Source: Kosmotogaceae bacterium
GTDB lineage: Bacteria > Thermotogota > Thermotogae > Petrotogales > Kosmotogaceae
Length of the DNA: 64,000 nucleotides
Direction: 5' to 3'
NCBI GenBank assembly: GCA_036728705.1
Contig: DAIMTK010000010.1
Coordinates: 3,541 to 67,540 of the forward strand
Numbering within the stretch: position 1 is the first letter of the stretch; each line of letters opens with the position of its first letter. Of this stretch, positions 1-64,000 are shown in pieces. A program made the position numbers and the translations under genes. The notes beneath the pieces are model-generated. The model was not told the DNA's origin, made no database searches, and saw only the letters and a program-made list of their open reading frames with translations.

Positions 1-1
1 A

Positions 2-1525
2 AAGGGAATAAGGTGGTCGGATGGCGTTCCCCTCACTGCAGAAGACATAGTCTTCTGGTTTGAGGACATAAACCTTCAGAAGGAACTCACTCCTTCAATA
101 CCGGGATGGCTTAAAGCTCTAACTACAGTTCGCAAAGAGGGAGATTACACAGTTGTATTCGAGTTTTCCGATCCTTACCCACTGTTTCTTGAGAACATAT
201 GTCATCGCGGCGGAGGCAGATACACTGCCATGATCCAACCCAAGCACTACCTTACCCAATTTCATCCCAAGTACACTGAACCGGAAAAGCTAACTGTTCT
301 CGCGAAAGAGGCTGGCTTCGACACATGGTATGCGCATTTTGACTTCAAAAGAGATTTCATAAAGTGTGCAAATGTTCCAGTTCTCAGCGCCTGGAATCTT
401 ATCTCCGTATCCGATACCGAGCAGTTACTCACAAGGAATCCCTATTACTGGAAAGTGGATCCCGCCGGCAATCAGCTTCCGTATATTGATAGGGTAATCA
501 ATGAGGTAGTACTCAACGCAGAGACTCTTACGATGAAAACAGTGGCGGGCGCATACGATTTCCAGCCATACCGTCTTTCTCTTGCAGATTACAGTCTGTT
601 CAAAGAAAACGAAGCGAAGGGAGGCTACAAAGTTCTTCTCTGGGATACTGCTCTAGGAGCCAACTTGGCGATTATGCCAAATCTCAACAGCGCGGATCCC
701 TTTAAGAACGAGCTCTTCAACAGTCTTGACTTCAGGATCGCGCTATCACTGGCAATAAACAGAGAAGAGATCAACGATCTCTGCTACCTCGGTCTGTCAG
801 TACCGAGACAGGCAACGGTTATCGAAGGCTGCCCATACTATGCTGACGATCTTCCCGGGCTCTATGCAGAGTATGATCCGAAGAGAGCAAATGAGATTCT
901 AGATGCCCTGGGGCTTGACAAAAAGAATCGCCAGGGCCAGAGACTTAGGCCGGACGGCAGCGTTCTGGAATTAACGATTCTGACAACCGATATGACACTC
1001 TACGGACCCTGGGTTGATGTTGTTGATCTCATAAGTAATTACTTCAACAAAGTCGGAATCAAAACAGCATACGACGTACTATCTTCCACTCTCTACTCGC
1101 AAAGAAGAAGCTCTACCGATTTCGACATAATAACATGGGCCTGGGGAAGAGGGCTTCATCCGCTGCTCGAACCCGCGTTCATATTCCCGTATCTGCAGAC
1201 AGTTGGTGCCCCGTTATACGCTCTTTGGTACACATCTAAAGGAGAAAAAGGTGTCGAACCACCCGCAGTTATAAAGAATATCATGGCCATGTATGACAGA
1301 TTTGTTTTGACTCCGGATGATAATGAGCGACTCGAGATCGGCAAGGAGATTATCAGGATCAGTGCCGAGAACATCTGGATGATCGGTACTGTGGGAATCG
1401 CACCGAGCATTCTCATTAAGAAAGACTATTTCCGCAATGTTCCGGATAATGCTCTCTATGAGTACATAATGCAACACATAACGCATACTCAGGCAGAGCA
1501 GTATTTCATAAAATCCTCAAAGTAG
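2..1525 (+). CDS. ABC transporter substrate-binding protein, family 5 (Opp/Dpp type), 5'-truncated at window edge
   Basis: The frame of ORF 230..1525 stays open back to nt 2 (...WSDGVPLTAEDIVFWFEDINLQKE...). The sequence is family-5 SBP-like. Two permease and two ATPase genes follow. Confidence 0.85.
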   Translation, partial: KGIRWSDGVPLTAEDIVFWFEDINLQKELTPSIPGWLKALTTVRKEGDYTVVFEFSDPYPLFLENICHRGGGRYTAMIQPKHYLTQFHPKYTEPEKLTVLAKEAGFDTWYAHFDFKRDFIKCANVPVLSAWNLISVSDTEQLLTRNPYYWKVDPAGNQLPYIDRVINEVVLNAETLTMKTVAGAYDFQPYRLSLADYSLFKENEAKGGYKVLLWDTALGANLAIMPNLNSADPFKNELFNSLDFRIALSLAINREEINDLCYLGLSVPRQATVIEGCPYYADDLPGLYAEYDPKRANEILDALGLDKKNRQGQRLRPDGSVLELTILTTDMTLYGPWVDVVDLISNYFNKVGIKTAYDVLSSTLYSQRRSSTDFDIITWAWGRGLHPLLEPAFIFPYLQTVGAPLYALWYTSKGEKGVEPPAVIKNIMAMYDRFVLTPDDNERLEIGKEIIRISAENIWMIGTVGIAPSILIKKDYFRNVPDNALYEYIMQHITHTQAEQYFIKSSK

Positions 1526-1543
1526 ACTAATGGGAGGTTAAGC

Positions 1544-2446
1544 ATGCAGTTCTCGTATTTTTACGGTGGAATAGACAGCCATTTTCGGCTGATAGATAAT
1601 CTGGTTGCCTGGTCGGTTGAGTTCATAACACTTAATCACAGGCAGTGTGATTTCATACTGCAGAGCAAATTGCGGCAACTTGAGATCATAAACAGAGACT
1701 TCAAAAAGGCTGGAATAGCTATGCGGGCGCTGCATGCTCCATTTGGATTTGAGGATAATCTGTCCGATGAGAATGAGGAAAGGCGCCTGAAGACGCTTCA
1801 CATTCACAAGGAGATCATCAGGCGCTTACCCTCGTTGGGAATTGGAATACTCCATATTCATCCCAGTCTTGGCTCCGCTTTCGAGGATAGAAACGCTCCA
1901 AGAGAGATAATCTTCACCCAGCTTCTTAAGAGCCTTAAAGAGCTCGTATCTGTTGCCGGGGACTTTGATGTGAGACTTGGACTGGAGAATACGCCCGCTT
2001 CACTTGGATCGCCCGAAGAATTACTCTCGATAATGGAGGTTTTCAACTCACGAAGCCTTGGCGTTTGCTATGATACTGGACATGCTCATATAAGCAGCGG
2101 AGTTATTCACGGTATGAACATACTGGGCAAACACATTTTTGATTTCCATATCCACGACAACAATGCCGTTCAAGACAACCATCTACAGCCTCCATACGGA
2201 ACAATCGATTGGAAAAGCTTTATCGAGAAGGTTGCAGAGATCGGGTTCACGGGCCCATTGACGATCGAGTCTCTTTCGTGGGGCAATGCCGGTCTGGAAA
2301 GAATGGCAAGGGAGGTCGAAGCCTTCTTCTCAGGAAGGATAGTTCACTGGGAAGATGGTGATAAAAGGGGAATTGTCAGCTGCAGTGATTGTAGACACAT
2401 CTTCATACTGACGCCTACAGGTCCCAGTTGCTGCTGCAAAAAGTGA
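1544..2446 (+). CDS. sugar phosphate isomerase/epimerase (xylose-isomerase-like TIM barrel) with Cys-rich C-terminal tail
   Basis: Motifs LHAPFGF, ILHIHPS, LGLENTP, CYDTGHAH and FHIHDN...HLQPPYGTIDW match the AP_endonuc_2/TIM-barrel family. The tail is ...CSDCRHIFILTPTGPSCCCKK. Confidence 0.8.
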   Translation: MQFSYFYGGIDSHFRLIDNLVAWSVEFITLNHRQCDFILQSKLRQLEIINRDFKKAGIAMRALHAPFGFEDNLSDENEERRLKTLHIHKEIIRRLPSLGIGILHIHPSLGSAFEDRNAPREIIFTQLLKSLKELVSVAGDFDVRLGLENTPASLGSPEELLSIMEVFNSRSLGVCYDTGHAHISSGVIHGMNILGKHIFDFHIHDNNAVQDNHLQPPYGTIDWKSFIEKVAEIGFTGPLTIESLSWGNAGLERMAREVEAFFSGRIVHWEDGDKRGIVSCSDCRHIFILTPTGPSCCCKK

Positions 2447-2477
2447 CAATGCATCTGTAGATAACTCTTTTCAATAC

Positions 2478-3479
2478 TTGAAAAGGAGTTGGAGAGGTTT
2501 GGGAACTTTCATAATCAAGCGGTTATTGCTATTGATACCAACCTTGATTTTCATATCCATAGTCTCTTTCATAATAATACAGTTGCCACCGGGTGATTAT
2601 CTTACATCCTATATACAGGCTCTCGAAGCAACCGGTGCCACTGTGGACAAAGCCACAGTCGATGCCCTTGTGAAACGCTATGGCCTTGATCAGCCAATGT
2701 ACTTGCAGTACTTCAGATGGGTATTTGGAATGCTCAGAGGAGATTTCGGTTATTCATTCGAATGGAGTAGACCGGTAAGCGAGTTGATATGGAATCGTCT
2801 ATTACTGACTCTCTCGATTTCGGTGACGACCCTGCTTTTCACATGGTTAGTGGCCTTCCCCTTTGGTATTTATTCGGCAACACATCGATACTCGTTTGGT
2901 GATTATCTTGTGACTTTTCTTGGATTTGTTGGACTTGCAATACCGAACTTCATGCTAGCGTTGATCCTTATGTGGATCGCTTACAGCGCTTTTGACTTGA
3001 GTATAGGGGGGTTGTTCTCACCCGCTTTCGCAGAGGCAAGCTGGAGTTTCGCTAAATTCGTAGATCTACTTAAACACATTTGGATTCCAGTAATCGTCGT
3101 TGGAACAAGCGGAACTGCAGCTCTTATAAGAACTTTGAGAGCAAACTTGCTTGATGAGATGAGCAAACCCTACGTTATGACTGCAAGGGCAAAAGGTGTT
3201 TCCGAAAGAAAACTGCTCTTCAAATACCCATTGCGAGTAGCGATGATTCCCTTTGTAAGCACTGTCGGATGGTCGCTGCCTTTACTGATATCCGGAGAGA
3301 CGATCGTTGCAGTAGTACTGAATCTACCGACGACTGGTCCGTTGCTTCTAAGGTCTCTTCAGAGCCAGGATATGTACCTGGCGGGAAGTTTCATTGTTCT
3401 ACTGAGCGTTCTCACAGTCATAGGCACACTGATCTCGGACATCCTGCTGGCATGGCTGGATCCGCGGATCAGATCTTGA
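2478..3479 (+). CDS. ABC transporter permease (OppB/DppB-like)
   Basis: Multi-TM protein with an FIIKRLLLLIP N-terminus and an EAA-like loop (MTARAKGVSERKLLFKYPLR). The in-frame TTG at 2499, behind GGAGAGG, is a likely true start. Confidence 0.9.
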   Translation: MKRSWRGLGTFIIKRLLLLIPTLIFISIVSFIIIQLPPGDYLTSYIQALEATGATVDKATVDALVKRYGLDQPMYLQYFRWVFGMLRGDFGYSFEWSRPVSELIWNRLLLTLSISVTTLLFTWLVAFPFGIYSATHRYSFGDYLVTFLGFVGLAIPNFMLALILMWIAYSAFDLSIGGLFSPAFAEASWSFAKFVDLLKHIWIPVIVVGTSGTAALIRTLRANLLDEMSKPYVMTARAKGVSERKLLFKYPLRVAMIPFVSTVGWSLPLLISGETIVAVVLNLPTTGPLLLRSLQSQDMYLAGSFIVLLSVLTVIGTLISDILLAWLDPRIRS

Positions 3480-3489
3480 GGAGGAAAGG

Positions 3490-4668
3490 ATGTTCAGGAA
3501 GAAGAGAGAAAAGACATGTTCAGAGACGCTTCTAGTAGAGCAAGACACTTCTCTCTCAGTATCAGTAGGTGTTGAAGAACTTCCTCTGGAAGAAATACTT
3601 GTGGCTTCTCAATGGAAGCTGATGTGGTGGAAGTTCAAGAAGCACAAACTGGCGGTTTTCAGTGGGATTGTGCTGATAATCCTGTACGTTGTCGGTGCCT
3701 TCTGCGAATTCCTTTCTCCTTACGATCCCAATGAATATCGCACGAGATACGCCTTTGCTCCTCCGCAGCTGATAAGATTTGTGGGGGAGGAAGGATTCTC
3801 TTTTCGCCCCTTTGTGTACGGATACAAAAGCAGCATAAACAGAGAAACTCTTAGACGTGAATACACGATTGACAAAGACCAGGTTTATCCAATCAAGTTT
3901 TTCGTTAGGGGTGAACCATACAAGTTCTGGGGAATATGGGAAACGGATATTCGTTTCATTGGTACCGAAGGAGGCGTGCTGTTCCTATTGGGAACAGACA
4001 GATTAGGAAGAGACGTACTTTCGAGAATTCTTTACGGTGCTAGGATCTCTCTTTCTGTAGGCTTGTTTGGAGTCTTCCTAAGTCTTGTTCTGGGAATCAT
4101 AATAGGTGGTCTTTCAGGGTATTTCGGTGGAACAATTGATATGATAGTTCAGAGACTAATCGAGTTCTTGAGATGTATTCCAACAATACCTCTGTGGATG
4201 GCTTTGAGTGCAGCCCTACCGGCTCAGTGGCCTCCATTGAGAGTATATTTTGGAGTAACAATCATACTGTCTCTGATAGGATGGACAGGCCTGGCTAGGG
4301 TTGTTAGAAGCAAGTTTCTTTCTTTGAGGGAAGAAGAGTTCGTTCTTGCAGCCAGACTTGCTGGAGCTGGTCGAATGCGTATTATAGTGAGACATATGGT
4401 TCCTTCATTCTTAAGTCACATAATTGCCTCTATCACTCTTGCGATACCCAACATGATTCTGGGAGAAACAAGCTTGAGTTTTTTGGGCGTCGGTCTAAGA
4501 CCGCCGGTAATAAGCTGGGGAGTACTCCTAAAAGAAGCACAGAACGTGAGGACTATAGCACTGACTCCCTGGCTGCTTGTTCCAGGCGTCTTCGTAATAG
4601 TTGCGGTACTTGCTTTCAACTTCCTCGGCGATGGTTTGAGAGACGCTGCCGATCCTTATGTCAGATAG
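3490..4668 (+). CDS. ABC transporter permease (OppC/DppC-like)
   Basis: Long N-terminal extension followed by a BPD_transp_1-type core (LGTDRLGRDVLSRILYGARISL, ...LAARLAGAGRMRIIVRHMVP). Confidence 0.9.
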   Translation: MFRKKREKTCSETLLVEQDTSLSVSVGVEELPLEEILVASQWKLMWWKFKKHKLAVFSGIVLIILYVVGAFCEFLSPYDPNEYRTRYAFAPPQLIRFVGEEGFSFRPFVYGYKSSINRETLRREYTIDKDQVYPIKFFVRGEPYKFWGIWETDIRFIGTEGGVLFLLGTDRLGRDVLSRILYGARISLSVGLFGVFLSLVLGIIIGGLSGYFGGTIDMIVQRLIEFLRCIPTIPLWMALSAALPAQWPPLRVYFGVTIILSLIGWTGLARVVRSKFLSLREEEFVLAARLAGAGRMRIIVRHMVPSFLSHIIASITLAIPNMILGETSLSFLGVGLRPPVISWGVLLKEAQNVRTIALTPWLLVPGVFVIVAVLAFNFLGDGLRDAADPYVR

Positions 4669-4683
4669 AATGGAGCGATCGAG

Positions 4684-5691
4684 ATGGACAATAAACTCAT
4701 TGAGATAAAAAACCTGCAGACGTATTTCTTTACGGATGAAGCCACGGTCAAGGCTCTGGACGGCGTCTCCTTCGACATATATAGGGGAGAGGTTCTCGGT
4801 GTTGTCGGTGAGAGTGGTTGTGGGAAGAGCGTCACTGCTCTATCGATCCTGAGAATCCTTGGAGAGAGAGGGAAAATCGTTGGTGGGAACATAATCTTCC
4901 ACAGAGATGAGAAAGAGATAGATCTCACGAAGCTAAATCCCAAAGGGAAGGAAATAATGGAGATAAGGGGCAAAGAAATCTCAATGATATTTCAGGAACC
5001 CATGACTTCATTCAGTCCGGTACACACAGTTGGAAATCAGATCATGGAAGCGATGATCATTCATCAGCATCTGGACAAGAAACGGGCCAGGGAAAGGGCG
5101 ATCGAGATGTTGAGGAAGGCCAACATACCAAGACCGGAAACATGCGTTGACCGTTACCCTCATCAGCTAAGCGGAGGAATGCGACAGCGCGCTATGATCG
5201 CAATGGCTCTATCGTGTAATCCGAAACTTCTTATAGCTGATGAGCCAACGACAGCGCTGGATGTGACAATTCAAGCGCAGATACTCGATCTTATGAAGCA
5301 ATTGCAAAAGGAGTCAGATATGTCGATAATGATGATCACTCATAATCTGGGTGTTGTAGCCGAAACTTCTCGTAATGTTGTAATAATGTATCTTGGGAGA
5401 GTTGTGGAGACCGCTACTGTGGTTCAGATCTTCAATAATCCGCTTCATCCTTACACAAAGGCTCTGCTCAGATCGATCCCCAGAATTGGCAAGAAAAGCG
5501 GGAAACACCTGGCATCAATCGAAGGAACTGTACCCGATGCATCCAGAGTTCCCCCAGGTTGCCCTTTTCATCCTAGATGTGAGTCTTTTATGAAGGGCAT
5601 CTGTGATCTGAAGAGACCCGAGATAAACACACCTGAGCCAAATCATACAGTTTCCTGCCACTTATACGGTGATAATGATGACGACGAATGA
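4684..5691 (+). CDS. ABC transporter ATP-binding protein (OppD/DppD-like)
   Basis: Walker A GESGCGKS, signature LSGGMRQR, Walker B LLIADEPTTALD, and an oligopeptide-type C-terminal domain (PGCPFHPRC). Confidence 0.95.
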   Translation: MDNKLIEIKNLQTYFFTDEATVKALDGVSFDIYRGEVLGVVGESGCGKSVTALSILRILGERGKIVGGNIIFHRDEKEIDLTKLNPKGKEIMEIRGKEISMIFQEPMTSFSPVHTVGNQIMEAMIIHQHLDKKRARERAIEMLRKANIPRPETCVDRYPHQLSGGMRQRAMIAMALSCNPKLLIADEPTTALDVTIQAQILDLMKQLQKESDMSIMMITHNLGVVAETSRNVVIMYLGRVVETATVVQIFNNPLHPYTKALLRSIPRIGKKSGKHLASIEGTVPDASRVPPGCPFHPRCESFMKGICDLKRPEINTPEPNHTVSCHLYGDNDDDE

Positions 5692-6697
5692 AGAACTACT
5701 TAGAGTAAGCAATCTAAAGAAGTATTATCCTATTCAAAAAGGCTTGTTCAAGAAGACCATAGGTTTTGTCAAAGCCGTAGATGACATCTCCTTCAATATA
5801 GAGATGGGAGAGACCTTTGGACTGGTTGGAGAAAGCGGTTGCGGCAAAACTACAACCGGACGTTGCATTCTTAGAGCTATTGAACCAACTGCAGGAGAGA
5901 TACTGTTCAAGGACAGTGGATCCTTCGTAGACGTTTCCAAACTTTCTTCAAGCGATCTTAAGAGACTGCGTCGAGAGATGCAGTTGATATTTCAGGACCC
6001 ATATTCTTCGCTGAATCCTAGAATGACCGTTCTTGACATAGTAGCTGAGCCTCTTCTCGTAAATGGTATGAGAAAGCACTCAGAAAGAAAGACTCGCGTA
6101 GCGGATCTGCTGAGCAGAGTAGGTATAAGGCCAGAGTACATGAACCGCTATCCACATGCCTTCAGCGGAGGTCAAAGGCAGAGAATATGCATTGCCAGGG
6201 CTCTGGCTCTGAATCCGAAATTTGTCGTTTGCGATGAGTCGGTTTCCGCACTGGATGTCTCCATACAGGCACAGATACTGAATCTCCTCCAGGACCTTCA
6301 ACAGGAATTTGGGTTGACGTATCTCTTTATTGCCCACGACCTTAGTGTAGTCGAACATATAAGCAATAGAGTTGCGGTGATGTACGTTGGCAAGATCGTT
6401 GAGATCTCGGAAACGGAGAATTTGTTTGTTAACCCGGCACACCCATACACTGAAGCACTAATCTCCGCCGTCCCAAAGACTGATCCAGAGCTGAAATCGC
6501 AGCCAATCATTCTCAAAGGCGAGGTTGCAGATCCTTCTAATCCTCCCGCAGGGTGCAGTTTCCATCCGCGCTGCATGTATGCGAAAGAGATTTGCAGCAG
6601 TATTGAGCCTTCGCTAACGAATATAAGTGAAGATTCCCTAAAAGAGCACTACGTAGCGTGTCACTTCGCTTTGGAGCTGCGATTAAAGGGTATTTAG
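5669..6697 (+). CDS. ABC transporter ATP-binding protein (OppF/DppF-like)
   Basis: Walker A GESGCGKTT, signature FSGGQRQR, Walker B VVCDESVSALD, and a C-terminal PAGCSFHPRC. It overlaps the upstream ATPase stop. ATG codons at 5675 and 5678 are alternative starts. Confidence 0.95.
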   Translation: MIMMTTNEELLRVSNLKKYYPIQKGLFKKTIGFVKAVDDISFNIEMGETFGLVGESGCGKTTTGRCILRAIEPTAGEILFKDSGSFVDVSKLSSSDLKRLRREMQLIFQDPYSSLNPRMTVLDIVAEPLLVNGMRKHSERKTRVADLLSRVGIRPEYMNRYPHAFSGGQRQRICIARALALNPKFVVCDESVSALDVSIQAQILNLLQDLQQEFGLTYLFIAHDLSVVEHISNRVAVMYVGKIVEISETENLFVNPAHPYTEALISAVPKTDPELKSQPIILKGEVADPSNPPAGCSFHPRCMYAKEICSSIEPSLTNISEDSLKEHYVACHFALELRLKGI

Positions 6698-6840
6698 AGC
6701 CAGCCTTCTGGGATACTGAAGGCATCGGATCGCACAGTCAATAGAATTCGATCTCACGTTCTCCACCAATCAATCCCCGAAGAATCCCGATTATGTTTTC
6801 CGAGATCTTTATCAGTACCAATTCATTCCATAGAAACGCG

Positions 6841-6861
6841 GGTTTCCGAAGCCCGGAAACT
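6841..6861 (-). terminator. hairpin downstream of the GNAT gene (weak terminator candidate)
   Basis: 7-bp stem GTTTCCG/CGGAAAC with a 5-nt loop, about 30 nt after the stop of the minus-strand gene. The U-tract is only short and interrupted. Confidence 0.35.
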
Positions 6862-6890
6862 CTAGACTCGCCTAACGCTTTTGCAGTTCT

Positions 6891-7859
6891 TCATATATAG
6901 TCGAAGCCATAATCAGGCAGAGGCACGGGCAGTCCGGCAATAGAGTCCTCTGTAAGTGCAAATCTGGTGAACTGCTCGGCCGACATTTTCGTGGCTTCTC
7001 TTTCAAGAGCTTTGAACCCTTCAGGTTTTATGGTCTCTCTGAAGTAACCTTCGAGCTGTTTCAGGAAGTTCTCGATGGAGATTATTTTCATAGTTCCTTC
7101 GAAGCCGCACGGAGTCTTCTCATTGCCTTTGAAGAATCTGTCGACGGTCATCACCGCTTGAGATTCTCCACTCAATTGAAGATAGCCTCTGGCAGTTCTC
7201 AAGACGTTCTCTTCATGGCCGCCATATTCTACGATATGTGGACGGTTATTTCGCTTTATTACTGTTATGTAAGATTCCTCTCCCAAATACGTTTTAGCCT
7301 CTTTTGCCATTACTCTGCCGGTTGAGAAAACTCTGGAGAACTCCGAGAGATCCCTGATATACCTAACAGGTTTCGTGCGGTAGAGTCCAAGGATTCTCTC
7401 GATATCACCTTCAGTGGCTTCTCTTACATCGCAACATTCACCAGAAGTGACATTCAACTTGAAGAATCCGCCGGGAGTTATGGCGCCAAATCTACTGTAG
7501 AGACCTCTCGTTCCAGATATTACGAAGATAGATATCTCTTTCTCTATAGCCAATTTCTCACTCATTTCCAGAGTCAGCCTTCCATAATCTCTTCCTCTGT
7601 AGTCGCTATGGGTACAGACAGCCCCGATGAGGCCGACCTTCAACCGGTGACCGAATATTGAGATTTCTCTCGGAAGCATTCCGATCATCGTAACGGGTCT
7701 TCCGTCTTCTCTGATTACCGTCATGTTCTGGATGTTTTCTTCTGAGAATAAAAGAGGGAAGCTCAAACCCATATCGGCCTTGAAGACCCGACTGGAAAGC
7801 TCTATCATTGCAGGTATATCTTCTATCTTTGAAACTACTGGAGAAACGATAATAACCAC
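6891..7859 (-). CDS. GNAT family N-acetyltransferase with C-terminal extension (Eis-like architecture)
   Basis: Acetyl-CoA-binding-like segment GAVCTHSDYRGRDYGRLTLE, plus an additional domain of about 170 aa. Confidence 0.7.
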   Translation of the reverse strand: MVIIVSPVVSKIEDIPAMIELSSRVFKADMGLSFPLLFSEENIQNMTVIREDGRPVTMIGMLPREISIFGHRLKVGLIGAVCTHSDYRGRDYGRLTLEMSEKLAIEKEISIFVISGTRGLYSRFGAITPGGFFKLNVTSGECCDVREATEGDIERILGLYRTKPVRYIRDLSEFSRVFSTGRVMAKEAKTYLGEESYITVIKRNNRPHIVEYGGHEENVLRTARGYLQLSGESQAVMTVDRFFKGNEKTPCGFEGTMKIISIENFLKQLEGYFRETIKPEGFKALEREATKMSAEQFTRFALTEDSIAGLPVPLPDYGFDYI

Positions 7860-7965
7860 CTCTTTTGTTCATTCTTCTACATAAATGATAATCTCATAAA
7901 TGCCTGTTAGTAGCAAGATTGTGATTAAATATACTTTGATGCCAAAAGGAGAAAGGGTGATTTAG

Positions 7966-9135
7966 TTGTCAGAGACAGTTCACAGAATACAGGTTGAAGA
8001 TAAAGAGATTATACTTATCGGAACTGCGCATGTTTCAAAGAATAGTGCCGAAGAAGTAAAACAGATCATCGAACAGGAGAAGCCGGACTCTGTTGCCGTA
8101 GAGCTCTGCAACTCACGTTACCAGTCAATGCAGGACAGAGACCGATGGAATAAGACCGATATAGCGAAAGTAATCAAAGAGAAGAAGTCCTTCCTTCTGC
8201 TCTCAAATCTGATACTCTCTTCTTATCAGAAAAGAATGGCCAAACAGATAGGTATTCAGGCCGGTCAGGAAATGATCCAGGCCATTGAGTCCGCAAAAGA
8301 TAACGGAGCCCAACTGGTTCTGGCCGACAGGGACATTCAGGTTACGTTTGCCAGGATCTGGGGAAATTTAGGCTTCTGGGGAAAGTTTAAACTGTTCTTC
8401 AGCCTTGTACTGGCTATCTTCAGCGACGAGAAGATTACCGAAGAAGAGCTTGACAAGCTCAAGTCGGGAGATATGTTGACATCGGCTCTAAGTGAATTAT
8501 CGAAATCCTTTCCCGAATTGAAAGAGACCCTGATCGACGAGAGAGACCGCTATTTGGCACAGAAGATAAAGGATGCTCCGGGAAAGAAGATTGTAGCGGT
8601 TGTGGGCGCTGGCCACGTTCCCGGCTTAAAGGAAGCCATAAATGAGGAACAGGATCTATCAGCGCTTAATAAGATTCCCCCGAAGAAGAAAACGGGGAAG
8701 ATTATCGGCTGGACGATCTCTATTCTCATTATCTCTCTCATTGTCGCCACGATAATAGTGAATCGCGATGCGGGTATAGATCAGATTCTCACCTGGATAC
8801 TCTGGAACGGATCATTATCGGCGCTGGGAACTCTTGCAGCATTTGGCCATCCGCTTTCAATTCTAACCGCTTTCTTCATTGCTCCAGTGAGCTCGCTAAA
8901 TCCGCTCCTCGCTGCCGGATGGTTTGCCGGCCTCACAGAGGCGTTTGTCAGAAAGCCCAAGGTTTCGGATTTCGAAAACCTGAGCGAAGACGTAAACTCC
9001 TTTAAGGGCTTCTGGAGGAACCGGGTAACACGGATTCTGCTTGTTGTAGTCTTTGCCAACATCGGTAGCACCGTTGGAACATTCATCGGCGGAGCTGACG
9101 TCGTGAGGATTTTCATAAGATCCTTCTGGGGATGA
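7966..9135 (+). CDS. TraB/GumN family protein
   Basis: N-terminus IILIGTAHVSKNSAEEV...PDSVAVELC and GAGHVPGL are typical of the TraB family. There are C-terminal TM helices. TTG start behind GGAGAAAGGGTG. Confidence 0.8.
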   Translation: MSETVHRIQVEDKEIILIGTAHVSKNSAEEVKQIIEQEKPDSVAVELCNSRYQSMQDRDRWNKTDIAKVIKEKKSFLLLSNLILSSYQKRMAKQIGIQAGQEMIQAIESAKDNGAQLVLADRDIQVTFARIWGNLGFWGKFKLFFSLVLAIFSDEKITEEELDKLKSGDMLTSALSELSKSFPELKETLIDERDRYLAQKIKDAPGKKIVAVVGAGHVPGLKEAINEEQDLSALNKIPPKKKTGKIIGWTISILIISLIVATIIVNRDAGIDQILTWILWNGSLSALGTLAAFGHPLSILTAFFIAPVSSLNPLLAAGWFAGLTEAFVRKPKVSDFENLSEDVNSFKGFWRNRVTRILLVVVFANIGSTVGTFIGGADVVRIFIRSFWG

Positions 9136-9279
9136 TCAACTAATAGCCTACGAAAGTAGTAGAGATCGAGAAAACTGAGAGCTATTTCACAGTTTCAGAA
9201 CAGCCTCCGGCATTTCGGCAACGACTGCTAGAACTGATGTTATAATTGGTTAGTTTTTCGTACTTCAGGAGGGCTCTTG

Positions 9280-10461
9280 ATGCCTGGCAGACGTTTGCCA
9301 TTAATGATGTCTTCTCTACTGGTTTTTGCCGCTATGTTCAGCTTCGGTATGCTCTTACAACTGAAACTCCGTGAGCTCGGGGCGTCGTTGCTGTTAATAG
9401 GTCTTCTGACAACTGTCAGGGGAGCGGTTGAGACTTTCGGATCTCCCGCATGGGGTGCGATATCCGATGGTTTCAAGAAAAGAAGATACTTCCTTCTCGT
9501 GACTACTGCCGTTCCGGGAGTTCTCTACTTCTTCTTTTCAGTTATAGAGATTCCGGCAGGGTTCATTATGCTTTCCGGATTGATTGCGTTTTTCACGGCC
9601 GGATTCGAGCCCATTGCTATGGCCCTTAGCACCGAGCGTTCTAGAGACTCTGTACGCAATACTTCCAGAGAACTGTCTTTGCTGAATTCCGCAAACTCTA
9701 TGGGTATGTTTTCCGGCAGGCTATTGTTGGCGTTGTTACTTCTCTTCTTCACGGTAAGTATGACGATCAAGTGGTTTGCATCACTGGCTCTTATAGCAGC
9801 CATTCCGATACTCTTTGTACGCGAAGGAGAGCGAAAGACTACGCACAGGAAAGGCTTTCTGACCAGACTCTTCCCGCTCACTTCCGATGCTTCTCCACTA
9901 TTGAAAAACGGTCTCTGGGCCGTCTATATGGGAACGCTCCTGAGACAGCTGGGTATTGCAGGGGCCACTTCGATTATTGCGGTGTATCTCACTGAAACGG
10001 TCGGGCTGAGCGGGTCACTAACAGCAGCAATAACTGCTATAAACCCATTTATGCAGATCTTCTCCCATATCTTCTTCGGAAGGATCATATACAGAATCGG
10101 CGCCAGGAAGAGTACTCTCTTTGGGATTGGCCTGACAGTTGTTTCCGTTCTCTGTTTCGCTTTCGCGTGGGACTGGATGCTTATAGCTGCCGGTTACTTT
10201 ACTCTTGGTATAGCCTTTGGAGCTTTCATCAATGGAGCGGGAACTATGATAGCTCTTGGAGCCCCGCCCGAGCGAAGGGCCGAGTTTCTCGGTTTGTTGC
10301 GTTCTTCAAGAGCTGTGGGCTTCATGATTGGACCACTTGTTGCGGGAACAATAGCCGAAATCTCCTTCTTTGCCATGTTTGTTACTATGGGAATTCTCGC
10401 TCTTATAGGCGGAATAATAGTGGCGGCTTTCACGCGGAACTCGCCTATTGTTGTTCAGTAG
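9280..10461 (+). CDS. MFS transporter
   Basis: About 12 predicted hydrophobic helices and an MFS-like loop (GAISDGFKKRR). ATG at 9280 lies behind AGGAGGG. Confidence 0.8.
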   Translation: MPGRRLPLMMSSLLVFAAMFSFGMLLQLKLRELGASLLLIGLLTTVRGAVETFGSPAWGAISDGFKKRRYFLLVTTAVPGVLYFFFSVIEIPAGFIMLSGLIAFFTAGFEPIAMALSTERSRDSVRNTSRELSLLNSANSMGMFSGRLLLALLLLFFTVSMTIKWFASLALIAAIPILFVREGERKTTHRKGFLTRLFPLTSDASPLLKNGLWAVYMGTLLRQLGIAGATSIIAVYLTETVGLSGSLTAAITAINPFMQIFSHIFFGRIIYRIGARKSTLFGIGLTVVSVLCFAFAWDWMLIAAGYFTLGIAFGAFINGAGTMIALGAPPERRAEFLGLLRSSRAVGFMIGPLVAGTIAEISFFAMFVTMGILALIGGIIVAAFTRNSPIVVQ

Positions 10462-10465
10462 AATG

Positions 10466-11425
10466 CTAACCGCTCTTTTTTTCAAGCTGTATTGAAAACT
10501 CCTTCATACCTGCTCTGAGCGACCACCGGTAATCGTAATCGTTTAGCGAACATTCAAAGAACATTTCGTTGACACCATTTCGATTGAGCCTTTCCAGAGA
10601 ATCTCCCAAAAGCTCTCTTCCTATTCCTCTTCTCCGGTACTCTTGATCTACAAAGATGAAGTCTAGATACCCTAGCAATTCGTATGTCATCAAATCGTCG
10701 AATATAGTATAAATGGCGAATCCGACGGGTTTTTCGCCATCCACACAGATTAGCAGAGTTGCTCCACTTTCTAGAACGAGGTTTAACCTGTAGAAAATCA
10801 TGCTGTAGTTTCTATTGGACAGTTCAGTGCGATTGAGATACTCCAGCGTATCTTGAACTCCCTGCGAAAACATCAGAAGATCTTTGGGAGTTCCCCTGAT
10901 TATGGAGAGACCGGTCGGTGGAGGAAGTGGCCGTGAGCTTCTGCATTCGATTTGCATACAGACTGTTTTCTCGATGAAGCCAGTTCTTTTTAGAAGCCAC
11001 CAGCCGGCCCCACCTCGATAAGTATTTGCAGTTACTGTTTTCATACCCTGTTCGTTCATTCTGGAAAGTGCTTCACCGAGCAGAAGCGATCCGAGTCCCC
11101 TTCGTCTGTGAAGCCTATCTATGAATATGTCGAAGATATGACCCCTACTTTCGACTTCTTCAGACTCTTTCTGCGGACCAAAGTGAATATAACCCACAAT
11201 CTCCTTCTCTTTACGAACGGCCACTATCCTGTCGCCAAAGCTCAGGAAGTCGTCATAGACGACCTCGATTGGTCTCAATCCTGACAGGGTATACCTGCCC
11301 GCACTGGACTCGGGGATCGCCATGTACATCCTCTTCTTTATTTCTTCAAGTTCTCCCTTTGTGGGTTCATAGAAATGGTAGTCCACGTTCTTCTTCCTTT
11401 CTTCAATACTTTGGCAGAGAGACAC
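10466..11425 (-). CDS. tandem-domain GNAT family N-acetyltransferase
   Basis: Two acetyl-CoA-binding-type motifs: DRLHRRRGLGSLLLGEAL and DQEYRRRGIGRELLGDSL. Confidence 0.75.
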   Translation of the reverse strand: MSLCQSIEERKKNVDYHFYEPTKGELEEIKKRMYMAIPESSAGRYTLSGLRPIEVVYDDFLSFGDRIVAVRKEKEIVGYIHFGPQKESEEVESRGHIFDIFIDRLHRRRGLGSLLLGEALSRMNEQGMKTVTANTYRGGAGWWLLKRTGFIEKTVCMQIECRSSRPLPPPTGLSIIRGTPKDLLMFSQGVQDTLEYLNRTELSNRNYSMIFYRLNLVLESGATLLICVDGEKPVGFAIYTIFDDLMTYELLGYLDFIFVDQEYRRRGIGRELLGDSLERLNRNGVNEMFFECSLNDYDYRWSLRAGMKEFSIQLEKKSG

Positions 11426-11474
11426 ATTTTTGGCTCAAGTACTGTATGATAATAATAACTAATATACTGGAGGT

Positions 11475-12365
11475 GTGGTAGTGAAAAAGATAATCACCGT
11501 ATCTGTTATTGTTCTCTTTGCTCTAATTTCCTTTGCACAGTCGGAATTCATGATCTCGATGACGGCTTCCGACTTCGGTATCAGAGGTCCGGTAAGAACC
11601 GTGAAAGCCGTATATCCAGAAGACGATATGGATTTCGAAGATGATGAATACATTCTCCCCGCTTACAGCGTTCAGACATTCGATACGGCCGGGAACCTCA
11701 TTTCGGAAATTTCATACGACAAAGATGGAAACGAGATCAACGCAATGCTATTCAACTACGAGAATGGTATTCTGGTTTCCCTTACCGGCCGTGAAGGCGG
11801 AGTTGAACAGGCTATTGGCGAAGTCGTGATTGAAAATGGCAAGATTGTCTCGATTACGGTAGATGATATTGAGGGCGAATCGGTAGTCGCTATGGAATAT
11901 GACGAAAAGGGCAGACTCATAGCGCAGAGAATATCCGGTATTAGCGAAGGCATGGAAATGGAGTTCGCAATCACCTTCAAGTATGACGACAACGACAACC
12001 TGATTGAAGAAGCGCTTGAGATGATGGGCATGCTCCTATCCAAGACTGTCTACGTGTTTGAGAACAATCTCAAGGTTGAACAGCTTGAGTACATGTATAT
12101 GTTTGCTGAACCAGGCACAGAACCGGATCCGATCTCTTCGGTATTCGAGTACAATGAAATGGGCGACGTTGCGAGAAAGATCAGCGACAGTTACTGGGGC
12201 GAGGAAAAGGAAGTCTCGGTCTTCGAATACGTCTATGATTCCATGGGCAACTACATATACAAGGTCGAGTTCTATGTCTTCAGTCTGGAAGACCTCGAAG
12301 ACGAGAACTGGAAGGACTCTGCGATGATCATGCAGGAGGAAACACGAGAAATCGAGTACTATTGA
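11475..12365 (+). CDS. secreted hypothetical protein with YD/RHS-like repeat signatures
   Basis: Signal-peptide-like N-terminus (VKKIITVSVIVLFALISFAQS). Recurring Y-D-x-x-G-N/R motifs: SYDKDGNEI, EYDEKGRLI, KYDDNDNLI, VYDSMGNYI. GTG start behind GGAGGTG. Confidence 0.6.
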   Translation: MVVKKIITVSVIVLFALISFAQSEFMISMTASDFGIRGPVRTVKAVYPEDDMDFEDDEYILPAYSVQTFDTAGNLISEISYDKDGNEINAMLFNYENGILVSLTGREGGVEQAIGEVVIENGKIVSITVDDIEGESVVAMEYDEKGRLIAQRISGISEGMEMEFAITFKYDDNDNLIEEALEMMGMLLSKTVYVFENNLKVEQLEYMYMFAEPGTEPDPISSVFEYNEMGDVARKISDSYWGEEKEVSVFEYVYDSMGNYIYKVEFYVFSLEDLEDENWKDSAMIMQEETREIEYY

Positions 12366-12383
12366 TAGAGAACATCGACTAAA

Positions 12384-12409
12384 AGAGGGCGGAAACGCCC
12401 TCTTTTTTT
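12384..12409 (+). terminator. Rho-independent terminator
   Basis: GAGGGCG-GAAA-CGCCCTC stem-loop followed by T7. Confidence 0.85.
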
Positions 12410-12662
12410 GCAGTAATTATCCCTTTTTTTGGTAGTCTTCAGAAGGACTCTGCAAATCTTTCTTATGAACTTGATAGCAAGAAAGGCTTAATATCTCGAT
12501 TCCAAAGTATCTTCCAGTACACTAAGTTGTAAACGATAGAGTCTTACGTTTGATATAGATTGGCACCCTCTGAGCATATAATTGTTAGGACAAGATGATT
12601 GTGGTTGATATAGAGTCCGTATAGGATAATGATGATCTTCGTATCAAGGGGAAGGTGATGCT

Positions 12663-13910
12663 ATGCGGTTCAAAAGAGCAGCTTTGATACTAACTCTTGT
12701 CTCGATAACTTTACTCATACTTTCTGCGTGTATTCCGAAAGATCCGGTTGAAGTAGCCACAAAGAAATTCATTGATTTCATAAAAAGTGAAGGCGAGCCC
12801 GATGATCCATTTACTGGTGTCTTGCTTGCCGAAGTCGAGGTTGGAGATGTCATAACTTCGGAGACCGCCGAAGGAAATACGGAGTTCCAGTTCCAGCTTC
12901 AGGGGCTGGACCAGGCAGGATGGCTCTTCTATCTCGACGAAGCGCCTGGCGCCTTTTATGACCATCCGGGAAGACTGGTAGTCGTAAACAAGAACAGACA
13001 GATTATCTTCGATGAGAAGATTCAGGGCGTTCCAAAGGTCAACAATAACATTCCAGGACCTATTCTTGTGCGCACCCAGTATATCTCTGCAATAATCTGG
13101 GATAAATCGAAGATCGTACTCTTACCCATTGGAGATTGGATCGATATAATCATCGCAAGGATTATTCGTAAGGGCGCGGTTATAACCAGTGGACTCACTC
13201 CATCTCAGAGTCTCTATGCGGAGGCGAGAGATGCCCGAAATCTCATGTCAACGTCGTTCAAGACTTTGATGGGGACAGATAAGGTAAGAGATGTGAGGTA
13301 TGTCGCCGGAGCGGCAGCACCTAACTGGACGGCAGTTCAAAACGCTATGAACGATCTTATAGTCAATGAGAAAATCAACCACATGACACTCTACTTTATC
13401 GCACACGGTAATATAAACCTGATGAACCTTGGAGGAACGACGTTCTACGCTTCGCAGTTGAGAAGTTATATTCAGGAGCATGCGAATGTCACGTTCTGCA
13501 TAATAATCGAATCGTGCCATGCAGGAAGCTGGCTTGATGGCTTAAAGTCCGGTGGAGTGATGCCTGCAAACATCGAGATCGCGATCACAACCACAAGTGC
13601 TTCGAAGAGTGCCTATCCAGACTGGGATCATGTTGGTGGTGTCGTTGTAGATCATAATCCATCAGATCAATATGTCGAATGGTCTGGAGATTTCCTTCAA
13701 AAGATGGCCTTCTTTACAAGTGACACTTGGTGGCCGACTGTTGAGACCTACGCAACAACCAAGAAGATAAGCGATATCGCCGCCCTCCTCTACAAGTGCT
13801 TCACGTCTATCAAGGGCGGAAGTCCCCAGACTACATCTTGGACTCTTACGGAAAGAACTATAGCGGGTTTTAAACAGGACCCGATGGTCTATACCAAATG
13901 GACTCCTTAA
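12663..13910 (+). CDS. lipoprotein with clan-CD (caspase/legumain/gingipain-like) cysteine peptidase signature
   Basis: Lipobox LILSAC. His-Gly at codon 248 (YFIAHGN) and Cys at codon 285 (IIIESCHAGSW), each preceded by a hydrophobic beta-strand, 37 residues apart. Confidence 0.55.
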   Translation: MRFKRAALILTLVSITLLILSACIPKDPVEVATKKFIDFIKSEGEPDDPFTGVLLAEVEVGDVITSETAEGNTEFQFQLQGLDQAGWLFYLDEAPGAFYDHPGRLVVVNKNRQIIFDEKIQGVPKVNNNIPGPILVRTQYISAIIWDKSKIVLLPIGDWIDIIIARIIRKGAVITSGLTPSQSLYAEARDARNLMSTSFKTLMGTDKVRDVRYVAGAAAPNWTAVQNAMNDLIVNEKINHMTLYFIAHGNINLMNLGGTTFYASQLRSYIQEHANVTFCIIIESCHAGSWLDGLKSGGVMPANIEIAITTTSASKSAYPDWDHVGGVVVDHNPSDQYVEWSGDFLQKMAFFTSDTWWPTVETYATTKKISDIAALLYKCFTSIKGGSPQTTSWTLTERTIAGFKQDPMVYTKWTP

Positions 13911-13937
13911 ACTTCTGAAGACGGTTTTTTATGAAAA

Positions 13938-13966
13938 AGAGCGGGAGAATAACCCGCTCTTTTTTT
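13938..13966 (+). terminator. Rho-independent terminator
   Basis: AGAGCGGG / CCCGCTCT 8-bp stem followed by T6. Confidence 0.85.
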
Positions 13967-13973
13967 GTGGAGT

Positions 13974-14003
13974 TTGCATTTGGTGCAGCATCTCTGGTAT
14001 AAT
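13974..14003 (+). promoter_or_regulatory. sigma70-type promoter of the aldolase/SorC operon
   Basis: TTGCAT-N18-TATAAT, with an extended -10 (TGg) directly upstream of the -10 box. An imperfect inverted repeat ACACTTGT...ACAAATGTGT lies just downstream. Confidence 0.5.
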
Positions 14004-14020
14004 TATTATGAACACTTGTT

Positions 14021-14788
14021 ATGCACAAATGTGTATTTAAGATAGGAGATGTGATTATCTTGACCGGACTGGCGAGAAACACCGCAAAGCTCTTCTCAAA
14101 TGACGGGAAACTCTTTATAGTCGCTCTAGATCATCCACAATTCTTCGGACCGATGGAGGGACTTGAAAGACCGCTGGAGATACTGGAAAGACTCGCTTCA
14201 ACCGTTGCCGACGGCTTCATTGTCAATCCCGGTTTGATAAAGCTAATGGACCCGGATCTTGTGGCGGCCAAGAAGCTTATCGTGCGCTCATCTCTTGGCG
14301 GAAGCAAGTTTTCAGACTACAAGACAGTGCATCCAATAGTTTTCGGGGCAGATACTCTTGTCAACTATGGTGCAGATGCAGCAATTGTGATGCTTATTCT
14401 CGGAAGTCACGATTACGATTCCATGGAGAACGTCGCCAGAGCAATAGAGGAGTACCATTCGCTGTCGGTTCCTGTAATTGTAGAGATTCTGGCTGAGGAT
14501 TTCTCGAAAACGAGCGATCCCGAACTGGTTAGAACTGGAGCCCGAATAGCGGCCGAATTGGGAGCTGATGTTCTAAAGGTCTTCTTCACTGAAGACTTTT
14601 CCAGTGTCATTGAGGGTTGCCCTGTGCCGGTAATACTGGCTGGAGGCCCGAAGAACCTCGACGTTCTCTCGATGGCCAAAAGCGCGAAGGAGTCTGGAGC
14701 AAAGGGACTAGCATTTGGAAGAAACGTCTTCCAGAGTGCAGATCCCGTGAGTCTTGTTTCTGAACTTGACAGAGTATTGAGAGGGTGA
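14021..14788 (+). CDS. class I aldolase, DhnA/LsrF/DeoC-LacD family
   Basis: LFIVALDHP..., GADVLKVFF (Schiff-base Lys context), ILAGGPK and AFGRNVFQ. The in-frame TTG at 14060, behind AGGAG, may be the real start. Confidence 0.8.
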   Translation: MHKCVFKIGDVIILTGLARNTAKLFSNDGKLFIVALDHPQFFGPMEGLERPLEILERLASTVADGFIVNPGLIKLMDPDLVAAKKLIVRSSLGGSKFSDYKTVHPIVFGADTLVNYGADAAIVMLILGSHDYDSMENVARAIEEYHSLSVPVIVEILAEDFSKTSDPELVRTGARIAAELGADVLKVFFTEDFSSVIEGCPVPVILAGGPKNLDVLSMAKSAKESGAKGLAFGRNVFQSADPVSLVSELDRVLRG

Positions 14789-15768
14789 TTCAAATACCAA
14801 GATCTCTTGATGATTCTTTGATGCACAGAATAGCCGTCATGTATTATATCGAGAATCTCAGCCAGGAACAGATCTCAGTCAGAGTTGATCTGTCAAGACC
14901 TCAGATTTCGAGATACCTGAAACGCGCCAGAGAAGTAGGTATGGTCGAGATCAAAATAAACGAACCGCATGATGAAAAACTTGATGAGCTCGCATCTGGT
15001 ATCAAAAGAATTCTCGGTCTTCAAGAGGTTGTCATTGCACCGCTTGGAAGAGGAAGGAGCGGAGTGTTTCCGGAGTTGCTTGATTCAATTGCGGCCAGAG
15101 CCAGTTCCTTTCTGCCGTCTTTGATTTCTGATTCAAACGTAATCGGTGTAGGCTGGGGAAGAACTCTATATAAGACTGTTCTCCTGGTTGACAATCACGA
15201 GCAATATGCGTTGCACAAAGACAAGCTCTTTGTTCCGCTAATTGGCGGTATAGGTCAGACTGCCCCCTTTTATCAAGTGAACAATATGGTTGACAGGCTT
15301 GCCGAGAAGTTCGGGGCCAGGAGAGTGTTCTTCAATCTCCCTGCTTTTGTGAACGGGGGAGAGATTTACCGTCAAGATCTTTCGCCGAATTCCCTGAGCG
15401 TCATAGAAGAACATTGGGCAAAGCTAGATCTGGCTATTGTCGGTCTTGGAACACCCAGGGGAGCTCTCACGGCTGAGATAGAGACTTCCATTCTGGAGAA
15501 GCTCAGATCTCAGGGAGCAGTCGGCGATATTCTCGGTCAGTTTCTAGACGTCGAGGGTAAAATTTGCGAATCTGGCATGGAAGAAAACCTTGCCGGTTTG
15601 CCGATATCGAGATTGAAGAAGGTAAAGAGAGTAGTCTGTCTTTCCGGCGGAAAGGAAAAAGTCAACGGAATAGTCGTCGCTGCTCGGGCAGGTTATTTCA
15701 ATATTCTGATTACTGATGAGTTCACAGCCAGAAGTATTCTGGAAATCACAGGAGGCGATTGTGGATGA
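14785..15768 (+). CDS. SorC/DeoR-type sugar-binding transcriptional regulator
   Basis: N-terminal HTH (IAVMYYIENLSQEQISVRVDLSRPQISRYLKRARE) plus a SorC sugar-phosphate-binding domain. ATG at 14821 is the likely start. Confidence 0.85.
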   Translation: MIQIPRSLDDSLMHRIAVMYYIENLSQEQISVRVDLSRPQISRYLKRAREVGMVEIKINEPHDEKLDELASGIKRILGLQEVVIAPLGRGRSGVFPELLDSIAARASSFLPSLISDSNVIGVGWGRTLYKTVLLVDNHEQYALHKDKLFVPLIGGIGQTAPFYQVNNMVDRLAEKFGARRVFFNLPAFVNGGEIYRQDLSPNSLSVIEEHWAKLDLAIVGLGTPRGALTAEIETSILEKLRSQGAVGDILGQFLDVEGKICESGMEENLAGLPISRLKKVKRVVCLSGGKEKVNGIVVAARAGYFNILITDEFTARSILEITGGDCG

Positions 15769-16724
15769 AGGCGCTCTTCTATCTCGGTCCGGAAAGGCTT
15801 GAACTGAGAGAGATTGGGAAACCGAAGGGTGATGTGGTCATAAAAATTCTAGGCGCGGGTGTCTGCGGAACGGATTTGAAGACTTATCTGAAGGGCCATC
15901 CTATGTTCAAACCGCCAACAATACTGGGACACGAATGTTACGGAAAGATAGTCGAGCTCAATGTTGATATGAAGAGCCTCGAAGTGGGTGACACAGTCGC
16001 TGTCGCTCCATATGCAGAATGTGGCAAGTGCGACCTCTGTGAAACTGGTGTTCCAGAGCTCTGCAAGTCGAAGACATATTTGGAGACCGGATGCTTTACC
16101 CAATACATTGCCGTGTCACGTGAGCATGCATCTAGAGCTCTCTTCAAGGTCACAGATGATCCCGCACAAATCCTTGCCGAGCCTCTCGCATGTGTCTTCA
16201 ACGGATTCGAGAAGCTAAGAGTGAAACCCAGGAGATTGCTTGTAGTCGGTGGTGGTCCGATGGGTGTCTTGTTTGCACTTCTCGGAGTCTCTGAGGGGTG
16301 TGAGACCTTTGTGATAGAGAAGTCCGCCTGGCGACTTGAGCACATCAGAAGTCTTGGGATCGAAGCGGCAGACACACCTCCCGAAGGGCTTTTCGACGGC
16401 ATTATCTTTGCCGTCAATATTCCTGAGCTCGTAGGACAGTACACGCGGCTTGCCAATGACGGCGGAAGCCTTCTTCTCTTCAGCGGTTACCCGAAGGACT
16501 CACTGATCGAAGTAGACTCATACGCAGTCCATTACAGAGAGGTGAGTGTGGTCGGTAGTTTCGGCTTTGCGTTGAAGCACTTCGAAAGGGCTGTAGAAAC
16601 GCTTTCATCTCAGGTTGAGCTCTTCAGGAGACTTATGACCCATAGATTCGACCTGGAGAACGCGCCGAAGGCCTTCGAGATTCTGAGCAAGGGTGAAGCC
16701 ATGAAAGTTTTCTTCGGGATGTGA
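15765..16724 (+). CDS. zinc-binding medium-chain alcohol/polyol dehydrogenase
   Basis: GVCGTDL, GHECYG, and structural-Zn cysteines CGKCDLCETG...C. Rossmann motif VVGGGPMG. ATG at 15765 lies 9 nt after GGAGG. Confidence 0.85.
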   Translation: MKALFYLGPERLELREIGKPKGDVVIKILGAGVCGTDLKTYLKGHPMFKPPTILGHECYGKIVELNVDMKSLEVGDTVAVAPYAECGKCDLCETGVPELCKSKTYLETGCFTQYIAVSREHASRALFKVTDDPAQILAEPLACVFNGFEKLRVKPRRLLVVGGGPMGVLFALLGVSEGCETFVIEKSAWRLEHIRSLGIEAADTPPEGLFDGIIFAVNIPELVGQYTRLANDGGSLLLFSGYPKDSLIEVDSYAVHYREVSVVGSFGFALKHFERAVETLSSQVELFRRLMTHRFDLENAPKAFEILSKGEAMKVFFGM

Positions 16725-17632
16725 GTGAGAATATGGTGAAGAGAATCCGGCCCAGGTACAAAGCCAGAGAGGTTGCAGTAGCATTTGTTTGTCTCTCCCC
16801 CGCTCTCTTTTTGGCGACGGTCTTCGTAGTAATCCCTCTGGTTAACGTCATTTATCTGAGTTTCACCAACTGGGACCTTCTGAGGGCCACAAAGAGGTTC
16901 ATAGGGTTCAGTAATTACCAGTACATTTTCAAAGATGAGAAATTCCTTAAGTCAATGCTGAACACTCTCTACTTCGCTGCCGTGAAAATTCCTTTGGACC
17001 TGGTTGTGTCACTCTTCATCGCCAGGCTTCTTGATCGAAAGATCTTTGCGAGAAGATTCCTGAGAGCTTCGTATTTCGCCCCGGTCGTTCTTCCGATGGT
17101 CGCCGCATCGCTCATCTGGATATGGATTTACGACCCTTCACTTGGACCTCTGAATCAGATACTGTCTCTCTTTGGAATCAGGCCTATCCGCTGGCTATAC
17201 GATCCCGAGTGGGCTATGCCTTCAGTGATCTTCTTCGCATTGTGGAAGGGCCTGGGTTACGACATAGTGATCTTTCTCGCCGGCCTTCAGGCAATACCGG
17301 AGACTTACGCCGAAGCTGCAAAGATAGACGGTGCAAGCGAGCGGAGAATATTCTTCAAAATAACCTTACCCCTCCTCTCGCCGGTAATTTACTTCGTGAT
17401 TCTGATGGGGATAATCAACTCCTTCAAGATATTCACACCAATTTCCGTCATGACCCCGAACGGAGGCCCTCTTTACAGTACCGGAGTTATGGTCTTTTAT
17501 ATCTACCAGCAGGCCTTCCAGAGCTTCAAGATCGGCAGGGCTTCGGCTGCCGCCGTCGTATTGTTCCTTATGATACTCTCGCTGACTTGGGTCCAGAGGA
17601 AAGCCGGTAGTAAGAGGGTGATCTACGAATGA
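16721..17632 (+). CDS. carbohydrate ABC transporter permease (CUT1, MalF/UgpA-like)
   Basis: EAA loop AAKIDGASERRIFFKITLPLL; six TM helices. Confidence 0.9.
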   Translation: MSENMVKRIRPRYKAREVAVAFVCLSPALFLATVFVVIPLVNVIYLSFTNWDLLRATKRFIGFSNYQYIFKDEKFLKSMLNTLYFAAVKIPLDLVVSLFIARLLDRKIFARRFLRASYFAPVVLPMVAASLIWIWIYDPSLGPLNQILSLFGIRPIRWLYDPEWAMPSVIFFALWKGLGYDIVIFLAGLQAIPETYAEAAKIDGASERRIFFKITLPLLSPVIYFVILMGIINSFKIFTPISVMTPNGGPLYSTGVMVFYIYQQAFQSFKIGRASAAAVVLFLMILSLTWVQRKAGSKRVIYE

Positions 17633-18468
17633 AGAATGGAGTACTTAAGGCCGAGCGCAGAAGAAATCGGATTGCCTTCATAATACTTCTTGTGGGGCTT
17701 TTCGCGATGCTCTTTCCGTTCTTCTGGATGATTCTATCAGCTTTCAAGACTCAGGCGGATGTCTATTCCTATCCCCCCAAGTGGCTTCCCAGTTCTTGGA
17801 GTCTCGATAACTTCGCGCGGGTCTTCAAGATGGTTCCATTCGGGAGATACTATTTCAACAGCATATTGGTCACAACATTATCGACTGTAGGTCAGATATT
17901 CGTATCGATACTTGCAGCTTATTCTCTGGCGAGATTGAGGTTTCCCTTCAAAAACCTGATCTTCATGTTTGTCGTCGCGACCATGCTTATGCCATTTGTC
18001 GTCACTATGATTCCTACCTTCTTGATAATCAGCAGTCTGAAATGGATCGATAGTTATCAGGGGCTGATCGTTCCGTTTCTGTTTAACGGGTTCTCAATAA
18101 TCTTTCTTGTACAGTTTTTCATAACCGTTCCGATGGATCTGCAAGATGCGGCGCGCATAGATGGCTGCGGTTACTTCGGCATACTCTTTAACGTTATACT
18201 GCCTAACACCAAACCGGCTATATCCACGATCGCGCTCTTCACCTTTCTCGGACACTGGACAGAGTATCTATGGCCCCTGATAGTCATAAATACTACCGAT
18301 ATGCGCACGCTTCCGATAGGTTTGAGATATCTTATGACTGAGGGAAGCAGCGACTACCAGCTAATGATGGCGGCTTCAGTGATGGCTATTGTACCGGTAC
18401 TTATCGTATACATGTTCTCCGAGAAGCAATTCATTAAGTCTATAACAATGACAGGACTGAAATCCTGA
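17629..18468 (+). CDS. carbohydrate ABC transporter permease (CUT1, MalG/UgpE-like)
   Basis: EAA loop AARIDGCGYFGILFNVILPN. There is a 4-nt overlap with the upstream permease. Confidence 0.9.
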   Translation: MKNGVLKAERRRNRIAFIILLVGLFAMLFPFFWMILSAFKTQADVYSYPPKWLPSSWSLDNFARVFKMVPFGRYYFNSILVTTLSTVGQIFVSILAAYSLARLRFPFKNLIFMFVVATMLMPFVVTMIPTFLIISSLKWIDSYQGLIVPFLFNGFSIIFLVQFFITVPMDLQDAARIDGCGYFGILFNVILPNTKPAISTIALFTFLGHWTEYLWPLIVINTTDMRTLPIGLRYLMTEGSSDYQLMMAASVMAIVPVLIVYMFSEKQFIKSITMTGLKS

Positions 18469-18481
18469 AGGGGGTGTTTTT

Positions 18482-19720
18482 GTGAAGAAAGTACTGCTGT
18501 GTATCTTGGTAGTCTCAGTAGCGGTTCTTACTATGGCCGTTACCGAGATAACGTTCTGGTATGCCCTGAGCGGTGTATCTGGAGAGTCTATCAAGGCAAT
18601 AGTCGAAGAGTTCAACACCAGTCAAAACGATGTTCTGGTCAAGCTTGTCTATTCAGGAAACTATGCCGATACCGCCCAGAAGATCACTGCGGCTCTCGCA
18701 GCCAATACACTGCCAAATGGAGGCATAATACCTGCCGGGCCGATCTTCACCGGCGCGAGGGGGAACTTCGTCCTTCTCGATTACATACTTAAGGATCCCG
18801 AATTTGACATGGATGATTTCTACCCGGCGATGTGGGATTACTCGAAGTACGAAGGAAAGATCTGCGCAGTTCCGTTCAACATAAGTACGCCCGTCTTTTA
18901 CTATAACAAAGACCTTATGAGAGCTTCGGGACTGGATCCGGACAATCCTCCGCAGACCTGGGAAGAGCTGCTTGAAGCGGCAAAGGCCATAACTAGGGAC
19001 ACAAACAACGACGGTATACCCGATATCTGGGGAGTCGATATGGCCGATACTCCGTGGATCTTCAAAGCCTTTCTGCTTCAAAATGAAAATGAAATCATCG
19101 ACGTATCGACGATGACTCCTCTATTCGATAATCAGCGGGGAATAGAGGCCGCACAGTTCTGGAAGAGACTAATCGACGAGAAGGCTATGGCCATTGGTCA
19201 GCATTCGCTCGCCGAGAAAATGTTCCTTGGAGGGACTCTGGGATTCTATATGGGTAGTTCCAACAGGATCGGAAGATGGCAGGGAACGACGAGCTTCGAA
19301 TTTGGAGCCGCTTTCCTTCCAGCCGGCAAGGTGAGAGCAATACCCATCGGAGGAGCCGTGGCAGTTCTATTCCCGAAGACGGCGAAAGAGGACGAAGCGA
19401 CCTACAGGCTGATAAAGTGGTTGACCACGAGCGAGAACGCAGCGAAGTTCGCAATCGAGACCGGCTATCTGCCTACGAGAAGATCCTCGCTTGAATTACC
19501 CATGACTCAGGAATTCATGGCCTCTACTCCTATGTGGAGAACAGCATTCGAACAGATGGAGTTTGCATTCGCGTACTGGCACTTCAACGAGATGGGAACC
19601 ATGGACAGCCTCATATGGGAAGCTCTGGAGAAGATTGAGAGAAACGTAATGTCTCCGGCCGACGCGATGAAGTGGCTGTCGAAAGAACTTAAGGCCGAGA
19701 TAGAGGCGAATCTGGAATGA
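18482..19720 (+). CDS. ABC transporter extracellular solute-binding protein, family 1
   Basis: Signal peptide, then EITFWYALSG...; typical CUT1 SBP length and motifs. GTG start. Confidence 0.9.
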   Translation: MKKVLLCILVVSVAVLTMAVTEITFWYALSGVSGESIKAIVEEFNTSQNDVLVKLVYSGNYADTAQKITAALAANTLPNGGIIPAGPIFTGARGNFVLLDYILKDPEFDMDDFYPAMWDYSKYEGKICAVPFNISTPVFYYNKDLMRASGLDPDNPPQTWEELLEAAKAITRDTNNDGIPDIWGVDMADTPWIFKAFLLQNENEIIDVSTMTPLFDNQRGIEAAQFWKRLIDEKAMAIGQHSLAEKMFLGGTLGFYMGSSNRIGRWQGTTSFEFGAAFLPAGKVRAIPIGGAVAVLFPKTAKEDEATYRLIKWLTTSENAAKFAIETGYLPTRRSSLELPMTQEFMASTPMWRTAFEQMEFAFAYWHFNEMGTMDSLIWEALEKIERNVMSPADAMKWLSKELKAEIEANLE

Positions 19721-20487
19721 GAATCTCCTTCTCTACCGCTGCCCTTTATCCCAGACCAACTCTGGAAGCGCTCACGATGATTGGAAAGAGCGGTTTTCGT
19801 GAGGCCGAGCTGATGCCGCAGTGCCTTGAAGAGACGAAACCGGCCTTTGCGCGAAAGGCTTTAGAAACTGGAATAAAGGTCAGTTCGATTCATTTCCCGC
19901 TGGTATTCTTCTCCCTTCTGTATAACCCTTACCCGGGAATGATAAGAGAAGCCAGGAATATGGCAGATGAACTGGCCGCTTCTGCAGAGATTCTTCGCAG
20001 TGAGATAGTAGTTGTACATGCACTACCGAAGATGGATAGTCAAAAAGCGAATCTCTTTGAACAGCCGGTTCTTGACAATTTGAGATACCTTGCCGACAGA
20101 CTTGAAATGTCCGGAGTAAGATTGGCCGTCGAAAACAACCCGAATACGCTGGCAGACACAGCCGGCGGACTGATAGGTTTTGTGAAGACTCTGGCTCACA
20201 GAAACGTTGGCCCGATGGTCGATACTACTGAGGCATGGGAGGCAGGAATCGATCCGGCCAGTTTCATCCGCAGCGTTAAGCCGATACATCTACATCTGAG
20301 CGACCATTCGGGTGAGCAGAAGCATGTTCCGGCGGGAAAGGGCGAGGGCGATTGGAAGAGAATCATAAACACTCTTAGAGAGCTAGGCTACTCTGGGATC
20401 TATGTGTTAGAACCGGCCTATAAGAACTATCTCGAGACTACCGAGAAAGAACTGCAGAAGGACCGAGAGTTTCTAACTTCGCTGTGA
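19717..20487 (+). CDS. sugar phosphate isomerase/epimerase (xylose-isomerase-like TIM barrel)
   Basis: SSIHFPL, VVVHA, LAVENNP, and IHLHLSDH...HVPAGKGEGDW. Confidence 0.8.
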   Translation: MRISFSTAALYPRPTLEALTMIGKSGFREAELMPQCLEETKPAFARKALETGIKVSSIHFPLVFFSLLYNPYPGMIREARNMADELAASAEILRSEIVVVHALPKMDSQKANLFEQPVLDNLRYLADRLEMSGVRLAVENNPNTLADTAGGLIGFVKTLAHRNVGPMVDTTEAWEAGIDPASFIRSVKPIHLHLSDHSGEQKHVPAGKGEGDWKRIINTLRELGYSGIYVLEPAYKNYLETTEKELQKDREFLTSL

Positions 20488-20499
20488 TGGAGTCTGTTG

Positions 20500-21468
20500 A
20501 TGAGGATTGGCATTGTCTTTAACCCGGCCGCAGGGAGAAGAGAGCGGTTCAAAGCAATCGCTCTGAAGCTGTTAGAAAGGTGTCAAGAAGCTTCCCTGAT
20601 AACTGGCGGCTTAGACTATGGAGAGAACTGGTTCGACCATGGAGACTCTCTCGAAATCATTGAGATTCACGGTCTGGACTTTTCCGAGAGGCTTAAATCA
20701 TGTCTTGACGGATTTCTGTCCAGAAAAGTCGATCTCATCGTCGGTGTGGGTGGGGATGGATTTCTCGCCCACATCGGCGCTTTCATCATAGAAGGGCATT
20801 ACACGATTCCTTTACTGGGTATCTGCGGTGGCACTGCGAATGTTGGTCCCTTGCTTGGCTTCAATGAAGATACCCTGGAGAGACTAGACCTTGCTAACAT
20901 GAATTATGCTAAAGTCTCGGCTTTGGCTGTTGAGAGCGCCTGGAGAAGAACTTTCTACGCTTTCAACGATATAGTTATTGGTGACACGTTTCTTGGAACG
21001 ATCGAGGGAAAGATGACCAATCTGAGTGCTCGAGCCTTTGTGGAAGATGGGATTAAGCTTGAGAAGAAGCCTTCAGAAGAAATAACGACAGCCGATTTTG
21101 CGCTTCTCAAAAACGGTGTTTCTCAACCACTACCGTGTTTCAAGACCCTTCAAATAGTTGCTTCTCCTCTACTGGAAAGCCGTCATTATAACGGTAAGGC
21201 GATCACTGGGGCTCTCTGCTTGGCCCCGTTTTTTCCAGTCTGTGGAGCAGTATCTCTTCTGGACACGGTTATAATCGACTCGAAACTCGAGTCGCCACTA
21301 AAGGCGGTATCCATACAACAGCTGCTATTTGGAGAAAAAGATCATATAGCAATAAAGGGCCTCTCCTCATATCTTGTGGTCGATGGCAATGTCTGCTACT
21401 ATATAGGCGGAGAGATCTCGATTAGTTGCCTGCCAGAGGCGGTATCAACCGCAAGACTGCGAAATTGA
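20500..21468 (+). CDS. ATP-NAD kinase / diacylglycerol-kinase-like family protein
   Basis: GGDG motif (IVGVGGDGFLAH) followed by GICGGTANV. The N-terminal fold matches NAD-kinase/DAGK-type kinases. Confidence 0.6.
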   Translation: MRIGIVFNPAAGRRERFKAIALKLLERCQEASLITGGLDYGENWFDHGDSLEIIEIHGLDFSERLKSCLDGFLSRKVDLIVGVGGDGFLAHIGAFIIEGHYTIPLLGICGGTANVGPLLGFNEDTLERLDLANMNYAKVSALAVESAWRRTFYAFNDIVIGDTFLGTIEGKMTNLSARAFVEDGIKLEKKPSEEITTADFALLKNGVSQPLPCFKTLQIVASPLLESRHYNGKAITGALCLAPFFPVCGAVSLLDTVIIDSKLESPLKAVSIQQLLFGEKDHIAIKGLSSYLVVDGNVCYYIGGEISISCLPEAVSTARLRN

Positions 21469-21511
21469 TTCACGGTTGATTAATTAATGCTGAAAGGAGA
21501 AAGAGCCGCAA

Positions 21512-22501
21512 ATGCATAAATACCAAAGCGCGCTTGAAGCGCTCGCAGTTGGTGACGCACTTGGAATGCCGACTGAGTTCATGACTAGAGAGTATATCAA
21601 GCAGAACTTCGGGTTCGTAAGCTCGATTATCGATCCACAGTTCTCTTTGATTCACAAGAATTTGGCTAGAGCATCGATAACTGACGATACCGAACAGAAT
21701 CTCTACCTCATAGAGACCTACTGCGGTAGCGGCAAAATAACTATCGAGAACACTGTAGATGGGCTTCTGTCATGGATAAAAGAAAGCGGCGCAGACAGGA
21801 AAGGCTACATAGGTCCTAGTTCAATGAAGGCTCTAAAGGCCATAGAAGACGGGGAAGACCCTCTCAAGGCCGGACTAGGTGCAACTACCTGCGGTGCCCC
21901 TATGAGAGCGCCCGCCGCTGCGCTCTGCAGCATAAGTCGTTGTGGTATTGAACTTGCAGAGGACATCTACAGGTGTTCGGTACCGACGCACAACACCAGC
22001 TCCGCCATGGAAGCTGCTATGGCTATCGGTTTTGCCGTAAAGGCCGCTGTTGAGGGCGAAGGTATGAGAAACATACTTAAGGCAGCTTCGGAAGGGATGG
22101 GGTACGCTGCCGGGTTTGGAGTTCCCGAGTTTGCTGGTCCTTCAACTCTATGGCGGACTAGATACTTCACGCGTGCTCTATTCAGATGCAGCGACATCGA
22201 AGAGATCCTCGATACGCTCTACTTTGTCAACGGAACAGGTCTTCAGGCATACGAAGTAGTCCCTGCAGTCCTTACGATATTTAGCAAGGCGAAAGAGGAT
22301 GTCTGGCTGGCGATAAGAATGGGCGCTTCCGTAGGTGGCGATACAGACACAATAGCAGCCCTCGCGGGTCTTCTATCTACTCTATATGCCGGGGAACACA
22401 ATATCCCCCGGCAGATTGTAGAAGATGTGGTTATGACAAACAGACTCGATCTATCCCGCTATGCCAGCCTAATAACGAAAAGACAGCAGATGATTCCGTA
22501 A
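21512..22501 (+). CDS. ADP-ribosylglycohydrolase (ARH) family protein
   Basis: GDALGMPTEF, ITDDTEQ and GGDTDTIAALAG, the family's metal-binding motifs. Confidence 0.85.
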   Translation: MHKYQSALEALAVGDALGMPTEFMTREYIKQNFGFVSSIIDPQFSLIHKNLARASITDDTEQNLYLIETYCGSGKITIENTVDGLLSWIKESGADRKGYIGPSSMKALKAIEDGEDPLKAGLGATTCGAPMRAPAAALCSISRCGIELAEDIYRCSVPTHNTSSAMEAAMAIGFAVKAAVEGEGMRNILKAASEGMGYAAGFGVPEFAGPSTLWRTRYFTRALFRCSDIEEILDTLYFVNGTGLQAYEVVPAVLTIFSKAKEDVWLAIRMGASVGGDTDTIAALAGLLSTLYAGEHNIPRQIVEDVVMTNRLDLSRYASLITKRQQMIP

Positions 22502-23667
22502 TGAGCGGGGTTTTTCTGGGCAGTATTTCTATCGGCTTTGTCTTCTGCGTTGTGAACATGATACTGATACCGCTTCTGAACGGATACTTCTCTTCGGACG
22601 TTTCAGGACTTACTATCTCGGCCGGGATGCTTGTCGCAGCCATAGCAGGGCCCTTTATTGGAGTATGGAGTGACAGAATAGGGAGACGATTGCCTTTTAT
22701 TGGAGTTTTGATATGTATCGCCTTTACCGGTTCTCTTATGCTTGCCGGCCGAAACATTGCAGCGGTATTTGCCGGCGGCATTATGGTTGCCTTCTGTGCC
22801 TACAGTCTTCTGGGGCCTTATTCATCTTACGTCGCAGACAGCGATGTGTTTGAGAGAAATGACAGGAATTTTGGTCTGGTAATGGGAGTTGTCAATGTGT
22901 CTGGATTCGCCGCATCTCTTATAGTCAACAGGTTTCTTGACAGGGGCTTCAGTATAACGCTTCTCGTTCTCTCCGCAGGTATTGTCATACCCTTCTTTTT
23001 TCCTGTGCTTTCATCAATGAAAGCCAGAACAGAGAAACCCAGGGAGTATCCGCAAAGAATAAACACGGTCTCTATTGCTTCAATAATTACCAGGTTGGCA
23101 TTATTGCCCTTTTTTATAATGCAATTCTTCGCCTGGTTCTCTCTCGGAGGACTCTTCCCTTATGTTACTTCATTTCTCTCTTCTGAGACATCTATGAGTC
23201 TTCCCGCCGCGGCAGCATGGTTTGGGGCGTCCACTTTCCTTGCGGGAATAGTCTCCTTCTCTACGGGCATTTTTGTGAGGGTTCTCAATCAGAAGATGCT
23301 TCTATTATTGTCACTTTCCGTAATGGCTCTTCTGGGACTTATATACTTCTTACTGTACGAAACTTTGCTCAAATCGCCCGGAGCGGCTCTCATCGGAATC
23401 GTCACTTTTGTCTTCTCTTCTACTGCTCTTGGTTTCTTCTACTCTCTGAGTCCGGCAATTCTAAGTGGTTTAATAGCTCCTGATGAGCGTGGAACAATAT
23501 TCGGGCTAAACAGCACGTTCATGATAGTATCGCAGGCTATATCGGTTGGCGTGATGGGAAGAATAATATACAGTCTCGGTTATAGAACGATGATGCTTGT
23601 CTGTGCGGGAGGCTTTTTGATAGCGGCAGTATCTACAAGTATAATCGGAATAAACAGAGGAAAGTGA
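22501..23667 (+). CDS. MFS transporter
   Basis: About 12 TM helices and a GVWSDRIGRRLP loop. The start overlaps the ARH stop (TAATG). Confidence 0.8.
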   Translation: MSGVFLGSISIGFVFCVVNMILIPLLNGYFSSDVSGLTISAGMLVAAIAGPFIGVWSDRIGRRLPFIGVLICIAFTGSLMLAGRNIAAVFAGGIMVAFCAYSLLGPYSSYVADSDVFERNDRNFGLVMGVVNVSGFAASLIVNRFLDRGFSITLLVLSAGIVIPFFFPVLSSMKARTEKPREYPQRINTVSIASIITRLALLPFFIMQFFAWFSLGGLFPYVTSFLSSETSMSLPAAAAWFGASTFLAGIVSFSTGIFVRVLNQKMLLLLSLSVMALLGLIYFLLYETLLKSPGAALIGIVTFVFSSTALGFFYSLSPAILSGLIAPDERGTIFGLNSTFMIVSQAISVGVMGRIIYSLGYRTMMLVCAGGFLIAAVSTSIIGINRGK

Positions 23668-23679
23668 TCTAATTAACGT

Positions 23680-24150
23680 ATGAAAGTATTTGAGTTTCTG
23701 AGACCCGAAAGGAAAGACGGATATACAGTCCGGCTGAAGTCTCTTCGAAGGGAAATAGAGCTTCTCCGGAGTCAGATCGAACGGCTTAAAGATTGCGAGC
23801 CGGACGATGTTATGTTCTCATCGCTCTTCGATAGTGCTGTCATAAGAGGTTCCAAGTTGATTAGAAACAGCGGCTTTACCATGCATAGCTTTCGAGAGTA
23901 TGTCAGACAGTCACTTCCCAGAGCGTTCAGGAGAGACCTGTACAGGGTACTGGACGATTTCGAGAGGGAAGAAACCCTTCTCGGAGAACTGATCATGCGC
24001 CTGAAGAACTGCAGAGATAGAGTCATAGTACATATGGATCCGAGGTTTGCTTTCCATCCGGAAAGGGCACCGGAAAATGCAGTACAGGTTGGCGATCTAG
24101 AAGCAATATGCAATTATCTTGAACGGCATATAGATCTTTTCGACGAATAG
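23680..24150 (+). CDS. hypothetical protein
   Basis: 156-aa ORF 12 nt after the MFS gene. Charged and helical (LRREIELLRSQIERLKD). No family recognised. Confidence 0.45.
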   Translation: MKVFEFLRPERKDGYTVRLKSLRREIELLRSQIERLKDCEPDDVMFSSLFDSAVIRGSKLIRNSGFTMHSFREYVRQSLPRAFRRDLYRVLDDFEREETLLGELIMRLKNCRDRVIVHMDPRFAFHPERAPENAVQVGDLEAICNYLERHIDLFDE

Positions 24151-24326
24151 AGAGCGACCTTTTCTCGAAACTGTAAGGAATTGGCTAGTTATCTCAGAAG
24201 TAACACTTCGTCAGGATCGGCGGTATATCATTGATTCGCTTCAAGCGGAGATACCGGTAACCACATCGATAGAGACTTCGTGAAAAAACTTTATCGGGAC
24301 GTTTCAAGGATATTCTTCGGGAAAAG

Positions 24327-24352
24327 ACTGTCAGCTATGAGTAGCTGACAGT
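24327..24352 (+). promoter_or_regulatory. perfect 11-bp inverted repeat in front of the acetate-channel gene
   Basis: ACTGTCAGCTA-tgag-TAGCTGACAGT, ending 9 nt before the SD GGGAGG of the 24372 gene. Confidence 0.5.
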
Positions 24353-24371
24353 ATATTTGCGGGAGGTTCAA

Positions 24372-25055
24372 ATGGAAAGCGCGAAAGACACTAAGGTAAT
24401 AGGGCGGATTCAGGCTGCCGTGGCAAATCCTTCTCCGCTGGGTCTCTTTGGACTGGCAATGGTGACTCTTATTGCCTCGACGAACAAGCTCGGAATTACA
24501 AGCGGAACGGCCTATATCATTCCCTGGGCCTTGTTTCTCGGAGCAGCGGCTCAATTGATGGCCGGTATTCTCGATTACAAAGTGAAGAACAACTTCGGAG
24601 CAACTGCATTCTGCGGATACGGATTCTTCTGGCTTGCAGTCTCTATGACCTGGATGATCGGCAACGGAATGCTTTCGATTAACCCGGGTGTGGTTACCGA
24701 CATTTCACAACTTGGATTCGCCTTTCTTGGCTATTTCATATTTTCCATATATATGACTATTGGAGCGATGGGAACAAACAAGGCACTTTTCACGATCTTC
24801 GTGCTTATCGATGTGCTCTTCCTTGGTCTCTTCATAAGCACCTTGAATCCACAGCTTCTTTTCTGGAAGTATCTTGCGGGCTCCGCCGAACTCGGCATCT
24901 CATTCTTCTCTTTCTATGCCTCTGCCGCAAACGTTCTGAATTCACATTACGGATTATCGATATTACCTCTGGGAAAGCCGTTCGGTCCATGGGTAGAGAA
25001 AAGTATCCAGAAAATCGACTTGCAAGAAGAGTATCATCTGGATAAAGCAAGTTAA
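24372..25055 (+). CDS. satP: GPR1/FUN34/YaaH (SatP-type) acetate/succinate channel
   Basis: Family signature NPSPLGLFGLAM near the N-terminus and six TM helices. ATG at 24372 behind GGGAGG. Confidence 0.85.
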   Translation: MESAKDTKVIGRIQAAVANPSPLGLFGLAMVTLIASTNKLGITSGTAYIIPWALFLGAAAQLMAGILDYKVKNNFGATAFCGYGFFWLAVSMTWMIGNGMLSINPGVVTDISQLGFAFLGYFIFSIYMTIGAMGTNKALFTIFVLIDVLFLGLFISTLNPQLLFWKYLAGSAELGISFFSFYASAANVLNSHYGLSILPLGKPFGPWVEKSIQKIDLQEEYHLDKAS

Positions 25056-25559
25056 GGGAAAGCCGTCCTTGGAGAGCCTGAGGTCAGAGGCGAGAGCTTG
25101 AAGAGCAAAGACACGAGATAAAGAGAGAGAGGACGAGACGAAGAACCGGGTATGGGGTTTGGGGTATAGGGTTTGGTAAGAGAAGGAAGAGCGAAAGAGA
25201 CGTCCTCCGTTCGCCGTCCACCGAGAAGAGCATGAAAAGCTGAAAATCCGTCCTTCGTCCTTCGTCCAGGATCGTGGACCCGTCCTTGGAAAGAGCAGAA
25301 AAGCGGTGATTAGTGGCTTGTGAATAGTGGTTGGTGCAGAACTGGGTTTGGGGTCTAGAGTCTGGTAAGAACGAGATCCCGTATAGGACCATTACGGGAT
25401 GACATTTGTGGGCTCTTTCCCACAACTCTCCACTCTCCACCGATCTTTTGCCCGCGAAGCGGAACTGGCGCGACGCAGTCGTACTGACATCGCGAAGCGA
25501 TACTGGCCTGCGTAAGCAGACTGGCGATGCTCGCTCTTACCCACAACCCACTACAGTTC
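25056..25559. repeat. 0.5-kb non-coding tract with degenerate direct repeats
   Basis: CCGTCCTTGGA occurs at 25063 and 25280. A 27-nt unit GGGTTTGGGGTnTAGnGTnTGGTAAGA occurs at 25155 and 25344 (3 mismatches). CGCGAAGCGnnACTGGC occurs at 25453 and 25491, with a related copy at 25511. There is also a (CGTCCTT)2 tract. The only ORFs are low-complexity. Confidence 0.7.
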
Positions 25560-26474
25560 TTACAACCTGTCATGGGAGTGAGCTTTTATAAGTCGTCTAT
25601 CACTGCAAGCCGCTTCAATAGCCTTCATAGCGCTGGCTTCTTTGTCTTTTATCTCGAGCATCAGGTCAAAATCAAAGGATTCAGTTTCCCCTAGAAACCT
25701 GTTGAAGTCTTCAAGATTTATGGTTTCGGTATGTTTTCCCTTTCTTCCACCCGGTTCCTGACTGCTGTAGTCAACCATCGGCAAGCCATCGATATTGTCC
25801 CACGTCGAAGAAGCGATTTTAAGTGCTTCAGAAAGACTCTCACCGTTATTCAGAATCGAGTGGTGAAAGGAGTCAAGAAGAATCGGGACTCCAGCAATGG
25901 AATTCAGAGTCATACAATCTTGCAATGAATAAAGTCTTTCATCGTTTTCGATAACCAGTCTTCTCTTAACGCTCTGAGATAGATTATTGAATGACTCACA
26001 GAACCTTTGAAGAGCAGCCTGCTTGTTTTCGTAAACGCCGCCAACATGAATCTGTATCTTCGCAGTCAGGTCCAGTTCCATCAGATCGAGAAGCTTCGCG
26101 TGGTACTCGAGTTCACGAATGCTATTCTCTACTACATCATTTCTTGGGGAGTTAAGTAGTACGAACTGATCGGGATGCATTGAGACCCTCATAACTCCAG
26201 ATCTTATCTTCTCCCCCAGTTCTTGAAATCTTCCAGAGAAGATCGATTCCCAGTTAACCTTACAGATTTCATGTGAGGCAAAAGGTATTAGGTCGGATGT
26301 GATTCGAAAGAAGAGCATCCCTTTTTCGATGTTGAAGTCGATTATTCTCTCGAGGCATTGAAGATTGTCATGAACTGTCTTCAGAAACCTGTCTTCAGTA
26401 AATGAAGCAAGTCTAAAAGTCCTGGCTGACGAGCAGTCGAGAGTCCTGTTAATGCAAGGATATCCAATTCTCAT
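25560..26474 (-). CDS. uvdE: UV-damage endonuclease (UvdE/UvsE)
   Basis: MRIGYPCINRTL... N-terminus and TIM-barrel UVDE motifs (RITSDLIPFASH, RVSMHPDQF, IQIHVGG, LVIENDE). Start set at Met28 of the 331-aa ORF. Confidence 0.85.
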   Translation of the reverse strand: MRIGYPCINRTLDCSSARTFRLASFTEDRFLKTVHDNLQCLERIIDFNIEKGMLFFRITSDLIPFASHEICKVNWESIFSGRFQELGEKIRSGVMRVSMHPDQFVLLNSPRNDVVENSIRELEYHAKLLDLMELDLTAKIQIHVGGVYENKQAALQRFCESFNNLSQSVKRRLVIENDERLYSLQDCMTLNSIAGVPILLDSFHHSILNNGESLSEALKIASSTWDNIDGLPMVDYSSQEPGGRKGKHTETINLEDFNRFLGETESFDFDLMLEIKDKEASAMKAIEAACSDRRLIKAHSHDRL

Positions 26475-26545
26475 TATGTCCTCCCCTTTTATTCTACCTG
26501 ACATCGACAGGAAGATTGTATAATTATATCGACAGAATTTGAGAG

Positions 26546-27151
26546 GTGAGACCATTGAGGTTAAAAAAGCAGCAGTCTTTTCCCATATTCAGAGTAGTCT
26601 TGCTTGTGAGTATCGGTCTGGTGCTTCTACTTATGGTATCGAATCTATTGCTTATCAGAAGGGCAAACAGGCTTGAAGAGTCGATGCAGGCTCTGGAGAA
26701 AAGGCATTCGGCACTCGAGTTAGAGCTCAGCTCAATAACCGGAACTCAGAGAACTATGAAGGTCAGTCTTTATTACTATAACGAACTCCTCGACAGGGCC
26801 CTGAATAACGATGTTTCTTGCGATACCGCTGCAGTAATTCCAGTTGAGAGGACGATTGCCTATACGCAGTCGCCAATAAACGATGTTATTCGGCTTTTGA
26901 TAAGAGGAGAACTGACTAAGGCCGAAAAGGATCTAGGCTTCAAAACAGAGTTTCCCGGAAGAGAGCTGCTTTTCCAGGGGGCTCGTCTTGACAACGGAGT
27001 CCTGTATCTCAAGTTCTCCGATCCTTCAGGTTTCACAACGGGCGGATCTTGCAGGGTGAGTCTTCTCAAAGCTCAGATCGAGAAAACTGCCATGCAGTTC
27101 GAATCGGTAAAAAGAGTAGTCTTCGAGCCCGCGAATCTGTTTCAGCCATAG
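26546..27151 (+). CDS. membrane-anchored GerMN domain protein
   Basis: N-terminal TM helix, a coiled segment, then a GerMN-like pattern (VIPVERTI...SPINDVIRLLIRGEL...GVLYLKFSD...LKAQIEKTAMQFESVKRVVFEP). Confidence 0.6.
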   Translation: MRPLRLKKQQSFPIFRVVLLVSIGLVLLLMVSNLLLIRRANRLEESMQALEKRHSALELELSSITGTQRTMKVSLYYYNELLDRALNNDVSCDTAAVIPVERTIAYTQSPINDVIRLLIRGELTKAEKDLGFKTEFPGRELLFQGARLDNGVLYLKFSDPSGFTTGGSCRVSLLKAQIEKTAMQFESVKRVVFEPANLFQP

Positions 27152-27258
27152 AATCTGGCACCACTAATTCGCGCCTTCAGAGTGTGCTGTTCTGATTTAA
27201 CTCTGCAGTAATAGTGAGGCCAGTTGACTTTAACAGGAATCCATGTTAAAATATAGAA

Positions 27259-27294
27259 AGAGACGTCAGAATTTGGCGTCTCTCTTTACTTTTC
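27259..27294. terminator. bidirectional terminator between convergent genes
   Basis: AGAGACG / CGTCTCT stem with an 11-nt loop, A-rich upstream and T-rich downstream. Confidence 0.55.
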
Positions 27295-27322
27295 AATCGG
27301 TTTGCTTTCTCCGCTTTCGCTT

Positions 27323-27952
27323 TCAGAAGATTATAAGCAGCGCCGTTACTGCCACTATAACGCCAAGTCCTGCCAATCCATATTTTTCCCATCTTGCAAG
27401 TCCGGACATGTAGTGAAAGGATCTGATTTGCCTTATCCAGTTAGGTATCATCAGAATCTGACCAAATGTGAAACTCTCTCTGCGACCGAAGGTTATCCAG
27501 GCTCTGCCAGACTCTTTTGAGCTTATCAGTAGTCTGTATGTCCCGTCGTTTTCCATTAAGCTGTCATACCTTAAGTAAAGGTAAGAGTTCGTGTCACCGA
27601 AGAATTCGTACATTACCTCGGGTTCGGTCTGAGAAAAGTCAAATTTATCTCTTACTGATCCGTCTGGATTATATAGAGTCAACGATGGCCTGTAGTCATA
27701 TGTGGTCTCCATTTCCGGAACCCCGACGGGTACTCCAAATAGCATGTGGAGATCTTTACCGGGGATGCCACTAAAAGTGAACACGATAGTCTCATTCTCT
27801 CCAAATTCGTAGTAGAAGATCTGCGAAAGATCTATGTCTTCAACGAAGTAAGAGCCACTGGCGAAGTCCGCTTTCTCCAGAAACCCGGGAATGTGAGCTG
27901 ACAGGGTCACACCCAGAAAAAACACCATAGTAATAAGGAATAATCTTCTCAT
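27323..27952 (-). CDS. hypothetical exported protein with C-terminal membrane anchor
   Basis: Signal peptide MRRLFLITMVFFLGVTLSA|HIPGF. Beta-rich body. C-terminal TM helix YGLAGLGVIVAVTALLIIF. Confidence 0.6.
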   Translation of the reverse strand: MRRLFLITMVFFLGVTLSAHIPGFLEKADFASGSYFVEDIDLSQIFYYEFGENETIVFTFSGIPGKDLHMLFGVPVGVPEMETTYDYRPSLTLYNPDGSVRDKFDFSQTEPEVMYEFFGDTNSYLYLRYDSLMENDGTYRLLISSKESGRAWITFGRRESFTFGQILMIPNWIRQIRSFHYMSGLARWEKYGLAGLGVIVAVTALLIIF

Positions 27953-28078
27953 AGTACACCTCCTTATTTAGATTGTCTTCAAATAATTTTATCAACAACC
28001 CTGAAGGAGGCGTTCGACTTTTAAGAGTCGATTTGACTGAATTTGACTCTCACAGATAATACAGACCTGACATACAGG

Positions 28079-28561
28079 CTATGTTTTCTCCCTGGAGAAG
28101 ACTTTGATTTCAGCCCCGGTAGCTTTCAACAGATCATCTGGTGACAGCCAGATCTGAAGACCCCTTTTTCCGGCGCTCATAGAAATCTTCTCTTCCAGCA
28201 GCACTTTAGAATCAATAAGAATTTTGAAGCTTTTTTTCATGCCGATAGGCGACACTCCACCCCTAATATAACCGGTAAGCGACTGAAGCTGTTGGGCGGG
28301 GATGGTCTCGACTTTTCTGTTCCCCGTCTCGGCAGCGAGGACTTTGAGATCTATCTCTCTGTTTCCATTCAAACAGCAAACGAAGACTCCCGTTCTATCT
28401 CCTCTGACGACCAGTGTTTTTACAGTCTGATCAACAGTTATACTGAGCTGACGGGCAACGTGTTCGGCTCCGAGATCGTCGTCGTCAACGGCATATTCGA
28501 GGATTTCGTAAGGTATATCCAGCCTGTCCAGAATTCTTGTCGCATTCGTCTTTGCCAACAT
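28079..28561 (-). CDS. ybaK: Cys-tRNA(Pro)/Cys-tRNA(Cys) deacylase YbaK
   Basis: TNATRILDRLDIPYEILEY..., KTLVVRGDRTG and GGVSPIG, typical of YbaK/EbsC. Confidence 0.85.
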   Translation of the reverse strand: MLAKTNATRILDRLDIPYEILEYAVDDDDLGAEHVARQLSITVDQTVKTLVVRGDRTGVFVCCLNGNREIDLKVLAAETGNRKVETIPAQQLQSLTGYIRGGVSPIGMKKSFKILIDSKVLLEEKISMSAGKRGLQIWLSPDDLLKATGAEIKVFSREKT

Positions 28562-28592
28562 AGACTCCCTGAACCCGATACGGAAGCCTCCT

Positions 28593-29276
28593 CTAAAGAT
28601 CCATGAGTGGCACCGTGTCTGGAATTATCAGCTCTGCCCGGGTATTATTAACGACTTCTTCAACGGAGACACCCGGGGCCAGTTCCTTCAATAAAAGACC
28701 GTTTTCAGTGGGTTCTATGACTGCTAACTCTGTTACTATAAGATCGACAGGCCTTACCGATGTAAGGGGAAAGTCGCATTTCTCTACTATTTTAGGTGTT
28801 CCCTTTCCCGTGTGCGTCATCGCGACTATAACTCTCTTCGCGCCGGTAACGAGATCCATTGCTCCGCCCATTCCTGGGATCATCTTTCCAGGGATCATCC
28901 AGTTCGCCAGAAGACCTTTTTCATCAATCTGCAGCGCTCCCAGAACGGTAACATCCAGATGTCCGCCTCTGATAAATCCAAAGGACATCGCGCTATCAAA
29001 GGCCATAGCGCCCGGCAAAGCAGTTACATACATTCCTCCGGCATTGGTCATATCCTCGTTTTCCATTCCCTCTTGAGGAACGGGGCCCATGCCTATTATT
29101 CCATTTTCCGATTGGAAGAAAACGGCGACTCCCGAAGGTATATAGTTGGCAACCATTGTCGGAATACCAATTCCCAGATTCACGAGATCACCGCTCTTCA
29201 ACTCTCTGGCCACTCTTCTGGCAATTATCTCTCTAGCATCCACCGCTATTCCTCCCAACCAGTATATAGTCGACAA
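28593..29276 (-). CDS. 3-oxoacid/acetate CoA-transferase subunit B
   Basis: [25 protein letters not shown]... and SENG (catalytic Glu context). The annotated ATG overlaps subunit A by 44 nt, so an internal alternative start is possible. Confidence 0.9.
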
Positions 29277-29895
29277 CGACTCCCGGTGTGTTAATCTCTT
29301 CGGGACCTATGGAGCCTACCGGAACGATCTCTTCCACTTCGGCAATCACACACTTCGCCGCCATTGCCATGAGTGGGTTGAAGTTTCTGGCAGTAAGGGC
29401 ATATGTGAGATTACCGTAGTAGTCAGCCTTCTTGGCCTTCACTATGGCAAAGTCCGCGCCCAATGGAAGCTCCAGAAGGAATCTCTTGTCGGCTACAGCA
29501 ACTATCTGTTTTCCCCGCTCGACAACTGTGCCCAGACCTGTTGGAGTCAGCACGCCGCCCAGTCCAACTCCTTTAGCCCTTACTCTTTCGGCCAGAGTTC
29601 CCTGAGGAACAAGCTCGACCTCAATCTCTCCAGAGATCATCTGTCTTTGAGTCTCGGGATTTGTCCCGATGTGTGAGGCTATAACTTTTCGCACGAGCTT
29701 GCTCACTATGAGCTTTCCGACTCCCTTTTCTGGAAAGGCGGTATCATTTGCTATGATAGTCAGCTCTCCCGTACCTGAAGATATGAGTATATCGATTATT
29801 CTGTCTGGAGAACCACATCCCAAAAAACCTCCGACCATTATTGAAGACCCGGAAGATATTAGTCCAGCCAGTTCGTCTTTATTGATGACTCTCAA
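29233..29895 (-). CDS. 3-oxoacid/acetate CoA-transferase subunit A
   Basis: [15 protein letters not shown]..., [14 protein letters not shown] and GGVLTPTG. Confidence 0.9.
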
Positions 29896-30176
29896 AACAT
29901 GCCCCCCTTTCTATCTGCTCAGATTAGCGTTGGCGAATATCCAGAACGTCCGCATTATCGACCGATAGGACTACTTGGTGAAAGAGCGAACCATCTGTAT
30001 TTCGAATACCCTTGAGATTATGCTATCACAATTTGCCTGACAAAAACTGAACACGCTCTCCAGAAAAAGGCTATAAACGTCAAAGAAGATTACTCTCCGA
30101 TACCTTCTACAAAGCCAAATTAGTTAAGGTACTTTGTAATAAATTTAGACTGCACTAAAGATTTTTAATGTTATAT

Positions 30177-30205
30177 TTGACTTTTCAAGATCAATATTGT
30201 ATAAT
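30177..30205 (+). promoter_or_regulatory. near-consensus sigma70 promoter of the DUF2089 operon
   Basis: TTGACT-N17-TATAAT, about 50 nt upstream of the ATG at 30257. Confidence 0.7.
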
Positions 30206-30256
30206 GATCATAGTTGATAACAATTATTGAATCGACTTTTGTTTTGGAGGTGGACC

Positions 30257-30631
30257 ATGAAGTTTTCTATAACCAACTGTCCCGTCTGTGGAGGGAAGAT
30301 GACTATCACAGAGTACAAGTGTGATAGTTGCGCAACGACTATAAAAGGGCGATTTGAACTCGATGATATTATGAAGCTTTCACCCGAACAACTAGAGTAT
30401 CTGAAGGTCTTCATAAAGAACCGTGGAAATCTCTCTGAGGTTCAGAAAGAATTGGATATCTCCTATCCGACAGCCAGAAACAGACTTGAGGATATTGTAA
30501 GAGGAATGGGGTATCAGGTGGTCGACAAGGACCGGGAAGAGGCTTCGAAGATTCTTGAGAAGCTTGAATCCGGAGAGCTGCAACCGGACGAAGCGCTTGA
30601 AATGCTTAGAAAAGTCCGAAAGAAGAAGTAG
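30257..30631 (+). CDS. DUF2089 domain protein (zinc-ribbon + HTH)
   Basis: CPVCGGKMTITEYKCDSCATTIKGRFE zinc ribbon, then LSPEQLEYLKVFIKNRGNLSEVQKELDISYPTARNRLEDIV. ATG at 30257 behind GGAGGTG. Confidence 0.8.
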   Translation: MKFSITNCPVCGGKMTITEYKCDSCATTIKGRFELDDIMKLSPEQLEYLKVFIKNRGNLSEVQKELDISYPTARNRLEDIVRGMGYQVVDKDREEASKILEKLESGELQPDEALEMLRKVRKKK

Positions 30632-30639
30632 GTGAGCTT

Positions 30640-31002
30640 ATGGAGAGGGTTGAAGTTCTCAAGGTACTGAAACTGGTAGCCGATGGTAAGATCTCGCCGG
30701 AACAGGGAACGGATCTTCTGGCCGAGTTTGTGGAAAGCGATATTGAGAAGAAGGCAACTGGAAGGTTCAACATTGAGATTCTGAACAAAGACACCGGCAA
30801 AGTCGAAGCCAATATTCGTCTTCCCGTGAAACTGGCGAACTTCGTCGGGAATATCCTCAGGGAGAAGGAAGCAAACTTCAAGATAGGTTCAGAGAGAATA
30901 GATGTAAACATAAAGGAGTTGCTGGACGAAGTCATCAGTACCGGAGAAGCAGTCGAAATAGAAGCCGATGAACGAAGAATAACAATAAGAATAGAAGAAT
31001 AG
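30640..31002 (+). CDS. SHOCT-like domain protein
   Basis: N-terminus VLKVLKLVADGKISPEQGTDLLAEF matches the SHOCT-like/LiaX-YvlB N-terminal helix pattern. Confidence 0.55.
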   Translation: MERVEVLKVLKLVADGKISPEQGTDLLAEFVESDIEKKATGRFNIEILNKDTGKVEANIRLPVKLANFVGNILREKEANFKIGSERIDVNIKELLDEVISTGEAVEIEADERRITIRIEE

Positions 31003-31006
31003 GGGG

Positions 31007-32197
31007 ATGGTCATGGAGAAGAAATTTGAATTTGATAGCGCTGGAATAGAACTGCTGAAGGTTAGCGCCGCCAGCGCCGATCTTCAGATCGAACCTGTAG
31101 AACAGGGCAATATAGTTGCATACGTTGATGTTAAGGGAGAAGACTACGTTCCTGAAGCGGAGAAATCTGGAAAAAAGCTGAGTATAAGATTTCAGAAGGG
31201 TACGAATATAGGAATTCCCTTTATAAAAAATCTCTTTGACAAACAGGCAGAGATTGACAATATTAGGCTTCAGGTACCCAAGAGTATTCTGGAAATGGAC
31301 ATAAATAACGCTTCAGGAGACATTTCACTTGAGGATTTTGATCTGGCAAATCTGAAAATCAACAACGTTAGCGGTGATGTGAAGATGCAGAACTGTGTCA
31401 CAAAAGATCTTCAGTTCAATACTGTAAGCGGTGATCTCTCTTTCGTGGCTTCGAACTACGCCAGAGGGAAATTCAACTCCGTGTCCGGAGATCTAATGAT
31501 AAAGGGTCTTCCTCCCATGAAAAGAGATACCGGTGTGTCTTCGGTTAGCGGAGATACTGTTATCTATTACTCAAAGGAACCGAGATTTGACGCGTCAATA
31601 TCTTCGGTAAGCGGGGACATGAATTCTGATTTCACTCTCGTAAAAGTCGACAAGAAACGTTACCGCTCTACAAAAGGCGACCCTCAGGAGTACATTAAGA
31701 TGAGCAGTGTTTCCGGCGATCTGATAATAAAAGCAAAGTACTCGGGTTCTGAAGCGAGAGAGGTTGCCGTAGAAGAGCCCGCCACGACCGAAAACCACAA
31801 AGTTCCCAAACCGTCTGTAGTCGAGGAGAACCTTCAGGATCACGAAACAATGAAGATAATCACTCTCTTCCACGAAGGAAAACTGACCGAAGACTATGCC
31901 CGGGAGATGCTGACTATACTCGGTTACACCGAAGCGGAGATAGAAGAGATGCTGAAAGTCGATGAAGAGCTGAGGAAGCTTAAAGAGACGGAGCTCGAAG
32001 AGCTAGATGAAGGAACTGACGAGATAGATAAGCCCGAAAAGCCGGAGAAGATAAAAGAAGTAAAAGAGGTAATAAGAGATATAAAGGAAGTTAAAGATAT
32101 AAAGGGTGTGAAGGATGCAAAAGAAGTAAAGGACATGAGAGAGGTTTCCGGCGATCCTGAAGAAACCACCCCAGAAGAGAAAGAAGGTGATAAGTAA
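31007..32197 (+). CDS. DUF4097 (putative adhesin, beta-helix) repeat protein with SHOCT segment and Lys/Glu-rich repeat tail
   Basis: Eight SGD[ILVMT] repeat motifs (ASGDISL, VSGDVKM, VSGDLSF, VSGDLMI, VSGDTVI, VSGDMNS, VSGDLII). Then HEGKLTEDYAREMLTILGYTEAEIEEML and a KEVK-type tail. Confidence 0.8.
   Translation: MVMEKKFEFDSAGIELLKVSAASADLQIEPVEQGNIVAYVDVKGEDYVPEAEKSGKKLSIRFQKGTNIGIPFIKNLFDKQAEIDNIRLQVPKSILEMDINNASGDISLEDFDLANLKINNVSGDVKMQNCVTKDLQFNTVSGDLSFVASNYARGKFNSVSGDLMIKGLPPMKRDTGVSSVSGDTVIYYSKEPRFDASISSVSGDMNSDFTLVKVDKKRYRSTKGDPQEYIKMSSVSGDLIIKAKYSGSEAREVAVEEPATTENHKVPKPSVVEENLQDHETMKIITLFHEGKLTEDYAREMLTILGYTEAEIEEMLKVDEELRKLKETELEELDEGTDEIDKPEKPEKIKEVKEVIRDIKEVKDIKGVKDAKEVKDMREVSGDPEETTPEEKEGDK
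32031..32145 (+). repeat. imperfect tandem coding repeat (Lys/Glu/Val-rich)
   Basis: It encodes PEKPEKIKEVKEVIRDIKEVKDIKGVKDAKEVKDMREV. The antisense ORFs produced here are low-complexity artefacts. Confidence 0.7.
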
Positions 32198-33165
32198 TGA
32201 GATTCGGAGCAATAGTTGCGATATTTATCGGATTACTGATAATACTTTCGGTGACACACGTGCTGCCAAGTTTCTTCTTTGCAGTTCAGATGTTTTTTGC
32301 CATAGTATTCCTTTACAACGGGCTGAAGGTATTCAGAAGGTTCAAAGCCGAGCATATGGGAAGTCTCATCTTCGGAGGAATTCTCGTATTCGACCTTCTG
32401 ATAGACGCGAACATAATTAAGGGATTCAGTGGCTGGAGTTTCTGGGCGCTAGTGGTCGCGATGATCGGATCTTACATTGTCGGCTGGGGAATAGTCACCC
32501 TCTTCAGGAGGAGCTTTTTTCGGGTTGGAAAGGACCCGGTCTCTTCTCGCCAGACGATAAACATTTCCAGGCCGGAAGAGTTCAAAGAAATGGAGATAGA
32601 GCTGGAAGCAAATCTGACAAAGGTTCTCCTGATGGACAATTCTGCGAACGGGTTGGACGCGAATATTAGCTATGACAAACTCAGCTTCAACGGAAACCTT
32701 CAGTACAATATGGATCGCTCAAAGGCCACTTTAAAGGCGAAATGTAAGGCCAGAGCCGGAGTTTCGAGCGTTCTTTCGAAATCCAGATTGAACATGGAAG
32801 TCAGTCCCAAGCCTCTTCTAAGGCTTGAAGCGATACTCGATGGAGCCGATACGGTGCTTGATTTCTCTAACCTGAGCCTTGACAGGGCAAGAATAAAGAC
32901 ATCTCTTTCGAGACTGTCCGTCATCCCCTCTACCCTTAAGGATTCCATTGTAGACATCGATTGCGAAGTCACTTCTCTGAATATCAGGGCTCCGAAAGAT
33001 GTCGGTATAATGATAGTCCACGAAGGCGAACTCAACTGGAGCAATTTCAACAATCTGATGGAAAGAGAAAAAGGGTATGTTTCCACCAATATCGACCGTG
33101 TCAAAACCACCTGCCAGATAAACATAAAATCCGATATGTCAAAGATCTCCATCGACTGGATCTGA
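32197..33165 (+). CDS. membrane protein with C-terminal toastrack/LiaF-like (DUF2154-type) domain
   Basis: Four N-terminal TM helices, then a repetitive beta-strand C-terminal half (LRLEAILDGADTVLDFSNL, VDIDCEVTSLNIRAP, INIKSDMSKISIDW). The start overlaps the upstream stop. Confidence 0.5.
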   Translation: MRFGAIVAIFIGLLIILSVTHVLPSFFFAVQMFFAIVFLYNGLKVFRRFKAEHMGSLIFGGILVFDLLIDANIIKGFSGWSFWALVVAMIGSYIVGWGIVTLFRRSFFRVGKDPVSSRQTINISRPEEFKEMEIELEANLTKVLLMDNSANGLDANISYDKLSFNGNLQYNMDRSKATLKAKCKARAGVSSVLSKSRLNMEVSPKPLLRLEAILDGADTVLDFSNLSLDRARIKTSLSRLSVIPSTLKDSIVDIDCEVTSLNIRAPKDVGIMIVHEGELNWSNFNNLMEREKGYVSTNIDRVKTTCQINIKSDMSKISIDWI

Positions 33166-33180
33166 AACGGATCGAAGACT

Positions 33181-33208
33181 GCCGGCCTTTTGGCCGGCGG
33201 TTTTTTTT
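33181..33208 (+). terminator. Rho-independent terminator
   Basis: GCCGGCC-TTTT-GGCCGGC followed by T8. Confidence 0.9.
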
Positions 33209-33357
33209 GGACCGCTTAAGGTGAGGTCCAATTAACAGAACTGACCGTCGAAAGAGTCTAATAATTGTTATATAATCAGGTTGCCGGAGTCCATTCTCCG
33301 GATTTGTCAGGTTAATCCAGCTAAACTTGATAAGAGTGTAGAATCTGGAGGAATCTT

Positions 33358-34674
33358 ATGGGAAACACCAGGCTTGATCCGAGAGTATTCAAAGTACCGA
33401 TAGACAAAATGAGATCGGGTTACTATTCCGACAAATACTTCACACGACTCGTGGAGGTTCTCAAGAGCGCAGGCGTAAGCAGACGCGTTCTATACCAGTT
33501 TTTTCCCAGAAGAGACGCCGTTATCGTAGGCATAGATGAGGCGCTCGCCATATTGCGTTTTGGTACTGGCTATTATTCTGACGAAACACGCGCCAGGGAG
33601 ATTTCTGAAGAAATAATAGAGCTCGAGAGGTCTATAAATCACGCGGCATGGGATATGGACAGAGAGTCTCTGATACAGCTTTCATCTCAGAAGTGGGATC
33701 TGAAGACGAGACTTGACGATTTGTGGGTCGATAAGTGGAACGAGCTCGAAATACATGCGCTTTACGACGGCGATGAAGCGGGTGAAATGGAACCGATAAT
33801 GACGGTAGATGGCGATCCCAGATACTTCGGCTATCTCGAGACGGTACTTCTGGGAGTAATAGCAAGAGCCTCCTCAACAGCCACAGCAGTGAAATCTGTG
33901 GTAAAGGCTGCCAGGGGAAAGGAGATCTTATTCTTCAGTGCTCGCTTCGATCACTACTGGACACAGGCCACGGATGGCTACGCCGCCTTGAAAGCTGGAG
34001 CTTTTGGCGTATCCACCGATGCCAATGCAGATTACTGGGGAGTAGAGAGCATGGGGACTATACCTCACGCATTGATCGCCGCATACAACGGTGATACCGG
34101 TGAAGCTGCCCTGGAATTCGATAAGTATGTCGACGCGCGTGTGAATAGAATCGTTCTGGTTGACTGGGACAACGACGTAATCGGCACGACCTATGATGTC
34201 ATCTCACGAACCTATACTATTGAAACAGGAAGAGAGTTTATCTTAGGCAGGACCGATCCATCACCCGTCATCGGAACGGGCAGGGGGCGTGTCTGGGGAG
34301 TTCGATTCGATACTTCCGGAAGTCTCAGAGATCGTTCCGTCAGTCCAAAAGACAGGTCTTCTCTGGGCGTATGCCCCGAACTCGTGTGGATAGCACGGAG
34401 AGATTTCGACAGCAATGGAATGAAAGATCTGAAGATAATAGTCTCCGGCGGTTTCAACGCCGAAAAGATAGACCTGTTCGAAAAGCTCGAAGTACCGGTC
34501 GATGTTTACGGAGTCGGGTCCTCCCTTTTGAAAGACAAACTGGACTTCACTGCCGATATTGTTGAGGTAGATGGAAAGGCCTGTGCAAAGGTTGGCAGAG
34601 GAAAGGGAGATCTTTCAAGGCTCTCGAGCGTTAAGAGTGATTACTGGAACAATAACAAAAAGGAGAGGTGTTGA
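33358..34674 (+). CDS. nicotinate phosphoribosyltransferase family protein
   Basis: N-terminus ...[11 protein letters not shown], plus MGTIPHALI and a VSGGF C-terminal barrel, typical of the archaeal/Thermotoga-type NAPRTase family. Confidence 0.7.
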
Positions 34675-34676
34675 AA

Positions 34677-35555
34677 ATGGAAGTCAAGGGAACCTGGGCA
34701 GTGAAAAAAGGGTTCGCCGAAATGTTCAAGAACGGCGTTATCATGGATGTAACAACCCCCGAGCAGGCTAGCATAGCTCAAGACGCTGGTGCCGTGGCGG
34801 TAATGGCCCTCGAGAGAGTACCCGCCGATATTCGTAAACAGGGCGGAGTGGCCAGAATGGCAAAGATCGGTCTAATAAAAGAGATAATGGAAGCAGTTTC
34901 CATACCGGTTATGGCTAAGGCACGAATCGGACATATAGCCGAGGCAAAGATTCTGGAAGCGGTGGGTGTCGACTTCATTGATGAGTCGGAGGTCCTTACT
35001 CCGGCCGACGACAGATATCACATAGACAAGAGAATATTCACTGTACCTTTTGTCTGTGGAGCGCGAAATCTGGGAGAAGCCGTCAGAAGAATAGCCGAAG
35101 GTGCCGCCATGATAAGGACTAAGGGCGAAGCGGGTACCGGAAACATCATAGAGGCTGTAAAACATATGAGAACCGTCAATGAAGAGATAAGAAAGACCCA
35201 ATTCATGAGCGATGCGGAACTTGTGCATTACGGCAAAGAGATAGGAGCCCCTGTGGAGATCCTGAGTCAGATTAGAGAACTCGGAAGACTCCCCGTAGTG
35301 AATTTTGCTGCAGGCGGCGTTGCAACTCCGGCTGATGCGGCTCTGATGATGATACTGGGTTGCGACGGAGTCTTCGTTGGTTCGGGCATATTCAAGTCCA
35401 AAGATCCCGCGAGAATGGCCAAAGCAATCGTTGAGGCAGTCCTCTACTACAACGATCCACAGAAACTGGTTGAGATTTCCGAAAACATCGGTGACGCCAT
35501 GGACGGTCTCGAGATCGACAGACTCGAAGTGAGAATGGAAGAGAGAGGCTGGTAG
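34677..35555 (+). CDS. pdxS: pyridoxal 5'-phosphate synthase lyase subunit PdxS
   Basis: [42 protein letters not shown] and [16 protein letters not shown]. Confidence 0.97.
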
Positions 35556-35558
35556 AAG

Positions 35559-36167
35559 TTGAGGATCGGAGTACTCGGAATTCAGGGAGATATTCAGGAA
35601 CACCTTCGGGCCATAAACAGAATAGGTCACGAACCGGTATGGGTTAAAGACGTCCCTACCCTTGAATCGGTCGATGCTCTGGCCATGCCCGGTGGAGAAT
35701 CGACGACCATGACGAAGCTTCTGAAGCGTTTCGGCATCTGGGATCCTCTTAGAGAGAGAATAGTTGATGGCCTTCCGGTCTTTGCGACTTGCGCGGGGAT
35801 GATCCTCCTGTCAGAGGGGGTTGAGAACTATCCTGCTCAGGATACTCTGCGAGTTCTCGACGTTACCATTGAGAGAAATGGTTACGGAAGACAGGCCAAT
35901 AGCTTTGAGGCAGATCTCTATATGAACTATCTTGGAGACGTACCCTTCAGGGCAATATTCATAAGAGCGCCTAAGATATCCTCTATCGGTGAAGGAGTGG
36001 AAGTACTGGCCAATTATAACGGAGTACCGGTGCTTGTAAGACATAAGAGCATCATGGCCGCTTCGTTCCATCCCGAGCTTACGAGTGATTTCAGACTTCA
36101 TATGTATTTCATAGAAGCGATTGCCCGACTAAATGAAGAAGCCAGAACGGAGAAGCAAGATGTGTAG
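35559..36167 (+). CDS. pdxT: pyridoxal 5'-phosphate synthase glutaminase subunit PdxT
   Basis: IGVLGIQGD..EH, PGGESTT, TCAGMILL and FHPELT. TTG start 3 nt after the pdxS stop. Confidence 0.95.
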   Translation: MRIGVLGIQGDIQEHLRAINRIGHEPVWVKDVPTLESVDALAMPGGESTTMTKLLKRFGIWDPLRERIVDGLPVFATCAGMILLSEGVENYPAQDTLRVLDVTIERNGYGRQANSFEADLYMNYLGDVPFRAIFIRAPKISSIGEGVEVLANYNGVPVLVRHKSIMAASFHPELTSDFRLHMYFIEAIARLNEEARTEKQDV

Positions 36168-36816
36168 AATGCTTGCTTTCAAAAGCAATAAGAACATAGA
36201 TGCAAGCTGGATTTTCGAGATACTCCGGAGAATGTCAAGAGATGGTATAAACAGCCCTCACGGTGACGGCTTCGGATTCGCCATTTCTGGAGAAGATCGC
36301 CTTTCATTTAGCTCCACTAGCGCTATCTGGGAATCGAAATACCCTATTGTTGAAAGTAGTTTGGGGATTGTTCACGCCAGAAAGGCCTCTCCCGGATACG
36401 TAGTGAACCCGAACCATGTACATCCGTTCTACGGACTTGTAAGAGGCGTAGACTATGCCTTCTGTCATAACGGAACGGTCTATGATTTCGCCAGCGTTCA
36501 GGGCACTATAGATACCCAGAGATATTGCGAACTCGTATTCAGTAATCTGCAGAGATACAGTCCCGGAGAGGCACTCGAGACAACCGCGAGGTTTGTGGCT
36601 TCAAGCTTCAATTACACTTCTATAAACGCTCTTTTGACAGACTACGAAAACATATGGGCTATCAGGATGAACTCTGAGGAAGCTGACACAGCCCACGGGC
36701 TCTTCCTCTACGAAACCGATGGACTGAGAATCGTTGCAAGCGAACCGGTTGAGGAGTTTTCGAATCTGCCAGGAAGCTCTGTAAATATGGGTAATGGAGA
36801 ATTGATCAAACTCTGA
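36160..36816 (+). CDS. class II (Ntn) glutamine amidotransferase family protein
   Basis: Met-Cys start (MCRMLAF) gives the N-terminal nucleophile Cys. Also VHARKAS and CHNGTV. 8-nt overlap with pdxT. Confidence 0.75.
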   Translation: MCRMLAFKSNKNIDASWIFEILRRMSRDGINSPHGDGFGFAISGEDRLSFSSTSAIWESKYPIVESSLGIVHARKASPGYVVNPNHVHPFYGLVRGVDYAFCHNGTVYDFASVQGTIDTQRYCELVFSNLQRYSPGEALETTARFVASSFNYTSINALLTDYENIWAIRMNSEEADTAHGLFLYETDGLRIVASEPVEEFSNLPGSSVNMGNGELIKL

Positions 36817-36843
36817 CAGCGATATCTGGACTGTAAATATAAA

Positions 36844-36890
36844 AGACGGCGCGATCACGCACAGTGTCTGTGTGGACGGCGCCGTTTATG
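36844..36890. terminator. candidate bidirectional terminator between convergent operons
   Basis: ACGGCGC / GCGCCGT 7-bp stem with a long loop, flanked by A4 and T3-4 runs. Confidence 0.35.
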
Positions 36891-36901
36891 ATTATCCGTT
36901 T

Positions 36902-37732
36902 CTAACCGCTTCTCTTGAGCACCCCTCTGCGTTTTGCCCATTTCTCCATCTTCCCGAAGAACATCAGTCCTGAGGGAAGCAACAGCGCTCCAAGGAGTAT
37001 TAGCGGCCAGATACTGCTCCACATTTCGGTCATCTTTCTGCCTTCGAGAACTGAAGCTCTCATACCTCTCAAAGCATAGGTCGCAGGCGAAAGCTTGCCC
37101 ACTTGTTGCATCCAGCCCGGTAGCACATCGACCTCATAGTATACCCCGGAGAACATCAGCAGAAGCGCCTGGAAGATATGAACGACCTGCACGCCCTTTT
37201 CAGGCGATATCAGAGGCAGTACGGCGGCAACTATTCCCAGTCCAACGAATGAGAAACTTGAGACGGCCAGAATACCGGCAGCAGACAGCAGATTGGCCTT
37301 CTGAAGATTCAGATCGAAGAATATCGAAACAACAAGAAGAATCATGCCGCTCCTGAGAATTCCGTAGAGAATGGCATATCCACATGTACTCAGCAAATGG
37401 GTTGCACGCCTAACCGGTGCCATAAAAGTGTATTCGATAGTCTCTTCCCAGCGTTCCCAGGCTACCGTTTCGGCTACTATCTCGAAGAGAATCGAGAGAT
37501 AGCCCCAGAGAATAGACCCGAGCAACATATACAGTATCAGATAACTCGTATCCAGCTTGGTACCGGAAAAGGCCTCAACACCCTTTCCTATGAATCCCAT
37601 AGTCACAGAGTTGGCCATCGTGTAAACAAAGAAGACCAACTCCCACTTCCAGTATCTCTTGGAAAAATTGAAGTTCCTTTCTATAAAGGCCCAAGAAGCC
37701 CTAAGCTCCTTTACCAATTGCTGTGAACTCAT
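36902..37732 (-). CDS. ABC-2 type transporter permease
   Basis: Six TM helices. ABC-2 family layout directly after the ATPase (4-nt overlap). Confidence 0.85.
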   Translation of the reverse strand: MSSQQLVKELRASWAFIERNFNFSKRYWKWELVFFVYTMANSVTMGFIGKGVEAFSGTKLDTSYLILYMLLGSILWGYLSILFEIVAETVAWERWEETIEYTFMAPVRRATHLLSTCGYAILYGILRSGMILLVVSIFFDLNLQKANLLSAAGILAVSSFSFVGLGIVAAVLPLISPEKGVQVVHIFQALLLMFSGVYYEVDVLPGWMQQVGKLSPATYALRGMRASVLEGRKMTEMWSSIWPLILLGALLLPSGLMFFGKMEKWAKRRGVLKRSG

Positions 37733-38523
37733 GCAGTTTCTACCTCCTGGTACTGTGCGTCTTCCATTGTCATTCCAGTGTATTCGAGGAAAACATCTTC
37801 AAAAGTCGGGTTTTCGACCTTTCCAGTAATCTGATTCTTAAGTTCGGCAGGTTTTCCGACTGCGACAATCATACCCAGATGGATTATGGCAACGTAATCG
37901 CACAGCTTTTCGGCCTCGTCCATATCGTGCGTGGTCAGCAACATGGTAGTGCTCATGTTTTTCTTCACATCTCGAATCAGAGACTGTACATCTCTCTTTG
38001 CTCTTGGATCGAGGCCAGTCGTGGGTTCGTCCAGAAGAAGCATCTTCGGTTCAGTCATGAAGGCCCTCACGATGGCGACTTTCTGTTGCATACCCCTTGA
38101 GAAATCCTCGAGCGGATCTTTCAGTCTCTTTCTTTCAAGCCCGAAACGGTCTGAGAGATAGTAGATCTTCTCAATTGCTTCCTTCTTGGATATCCCGTAA
38201 AGACCGGCCGAGAAAGAGAGGTTCTCGATTGCCGAAAGCTTCCTGAAGAAACTCGCCTCTACCGAGACTCTGTTGATAAGTTTCTGGACTGTCGAGGCCT
38301 CTCTATCGACATCGTGTCCGAATACCGAGACACTTCCTCGATCTGGAATTAGAAGCGTCGAAGCGATTCTTATGAAAGTCGACTTTCCAGAACCGTTAGG
38401 TCCGAGAAGACCGTAGATCTCTCCTTCTTTTATCCTGAGGCTGACACCCTTCAGGGCAGTGATTTCCTTCTTGCTTTTCTTGAAATACTTGACTACATTA
38501 TTGGCAAAGAGTGCGTCTGCCAT
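37729..38523 (-). CDS. ABC transporter ATP-binding protein (DrrA/ABC-2 exporter type)
   Basis: Walker A GPNGSGKST, signature FSRGMQQK, Walker B LLLDEPTTGLD. Confidence 0.95.
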   Translation of the reverse strand: MADALFANNVVKYFKKSKKEITALKGVSLRIKEGEIYGLLGPNGSGKSTFIRIASTLLIPDRGSVSVFGHDVDREASTVQKLINRVSVEASFFRKLSAIENLSFSAGLYGISKKEAIEKIYYLSDRFGLERKRLKDPLEDFSRGMQQKVAIVRAFMTEPKMLLLDEPTTGLDPRAKRDVQSLIRDVKKNMSTTMLLTTHDMDEAEKLCDYVAIIHLGMIVAVGKPAELKNQITGKVENPTFEDVFLEYTGMTMEDAQYQEVETA

Positions 38524-38535
38524 TTCACACCTCCG

Positions 38536-38640
38536 TCAAAGATAGTGAGGCCGGCTGAATCTTCTCTCGATCTCAATTCTCTGTTTTTCCAAACTTTCAT
38601 CTATAGAAATCTCTCTTGAACCCTTATAGATTTTTCTCAT
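38536..38640 (-). CDS. mini-ORF C (34 aa), translationally coupled to the ABC ATPase
   Basis: Hand translation: MRKIYKGSREISIDESLEKQRIEIERRFSRPHYL. SD AAGGAGGTAAGAG upstream. The stop lies 12 nt before the ATPase ATG. Confidence 0.35.
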   Translation of the reverse strand: MRKIYKGSREISIDESLEKQRIEIERRFSRPHYL

Positions 38641-38643
38641 CTC

Positions 38644-38808
38644 TTACCTCCTTGTACTGCTCCTTATTTCGGGAAGGTCCATGGCACTTTCCGGTTCATC
38701 AATAAAGGGTGGAAATACTACGCTACATCCACTTCGGCTGTTTCTTAGTTCACCAGTTACCGCAATCATCATTGTTTCACCCCCATCTTTCCAGATCCGG
38801 GAGGTCAT
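38644..38808 (-). CDS. mini-ORF B (54 aa; alternative 42-aa form from the ATG at 38772)
   Basis: MTSRIWKDGGETMMIAVTGELRNSRSGCSVVFPPFIDEPESAMDLPEIRSSTRR. The internal ATG has SD GGGGGTGA. The stop lies 3 nt before mini-ORF C. Confidence 0.3.
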   Translation of the reverse strand: MTSRIWKDGGETMMIAVTGELRNSRSGCSVVFPPFIDEPESAMDLPEIRSSTRR

Positions 38809-38821
38809 GGTCCCACTTCTT

Positions 38822-38923
38822 TCAAAGCCAGACGCAATAGGGTCCAAAGACCTCGTTTTCTTTTGGCTTTCTGAATTCTTTGCTTTTCTGCAATCTCTCG
38901 TTCTGCTGAATCTTTGCTGACAT
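38822..38923 (-). CDS. mini-ORF A (33 aa) with strong SD
   Basis: Hand translation: MSAKIQQNERLQKSKEFRKPKENEVFGPYCVWL. AGGAGGTG lies 5 nt upstream of the ATG. It is too short for the ORF track. Confidence 0.4.
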   Translation of the reverse strand: MSAKIQQNERLQKSKEFRKPKENEVFGPYCVWL

Positions 38924-38950
38924 AGCTGCACCTCCTGCAAAAGTACCGAC

Positions 38951-38984
38951 AAAAAAAAGACCGTGGCTCTCAGTAGCCACGGTC
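38951..38984 (-). terminator. Rho-independent terminator / attenuator inside the exporter leader
   Basis: On the minus strand: GACCGTGGCT-actgag-AGCCACGGTC (10 bp) followed by T8. Confidence 0.85.
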
Positions 38985-39003
38985 CCTCAAACATCGTCTA
39001 TAG

Positions 39004-39111
39004 TTATACTAACTTATACCTCACACGACGGATGAAGGCGTGGCGCAATACGGCATCACCGGATACCCTGTTAAGGGTCTCGATTGCCATGATCCGGAAT
39101 CTTCTTACCAT
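39004..39111 (-). CDS. leader ORF (35 aa) upstream of the attenuator
   Basis: MVRRFRIMAIETLNRVSGDAVLRHAFIRRVRYKLV. GGAGG lies 9 nt upstream. The stop lies 19 nt before the terminator stem. Confidence 0.3.
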   Translation of the reverse strand: MVRRFRIMAIETLNRVSGDAVLRHAFIRRVRYKLV

Positions 39112-39154
39112 CAAACTACGCCTCCTTCCATAGAGTTTTCTATTTCGCACGAAG

Positions 39155-39183
39155 ATTATAGCACACAATTCCCAGAAATCCAA
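39155..39183 (-). promoter_or_regulatory. sigma70-type promoter with extended -10
   Basis: On the minus strand: TTGGAT-N17-TATAAT, with an extended -10 (TGc) directly upstream of the -10 box. Confidence 0.6.
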
Positions 39184-39426
39184 AGCCAAATCCTAAAAGA
39201 TATTGAATTCGACTTTACTGTTTATGGCGTTATTTTGTCAGCAACTAAATAAACTCAATCGCAACCGGTGTTTTTCGCCAACTCATTTTTCTGGAGAGAC
39301 CCGAGAAAATTCAGGCTTGTCTTACTAAGACGCCACCTCAGGAAGATTTTTCATCATATTTGGGAATCATCGAGACTCATCACCCTTCAACAGGCGTAAT
39401 CGTAATTGATAACGCAAAACAATATA

Positions 39427-39458
39427 TGATAATATCAAAATGACTTTGATAGTATCAA
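39427..39458 (+). promoter_or_regulatory. two tandem palindromic operator-like sites
   Basis: TGATAaTATCA (39427..39437) and TTGATAgTATCAA (39446..39458), centres 20 bp apart. They overlap a possible TTGATA-N16-GATAAT promoter. Confidence 0.5.
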
Positions 39459-39462
39459 ATTC

Positions 39463-39474
39463 CGAATCGATTCG
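39463..39474 (+). promoter_or_regulatory. perfect 12-nt palindrome
   Basis: CGAATCGATTCG, 30 nt upstream of the dehydratase ATG. Confidence 0.35.
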
Positions 39475-39503
39475 TGACTTGAATCTGAATTAAGGAGAGT
39501 TCT

Positions 39504-41144
39504 ATGGGAGAAAAGCTGGAAAGCCTACCTAGATTTACTCGAGCGCTGATAAAGAGCCATTTAATTGCATGCGGCTTCTCATACGAGGATAGTGAGAAAC
39601 CTATCATTGGTATCGTTAACTCTTGGAATGAATTCAATCACGGCCACATACCACAAAGGGAGCTTGCAGAGAAGGTAAAGGATGGCGTCAGGGCCAGGGG
39701 CGGACTTCCACTCGAATTCAACACAATTGGTCCATGTGATGCACTGGCTCAGGGATATGAGGCAATGGATTTCATTCTTCCCAGTAGAGAAGTAATAGCA
39801 GATTCTATAGAGGCTATGGTCCTGTCACAGAACGTTGTTGACGGTCTGGTATTCATCTCTTCGTGTGACAAGATTACGCCCGGAATGCTTATGGCAGCTC
39901 TAAGACTGGATATTCCTGCTATCCATATCTGTAGTGGAACATGTACTCCGGCGATAACTTTTGCAGAATCCAAAAAGATAAGAAATGATTTCCTAACCGG
40001 AAGGATATCCGAAAGAGAGCTCGCTGAAGGCAATGCAAGGCTCTATCCACAACCTGGGATCTGTCCTTATATAGGAACTGCACAATCTATGAATTGTGTT
40101 GCTGAGGCTCTTGGTCTCGCACTACCAGGTTCTGCCGCCTGCCCTTCCTGCACGAATGAAAGGGCCGCTTATGCAATCAGGACGGGGGAAACAATCGTAA
40201 CCGTTGCAGAGAAAAAGCTTAAGCCGTCCTCCTTCATAACCAAAGAATCCTTTGACAACGCTCTAAGAGTCATGGCTGCACTTGCGGCTTCAATGAATCA
40301 TCTTCTTCACGTACCGGCTATAGCAAACGAAATAGGTATAAAGATAGACTTTGACTACATAGGTCAGATCAACTCGAACACTCCACAGCTGTGTACAGTA
40401 AATCCAAACGGAGAGTACTCGATGGCGGATTTTGCCCGCGCAGGAGGAGTTCCGGCAGTGATAAAGCAGCTCGGTCATTTGATCAATGTCGACAGCAGGA
40501 ATGTCGAGGAAAAGACAATGGCAGAAATCGCCGATAAAGCAATCGTAGCAGACGAAAGAATTATAAAGCCATCTTCCGATCCCGTCAGCCCAATGGGTGG
40601 GATTGTCATTCTCAAAGGGAACATCGCGAAGAACGGGGCAGTTGTGAAGAGATCAACTGTGCCATCCGGAATGATGAAGTTCTCCGGACCAGTCAGGGTC
40701 TTCGACGGCGAAGAAGAAGCCACTGACGCTATTGAAAGAGGCTCGATCAGAGAGGGAGACATAGTGGTGATAAGGTATGTCGGACCGAAAGGAGGTCCGG
40801 GGATGAGAGAGCTTCACAGAGTGGCCGGAGCTCTGAAAAGTGTTGGAGAAAAAGTGGCCGTGGTTACTGAAGGAAGATTCTCCGGAGCCACGGGAGGACT
40901 CGCCGTAGGTTATCTTGGGCCGGAGTCAGCTGAGGGTGGAGAGATAGGAGTTCTAAGAGATGGAGATATTCTGGAGATAAACATCACGGAAAAGACCATA
41001 AACGCGAGATTATCGGATTCCGAAATAGCCGACAGACTTTCTTGTTTCGTGCCGAAGAGCAACACCGGAAGAGCGAAGTTGCTAGACGAATACGCTAGAA
41101 GAGTCGGTCCCGTTAATACAGGCGCGGTAAGGTTGTCTGACTGA
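39504..41144 (+). CDS. IlvD/Edd family dehydratase (dihydroxy-acid or sugar-acid dehydratase)
   Basis: PIIGIVNSWNEFNHGH, SCDKITPGMLMA, Fe-S Cys context (ICPYIGTAQSMN), and VTEGRFSGATGG. Confidence 0.9.
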   Translation: MGEKLESLPRFTRALIKSHLIACGFSYEDSEKPIIGIVNSWNEFNHGHIPQRELAEKVKDGVRARGGLPLEFNTIGPCDALAQGYEAMDFILPSREVIADSIEAMVLSQNVVDGLVFISSCDKITPGMLMAALRLDIPAIHICSGTCTPAITFAESKKIRNDFLTGRISERELAEGNARLYPQPGICPYIGTAQSMNCVAEALGLALPGSAACPSCTNERAAYAIRTGETIVTVAEKKLKPSSFITKESFDNALRVMAALAASMNHLLHVPAIANEIGIKIDFDYIGQINSNTPQLCTVNPNGEYSMADFARAGGVPAVIKQLGHLINVDSRNVEEKTMAEIADKAIVADERIIKPSSDPVSPMGGIVILKGNIAKNGAVVKRSTVPSGMMKFSGPVRVFDGEEEATDAIERGSIREGDIVVIRYVGPKGGPGMRELHRVAGALKSVGEKVAVVTEGRFSGATGGLAVGYLGPESAEGGEIGVLRDGDILEINITEKTINARLSDSEIADRLSCFVPKSNTGRAKLLDEYARRVGPVNTGAVRLSD

Positions 41145-41190
41145 CATATTGCTCTTTGTTCTAAATACGATTCAATTCAGGAGGTAGAAA

Positions 41191-42090
41191 ATGAAAGCGA
41201 AGGACTTTGTTGGTATTATCCCACCCGTGTTATCTTCCTTCACGACTGATGGAAAGATATATGAGAAGGGAATGCGAGAAATAATAAGATTCACTCTCCC
41301 TCATGTAGACGGGTACTATCCAATCGGCACTTACGGATGCGGACCTTTGATGTCGATAGATGAGAGAAAGAAGGCTCTCGAAATAATTCTTGACGAAGTG
41401 AACGGCAAAGTACCAGTAGTAGCTCATGTAGGTACTGCCGATACGTTAACAACAGTTGAACTGGCCAAGCATGCAAAAGTTGCCGGAGCCCAGGGTGTTG
41501 GCGCAATCTCTCCCTACTATTCTCCGCATCTTCCGGAAAACAGTCTCTTTGCACATTTCGCGGCACTTGTCGATGCGGTGAATGAAGAGGATTTCCCGGT
41601 GTATATCTATAACAACCCTCATCTTTCACAGAACACCATCACTCCTTCTCTTCTCAAGAGGCTCGCAGCACACGGTCTAAGAGGATTAAAAGACAGCTCT
41701 TTTGATCTTGTGAACTTTTACTTCTTTCAGGACGCAGTGAAAGAGTATCCAGATTTCAACGTAATAATCGGAACCGAAGCAATTTTCGTTGGAGCTTTCG
41801 ATGCGGGTGCAACTGGTTGTGTGTGCGGTATGGCTAACATTTATCCGGAATTGCTGGCAGACATATACAGGGCTTTTGCTGATGGTAATAGAGAGGAAGC
41901 TCAGAGACTTCAAAGGGTCATTCTGGCAATTCGACAGATAACCAAACTCGGGCCGACAGTCCCCATAATGCACGCAATACTTAGAGCCAGAGGGATAGAT
42001 GCCGGTTATTCGAGAAGTCCTTATGTAGATGTTGATGATAGATTGCTTCAGAAAGTGCTCGGCAGTTTGAAAGATCTCGGTTTGCTCTAA
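41191..42090 (+). CDS. DapA/NAL family class I aldolase (dihydrodipicolinate synthase family, 2-keto-3-deoxy-acid aldolase-like)
   Basis: GYYPIGTYGCGP, VVAHVGT, YYSPH, IYNNP and LKDSS (Schiff-base Lys). Confidence 0.85.
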   Translation: MKAKDFVGIIPPVLSSFTTDGKIYEKGMREIIRFTLPHVDGYYPIGTYGCGPLMSIDERKKALEIILDEVNGKVPVVAHVGTADTLTTVELAKHAKVAGAQGVGAISPYYSPHLPENSLFAHFAALVDAVNEEDFPVYIYNNPHLSQNTITPSLLKRLAAHGLRGLKDSSFDLVNFYFFQDAVKEYPDFNVIIGTEAIFVGAFDAGATGCVCGMANIYPELLADIYRAFADGNREEAQRLQRVILAIRQITKLGPTVPIMHAILRARGIDAGYSRSPYVDVDDRLLQKVLGSLKDLGLL

Positions 42091-42168
42091 GAAATGTTAT
42101 AAACCTCTTTCTGTACCGTTCGGGGGGGTAAGCAGAAGACAGGCAAAAAAACTAAGGAGGAAAAGGCT

Positions 42169-43161
42169 ATGAAAAGAACAGGTGTTTTTGCGATCGGGTT
42201 AGTTCTGGTTCTTCTACTGGCAACGGTAGCACTTTCAGGTAATTCCTTGAACCTTGACAAGAACGCTCTTGAAGGCAAGAAGATAGGGTTCGTGCAGTTG
42301 ACCCTGGGTACCACATACCACGCTGCAATGAGCGACAGATTTGCGGAACTCGCAAAGGAATATGGAGCAACTTTCAATCAGGTAGTAAGCGCCAACAGAA
42401 GCGCAGCCGAGCAGCTGGCTCTTGCTGAAGACTTGATTGCTAAGGGTGTACAGGTCCTGATTCTGAATCCCGTGGGCGACGAAATAGTCCCATCCGTGGC
42501 CGCTCTATGTGCGCAGAAGAATGTACCGATGTTCTGTGTTGACAACACAAGTCCTGGCGATGGTTACGTTTACGTTGGAATTGACAACTTCGCCATTGCC
42601 CGTGCTATCGGTCGAATTCTTGCAGACTTCATGGGTGGTAAGGCAAAGATGGTCTATGTTAGAAGCACAGCAACAGATACCGGCTGTCCTGCCCTGAGAT
42701 TCGGTGGAATCATGGGTGGTATTTCTGATCAGGGTGAGATCAAGGGATACCAGCTCATCGACGAGAGATACGCGATAGTTGACGTGGGTGAATCTGAAGG
42801 CATGCTTCAGATGGAAGAACTCCTTGCCGCCAATCCGCAGATAGATGTCGTAATAGCTCATCACGACGCTCAGGCTCTCGGTGCGCTGACTGCAATCAGA
42901 AACGCAGGACGCAAAGATATAAAGCTAATCGTTGGATTTGACGGAGAACTGAGAATGCTCGAAGAGATCAAAGAGGCAAGAAATGGAAAGAATGGACCCG
43001 CTCTGGCAACTGGTCTGAACAGCCCAACAATGATAGCGGAAATAACATTACAGGCAATTAACGAACTCTTCCAGGGAAAGGAACTCAAGGACTGCTACTA
43101 TATTCCTGTAGTGGGAATAGCATACGACAACGTAGATGCTTACATGAGTTACGGATTCTGA
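42169..43161 (+). CDS. sugar ABC transporter substrate-binding protein (ribose/galactose PBP type I)
   Basis: Signal peptide. KIGFVQLTLGTTYHAAM..., periplasmic-binding-protein-1 layout. Confidence 0.85.
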   Translation: MKRTGVFAIGLVLVLLLATVALSGNSLNLDKNALEGKKIGFVQLTLGTTYHAAMSDRFAELAKEYGATFNQVVSANRSAAEQLALAEDLIAKGVQVLILNPVGDEIVPSVAALCAQKNVPMFCVDNTSPGDGYVYVGIDNFAIARAIGRILADFMGGKAKMVYVRSTATDTGCPALRFGGIMGGISDQGEIKGYQLIDERYAIVDVGESEGMLQMEELLAANPQIDVVIAHHDAQALGALTAIRNAGRKDIKLIVGFDGELRMLEEIKEARNGKNGPALATGLNSPTMIAEITLQAINELFQGKELKDCYYIPVVGIAYDNVDAYMSYGF

Positions 43162-43186
43162 TTACTGAACAAAACTCAGGTTGCTA

Positions 43187-43217
43187 CGGGGCGAAGTGTG
43201 GTTACCGCTTCGCCCCG
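43187..43217 (+). terminator. intercistronic hairpin after the SBP gene (partial terminator or mRNA stabiliser)
   Basis: CGGGGCGAAG / CTTCGCCCCG 10-bp stem with an 11-nt loop and a weak T-tract (CTTTATCT). Confidence 0.5.
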
Positions 43218-43246
43218 CTTTATCTGAAGAGTCCAGGGTGGTGCGA

Positions 43247-44224
43247 ATGAGAACAAAAGAGAAGATCAACGAAACTTCGACTAAAGGCTTTATACTGAAT
43301 CTGCTCTCGAAATACGACAAATATCTCATGCTCTTTCTGTTCGTTGTCATATCAGCGGCGATGTCGGACAAGTTCTTCACCAGCGAGAACCTTACCAACT
43401 TGCTCAAACAAAACGCCGCGATCGGCATCGTAGCTTTTGGAGAGTTGCTCGTAATACTCACAGGCGGAATAGATCTGTCCGTCGGCGCTACGGCCTCTCT
43501 CTCGGGTATTATGGTTGCGACATTCCTGAAAGACGGAATGGCGTGGCCGGTTGCATCATTGCTTGCAATAGGCGTGGGAAGCCTTGCCGGCCTTGCCAAC
43601 GGACTTGCAGTTACAGTTGCGAAAATAACGCCGTTCATAGTTACTCTGGCAAGCATGACAATCTATCAGGGTATAGGTCTTCTGATGTCTAAAGGCAGAC
43701 AGGTTTTCTTCAAGAATCCAGATTTTCTGGTAATGGGTCGGGAGTACTTTCTGGGAATTCCACTCGTTGCCTGGATATGGCTCGGCATAGCTGTCATAGT
43801 CGCAATATTCCTTGGCAAGACCATCTTTGGAAGGTTCATCAGAGGTATCGGTGGAAACAAAGAGGCGGTGAGACTGGCAGGGATAAGCACAGTTTTTTAT
43901 GAGACGATGGCCTACACTCTGTCTGGAGCTCTGGCCGGCGTTGCCGGTGTAATAATGACGTCAAGACTAACTCTGGGAACGAATGTGCTGGGACAGGGCT
44001 GGGAACTGATAGCTATCGCCTCCGTAATGGTCGGCGGAGGAAACTTCATTGGAGGAATAGGTTCGGTCGGTGGAACAGTCGTGGGAGTCATAATACTTGG
44101 ACTCATAGGCAATATCATGAATCTTCTTGGGATTTCTATTTACTGGCAGCAGATAATCCGCGGACTGATAATACTACTTGCGGTCTTCAGCAGCAGTAGA
44201 AAACGATCGGGAGCCGCAGCTTAG
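43247..44224 (+). CDS. sugar ABC transporter permease (RbsC-like)
   Basis: Multi-TM protein with GGIDLSVGA and GGNxxGG(I)GSVxGT motifs. ATG at 43247 (MRTKEKINE...). Confidence 0.9.
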   Translation: MRTKEKINETSTKGFILNLLSKYDKYLMLFLFVVISAAMSDKFFTSENLTNLLKQNAAIGIVAFGELLVILTGGIDLSVGATASLSGIMVATFLKDGMAWPVASLLAIGVGSLAGLANGLAVTVAKITPFIVTLASMTIYQGIGLLMSKGRQVFFKNPDFLVMGREYFLGIPLVAWIWLGIAVIVAIFLGKTIFGRFIRGIGGNKEAVRLAGISTVFYETMAYTLSGALAGVAGVIMTSRLTLGTNVLGQGWELIAIASVMVGGGNFIGGIGSVGGTVVGVIILGLIGNIMNLLGISIYWQQIIRGLIILLAVFSSSRKRSGAAA

Positions 44225-44238
44225 GGTTTGCAGGTGAA

Positions 44239-45003
44239 ATGATGATTGAGAAGAAGCTCGAAGGAAAAGTAGCTCTGATTACGGGCGCCGCACAGGGAAT
44301 AGGTAAGGCGATAGCGGAGCGTTTCGTTTGCGAAGGAGCAAGTGTGATAATAGCCGATCTGCTTCACGAGAAAGCAGAAAAGGTTGCCAAAGAACTGTCG
44401 AAGAATCAAAGGACACTGGCCGTGAAGACAGACGTTTCTCTGTCCAGAGATGTTGAAAACCTCTTTTCAATAGTAAGAAGAGAATTCGGAAGACTAGATA
44501 TACTCGTGAACAATGCCGGGATACTAATAAAGGGGCCATTTCTGGACATAACGGAGGAGATATGGGACAAAACGATGGCTGTAAACCTGAAAGGGCCCTT
44601 TCTTTGCAGCAAGTCGGCAGCGGAACTGATGAAAGGCACCGGGGGCGGTAGAATAATAAACATAACCTCTATCGACGGCGCCGTTGTCTATCACCACGGC
44701 CATCACGTTCCTTACGGCGTTTCGAAGGCAGGTCTGATAATGCTGACAAAGATTATGGCAGTCGAGCTGGCTCACTTCAACATTAACGTCAACGCCATCG
44801 CTCCCGGAGTAGTAAGAACGGAGATAGCGGCAGGCTCGATGAGCAATTCAGCTCACCTGGAAAAAGTCCTGGGTGAAATCCCTCTGGACAGACTCGCAGA
44901 TCCCGAAGAGATAACCGGAGCGGCCGTGTTTCTTTCGGGCTCAGATTCTTCGTACATGACCGGATCGACGATTTTCGTCGACGGTGGTTGGACTACTCAC
45001 TAA
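44239..45003 (+). CDS. SDR family oxidoreductase (FabG-like)
   Basis: TGAAQGIGKA, NNAG and YxxxK (YGVSKAG). Confidence 0.9.
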   Translation: MMIEKKLEGKVALITGAAQGIGKAIAERFVCEGASVIIADLLHEKAEKVAKELSKNQRTLAVKTDVSLSRDVENLFSIVRREFGRLDILVNNAGILIKGPFLDITEEIWDKTMAVNLKGPFLCSKSAAELMKGTGGGRIINITSIDGAVVYHHGHHVPYGVSKAGLIMLTKIMAVELAHFNINVNAIAPGVVRTEIAAGSMSNSAHLEKVLGEIPLDRLADPEEITGAAVFLSGSDSSYMTGSTIFVDGGWTTH

Positions 45004-45023
45004 CCGTTTCTGGAGGCGATCAT

Positions 45024-45725
45024 ATGTACATTGAGTTATCACACAGATTGGTAGAATCGCAGTGCATAGACGAGGTCTTGAACCTTCCGGGATTCAGTGT
45101 CGAGTGGAGATCTAGGTTCGGCGACGGCAGGAAGAAGTCCAATCAGACGAGCAGCGTAAAGATTTTTTCGCATCATGGAACTCATATTGATGTGCCTTCA
45201 CATGTCCATTCCAATGGTCTGATGATAAACGATTTCGATGCGAGTGATTTCATACTGGAGAGACCGGTATTCATAGAGTGCCCAAAAGGCGACAAAGAGA
45301 AGATATGCTCTAAAGACCTTGAAAGCCATGCCCAGATACTGGAAGGCGCCGATAGTCTCTTTGTATATACGGGGTTCAGTGAGTATCGCGGCAACAGAAA
45401 GAGATACATCGAGAGTTCTCCCTCCTTCTCGCAGGAGAGTCTAGAATATCTTCTGGAGAGCTTTCCGGACATAAGGTGTCTCGGTATGGATATCTTCAGC
45501 ATAGAGAATATCCCGGAGGGAAGAGTCCTTGAATGGCCCGTTCACAAATCCTTCCTGAAGCCCCACGAAAAGAGGTTTCTAATAGAAGACATGGATCTGA
45601 AACCACTTTCAGGAAGAAATCCAGAGATGGTTATTTCGATACCTTTGCTTCTCCCAAACGAGGGCTGCCCGGTGACTGTAGTTGCGCGGGTAGAAGATAA
45701 TACAGTTCAAGAAAGGGGGAATTGA
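45024..45725 (+). CDS. cyclase family protein (kynurenine-formamidase-like metal hydrolase)
   Basis: HHGTHIDVPSH metal-binding motif. ATG at 45024 behind GGAGG. Confidence 0.75.
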   Translation: MYIELSHRLVESQCIDEVLNLPGFSVEWRSRFGDGRKKSNQTSSVKIFSHHGTHIDVPSHVHSNGLMINDFDASDFILERPVFIECPKGDKEKICSKDLESHAQILEGADSLFVYTGFSEYRGNRKRYIESSPSFSQESLEYLLESFPDIRCLGMDIFSIENIPEGRVLEWPVHKSFLKPHEKRFLIEDMDLKPLSGRNPEMVISIPLLLPNEGCPVTVVARVEDNTVQERGN

Positions 45726-45726
45726 G

Positions 45727-47220
45727 TTGCCCTATCTTCAGATGAAAGAGATAACAAAGACCTTTCCCGGAGTGAAGGCTCTTGATAGAGTCAGTTTCGA
45801 TCTTGAGCTCGGAGAAATACACACTCTTGTCGGAGAAAACGGCGCCGGAAAGAGTACGTTGATAAAAGTCCTTTCAGGCGCACATAAGAGAGATAGCGGT
45901 ACTATCGAGATAAACGGAAGGAACGTCCACATATCTTCACCGCATGACGCAATTCACCATGGTATATACACTGTACAACAGCACTTCAGTCTCCAGCCGA
46001 ACATGACCGTGGCGGAAAACATAAAGTTCGGAAACTACGGTATGCCAAAGAGCATCTTGATAAACTGGAAGAATCTCTTTCGAGAGGCCGCCGCCTTTCT
46101 AAAAGAAATAGGCTTTGAAGACATAGATGTTTCAAAGAATGTCTGCGAATTGAGTGTTGCAGAGGGGCAGAAAATCGAGATCGCAAAGGCTCTTTATAGA
46201 AAGCCGAAAATTCTTATTATGGATGAACCTTCAGCTGTTCTGCCGAAGAATGATCTCGAGAGGCTTCATTCGATAATGCAGAGAATGAAGAAAGATATTG
46301 GAATAATCTATATATCTCACCACTTTGAAGAGATATTCAGTATCAGCGACAGGATATCGGTACTTAAAGACGGAAGAAACGTTGACACGATTCTGCCGTC
46401 AGAGATCGATAACGACGGCCTCGTAAGACTTATGGTCGGAAGAGAGATAGGAGACATGTATCCTTCCAGGCGCGAATCACAGACAGACGAAGTTGTTCTT
46501 AAGGTAAATGGCCTATCGACAAACAAGCTTCATGACCTGAGTTTCGAATTGAAAAAGGGAGAGATTCTCGGTATTGCCGGATTGATGGGAGCCGGCAGAA
46601 CGGAACTGTGCGAAGCGATATTTGGGCTCAGCAATTGCTCCGGGACGATAAAGCTCAACGGCAAGAGCATAAACAACAGGAACCCCGCGAGGGCAATTTC
46701 GAATGGCTTCGGTTTCGTCACAGAGGACAGGCACGGAACGGGCCTTGTGCTGCCGATGTCAGTGAAGAATAACATCTCTCTGGCCGGTCATCGCAAGATC
46801 TGCAACCTCCGCTTCGTAAACACCAAGAAAGACAGGTCGGCTGCCAATGAGTATATAGAGAAACTGAAGATCGCAACACCCTCCATGACACAACTCGTGG
46901 AATACCTGAGCGGAGGCAACCAGCAGAAAGTTGTTCTTGCCAAATGGCTTTTCAACGGAGCTAAAGTGCTGCTGCTTGATGAACCTACACGGGGAATAGA
47001 CGTTGGAACCAAGGCCGAAATCTATCGCCTGATGAAGCGCCTTACCGAAGACGGCATGTCAATAATCATGGTATCTTCCGAGTTGCCCGAAATAATCGGC
47101 ATGAGTGATCGAATCATTGTCATGCACAAGGGAAGAATTACCGGAGAGCTAATGCCCGGTAAGACTTCAGAAGAAGAGATTCTCTCATACGCAGCGGGAC
47201 TTAAAGATATCGTTTCCTGA
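45727..47220 (+). CDS. sugar ABC transporter ATP-binding protein, fused double cassette (RbsA/MglA-like)
   Basis: Two nucleotide-binding domains: GENGAGKST ... IMDEPSA, and GLMGAGRTE ... LSGGNQQK ... LLLDEPTRGID. Confidence 0.95.
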   Translation: MPYLQMKEITKTFPGVKALDRVSFDLELGEIHTLVGENGAGKSTLIKVLSGAHKRDSGTIEINGRNVHISSPHDAIHHGIYTVQQHFSLQPNMTVAENIKFGNYGMPKSILINWKNLFREAAAFLKEIGFEDIDVSKNVCELSVAEGQKIEIAKALYRKPKILIMDEPSAVLPKNDLERLHSIMQRMKKDIGIIYISHHFEEIFSISDRISVLKDGRNVDTILPSEIDNDGLVRLMVGREIGDMYPSRRESQTDEVVLKVNGLSTNKLHDLSFELKKGEILGIAGLMGAGRTELCEAIFGLSNCSGTIKLNGKSINNRNPARAISNGFGFVTEDRHGTGLVLPMSVKNNISLAGHRKICNLRFVNTKKDRSAANEYIEKLKIATPSMTQLVEYLSGGNQQKVVLAKWLFNGAKVLLLDEPTRGIDVGTKAEIYRLMKRLTEDGMSIIMVSSELPEIIGMSDRIIVMHKGRITGELMPGKTSEEEILSYAAGLKDIVS

Positions 47221-47239
47221 GAGCAGAGTGGAGGCAAAA

Positions 47240-48775
47240 ATGAGATATATACTCACGCACGACCTTGGAACTACAACCGATAAGGCCTGCATATTCGATG
47301 AGAACATGAATCTGGTTGCCAGCCAGCTGGAGAACTACAGAACCTACTATCCTCAGGATGGAAAGGCCTTTCAGCGTCCGGAAGACTGGTGGCAGACCCT
47401 GTGTAGAACAACATCGAGACTGCTGGACAAGACCGGGATTTCTCGTGAAGATATAGTTGCTATCGGTTGCAGCGGCCATTCCCCAAGCATGGTCCCTGTA
47501 GGAAGAGACGGCGAACTCCTGCTTGAGGAGATTCCCATATACTCTGATCTCAGCGCGAGAAGACAGGTCGAGGCCTTCATGTACGAACTGCCCTCAAGAG
47601 AGTTCTACAATCTGACCGGCGCCGGCCAGGTGCCTGAACAGTACTCACTCTTCAAAATAATGGCCTTCCGCGATGAAAGACCGGAGGAATTCGGAAAAAC
47701 CGCGAAAGTTTTGAACACCGTTGACTACCTTGTCTATCGCATGACGGGAACAGCGAAGACGGATTACTCTCAGGCGTGCAACACCGGTGCGCTCGACATA
47801 AGAGAGAGAAAGTGGTGTGACAGAATACTTCGGGCCGCAGGAATACCCGAAGAGCTTATGCCCGAATTGACGGAAGCTTCATCCATCGCGGGCCTATTAT
47901 CTGAGAGAGCTTCGATCGAAATCGGACTCCGTCAGGGAACTCCTGTAGTCATGGGAGGGGGTGACGTACCCTGTGCTGCAGCAGGAGCGGGTACCATCAA
48001 AGAGGGTGTCTCTTACATATGCCTTGGCTCGGCCGCATGGATGGGCTTTTTCTCCAGACTTCCTGTGCTTGATTATGATTCAAGGCTGGTCAACTACTGT
48101 CATATTGTTCCCGGCGGCTATGCACTGCAGTACCAGATGACCGGGGCCGGCATATGCTATCAGTGGCTCAGAGACGCAATATACAGATATAACAGGTCGG
48201 CTGAAAGTAACGAGACGAGCAAAAGCGAGTTTGAAGCAATGAACGAAGAAGCAATCTCCAGCGTAATCGGTGCCCGCAAGTTGATCTTCCTTCCGTTTAT
48301 GCGTGGAATATGGGCAGGGGAGACAAACCCTGACGCCCGGGGTGTTCTCTTCGGCCTTAACCTGACAAACAACGTTGGAGACATCTATCGTGCCGCCATA
48401 GAGGGTATGGGATTTGGATTGAAAGAGATAATGGATTCCTTCTCCAGTCAGGGATACAGCTCAGATCAAGTGAGGGTTATCGGAGGTTGCGCAAAGTCGC
48501 CTTTGTGGAGGCAGATACTTGCCGACATATCTGGTAAGGAAGTTCTATGCCCGTCAGTCGTTCAGGAGGCGGGTTCGCTAGGCGTGGCTGTTGCTGCCGG
48601 AGTTGGAGCGGGTATTCTGGAAGGGTTTGAAGATCTGGACAGGATAATCTCGATAGAGAGCGTTGCGCTTCCGGACTGGAAGAACCACGAAAAATACAGA
48701 GAGTACTATGAGATCTTCCTTGAAGTCAAGAAAAACCTTTCAGGGGTATTTGAAAAACTCGCTTCAATTGGATAA
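47240..48775 (+). CDS. FGGY family carbohydrate kinase (xylulokinase/glycerol-kinase-like)
   Basis: ILTHDLGTTTDKA N-terminus and GGGD, GGCAKS motifs. ATG at 47240 behind GGAGG. Confidence 0.9.
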   Translation: MRYILTHDLGTTTDKACIFDENMNLVASQLENYRTYYPQDGKAFQRPEDWWQTLCRTTSRLLDKTGISREDIVAIGCSGHSPSMVPVGRDGELLLEEIPIYSDLSARRQVEAFMYELPSREFYNLTGAGQVPEQYSLFKIMAFRDERPEEFGKTAKVLNTVDYLVYRMTGTAKTDYSQACNTGALDIRERKWCDRILRAAGIPEELMPELTEASSIAGLLSERASIEIGLRQGTPVVMGGGDVPCAAAGAGTIKEGVSYICLGSAAWMGFFSRLPVLDYDSRLVNYCHIVPGGYALQYQMTGAGICYQWLRDAIYRYNRSAESNETSKSEFEAMNEEAISSVIGARKLIFLPFMRGIWAGETNPDARGVLFGLNLTNNVGDIYRAAIEGMGFGLKEIMDSFSSQGYSSDQVRVIGGCAKSPLWRQILADISGKEVLCPSVVQEAGSLGVAVAAGVGAGILEGFEDLDRIISIESVALPDWKNHEKYREYYEIFLEVKKNLSGVFEKLASIG

Positions 48776-48814
48776 AATGAGATATCTGTAAAGCTGGAAG
48801 AAGGTATATAAACT

Positions 48815-49585
48815 GTGAGAGAGTATCAGAACAAATCGCTTGAGAAAGCATTGAGTATTCTAGACTGTTTTTCGAGAGAACAGAGGGAATTGACAGCCTC
48901 GGAAATAGCCAGAACACTGGGACTGAACTTGAGCAGCATATACCCGCTGCTATCCACTCTGGAGAAGTTCAAGTACATAGTACGCAAAGAGAACGGCAAG
49001 TACGGCCTGGGAATCAACCTTATAATCAAAGGCAACCTCGTCCTCTCCGGACTGAACCTTATAGAGATTGCCAGGGTCCCCTTACATAATCTCGCACATG
49101 AATACAGAGGAAACGCTCATCTGGCTATTCTAAACAACTGGAAGGCTCTTATAGTAGATAGAAGTCTCGCTTCCGACAGGGTTTTTATAAACAGTATAAT
49201 TGGCTTCGAGATTCCCCTTTACTGCACTTCTCTAGGACGAGCGCTTCTGGCATTTCTCGATCCCGAAGAAATAAACTCCTATCTGAGAAGTACCGAATTC
49301 AGGAAGTTCACACCCTCGACTCCTATCGATCCAGACTCAATCCTCAAAGAGCTTAACGAAACGAGATTGAGAGGCTATGTTATAAGCGACGAAGAATTCA
49401 CTCCCGGTGAACTATGTTTCGCAGCCCCTATCTTCAACTCGCAGGGAAGAGTCGTCGCTTCGATGAATATCGCTCTGAACAAACTGAACAGGCTTCTGGA
49501 TCACGAAGTCTATGCGCTCAAAGTCATACAGACTGCGAGAGAAATATCGGGATTCCTGGGTTATATGGGACCGACCGCGGGCTAA
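48815..49585 (+). CDS. IclR family transcriptional regulator
   Basis: SLEKALSILDCFS...LTASEIARTLGLNLSSIYPLLSTLE winged HTH plus an IclR effector domain. GTG start. Confidence 0.9.
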   Translation: MREYQNKSLEKALSILDCFSREQRELTASEIARTLGLNLSSIYPLLSTLEKFKYIVRKENGKYGLGINLIIKGNLVLSGLNLIEIARVPLHNLAHEYRGNAHLAILNNWKALIVDRSLASDRVFINSIIGFEIPLYCTSLGRALLAFLDPEEINSYLRSTEFRKFTPSTPIDPDSILKELNETRLRGYVISDEEFTPGELCFAAPIFNSQGRVVASMNIALNKLNRLLDHEVYALKVIQTAREISGFLGYMGPTAG

Positions 49586-49604
49586 AGCGGGTTCTCTGAC
49601 TGCA

Positions 49605-49653
49605 ATCCCGGGACAGCTAGATCGAACATTATCTGGCGCCCCGGGATTTTTTT
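49605..49653 (+). terminator. terminator candidate after the IclR gene
   Basis: ATCCCGGG / CCCGGGAT stem (long loop) followed by T7. Confidence 0.5.
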
Positions 49654-49654
49654 G

Positions 49655-51331
49655 CTAGAGTGAAAGGTCTTTTGTCATAAGGATACCGGCTCTTTTGAGG
49701 ACTATCGGCCACATCAGCGCAGATCCGGCAATACTTATCACTGCGATTAAGAGAGTCATAAGTGAGCCGGAAAGAGAGTCTCTCAGAAGATAAGTAAGAT
49801 ACCCGAAGCCACCGACGAAACCGAAAACTATAGGTATCGAGAGAGCCACATTCACATTCTGTTTCATCGCCTTCTGAGGATTGTCCCACTTGAGAGAGGG
49901 CTTCACGACGTCAACAAACATCTGAAGGATATTCAAAAAAGTGACGCAGAGACTTCCGATTAGAAAGATAAGAACGCCTTCGAAGAAAGTTATCTTAAGT
50001 ATGATTCCAAGAGCAATTGATGACGATAAGGGTCCAATCAGGCTCAATGTCTCCACGTGCATAAACTTGACCAGCATAATACTCGAGACACTAACCGGAA
50101 GTGCTTTCAACTCCTGTAGTAGCTTTCCTTCTCTGCTGAATATCGATGTCGCGAGTCCGTTGATTCCGCCGGCGAGCGTAGAGACCAGTATACCGACGGG
50201 CAGGAATATGCCCCGGTACTCTTCCATTGCCTGTATCAGTCGGCCCAGCTCATCGGTCTGCCCGGCCACCGCTGCTATTACAAGAAGTATTGGAAAGACG
50301 ATTACGTTGCCAAATCCATTGAAAGCGAAGGCGGGAACCTTGAGAAAGTACCACCATTCTCGCCTGTACAGAGCAGAGAACGGTGTCCGCTGAATTCCGA
50401 GCAATTCTGCCATTTCGCCTTCCCTGAGCTTCGATCTCTTAGCGTAATTCTCCTGAAGACTTGAGTAGGTAGAGTAGTAAAACCTGTCGCCAAGAAACAG
50501 GAAGGCCATGAGCGCGGCTCCATGAAGCGCAACAAAGGCGAGCAACCAGAGGAAACCCTCGACAAACGGTCGCGTCAAAGCTCTCATAACGAGAATAGTA
50601 GGAGGATATACACCGGCAGTCTTGTTCAGAATTGCATCTCTGTCAGAGAAAATCCGCGCGAAGTCTTCCGGACTCATATTGGGATCTACCCTGCTCGTGA
50701 AGAAAATGAAGGCAAACGAAGCGATCAACACTCCAGCGCCAATAAAGTACACAATAGAGTCTCTGTATCGGTTGAATTTGAAGATACGCGAAAGAGGTAG
50801 AATTATGATAGCACTTATCAACAATGGCAAAACCTGACTCAGAAGAAAGGCCGCTATCATGAATAGCCAGTAAGCGATCCCGGCCCCGCTCCTTATTCCG
50901 TAGTAAATATACGGAGGCAATAAGACCACCAGAGATATGATCATTAGATCGAGAAGAACGACGAAGAACTTAGATAGAAGCACCTCTGTGGATTTCAGTG
51001 GCAGGGGAGTCAGGACCCTCATGTCATCTCCGAAGAAGAAAGTGCTGATCATGAGGAATATTCCGAACATAAGGCCAAAAATGTTCGCTATGATAAAGGG
51101 ATTTGCCAGAAAGAGTTCAAGCATTCCGGCGGCCTCGTACTGGCCATACATAGTATCCATGAGCATTACGTAGAGCGGCCCCATAGTGATCAGCAGAAGC
51201 ACAATGACTCCTACGATCAGCGCGGGCTCCCAAAGGCGCTCTCGTCGTTTGAAGTGATATACCGATCTGGGGAGATTATAGTGAGAATTAATCAGCGTCC
51301 AGGTAAGAGAAATCACCATTTTCAGTCTCAC
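49655..51331 (-). CDS. large polytopic membrane protein, putative ABC exporter permease component
   Basis: 558 aa with at least 12 hydrophobic helices. It is the last gene of the GntR-ATPase-ATPase operon. The start is uncertain (overlaps the upstream ATPase by 32-44 nt). Confidence 0.7.
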   Translation of the reverse strand: MRLKMVISLTWTLINSHYNLPRSVYHFKRRERLWEPALIVGVIVLLLITMGPLYVMLMDTMYGQYEAAGMLELFLANPFIIANIFGLMFGIFLMISTFFFGDDMRVLTPLPLKSTEVLLSKFFVVLLDLMIISLVVLLPPYIYYGIRSGAGIAYWLFMIAAFLLSQVLPLLISAIIILPLSRIFKFNRYRDSIVYFIGAGVLIASFAFIFFTSRVDPNMSPEDFARIFSDRDAILNKTAGVYPPTILVMRALTRPFVEGFLWLLAFVALHGAALMAFLFLGDRFYYSTYSSLQENYAKRSKLREGEMAELLGIQRTPFSALYRREWWYFLKVPAFAFNGFGNVIVFPILLVIAAVAGQTDELGRLIQAMEEYRGIFLPVGILVSTLAGGINGLATSIFSREGKLLQELKALPVSVSSIMLVKFMHVETLSLIGPLSSSIALGIILKITFFEGVLIFLIGSLCVTFLNILQMFVDVVKPSLKWDNPQKAMKQNVNVALSIPIVFGFVGGFGYLTYLLRDSLSGSLMTLLIAVISIAGSALMWPIVLKRAGILMTKDLSL

Positions 51332-52046
51332 TACCGGTCACCTCCAGGAAGAGTTGTTCGAGGCTTCCCTGGCCTCTCAATGTTCTGAGTTCCTCAACCG
51401 TCCCGACGAACTCGAGCTTGCCCTTGTTTATTATCCCTATTCTGTCGCAGATTCTTTCGGCCACTTCCATAACGTGTGTCGAGAAAAAGACAGTGTTTCC
51501 GGTCTTCGCATGGTTTCTCATCATCTGTTTCAGAATGAATGCCGACTCGGGATCGAGACCGACAATGGGTTCGTCCAGTATCCAGAGATCAGGGTTATGT
51601 ATGAGTGCCGCTATCAAGGAAAGCTTCTGTCGCATTCCGTGGGAGTATGTCGATATTGGGTCTTTCACCGCGTCGGCTAGCTTGAAGTTCCTTAGAAGTC
51701 TTGTCGCCCTGTCTATTCGCACTTCCGGCGGTAACTGGAAGACATCGGAGATAAGATTGAGATACTGAACACCCGTTATCTTCTCCATAACCAGCGGTTC
51801 GTCTGCAACATAGCCCATTTTCATCTTTGCCTTCACAGGTGAGGACACGATATCTATATTCTCTATGTTTATCGTTCCTTCCGTCGGTTTCAGAAGGCCC
51901 ACAATCATCTTTATGGTAGTCGTCTTTCCGGCGCCATTCGGACCGAGAAATCCAAAAATCTCACCCTTTCTTACCGATAAACTCAGACCGTCAACGGCCT
52001 TCACACTACCACTATAAACCTTGGTCAGATTCTTGATCTCTATCAT
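51288..52046 (-). CDS. ABC transporter ATP-binding protein
   Basis: GPNGAGKTT, signature YSHGMRQK, Walker B WILDEPIVGLD. Confidence 0.95.
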   Translation of the reverse strand: MIEIKNLTKVYSGSVKAVDGLSLSVRKGEIFGFLGPNGAGKTTTIKMIVGLLKPTEGTINIENIDIVSSPVKAKMKMGYVADEPLVMEKITGVQYLNLISDVFQLPPEVRIDRATRLLRNFKLADAVKDPISTYSHGMRQKLSLIAALIHNPDLWILDEPIVGLDPESAFILKQMMRNHAKTGNTVFFSTHVMEVAERICDRIGIINKGKLEFVGTVEELRTLRGQGSLEQLFLEVTGSETENGDFSYLDAD

Positions 52047-52061
52047 ATAAACCTCCGTATC

Positions 52062-52934
52062 TCAAATAGAATTTCCGTTTTCGCTTCTTACCAGAATCTG
52101 GAAAAACTCTTCCAGATCGGGAACGGAAACTGTTGCGTTGTCAATAGCGTAGAATCTTTCGACTTCTTCGTCATTTTCGGTGATCAATGAAAGCCTGTTC
52201 ATTTCCCTGCACAGAGCAAGATGTTTCTCTCCAAAGACTCCTCTTTGCGTATCCGGAGGCATGCGCACGATTCTATATTTCTCTTTCAGTCCATCGACAG
52301 TTCCTCCATAGCGGACAACTCCTCTAACCAGTATGAAGAACTCATCGGCAATTTTTTCCACCTCGGGTATCATATGAGATGTATACAGGACGGTCTTGCC
52401 AAGAATCACTTTCTCTCTTATGAACTCCAGTGTATCCTCTCTCAGAATCGGATCCAGACCCCATGTGGGCTCATCGAAAATATACAGGTCGCTGTCTGTC
52501 GCGAGAGCGAGACTGACATAGAGGGCGGTTTTCATGCCGTTGGAGAAGGTTCTTATCTTCTTTCCAAAGGGAAGTCTGTAGTGACCGATGAACTCCCTAG
52601 CCTGTTTTTCATTGAAGCTCCCGGTTATCCTGGAGGTCAATCTGATCGCCCCGGCAATATCCATGTTTTCGTAAAAGCTCTTCTCTTCAGGAACGAAGGA
52701 AAGCATTCCCCTGACTTCATCGACTTTCTTCCCAAACAGCTCTATACTCCCCGAATAATCGATGAAACCGAGAATCGATTTCAGGACGGTGGTCTTTCCG
52801 GCTCCGTTTGGACCGAGGAGGGCATAGACCCGCTGGCTCTCTATTTCGAGATCGACTCCCCTTACCGCTTCGACACCCCCCGGGTAAGTCTTCACAAGGC
52901 TGTTGATCTTCAGGACTAGTTCTGGTCTTTCCAT
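52062..52934 (-). CDS. ABC transporter ATP-binding protein (paralog of 55880..56734)
   Basis: GPNGAGKTT, FSNGMKTA and IFDEPTWGLDP. It aligns along its whole length with the 55880..56734 product. Confidence 0.9.
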   Translation of the reverse strand: MERPELVLKINSLVKTYPGGVEAVRGVDLEIESQRVYALLGPNGAGKTTVLKSILGFIDYSGSIELFGKKVDEVRGMLSFVPEEKSFYENMDIAGAIRLTSRITGSFNEKQAREFIGHYRLPFGKKIRTFSNGMKTALYVSLALATDSDLYIFDEPTWGLDPILREDTLEFIREKVILGKTVLYTSHMIPEVEKIADEFFILVRGVVRYGGTVDGLKEKYRIVRMPPDTQRGVFGEKHLALCREMNRLSLITENDEEVERFYAIDNATVSVPDLEEFFQILVRSENGNSI

Positions 52935-53290
52935 ATCTCCTTGATCACCTCCAGGAGCTTCTCAAAAGGAATCCCTGACTTCTTGAGGCGAAGTATGGGC
53001 TCTCTAAGCTCACCTGAAAGATTATCGAACACAGAGTCTCTCACCTGTTCTTCATTACTTACTACTATATACCCCAAACCCTGTCTTGCCATAATGGTGC
53101 CTTCCATCTCGAGTTCTCTGTAAGCTCTGGCGACGGTGTTAGGATTTACCCTTATCTGAGAGGCAAGCTCTCTTATCGAGGGAAGAGTATCTTCTTCGTT
53201 CAGGTTTCCTTTCATAATCTCTTCCCTCACTCCTCTCTTGATCTGGTCATAGATAGGTGAGGGAGATCTCAAGTCGATATTAAGCCACAC
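52916..53290 (-). CDS. GntR family transcriptional regulator, YtrA subfamily (short, 124 aa)
   Basis: PIYDQIKRGVREEIMKGNLNEEDTLPSIRELASQIRVNPNTVARAYRELE winged HTH with a short C-terminus. GTG start behind AGGTGA. Confidence 0.9.
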   Translation of the reverse strand: MWLNIDLRSPSPIYDQIKRGVREEIMKGNLNEEDTLPSIRELASQIRVNPNTVARAYRELEMEGTIMARQGLGYIVVSNEEQVRDSVFDNLSGELREPILRLKKSGIPFEKLLEVIKEIWKDQN

Positions 53291-53418
53291 ATTATCACCT
53301 TCGATTTAGTCTAGTATCTCATATCCGGGAAGATATGGAGGTGAAATGCCAGAACCGGACGAGAGAGGCCGGAAGAGCCGGAACCCTCTCCCGCCTCAGT
53401 CCTCTCCGGCAGACATCT

Positions 53419-55032
53419 CTACTTCTGGTCTTTCACCCACTGCTCCAGAAGGTCTATTAGCTCTACAGCCACGTATCCCGGCCTATCATACTCTTCAATT
53501 CCCTTTATTGTGCCGTCTGTCTCGTTGAATATATGGTTCAAATTCGGTAGCAACTTCAGAGTGACGTTCTCCCTATCTCCCAGCCTCTGGGCAAATATGT
53601 CGAAATAGCCGGCAGGGCTCTGGAAGTCAAGCTCGGCGTTGACTATCAAAACGGGCAGCTCCGTGTTTTCCAGTACGGGCATACAGAAATATCTGTCGAG
53701 ACTGTAGTAGTAAGAAGCCGTGAGACCCTGGCCGAGGTCGGTTTCAGCCGGTATCTTCTGTTCCAGAAGCTGAGTGTAGAACTCTACCGCCTGATCTTTC
53801 TGTTCCTGCGTCAGCTGATCGCCCATAAGGTCGAGAACCTGATCCATGCTTATCTGCGCCAGTTTGACAGGTGAGCCGGCAAGGACTATTACGCCGGAAA
53901 CACCCGCTTCTTCGGCAATCCAGGGTGCTACCATTCCTCCCATCGAATGACCCGCAAGATAGATCCCGCTGAACTGAGGAATGCCTTTCATCTGGGCGAT
54001 AACCGTGAGAGCGTCCTCAATATACTCGGCCTCCGCACTTATTCCGATCTCGGCTACTTTGTCGGGATAAACCAAGTATCTCTTTGGATATCTAAGAGTG
54101 GCTATCCCTCTGGAAGCGAGACCGACGGCGATATCTCTGTAAGGTTTGTTGGATCCCAGCGTACCGTCAACATCGTGTGTTCCCGATCCCTGAAGGATTA
54201 TAACGAGCGGATAGGAGTCCAAACCTCCAGGAACCATGAGCTTTGCGGGCAGATAGTACGGTTCACTTCCGACGGTTATATCCTGCTCGATGTAGCTCGA
54301 CGAATCGGCGTAGTCTGGAAGAGGTCTATCCGAGTACGACGACGGGCGCACAAAGAATCCGGCGACCATGTTGCCGCTGTCGACTGTAACCGTGACATCG
54401 AAGACCCCGGCCTCGAATTTAGTAGTCATTACGTATGACATGAGCCCGTCGTTCTCGATCTTCTCAACGTTGAGTGTCTGTAGAGGATTGCCGATCTGCC
54501 CCTTGAGTTGTCCATGAAGGCTCTTCAGGACTTCGACCGTCTGTGCTTCTTTAAGCCTTTCGCTCTGCATTTCGTAGATCTCCTCGTACTTACCCGAGAA
54601 GAAGCCGTTCAAATACTGATTGACCAATGCGTCACCCTCCATGATTTCTACAGGTTGCTTCTCGGACTTGACATAGCTCGACTGTCTGACAAAGAAGCCT
54701 GCGACTTTTTCTTCGGAGTTTACCGTAACTATCAGATCGAATATTCCCGCCCTGAACTCAGTCGCCATAATGTAGGAGACCAGCTCGCCCTGAGTGACTT
54801 CCTGAGTATCAAGAATAGCCAGAGGCTTTCCGATCTGTGACAGAAGCTGGCCCTGAAGCTTCCTTATCGCCGAGAGAGGCTGAGCCTTCTTCATGGCCGA
54901 ATCCTGTAACTCGTAGACCTCTTCGTATCTTCCTTCGAACAATCCACTTACGTACTGGCTGGCAATCTCCACGGACGCGACGGCCAGAAAGGACAAGAGC
55001 AACAAAGCCGCTAAAACTGTTTTCTTAAGCAT
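53419..55032 (-). CDS. secreted alpha/beta hydrolase with two N-terminal DUF3887-like domains
   Basis: Signal peptide. A duplicated module of about 100 aa. Nucleophile elbow GHSMGG in the C-terminal hydrolase domain. Confidence 0.8.
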   Translation of the reverse strand: MLKKTVLAALLLLSFLAVASVEIASQYVSGLFEGRYEEVYELQDSAMKKAQPLSAIRKLQGQLLSQIGKPLAILDTQEVTQGELVSYIMATEFRAGIFDLIVTVNSEEKVAGFFVRQSSYVKSEKQPVEIMEGDALVNQYLNGFFSGKYEEIYEMQSERLKEAQTVEVLKSLHGQLKGQIGNPLQTLNVEKIENDGLMSYVMTTKFEAGVFDVTVTVDSGNMVAGFFVRPSSYSDRPLPDYADSSSYIEQDITVGSEPYYLPAKLMVPGGLDSYPLVIILQGSGTHDVDGTLGSNKPYRDIAVGLASRGIATLRYPKRYLVYPDKVAEIGISAEAEYIEDALTVIAQMKGIPQFSGIYLAGHSMGGMVAPWIAEEAGVSGVIVLAGSPVKLAQISMDQVLDLMGDQLTQEQKDQAVEFYTQLLEQKIPAETDLGQGLTASYYYSLDRYFCMPVLENTELPVLIVNAELDFQSPAGYFDIFAQRLGDRENVTLKLLPNLNHIFNETDGTIKGIEEYDRPGYVAVELIDLLEQWVKDQK

Positions 55033-55119
55033 CTTTCTTTACCTCCAACTTTTGTCAATCATTACTGTTTGCCATGAAGCCTGCAGTTTATTGGAACCGT
55101 ATTTTTCCAGGTGAATCAA

Positions 55120-55890
55120 TCACAGTTCTTTTCTTTCAAAGATTTTGTAGGCAACAGCCGTAAGCACCGCCGTAATCGCCACAAGCGCCCCGAGGTATAT
55201 CCAGTCGATGTTTCCGCTCTGTGCGATATTTGAGGCCAGGATAAATGGGTACGGGTTCAGCCAAGATATCGCATCGATTATTCCGATTATTGGCAATCCG
55301 ATGACTATCACTATGCCGAAGACCACGGGCCTCACCTGATCCCTGCTGCTGACAGATAAGAGAGTAAACAACGCATAGAAGAAGACCGCTCCGGCAGCTT
55401 GCTGGAGAAGAGCCTTTAGCGAATAAATAAAACCCGTTGAATAGCCTGCCAGATTCATGAAGAGAGGCCCCAGAAGAGACAGCAACGCCGTGACCGCCAG
55501 AACCGCGGCCATGCCCGTGAAATACTTCACTCTGAAGACGTCCTTTCTATTCTTTCTGGACAGCAGGAAATAGATGGTCTTCTTGTCGAATTCCTTCGCA
55601 AAGATAGGAAAGGCGATAAGCAACACTACAAAGGGCAGAAACTGACCAAAGTTCTTTCCCTGCCACTGACTTATAAGGTAGTAATCGTCGTCGTTCAGTC
55701 TCGTAAGGCTCGAAACGTCGCCGATAAGATTCTTCAGAAAGTCCGGAAGCTGCTCAAGCTGACTGGCCATCTCTTCCATCATCTGTGCAGCATAAGGCCT
55801 CATGACTACGGTCACCACAAGCGCCATTATAAGTACGGCAAAGATTATCAATACTCTGAGCTTCATCTCGTTCAGTTCTTTATAGAACAT
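55120..55890 (-). CDS. ABC-2 type transporter permease
   Basis: Six TM helices and a large first extracytoplasmic loop. It overlaps the ATPase gene by 11 nt. Confidence 0.8.
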   Translation of the reverse strand: MFYKELNEMKLRVLIIFAVLIMALVVTVVMRPYAAQMMEEMASQLEQLPDFLKNLIGDVSSLTRLNDDDYYLISQWQGKNFGQFLPFVVLLIAFPIFAKEFDKKTIYFLLSRKNRKDVFRVKYFTGMAAVLAVTALLSLLGPLFMNLAGYSTGFIYSLKALLQQAAGAVFFYALFTLLSVSSRDQVRPVVFGIVIVIGLPIIGIIDAISWLNPYPFILASNIAQSGNIDWIYLGALVAITAVLTAVAYKIFERKEL

Positions 55891-56734
55891 TCTTATTCCC
55901 CCTTACGAGAAGGCTGAAGAAGGATTCAAGATCTACCGTCTCCTCTTTGGCGCCTTCGATTCTCTTTATCTCTTCTACTTTTTCTCTTTCTTCCGTCATG
56001 ACTTCTAGAGACTGAGCTTCCCTAACGATAGCGAGAAGACCGTCTCTGTCGATCTTTGCTTCGATTGGCAGTGAGAAGAGGGCGAATCTGTCATCCAGCC
56101 CCTTCAACTCTCCGGTGAAGAGCACCTCTCCCTTATACATTATTGAAAACACGTCGGCTATCTTCTCAACCTCGGGTATTATATGAGAAGTGTACAGGAC
56201 GGTCTTTCCCCGGTCGGAAAGCCCCCTTATCATCTCGAGCACCTCGTCTCTTCTCAGCGGATCGAGTCCCCAGGTGGGTTCATCGAATATGAAGATCTCT
56301 GCGTCCTGAGCCAGAGCGACCGAGAGATACACAGATGTTCTCATGCCGTGAGAGAAACTAGATATCTTCTTTCTGAGCGGAAGATCGAAGTTCTTCAGTA
56401 AATCGATAGCCCTAGAAGCTTCGAAGCTGTCCAGCATCATCGAGCACATCCTGACCGCCTTTTCCGGAGTGAGACTGTCATAGAAGCTCTTGTCCTCCGG
56501 AACAAACGATATTCTGCTCCGCACTTCGTCTATACCCTTACCAAGAACGCTTATCCTGCCCTGGTACTGGACCAGTCCGAGAATTGACTTGAGCGTTGTT
56601 GTCTTTCCCGCTCCGTTGGGTCCCAGAAGAGCGTTGACTTTTCCCGGTACAATATTCAGATCGATTCCCTTAACCGCCTCGAAATTTCCGTAACTCTTTC
56701 TCAGTTTGCCCACTTCAATCGTCTTTTCAGACAC
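55880..56734 (-). CDS. ABC transporter ATP-binding protein
   Basis: GPNGAGKTT, FSHGMRTS and IFDEPTWGLDP. GTG start behind GGGAGTGG. Confidence 0.9.
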   Translation of the reverse strand: MSEKTIEVGKLRKSYGNFEAVKGIDLNIVPGKVNALLGPNGAGKTTTLKSILGLVQYQGRISVLGKGIDEVRSRISFVPEDKSFYDSLTPEKAVRMCSMMLDSFEASRAIDLLKNFDLPLRKKISSFSHGMRTSVYLSVALAQDAEIFIFDEPTWGLDPLRRDEVLEMIRGLSDRGKTVLYTSHIIPEVEKIADVFSIMYKGEVLFTGELKGLDDRFALFSLPIEAKIDRDGLLAIVREAQSLEVMTEEREKVEEIKRIEGAKEETVDLESFFSLLVRGNKNVL

Positions 56735-56761
56735 TCAGACCACTCCCTTTTCATCTATCAC

Positions 56762-56797
56762 AACTGTACTATATCAAATAGTACAGTTAGTTGTCAA
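56762..56797 (-). promoter_or_regulatory. promoter with overlapping perfect 10-bp inverted repeat (repressor operator candidate)
   Basis: On the minus strand: TTGACA (56797..56792)-N18-TATAGT (56773..56768). The palindrome AACTGTACTA-N7-TAGTACAGTT (56762..56788) covers the spacer and the -10. Confidence 0.65.
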
Positions 56798-57092
56798 GGG
56801 GGACATCCTCTTTTTTTGAAACTCCCGCTTTTTCTTCCAAAAAAACCATTCCACATGCAAAAAACACACTCACTTTTTCGCCAGATTTTGACCATTGAGC
56901 TGTGATCCTTTATCAATTAGGCTTACGAGGGTTTTCCTGATTCAGAAAATTGTGAAGTGTTCCCATGAACTTCGGAGTAAATGTACCCATACGATCGGAA
57001 AAACGAACTTATACTCTTATTGGAAAGCTAGAAGAGGTCACCTGAGAGGTTCTGTTTAAGATATATGACCCCCGACCCGTTTAGACCGAGAG

Positions 57093-57123
57093 AGGGGGGT
57101 GACCATCCCCCCCTTTCATTTTT
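57093..57123 (+). terminator. G/C-homopolymer hairpin plus T-rich tail in the leader of the first LVIVD gene
   Basis: AGGGGGG-tgaccatc-CCCCCCT followed by TTCATTTTT, 43 nt upstream of the ATG at 57166. No upstream plus-strand gene is present. Confidence 0.4.
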
Positions 57124-57165
57124 CAGAGACAGTTCGAATCCCCACTGTCGAAGAGAGGTGAGAAC

Positions 57166-58185
57166 ATGAGAAGAGTCGTCATTACTGCAGATTCCTGTTT
57201 CCCAAGAAGAAGAGATTGCGCCTTTGCTCTAATAGACGTCACCGATGGCAACAACCCAGAGATAGTCAGCAGGACTTCAGTGCCAGATCACTGCTGCGCT
57301 TTTGCCGCCAGCGATCACAGACTTTACTGTGCACCTCCGGGTAGTTTCATGGTCTTCGACATTTCAAACCCGTTCAATCCAATACTTGAATCGCGGCTTA
57401 AGGCGAGCCATGGTTGCAAGATAGTTGTCTCTGAAAGTGAAAAGAGAGTCTATCTAGCAGACTGGAACAACGGAGTCCTGATAATTGATATAGGCGACTC
57501 TAAAAATCCAAGCATTATCGGAAGGATGAGTTGCGATGGAGAGAATCAGTTCGAAGGAGAAATCCATCCTTATGGAGTCTCGGGACTCGCAGTAAAAGAC
57601 AGGTTTCTCTTTGCTTCCACAATGGACTATGATATGCGCCAGAACCGTGAGGCTCTATATGTCTACAATATTGAACAACCGAGGAACCCGAAATGGATTG
57701 CGCGCATTGGAACTTCTCCATGTCGTGGCCACGGCATTGTACTGAAGAGAAATTTCGCAATCGTAGTAGGTTTGAGACACACTATGGTGATCGATATATC
57801 GAGACCGGACGAACCGACAATAATATCCATAATCGACACACCCGAAAGATTCGGAATGAATCCCTGGATGTCTGGAAATTATGTATATGTACCAGAGACT
57901 GCGTATGAGCCAAACCGAAGAATGGCCGGATTCAGGATCCTCGATGTATCGAATCCACTGCACATCCAGTACCTGAGTGAGATATTGATTCCCGCGAAGA
58001 CTGCTTCAAACGTTAAAGTCGTCGATAACGTCGCCTATCTCGCCTGTCAGGGTGGACTTGCAATGATAGACGTCTCAAACCCTCAGAGCCCCTATCTAAT
58101 GAACTTGTTCAGTCCGGGTGGCTCAGAGAGAATAGGCGAAGGTATAGAAGTAGTTGACTACGCAGACGAGGTCTTCGCACATTAA
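57166..58185 (+). CDS. LVIVD-repeat beta-propeller protein, paralog 1
   Basis: Repeats such as GVLIIDIGDSKNPSIIG, ALYVYNIEQPRNPKWIA, HTMVIDISRPDEPTII and GLAMIDVSNPQSPYLM. No signal peptide. Confidence 0.8.
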   Translation: MRRVVITADSCFPRRRDCAFALIDVTDGNNPEIVSRTSVPDHCCAFAASDHRLYCAPPGSFMVFDISNPFNPILESRLKASHGCKIVVSESEKRVYLADWNNGVLIIDIGDSKNPSIIGRMSCDGENQFEGEIHPYGVSGLAVKDRFLFASTMDYDMRQNREALYVYNIEQPRNPKWIARIGTSPCRGHGIVLKRNFAIVVGLRHTMVIDISRPDEPTIISIIDTPERFGMNPWMSGNYVYVPETAYEPNRRMAGFRILDVSNPLHIQYLSEILIPAKTASNVKVVDNVAYLACQGGLAMIDVSNPQSPYLMNLFSPGGSERIGEGIEVVDYADEVFAH

Positions 58186-58246
58186 GTTCCTAGAGGACCA
58201 AAGGGCACAGAAGTTCGAATCGACTCGATTAAAGGAGGTATCTGGT

Positions 58247-58660
58247 ATGAAAAGGGTAGCAGGAATACTTATTGTAACGATCTTACTGTCTGTCTTCACG
58301 GTTATGGCCAACGAAACTGTCAGCACGTTTTTTGAGGGCACATCTGAACTAAGGACTGCCAAAGCGCCAACGTTTGTCGGGAACTACGACTCGGAAGTCA
58401 CCGCTGTCTATATACTTGTCTCAAACGAAATGATACCGGTAGAACTGCAGAGCGAATGTCTGAACATTCACTGTTGCGCCGCAAGAAACGCCCTCTGGAA
58501 GGAGATATGCAAGACAGCGATGTCAAGAGGCTGTGTTATCAAGGACGGAGACAAGGTCATAGTCTTCTACAGAGACTTTGGTGTAGAGAAAGTGGCTATT
58601 GTTCAGGCAAGTGAAAGGGCATTTGCTAATGATGAATTTGGAATGACAATCGAAGCCTAG
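58247..58660 (+). CDS. small secreted Cys-containing hypothetical protein
   Basis: ATG at 58247 behind AAGGAGG. Signal peptide MKRVAGILIVTILLSVFTVMA. 137 aa with 5 Cys. Confidence 0.6.
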   Translation: MKRVAGILIVTILLSVFTVMANETVSTFFEGTSELRTAKAPTFVGNYDSEVTAVYILVSNEMIPVELQSECLNIHCCAARNALWKEICKTAMSRGCVIKDGDKVIVFYRDFGVEKVAIVQASERAFANDEFGMTIEA

Positions 58661-58750
58661 GAAATCGAGGAAGAACGACTCGAAAGAACAAGAGAAAGTC
58701 GTAAGAAGAGAACTTGAATAATTCCTTCCGAAACAGAGGTGTGGATATTG

Positions 58751-58777
58751 GGCTCGCTCAGGCGGGCCACTTTTTTT
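58751..58777 (+). terminator. Rho-independent terminator
   Basis: GGCTCGC-tcag-GCGGGCC stem (one G-U pair) followed by T7. Confidence 0.7.
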
Positions 58778-59069
58778 GTGGTTTTTGTCAAATTCTCTGA
58801 ACGAAGGAAAGTTAATGTCTTCTCAAGATTATCGGTCTTGTGCAGAGCATACCGGTGGTATCATTATTGTTGAAGAGATACTTCCTTCGCGATACTGAGT
58901 ACTGACAACAAGATTGTGGAGATTGTCGAAAAAGGCAGCTGTGTAGAAACCCGAACGGCTTTTTGAGTCTGTGTTCTCCTCGGGTAATCCAGAAAAATGA
59001 TCCGGACTGTTCTGCGAATTCAGGCTGGAGCATCACGTTTCTTTAACGGCAGCGGTTCTAGCCAGGATT

Positions 59070-59948
59070 GTGAGGCAAGTTTTGGAAAGAGCTGTTTACT
59101 ACTTCACCGGAACGGGCAACTCTCTTGTTGTTGCCAGAGATATTGCGGATAGAATCGGGGCATCTCTCTTTCCGATAGCTTCATTCAAAGATGAGAAAGA
59201 CATTTCCGTTGAAGCGGAGAGCATAGGAATAGTCTTTCCCGTTTACTTCATGGGGTTGCCGAATATCGTGAAGAGTTTCTGTAGCAAATTGGGAGGCATC
59301 GGCGACAAATACATCTTCGCTGTATGTACTTATGGCGGTGGAAAGGGCGATTCGATAAAGGAACTGAGGAGTGTCCTCTCTTCCGCCGGGGGAAGACTCT
59401 CGGCAGTTATTGGAGTTCACATGCCCCAGAATTCATTCAAGAAGCCCGGTGAGAATTCCACCAGAGTACTGAAGAAATGGAAGGCGTTATCGCTGGACAT
59501 CGCTGACAGGATCTCGCAAAAGAAGGAGTTCTATTTCGTATCGAACAGGCTTATAGATCTTGTACAGATTCCGTTAACACCCTTGCTGAGACCCGCTTAT
59601 ATGAAGTATATGATTGAAGAGACCGGAGGCTCGAAGGAGCAGTCGAGAGAAGAGCTGATCGGAAGAATAGATATGGTTTTTGAGACAAACCAGTCTTGCA
59701 ATGGCTGCGGTAGTTGTGCAAGAGTCTGCCCGGTAGACAATATTGAGATGATTTCCGGAAGGCCGGTCTGGCTGCATAAATGTGAAAAATGTCATGCCTG
59801 CCTTAACTGGTGCCCGAATAGAGCGATATACGACAGGACTGGCAGAGAGCAATTCTTTTATAGGAATCCGCAAGTCACATTTGACGATATGCTGAAGCAG
59901 AAACAGAGGAACATGATCCAAAGGAACAATAATCAGACTGCCATGTGA
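59070..59948 (+). CDS. EFR1-type ferredoxin (flavodoxin-like domain + 2x[4Fe-4S] motif)
   Basis: YYFTGTGNSL flavodoxin-like N-terminus. CNGCGSCARVCP and CEKCHACLNWCP cluster motifs. GTG start, weak SD. Confidence 0.75.
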   Translation: MRQVLERAVYYFTGTGNSLVVARDIADRIGASLFPIASFKDEKDISVEAESIGIVFPVYFMGLPNIVKSFCSKLGGIGDKYIFAVCTYGGGKGDSIKELRSVLSSAGGRLSAVIGVHMPQNSFKKPGENSTRVLKKWKALSLDIADRISQKKEFYFVSNRLIDLVQIPLTPLLRPAYMKYMIEETGGSKEQSREELIGRIDMVFETNQSCNGCGSCARVCPVDNIEMISGRPVWLHKCEKCHACLNWCPNRAIYDRTGREQFFYRNPQVTFDDMLKQKQRNMIQRNNNQTAM

Positions 59949-60152
59949 AGAACTTGCTATCGAATATGGGAAGAACCATCAAACTAGCCGTAGAATGAGT
60001 CAATATAATGATAGACACTCTCCAATACTTGACAAGTCAATCAGTCTTTCAGAAGAAACTCCGTTGTGGTCATTTGTAGTAGCCTAGAACACTCTTTACT
60101 CGTTTGTTTCATTGCACATTACTCCGTTATTGAGCTTTTCGGGAGGTGCGCC

Positions 60153-61193
60153 ATGAAGAGAGTTCTCGCAGTAAGCGAATACAATGATCCCAGAAACACC
60201 AGACACAGGCTGCATTTAGTAGATGCCGACGATCCTTTTCGGCTGTCTCTGCTTTCTGTTCTCGAAACTCCTGACATTGTCCATTCCTTAAGAAATCGAG
60301 ATGGACTTCTATACTGCTCAATGCCTAAAGGCTTTTCAATATACGACGTTTCAAGCCTTGAAGCTGTAAAAGAGCTTTCCCATCTTGATCTGTACGGGGG
60401 CATCAGTATGGAGCTGTCCTCTGATGGAAATTACGCTTATCTGACTTCCTGGAAGAGGGGAATAACCATTGTCGATGTCCATAACCCCTGCAATCCATTC
60501 GTTGCCGGGCTGGCACCGTGCAACTACGAGGTTCTTCCCGACGACAAGACACCTTTTGGGCCTTACGGAGTCGCCGGACTCTCTCTTCGCGGCAATTATC
60601 TGTTCTGCGTGACCTGCGACTATACGGACGACAAACACAGAGAGGTCTTCATTGTTTACGATATAGCAGATCCATCAAACCCTCAGCAGAAGGTAATGAT
60701 CAGCACCGCTCCCTGGAGAAGCCATGGAATGGTTGCTCAAGGAGATCTTGCTTATGCCTCGGGTTTTGAAAGCATACTTGTTTTCGACATCTCAGAGCCG
60801 CTCGATCCCGTTCTTATCAACAGACATGAACTCAAGGCTAGAATGTGCTGTAATGCAGTGATTCGGGGGAATCTGCTGTTCAGTGCGGGGTCAGATTACG
60901 CTCCTGAAGGGTCGGCCGGGGTACTGTCGGTTTTTGACATCACTAACCCTCTGCATATCAAGAAAGTCGGAGAGACTCCTACCATTGGACGCGTCAGCTG
61001 GAATCTGGCAGTGGTAGATGATTTTGCCTATGTTGTAAGCGACAATACCATTTCAGCCGTAGAAATAGCTAACCCCGAAAAACCTACTGTTAGAGGTCTT
61101 TGCGGGCCATCAGGAGCGTCCATGGTCTATGAATCAATTGAAGTTATAGACTCTTCTGTTTGGGATATCAAAGGTGGGAGAGAATATGAATAA
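60153..61193 (+). CDS. LVIVD-repeat beta-propeller protein, paralog 2
   Basis: ATG at 60153 behind GGGAGGTG. Repeats GFSIYDVSSLEAV, GITIVDVHNPCNPFV, VFIVYDIADPSNPQQ, SILVFDISEPLDPVL and VLSVFDITNPLH. Confidence 0.8.
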   Translation: MKRVLAVSEYNDPRNTRHRLHLVDADDPFRLSLLSVLETPDIVHSLRNRDGLLYCSMPKGFSIYDVSSLEAVKELSHLDLYGGISMELSSDGNYAYLTSWKRGITIVDVHNPCNPFVAGLAPCNYEVLPDDKTPFGPYGVAGLSLRGNYLFCVTCDYTDDKHREVFIVYDIADPSNPQQKVMISTAPWRSHGMVAQGDLAYASGFESILVFDISEPLDPVLINRHELKARMCCNAVIRGNLLFSAGSDYAPEGSAGVLSVFDITNPLHIKKVGETPTIGRVSWNLAVVDDFAYVVSDNTISAVEIANPEKPTVRGLCGPSGASMVYESIEVIDSSVWDIKGGREYE

Positions 61194-62184
61194 TCTCGCG
61201 ATTTCAATGGATTCTGATCCCGAGGAAAGAGAAGACAGCGCATTCATGGTTGTCGATATTACTCCTAATCAGACACCGGCGCTTGTTGGCAGGACACCAT
61301 GTCAAGGTTTTTACAGAGACCTGTTCGGAGTCGGTAATTATCTCGTCTGTTCAGGAAATTCCGAAGTCGATATCTACAATGCAGCAATGCTGCCGGAAGT
61401 AAGTCTTATCTCTCATTTCAAGGAGTTCGGAGGGAAGAAGATCGCTCCGGATGTACACAGAGATCTCATATTCGTTCTAAACGAAGTTCAGGGTGTTGGT
61501 ATCATAAGCATAGCAGAACGAGAAGAGCCGAAGTTGCTCAGTCACATCTACCCGGGAAATCTTTCAAAAGATCTATTAATGACGGATATCGCCTTGCTCG
61601 ACAACCATCTTCTGTTGCTTGTTAATGATTTGAACACTTCATCTCACCGTGAATGCCTGCTGATTTACGACGTCACTTCGCCCGAGAATCCGCAAATGAA
61701 AGAAAAAGTGAGTATTGCCCCCTGCAAGGGCAACGTTCTTGCGATAAAGGGTGAGAGACTGTATATCTCTGGATTCAACAATCTTATGATCAGGAACATC
61801 AATGACATCAATGGAAGCGGAGGTTCGGCACTTGTGGAAAGGGACAGGACCAGGGGAGTTGGATTGATTGTCTATGGAGACTTCGCTTATCTTGTCGAGC
61901 ATGAATGGGCTCTTAGGTCGACAACGGCTTTGCTCAATGTTGTCGATCTGAGGGTATCAGATGAACCAAAGTTCATGGGAAAGACGCTTCTGTCCATCAA
62001 CTTTCTGTCAGACAATCAAGACGTCTCGATGAGGAAGATCGGGGAGAGACTAGTCCTCGTTTCGAGTTTCGGATTGCGAGTCATCGACGTGAGCGATCCT
62101 TTCGATCCGTGTATTACCGATTTGTTCCGTCCCTCAAATAGATTCCGAATCACTTCCGGACTGGAGATACTCACGGTGGACTGA
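61186..62184 (+). CDS. LVIVD-repeat beta-propeller protein, paralog 3 (most divergent)
   Basis: ATG at 61186, overlapping the paralog 2 stop by 8 nt. Repeats AFMVVDITPNQTP, LLIYDVTSPENPQ and LRVIDVSDPFDP. Confidence 0.75.
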   Translation: MNNLAISMDSDPEEREDSAFMVVDITPNQTPALVGRTPCQGFYRDLFGVGNYLVCSGNSEVDIYNAAMLPEVSLISHFKEFGGKKIAPDVHRDLIFVLNEVQGVGIISIAEREEPKLLSHIYPGNLSKDLLMTDIALLDNHLLLLVNDLNTSSHRECLLIYDVTSPENPQMKEKVSIAPCKGNVLAIKGERLYISGFNNLMIRNINDINGSGGSALVERDRTRGVGLIVYGDFAYLVEHEWALRSTTALLNVVDLRVSDEPKFMGKTLLSINFLSDNQDVSMRKIGERLVLVSSFGLRVIDVSDPFDPCITDLFRPSNRFRITSGLEILTVD

Positions 62185-62219
62185 GCCGATCAGAAGCTCC
62201 GGGAAAGAAGATAGTACAA

Positions 62220-63231
62220 TCATTCAGTCTCTAAGATCTTCACACCCCAGTTTGCTCTACCTTGCGTAGCATCCAGCGCCGAGAGCAGTTTTGGCGATTC
62301 TTGTTTGCTGACGTCGACGACTGCCACGCCAGATCCGCAGGCGATATAGGATAAGCTGCCGATGATTTCAATGTTCAATGCGATATTCTGATGCAAGGTG
62401 ATACTCCCGGCCGTTTTCGGATGAATTGGATTTGAAATATCTATTATGTCAAGTACTCCGCTGCGCTCCTCGGAATCGAGTATGACACCAACTGCAAAGA
62501 GAAGGTTATCCACAATCTCTGCGCTTGCATAATAGCTGTTGTTGACTGCCATTTCTCCAACAATCACAGGATCATCCGGGATGGAAAATGTCAAAGGTAA
62601 GTACCCCGGTGGCTCCGACGGCGAAGACGTAGTTGCCTTTCGAATCCATTCCGTGAGCTCTGAATCCGCGAGTCGGGATTTTCGTGACTTTTCTGGGGTT
62701 CGACGGATCCGAGATATCATACACATACAGTGCTCCGATGTTTCTTGACAGGAGATAGTCCATTGAGACCCCGAGTAGATAGTTTCCTCTGAGGCAAAGA
62801 CCGTCAGCGATTCCATAAGGACCGTCATTTCCAGCAGGAACAGGGTCTATACAGTCGCAATCAGCAATTCCTAGAGGGATCGGGTCGTCTCTTTTTGAGA
62901 CATCCAGGATTGCAATTCCGCGCCTCCAGTTTGATAAGTATAGCAGATTGCTATTCTCGTCCAGAAGAAGATGTCCGCCGTTGTAGCCCTCGATTCTCTT
63001 CAGGAGTCCAATCTCCTAGATATTTGAGATGTCGAAGACCTCGAAGAACTCTCTTTCAAGGCAATAGAGTCTTCCCGAATCGACTAGGAAGGCCATGCAG
63101 TTTCCTGCGACTTTAACCCTGGCATTTACGGATATCCTCGCCGGGTCGGAGACATCTGCCAAGATGAATGAGGAACCGATATTCCAGCCAGATAGATTCT
63201 CGCCAAAAACGAGACGTTTCACAGAAATCAT
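62220..63231 (-). pseudogene. LVIVD-repeat paralog 4, disrupted by an in-frame TAG and a +1 frameshift
   Basis: Three ORF fragments (63231..63016, 62763..62572, 62828..62220) together read as one propeller protein. TAG at 63018..63016. There is an extra T in the T4 run at 62588..62585 (GVLTFDI|SIPDDPVIVGE, compared with GVLSIDISIPEEPEVIGE in paralog 5). Confidence 0.75.
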
Positions 63232-63294
63232 GCCTCCTCCAGGCCCAAAATCATGAACCCGTTTTAAGAGATAGAGGAAATATTTAAGACTTCT

Positions 63295-64000
63295 TCAGTC
63301 TGCTTCTACTATAGCCACGCCTATGTATTCCTTAGTCGGATCCAGTTCATCAAAAAAAGCTAAAACTGCCGGGTTGTTTACATCTTTTACGTTCACAGCC
63401 GCGACACCGTGAGAGCAGGCCAGATAGGCGATATCTTTATCCACGAGAAATCCAAAAACCTCTCCCGTGTCTATACGGGTCTCGTTTATGAGGAAAGGAT
63501 GCACCGGGTTTGAAACGTCGATTACCTGAAAGAATCCATTCTGAGACCTGTCGCTGGAGAGGAGCGGCAATGAAGACAATTTGCTGTCAGCCTTTGCAGA
63601 ACTCTCTTCTTCGGCGAATTCAAGTATTCTTCCCGAGATTAGGAGTCGATTCCTGTAATCTCGGGCGAAAACGCCGAACCTTCCTTCAAGCGAAAGCTCT
63701 CCGATGACTTCGGGCTCTTCGGGTATTGAGATATCTATTGAAAGAACCCCGCATGCACCCACCGCGAACAAGTGGCTTCCTACTATTGCCATTCCATGAC
63801 CCTTAACGGGGGTCGTGCTCAATCTTGCAGCCTTCCTGATATTTTCGATATCGCTAACGTCGTAGACGTACAGCGCTTCCCTCTCTTTTGTAGCCACATA
63901 ATCCATGGCGACCCCAAAGACATAGTGTCCCCTCTTCACTATCTGAGAAATCCCGTATGGGCCGAAACCAGCACCTGGTTCAACTGAGATATCACAATCA
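63295..64000 (-). CDS. LVIVD-repeat beta-propeller protein, paralog 5, 5'-truncated at window edge
   Basis: The frame remains open upstream of the listed GVG/GTG start to nt 63999 (DCDISVEPGAGFGPYGISQIV...). Repeats ALYVYDVSDIENI, VLSIDISIPEEPEV, FFQVIDVSNPVHPF and VAAVNVKDVNNPAV. Confidence 0.8.
   Translation of the reverse strand, partial: DCDISVEPGAGFGPYGISQIVKRGHYVFGVAMDYVATKEREALYVYDVSDIENIRKAARLSTTPVKGHGMAIVGSHLFAVGACGVLSIDISIPEEPEVIGELSLEGRFGVFARDYRNRLLISGRILEFAEEESSAKADSKLSSLPLLSSDRSQNGFFQVIDVSNPVHPFLINETRIDTGEVFGFLVDKDIAYLACSHGVAAVNVKDVNNPAVLAFFDELDPTKEYIGVAIVEAD

Follow-up and report, generated by a model that had tools for sequence, protein, structure and literature searches.

What governs the expression of an ABC-2 transporter whose two genes lie behind ~980 nt without a called gene, and what are the tiny reading frames packed, together with a leader, into that region? 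In the 64,000-nucleotide stretch of Kosmotogaceae DNA analyzed here (the window), these features form a single operon in the order promoter, leader, mini-ORFs A, B, and C, ATPase, and permease, the region in question being its 5' control part and first cistrons (Table 1). The ATPase and permease genes overlap by ATGA, and the probable terminator closing the operon coincides with a weak terminator-like scan match at 36862..36849. The top NCBIfam model for the ATPase was the drrA subfamily (246 bits, under the cut-off of 312), its closest relatives with a solved structure being ABCA-type nucleotide-binding domains, and the permease gave weak matches, also under cut-off, to drrB-type models; a sequence search for permease relatives with a solved structure returned none. 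The transporter appears to be a drug-exporter-like, DrrAB-like ABC-2 pump, with both proteins below the DrrA and DrrB cut-offs. The locus as a whole is probably best explained by a ribosome-dependent attenuator (tier 1) followed by a translated relay (tier 2).

Table 1. Features of the transporter operon and its convergent neighbor, in window coordinates
Feature	Position	Strand	Description
Sigma-70-type promoter	39155..39183	-	-35 TTGGAT 39183..39178; 17-nt spacer ending TGc (extended -10); -10 TATAAT 39160..39155
Element 1	39117..39129	-	Predicted 5' strand of anti-antiterminator; leader SD (AAGGAGG) plus spacer, GGAAGGAGGCGUA
Leader SD	39127..39121	-	AAGGAGG, read in sequence
Leader ORF	39004..39111	-	35 codons + stop, MVRRFRIMAIETLNRVSGDAVLRHAFIRRVRYKLV
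Element 2	39032..39045	-	CGCCACGCCUUCAU; common to predicted anti-antiterminator (with element 1) and antiterminator (with element 3)
Antiterminator-apex hairpin	38992..39030	-	CGUCGU...ACGAUG; contains leader stop codon and GGTAT...GTATA motifs
Element 3	38989..38975	-	Terminator 5' arm plus UGAGG lead-in
Element 4		-	Terminator 3' arm
Intrinsic terminator	38951..38988	-	10-14 bp GC-rich stem, 6-nt loop, U8
116-aa ORF	38644..38994	-	Runs through terminator
Mini-ORF A	38822..38923	-	33 aa; SD AGGAGGTG 38936..38929; ATG 38923
Mini-ORF B	38644..38772	-	42-aa form; ATG 38772; SD GGGGGTG
Mini-ORF C	38536..38640	-	34 aa; stop 12 nt 5' of ATPase ATG, directly ahead of ATPase SD
ABC ATPase gene	37729..38523	-	264 aa; PF00005, E = 2.8e-30
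ABC-2 permease gene	36902..37732	-	276 aa; PF01061 + PF12698
Probable operon-end terminator	36840..36885	-	ACGGCGC...GCGCCGT then CTTTTAT, read in sequence
Convergent gene, next after permease	36133..36816	+	From ORF list

The promoter, leader SD and ORF, and terminator described in the first-pass annotation were all found at the same minus-strand coordinates when the sequence was read. The promoter was absent from the consensus-scan list because TTGGAT fits TTGACA at only three of six positions, and TTGRAT-N17-TGCTATAAT is kept in two related loci (L007 and L008). The claim that no second promoter follows the terminator agrees with the scan, which gave no promoter-like site on the minus strand from 38951 to 38523, and the U-tract does lie 27 nt from the ATG of A. 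The terminator hairpin, GACCGTGGCT-actgag-AGCCACGGTC followed by T8 at 38984..38951, can be extended from 38988 to 14 pairs. According to the ORF list, no gene on either strand ends at this hairpin, which sets it apart from an ordinary gene-end terminator.

Folding of the leader predicted two mutually exclusive states. The 204-nt leader fold had a z of -3.6 relative to dinucleotide shuffles, and the minimum free energy (MFE) fold of the full leader (-70.6 kcal/mol) comprised a helix between elements 1 and 2 (1:2), the apex hairpin, and the 14-bp terminator; when the terminator 3' arm was omitted from folding, the predicted structure was instead the 2:3 antiterminator. The GCCACG:CGTGGC pairing pointed out in the first-pass annotation was confirmed and is part of an 11-bp pairing between GCCACGCCUUC and GAGGGACCGUGGC, GCCACGCCUUC corresponding to leader codons 23-26 and element 2, GCCACGCCTTC, likewise lying within the leader ORF; most orthologs have this pairing at the corresponding position, and it shows covariation with the arm of the terminator. 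A third element had been overlooked: in both the MFE fold and the RNAalifold consensus, this GCCACGCC segment is also the partner of the leader's own SD and spacer, giving a putative anti-antiterminator. At -37.3 kcal/mol for the terminator state and -33.9 kcal/mol for the forced antiterminator, the modeled energies are near enough for kinetic competition. The apex hairpin was seen in both predicted folds and might have a role such as that of an RNA polymerase pause hairpin.

These structures were compared across about 30 Thermotogota/Caldisericia loci with an orthologous transporter, which yielded 32 unique leaders. Essentially every ortholog shared the layout of a strong SD, a 23-35 codon ORF, a gap of 15-30 nt, a GC hairpin with a T-run, and a next SD; it was found in 29-32 leaders, including those of the cultured Pseudothermotoga lettingae TMO and Thermosipho ferrireducens. 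In 24/32 leaders the segment most complementary to the terminator arm lay 51-66 nt past the leader ATG; z values ranged from -2 to -4.4 in the window's clades, and complementarity was weak (z about 0) in some distant clades (L026-L028, L047, L017-19, L018, and L034). Nearly all leaders had their own SD and spacer as the best partner upstream of element 2; the spacer covaries, and compensatory 1:2 changes were observed (GTGGC/GCCAC, GTGACGA/TCGTCAT, GTATGC/GCATAT, and GTGGACAG/CTGTCCAC). The terminator stems also covary among loci. In a permutation swap test of own versus swapped partners among 19 clade representatives, with element 2 set by position only, own partners paired more stably both for 1:2 (-19.5 versus -14.5 kcal/mol, P ≤ 5e-5) and for 2:3 (-13.1 versus -10.1 kcal/mol, P ≤ 5e-5), and the 1:3 control gave P = 0.82. 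The 1:2 covariation was clearer than that of the antiterminator with the terminator arm. Sequence comparison and modeled folds together give good support for a conserved three-helix transcription attenuator in these transporter loci.

All 32 of the 32 unique leaders carried an SD-led ORF of 23-35 codons with its stop 15-30 nt 5' of the hairpin, and the leader frame contained no internal stops, compared with 93 and 74 in the two alternative frames. The AGGAGG and ATG of the leader were invariant in alignment A2, and pS was 0.06-0.36 in the leader ORF versus 0.72-0.88 in the ABC genes. Substitutions in the leader ORF were evenly distributed among codon positions, conservation of the leader core was higher at the nucleotide level than at that of the peptide, and the frame of the leader ORF in which element 2 lay (0, 1, or 2) differed among clades. 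The conservation of synonymous sites, considered with the differing frames of element 2, indicates that the leader is constrained as RNA and for being translated, not for its peptide. The motif [RK]x[RK] did occur among the first 14 residues of 17/32 leaders (4.9 +/- 1.9 in shuffles), an enrichment that rests on related sequences and may be accounted for by basic N termini alone.

Constraint on RNA would also be expected if the leader were a riboswitch binding a ligand or protein, or a small RNA in its own right, with an incidental ORF, which could account for a leader core conserved beyond the peptide, for an expected terminated transcript of about 200 nt, and for the GGTAT...GTATA motifs around the stop codon, whose invariance in alignment A2 the attenuator does not explain. 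We regard this as quite improbable, considering that the sequence separating elements 1 and 2 shows little conservation from clade to clade, that an Rfam covariance-model search of the leader identified no family even at E ≤ 10, and that an SD, an ATG, and an open frame ending just 5' of the hairpin occur throughout. Moreover, element 1 is the SD itself, which ties the switch to ribosome binding.

Ribosome-mediated attenuation of the bmrB type, raised in the first-pass annotation, is thus supported by conserved competing helices, covariation, and a leader ORF of translated type. In the mechanism proposed here, the 1:2 anti-antiterminator would let terminator 3:4 form, and the transcript would end by default at the U8 tract (38951), with the leader either ribosome-free or traversed by a ribosome that moves past element 2 and reaches the stop codon. 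Were a ribosome instead detained at the leader's start codon or on the codons soon after it, it would cover element 1, whereupon element 2 could capture element 3, the terminator 5' arm with its UGAGG lead-in, and the antiterminated RNA polymerase would read through into A, B, C, and the ATPase and permease genes. The signal would be a slowing or arrest of translation, for which the most plausible cause is ribosome-targeting compounds; the DrrAB-like pump would then expel these. We infer translation itself, the inducing signal, the pump substrate, and the role of A to C.

This type of switch is already known. Classical amino-acid attenuators include the enterobacterial trp, his, and phe leaders. 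The leader described here shares with them, as summarized in PMC4191407, the 1:2, 2:3, and 3:4 pairings and a translated leader on which ribosome position decides the outcome; unlike them, it serves pump genes rather than a biosynthetic pathway, none of the leader sequences has a codon run for any one amino acid, and element 1 is the ribosome-binding site instead of control codons. A closer counterpart is bmrB-bmrCD of Bacillus subtilis, an experimentally proven ribosome-mediated transcription attenuator of a multidrug ABC exporter, whose induction needs leader translation and whose inducers are ribosome-targeting drugs (PMC4191407). Both systems have a promoter, a translated leader ORF, a terminator with alternative antiterminator and anti-antiterminator, a somewhat less stable antiterminator than terminator, and ABC exporter genes, although leader translation and drug induction, experimental for bmrB, would hold for the Kosmotogaceae locus by analogy. 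They differ in that BmrB has 53 aa with the terminator inside its ORF, whereas the leader here has 35 codons and stops 19 nt before the hairpin; the anti-antiterminator strand here is the leader's own SD; and bmrB lacks the string of additional mini-ORFs. Since BmrCD is a heterodimer of half-transporters with fused domains and the pump here consists of a separate ATPase and ABC-2 (PF01061) permease, there is no homology between the two pumps as systems. The experimentally proven vmlR leader of B. subtilis, one of several similar attenuators at antibiotic-resistance ABC-F genes (PMC9226507), has the same anti-antiterminator, antiterminator, and terminator logic, with a hairpin at the antiterminator apex, and ribosome arrest at the beginning of its upstream ORF (uORF) blocks the anti-antiterminator and permits the antiterminator, as proposed here. 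Its uORF, however, has 3 codons within the anti-antiterminator bulge and a single-stranded SD, in contrast to 23-35 codons through element 2 and a paired SD, and it regulates a ribosome-protection factor, not a membrane exporter.

For the mini-ORFs, the first-pass annotation was right about the lengths of A and C, their SDs, and the gaps of 3 and 12 nt after B and C. Its alternative 54-codon form of B was not conserved; the A-B gap is 49 rather than 13 nt because only the 42-codon B is conserved, the 54-codon extension being out of frame in L007. As had been anticipated, the frames of the leader ORF, B, and C are retained in relatives. C is kept in all four clade lineages (..EIExxFSxPHYL) over its whole length, with a pN/pS of 0.15-0.35 in all six pairs, a dN/dS of 0.03-0.35 where dS was computable, and codon-position differences of, e.g., 4/5/14. 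B keeps its frame and an internal motif, PPFI[DE]xPxS, in L007, L008, and L059, with a pN/pS of 0.34-0.75, a dN/dS of 0.35-0.6 where dS was computable, and differences per codon position of 10/6/25 between L008 and L059. The C terminus of A (ENEVFGPYC[VF]WL) is retained with synonymous changes in L007 (codon-position differences 9/9/16, pN 0.24, pS 0.85), and in L008 and L059 its position is occupied by charged ORFs (32-37 codons) with no relation to it. These patterns indicate purifying selection on C, B, and, more weakly, A. The 116-aa ORF that was said to hide B exists, and its course across the terminator, A, and B in a stretch devoid of called genes could recall the remnant of a decayed gene, e.g., a regulator, left as this ORF or as frameshifted fragments. 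Such an origin is scarcely credible, as the ORF is not retained in L007 or L008, neither it nor the fragments match Pfam or NCBIfam, each mini-ORF has a strong SD, and substitutions in B and C are codon-position biased.

We tentatively regard A, B, and C, with slightly less than even confidence, as translated read-through cistrons whose main action would be in cis, as a relay bringing ribosomes to the ATPase start: the stop of C lies on the ATPase SD, 12 nt before the start codon, and the nascent chains of A to C would be under selection. A, B, and C are confined to their own clade, and across loci the mini-ORFs number 0 to 5 per lineage and always occupy the interval between terminator and ATPase gene. 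The attenuator with an orthologous pump (65-90% identical across lineages) occurs without any mini-ORF in L063, L064, L020, L033, and L034. In one other clade, an ORF keeps a length of exactly 33 codons and the ending CCR-TGA-A while its amino acids drift almost neutrally (pN/pS 0.6-0.78). The support for the relay comes partly from a different clade. The anti-SD:SD pairings that precede B, C, and the ATPase gene are short, with hardly any covariation.

It is also conceivable, though rather unlikely, that the attenuator holds and A to C are trans-acting small proteins, such as lineage-specific exporter subunits with an accessory or regulatory role, or small stress proteins induced along with the exporter. 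The pN/pS values of C and B, together with those of mini-ORFs in other clades (0.18-0.6), would suit such proteins, as would the paralogous copies in L010, L016, and L036 that share a C-terminal motif (VSDFLxYNxQ), a 14-member sequence cluster joining two clades, and the fact that gene callers already annotate some mini-ORFs. Against this stand the fixed location and variable number of the mini-ORFs, the pumps that do without them, the replacement of A by unrelated sequence inside its clade, a truncated copy in L035, and the kept length of the near-neutral 33-codon ORF; moreover, the mini-ORFs gave no Pfam or NCBIfam match and no wider homologue, and a phmmer search with C against 1.84 billion representatives found one relative only. 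The whole-length conservation of C fits a trans-acting small protein as well as it does the relay.

The first-pass annotation had also offered an export or immunity reading, in which the leader ORF or mini-ORFs would be secreted bacteriocin-, pheromone-, or RiPP-like peptides that the pump exports or protects against, and the hairpin a leaky terminator setting the precursor:exporter ratio. In lantibiotic-type operons, a structural gene is followed by a leaky terminator. The likeness is a small ORF, a hairpin, and then ABC-2 genes relying on read-through, and it is strengthened by tandem, fast-evolving small ORFs with basic N termini and aromatic/hydrophobic C termini (A: ..VFGPYCVWL) next to an ABC-2 exporter, by the duplicated paralogues with a common motif, and by the match of the ATPase to a lantibiotic-protection ABC model (1e-39), which many other ABC models equal or exceed. 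This reading is disfavored and appears improbable: no modification or other maturation enzyme, protease, immunity, or receptor gene was found in or adjoining the operon, the genes flanking orthologous operons vary from locus to locus, and the mini-ORF peptides, as read in the sequence, are hydrophilic, without signal or double-glycine leaders. The RNA-type constraint on the leader ORF and the covarying alternative partners of the hairpin, unneeded by a simple leaky terminator, point the same way, as do the pumps that share the attenuator and have zero mini-ORFs. We think that the relay is more likely than A to C being cargo of the pump.

If the relay operates, the nearest models for its peptides are TnaC and SpeFL, nascent-peptide sensors that act at or near the stop codon; C-terminal Pro-stop pausing is also known. 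The mini-ORFs resemble these in their length (33-48 codons) and, in several clades, in conserved C-terminal motifs that run up to the stop codon, and one clade has an invariant Pro-UGA-A ending reminiscent of Pro-stop pausing. Arrest on the mini-ORFs would be hypothetical, and, as a point of difference, the conserved motif of B is internal. To our knowledge, several ORFs in series have not been described for TnaC/SpeFL-type systems, and we know of no described counterpart of such a string of tiny genes. The pump's distant orthologs in actinobacteria have a different leader, likewise composed of a uORF and a hairpin; thus, control by upstream translation appears to be a property of the transporter family.

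The operon lies on the minus strand, and the layout proposed for it in the first-pass annotation was accurate throughout except for ORF B, for which a length of 54 or 42 codons had been allowed. Only the 42-codon form is conserved, the extension to 54 codons being out of frame in L007, another lineage of the same clade, and this sets the spacing at 49 nt from A to B, 3 nt from B to C, and 12 nt from C to the ATPase gene. A promoter scan of the minus strand from the U-tract to the ATPase gene returned no promoter-like site, in agreement with the earlier view that everything downstream depends on terminator read-through. Since the upstream neighbor is divergent and the downstream neighbor gene is convergent with the operon, the hairpin terminates no other gene.

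Features of the attenuator-pump operon and its upstream neighbor (window coordinates)
Feature	Position	Strand	Basis or remark
-35 box TTGGAT	39183..39178	minus	sequence reading; followed by a 17-nt spacer ending TGc
-10 box TATAAT	39160..39155	minus	sequence reading
Leader SD AAGGAGG	39127..39121	minus	sequence reading
Leader ORF, 35 codons	39111..39004	minus	sequence reading
Terminator hairpin GACCGTGGCT/AGCCACGGTC, perfect, plus U8	38984..38951	minus	begins 19 nt past the leader stop; stem of 10 to 14 bp (14 pairs in the terminator scan, 38988..38951)
SD of ORF A, AGGAGGTG	38936..38929	minus	sequence reading
ORF A	38923..38822	minus	sequence reading
ORF B, 42 codons, SD GGGGGTG	38772..38644	minus	within a 116-aa ORF crossing the terminator
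ORF C	38640..38536	minus	sequence reading
ABC ATPase gene	38523..37729	minus	PF00005
ABC-2 permease gene	37732..36902	minus	PF01061/PF12698
Upstream neighbor, IlvD-like	39504..41144		divergent

The exact permease was found on many metagenome contigs with identical upstream regions (L001 to L006), and a search restricted to a single genome for each species yielded 42 loci, ~30 from Kosmotogaceae, other Thermotogota, and Caldisericia (permease identity, 64 to 91%) and ~10 from Actinomycetota or Chloroflexota (permease identity, ~50%). Look-ups of homologous proteins extended the window's clade by just one lineage (L059), for a total of four counting the window itself, L007, and L008; they also brought in Pseudothermotoga lettingae TMO (L063) and Thermosipho ferrireducens (L064), both cultured. 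Within the window's clade, the upstream regions were 57 to 70% identical, compared with 80 to 91% for the ABC proteins. The layout upstream of the ATPase gene was constant in every Thermotogota or Caldisericia locus with enough upstream sequence: a strong SD leads an ORF of 23 to 35 codons that stops 15 to 30 nt ahead of a GC-rich hairpin, after which come a T-run and a new SD. The terminator was conserved in ~30 loci, with stem sequences changing in a compensatory way.

Four elements of the leader were distinguished, namely, its SD and spacer (element 1), a segment inside the leader ORF (element 2), and the 5' and 3' arms of the terminator (elements 3 and 4). RNAfold predicted for the window's leader a structure of -70.6 kcal/mol (z = -3.6), in which the SD region pairs at long range with GCGCCACGCCUUC, the leader stop falls within a hairpin, and the terminator forms. 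When the terminator 3' arm was omitted from the fold, GCCACGCCUUCA paired with UGAGGGACCGUGGC and the antiterminator took over, bearing out the mutually exclusive terminator and antiterminator folds suspected from the first-pass annotation. The antiterminator (GCCACGCCUUC:GAGGGACCGUGGC) shares bases with the terminator 5' arm and keeps a constant position across loci; for the segment from element 2 to the terminator, the predicted energies were -37.3 kcal/mol in the terminator state versus -33.9 kcal/mol when the antiterminator was forced. The best complement of the terminator 5' arm lay 51 to 66 nt past the leader ATG in 24 of the 32 unique leaders, and this complementarity reached z values of -2 to -4.4 against dinucleotide shuffles for leaders of the window's clade and of lineages near it, the pairing being weak (z near 0) in some distant clades.

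Upstream, the leader's own SD and spacer were the best partner of element 2 in nearly all leaders. Compensatory pairs between spacer and element 2 included GTGGC/GCCAC, GTGACGA/TCGTCAT, GTATGC/GCATAT, CATGCAA/TTGCAAA, and GTGGACAG/CTGTCCAC, and the same helix was recovered by RNAalifold. Covariation was also assessed by energy in 19 clade representatives, in which elements were swapped between leaders and element 2 was set by position, as the fixed interval 48..18 nt ahead of where the ORF ends, and not picked by complementarity. Own partners paired more stably than swapped ones for the anti-antiterminator 1:2 (-19.5 versus -14.5 kcal/mol; permutation P ≤ 5e-5) and for the antiterminator 2:3 (-13.1 versus -10.1 kcal/mol; permutation P ≤ 5e-5), and the control pair 1:3 gave -5.3 versus -5.6 kcal/mol (permutation P of 0.82). 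Together, the alignments and fold predictions give good support for the leader as a three-helix, ribosome-dependent transcription attenuator, with a 5'-leader terminator serving no other gene, an antiterminator overlapping the terminator 5' arm, an anti-antiterminator competing for element 2, and a leader ORF that is led by a ribosome-binding site and placed for control by ribosome position.

The constraint on the leader ORF appears to be on translation and RNA structure and not on peptide sequence. The AGGAGG and ATG of the leader were invariant in the leader alignment (A2), and the leader frame was open in 32/32 unique leaders, with the other two frames carrying 93 and 74 stops. In the window's clade, pS was 0.06 to 0.36 in the leader ORF versus 0.72 to 0.88 (saturated) in the ABC genes, and the differences in the leader ORF were even over the three codon positions; element 2, moreover, occupies frame 0, 1, or 2 depending on the clade. 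The leader peptide matched no family in Pfam or NCBIfam. An [RK]x[RK] motif, which is a context of arrest for macrolide-bound ribosomes, was present in the N termini of 17/32 leaders versus 4.9 ± 1.9 in shuffles, which hints at macrolide-type arrest and serves only as a lead because the lineages are nonindependent.

A riboswitch, another potential explanation of a structured leader, is unlikely, since Rfam 15 gave no match at the gathering threshold for the whole window and six related loci (at E ≤ 10, nothing but chance matches far below gathering), and the stretch separating element 1 from element 2 was not conserved between clades. The possibility raised earlier that a covariance model would identify a known riboswitch thus did not materialize in these searches. 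A candidate second leader copy in the window was rejected, as the weak nhmmer match at 27990..27859 corresponds to the SD and start codon of an ordinary 209-aa gene. Separately, the last codons and stop of the leader ORF are flanked by GGTAT and GTATA (39004..39021, minus strand; A2 columns 133 to 150), which are nucleotide invariant across three clades, third codon positions included, with the 6 nt between them varying freely; such invariance is not accounted for by the helices or by the coding frame.

Drawing on the alternative structures, the covariation, and the conserved open leader frame established in the alignments and folds, we propose the following mechanism. With no ribosome on the leader, 1:2 would form, followed by 3:4, and transcription would stop at 38951. 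Under smooth translation, the ribosome would cover element 2 and then sit at the stop codon just before element 3, so that 3:4 would form again. Upon induction, a ribosome detained at the start codon or on the codons soon after it would mask element 1, leaving element 2 for the emerging element 3, and the resulting 2:3 helix would allow the polymerase to read through into A, B, C, the ATPase, and the permease. Read-through would hence depend on stalling on the translated leader. An inducing signal that slows or holds the ribosome is expected by analogy with bmrB (PMC4191407) and vmlR (PMC9226507), and the actinobacterial orthologues, with their different leader of uORF and hairpin, likewise suggest it.

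The likeness to these systems seems to be one of working only. BmrCD is a fused TMD-NBD heterodimeric exporter, and BmrB is a 53-aa peptide with an internal terminator (PMC4191407), whereas here the ATPase (PF00005) and ABC-2 permease (PF01061) are separate and the terminator lies past the stop of a 35-codon leader; the sequences gave no indication of homology to the BmrB/BmrCD system. Both bmrB-bmrCD and vmlR work similarly without being homologous; relative to them, the class of pump is another one, the terminator follows the end of the leader ORF instead of preceding it, and the ribosome-binding site of the leader itself serves as the anti-antiterminator strand. A published reinitiation hypothesis (PMC4833913) is of loose relevance only. 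A literature search retrieved no described Thermotoga attenuator of this kind. To our knowledge, ribosome-sensing attenuators before resistance or efflux genes are described almost only from Firmicutes, with a few from Proteobacteria and Actinobacteria. The present attenuator belongs to a known kind, is absent from Rfam, and extends such control to Thermotogota and Caldisericia, in which it is conserved; the mini-ORF array could be the part that is new.

The Pfam matches of ATPase (PF00005) and permease (PF01061/PF12698) place the pump within the ABC-2 transporters in general. The drrA and drrB models ranked best or near best in NCBIfam, both below cutoff: DrrA was the best model for the ATPase (246 bits versus a cutoff of 312), and the permease gave weak DrrB-type matches (drrB, 38 bits versus a cutoff of 223), so that assignment as a DrrAB-type exporter is not supported at the sequence level. 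Sequence comparison with the PDB found no solved relative of the permease and, for the ATPase, only generic ABCA-type nucleotide-binding domains. We regard the pump as an ABC-2 exporter of the drug-efflux-like branch. In Actinomycetota (L037 to L045; permease identity, ~50%), a different conserved leader is found ~200 nt ahead of the ATPase start codon, in which a 5-codon uORF right after a TATCCT -10 box (ATGTTGCTCTTCGGCTGA, MLLFG*; variants MLLRG* and MLLPG*) is followed by a long GAGAAC...GTTCTC hairpin and then by an SD (GGAGGAGCA) and GTG start. This leader had no Rfam match, and it suggests that the pump family may be under uORF control in another phylum via a nonhomologous leader. Such control points to the whole transporter family as a response to translation stress, and the family may offer a handle on the environmental compounds sensed by these anaerobes. 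The simple version of the attenuator, present in the cultured P. lettingae (CP000812, locus at ~1.073 Mb) and T. ferrireducens, makes the proposal testable.

The reading frames of the mini-ORFs pointed out in the first-pass annotation are kept, with substitutions biased toward synonymous changes and third codon positions, so that A, B, and C all appear to be protein coding. This pattern holds for C and B, and for A in the window versus L007 alone; A is kept just in these two lineages, unrelated charged ORFs of similar length occurring in L008 and L059.

Conservation and substitution patterns of the mini-ORFs in the window's clade (four lineages, hence low power; pN/pS of C and B over all pairs; dN/dS only for pairs with computable dS)
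ORF	Conserved motif	pN/pS	dN/dS	Differences at codon positions 1/2/3
C	..EIExxFSxPHYL	0.15-0.35	0.03-0.35	e.g., 4/5/14
B	PPFI[DE]xPxS	0.34-0.75	0.35-0.6	10/6/25 (L008 vs L059)
A	ENEVFGPYC[VF]WL	0.28 (window vs L007)		9/9/16 (that pair only)

Neither A, B, and C nor the 116-aa ORF belonged to any Pfam or NCBIfam family, and a phmmer search with C against 1.84 billion representatives found a single relative. The alternative that the region holds a decayed gene was rejected, the 116-aa ORF having no conservation in L007 or L008. For the segment bounded by the terminator and the ATPase gene, RNAalifold indicated possible anti-SD:SD pairings in front of B, of C, and of the ATPase gene, which are short, barely covary, and are too weak for SD masking to be claimed.

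Across lineages, mini-ORFs were confined to the interval that separates the ATPase gene from the terminator, and their number varied from zero (P. lettingae, T. ferrireducens, L020, L033, and L034) through one (L022 to L029, L047, and L048), two (L014, L015, and L017 to L019), and three (the window's clade; L009, L011, and L035; L012) to five (L010, L016, and L036), with pN/pS values of 0.18 to 0.6 in the other clades. In the loci with five, three to four of the mini-ORFs are paralogues in tandem, 38 to 45 codons long, that have a C-terminal motif in common, [IV][IV]SDFLxYNxQ+I.L, and share a CxSGLC motif with the first mini-ORF of L009, L011, L012, and L035; a 14-member sequence cluster joins two clades. 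These sequence relationships show apparent expansion by tandem duplication. Individual mini-ORFs can also decay, as the middle one of L035 (4930-5010) is cut to 26 codons versus 38 in L009 and L011. In six loci (L023, L024, L025, L026, L027, and L047), a single ORF follows the terminator. It invariably has exactly 33 codons, with Pro-TGA-A (CCR TGA A) at its end, yet it drifts almost neutrally, with pN/pS of 0.6 to 0.78 and differences even over the codon positions. Translation and length seem to matter here rather than the peptide, and slow termination at Pro-UGA is a possible role. An overlapping ATGA start at the end of this ORF was discarded as inconsistent between loci.

As to function, we tentatively favor a mainly cis-acting role for A to C, as a chain of coupled translated cistrons that would bring ribosomes to the start of the ATPase gene, with nascent-chain effects as a possible addition, because of their strict position, variable number, and rapid turnover and because the sister-clade ORF is conserved in length yet neutral in sequence. 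The full-length conservation of C would fit equally well with trans-acting small proteins, which we regard as somewhat unlikely. That the peptides are cargo of the pump or immunity factors, the second reading of the first-pass annotation, is very improbable: the operon holds only small ORFs and two ABC genes, unlike a RiPP, bacteriocin, or pheromone export cluster, the neighboring genes differ between loci, and pumps exist without any mini-ORF. Beyond the favored cis role, it is conceivable, if rather doubtful, that the mini-ORFs form a new fast-evolving, tandemly duplicating family of nascent-peptide sensors, providing a second, translational checkpoint behind the attenuator. Ribosomes would then have to pass, or arrest on, 1 to 5 uORFs (33 to 48 codons) before the ATPase is made, and the conserved C-terminal or proline motifs (PPFID, RPHYL-stop, VSDFLxYNxQ..-stop, and Pro-UGA) would be involved. 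If true, this would amount to multi-input control of a drug exporter; we know of no bacterial attenuator that is followed by a series of several selected uORFs acting as a relay. The mini-ORFs represent three or more real, unannotated small genes per genome, strictly between attenuator and pump.

Several further observations concern the surroundings of the operon and its relatives. An inverted repeat, TTATTTAG-N8-CTAAATAA (39229..39252, minus strand), lies in the intergenic region between the divergent genes, ~50 nt ahead of the -35 box; it is conserved, being perfect in L007 and L008 and imperfect in the window, and may be a putative transcription factor operator. A 70-aa plus-strand ORF (39040..39252), called as a gene in L002, L004, and L006, spans the leader and promoter, and this opposite-strand overlap with the attenuator is most likely a false call. 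In an Anaerolineaceae locus (L046:2440-2640), two tandem, near-identical terminator hairpins, GACCACGG...CCGTGGTC, each followed by a T-run, are located directly upstream of the ATPase gene.
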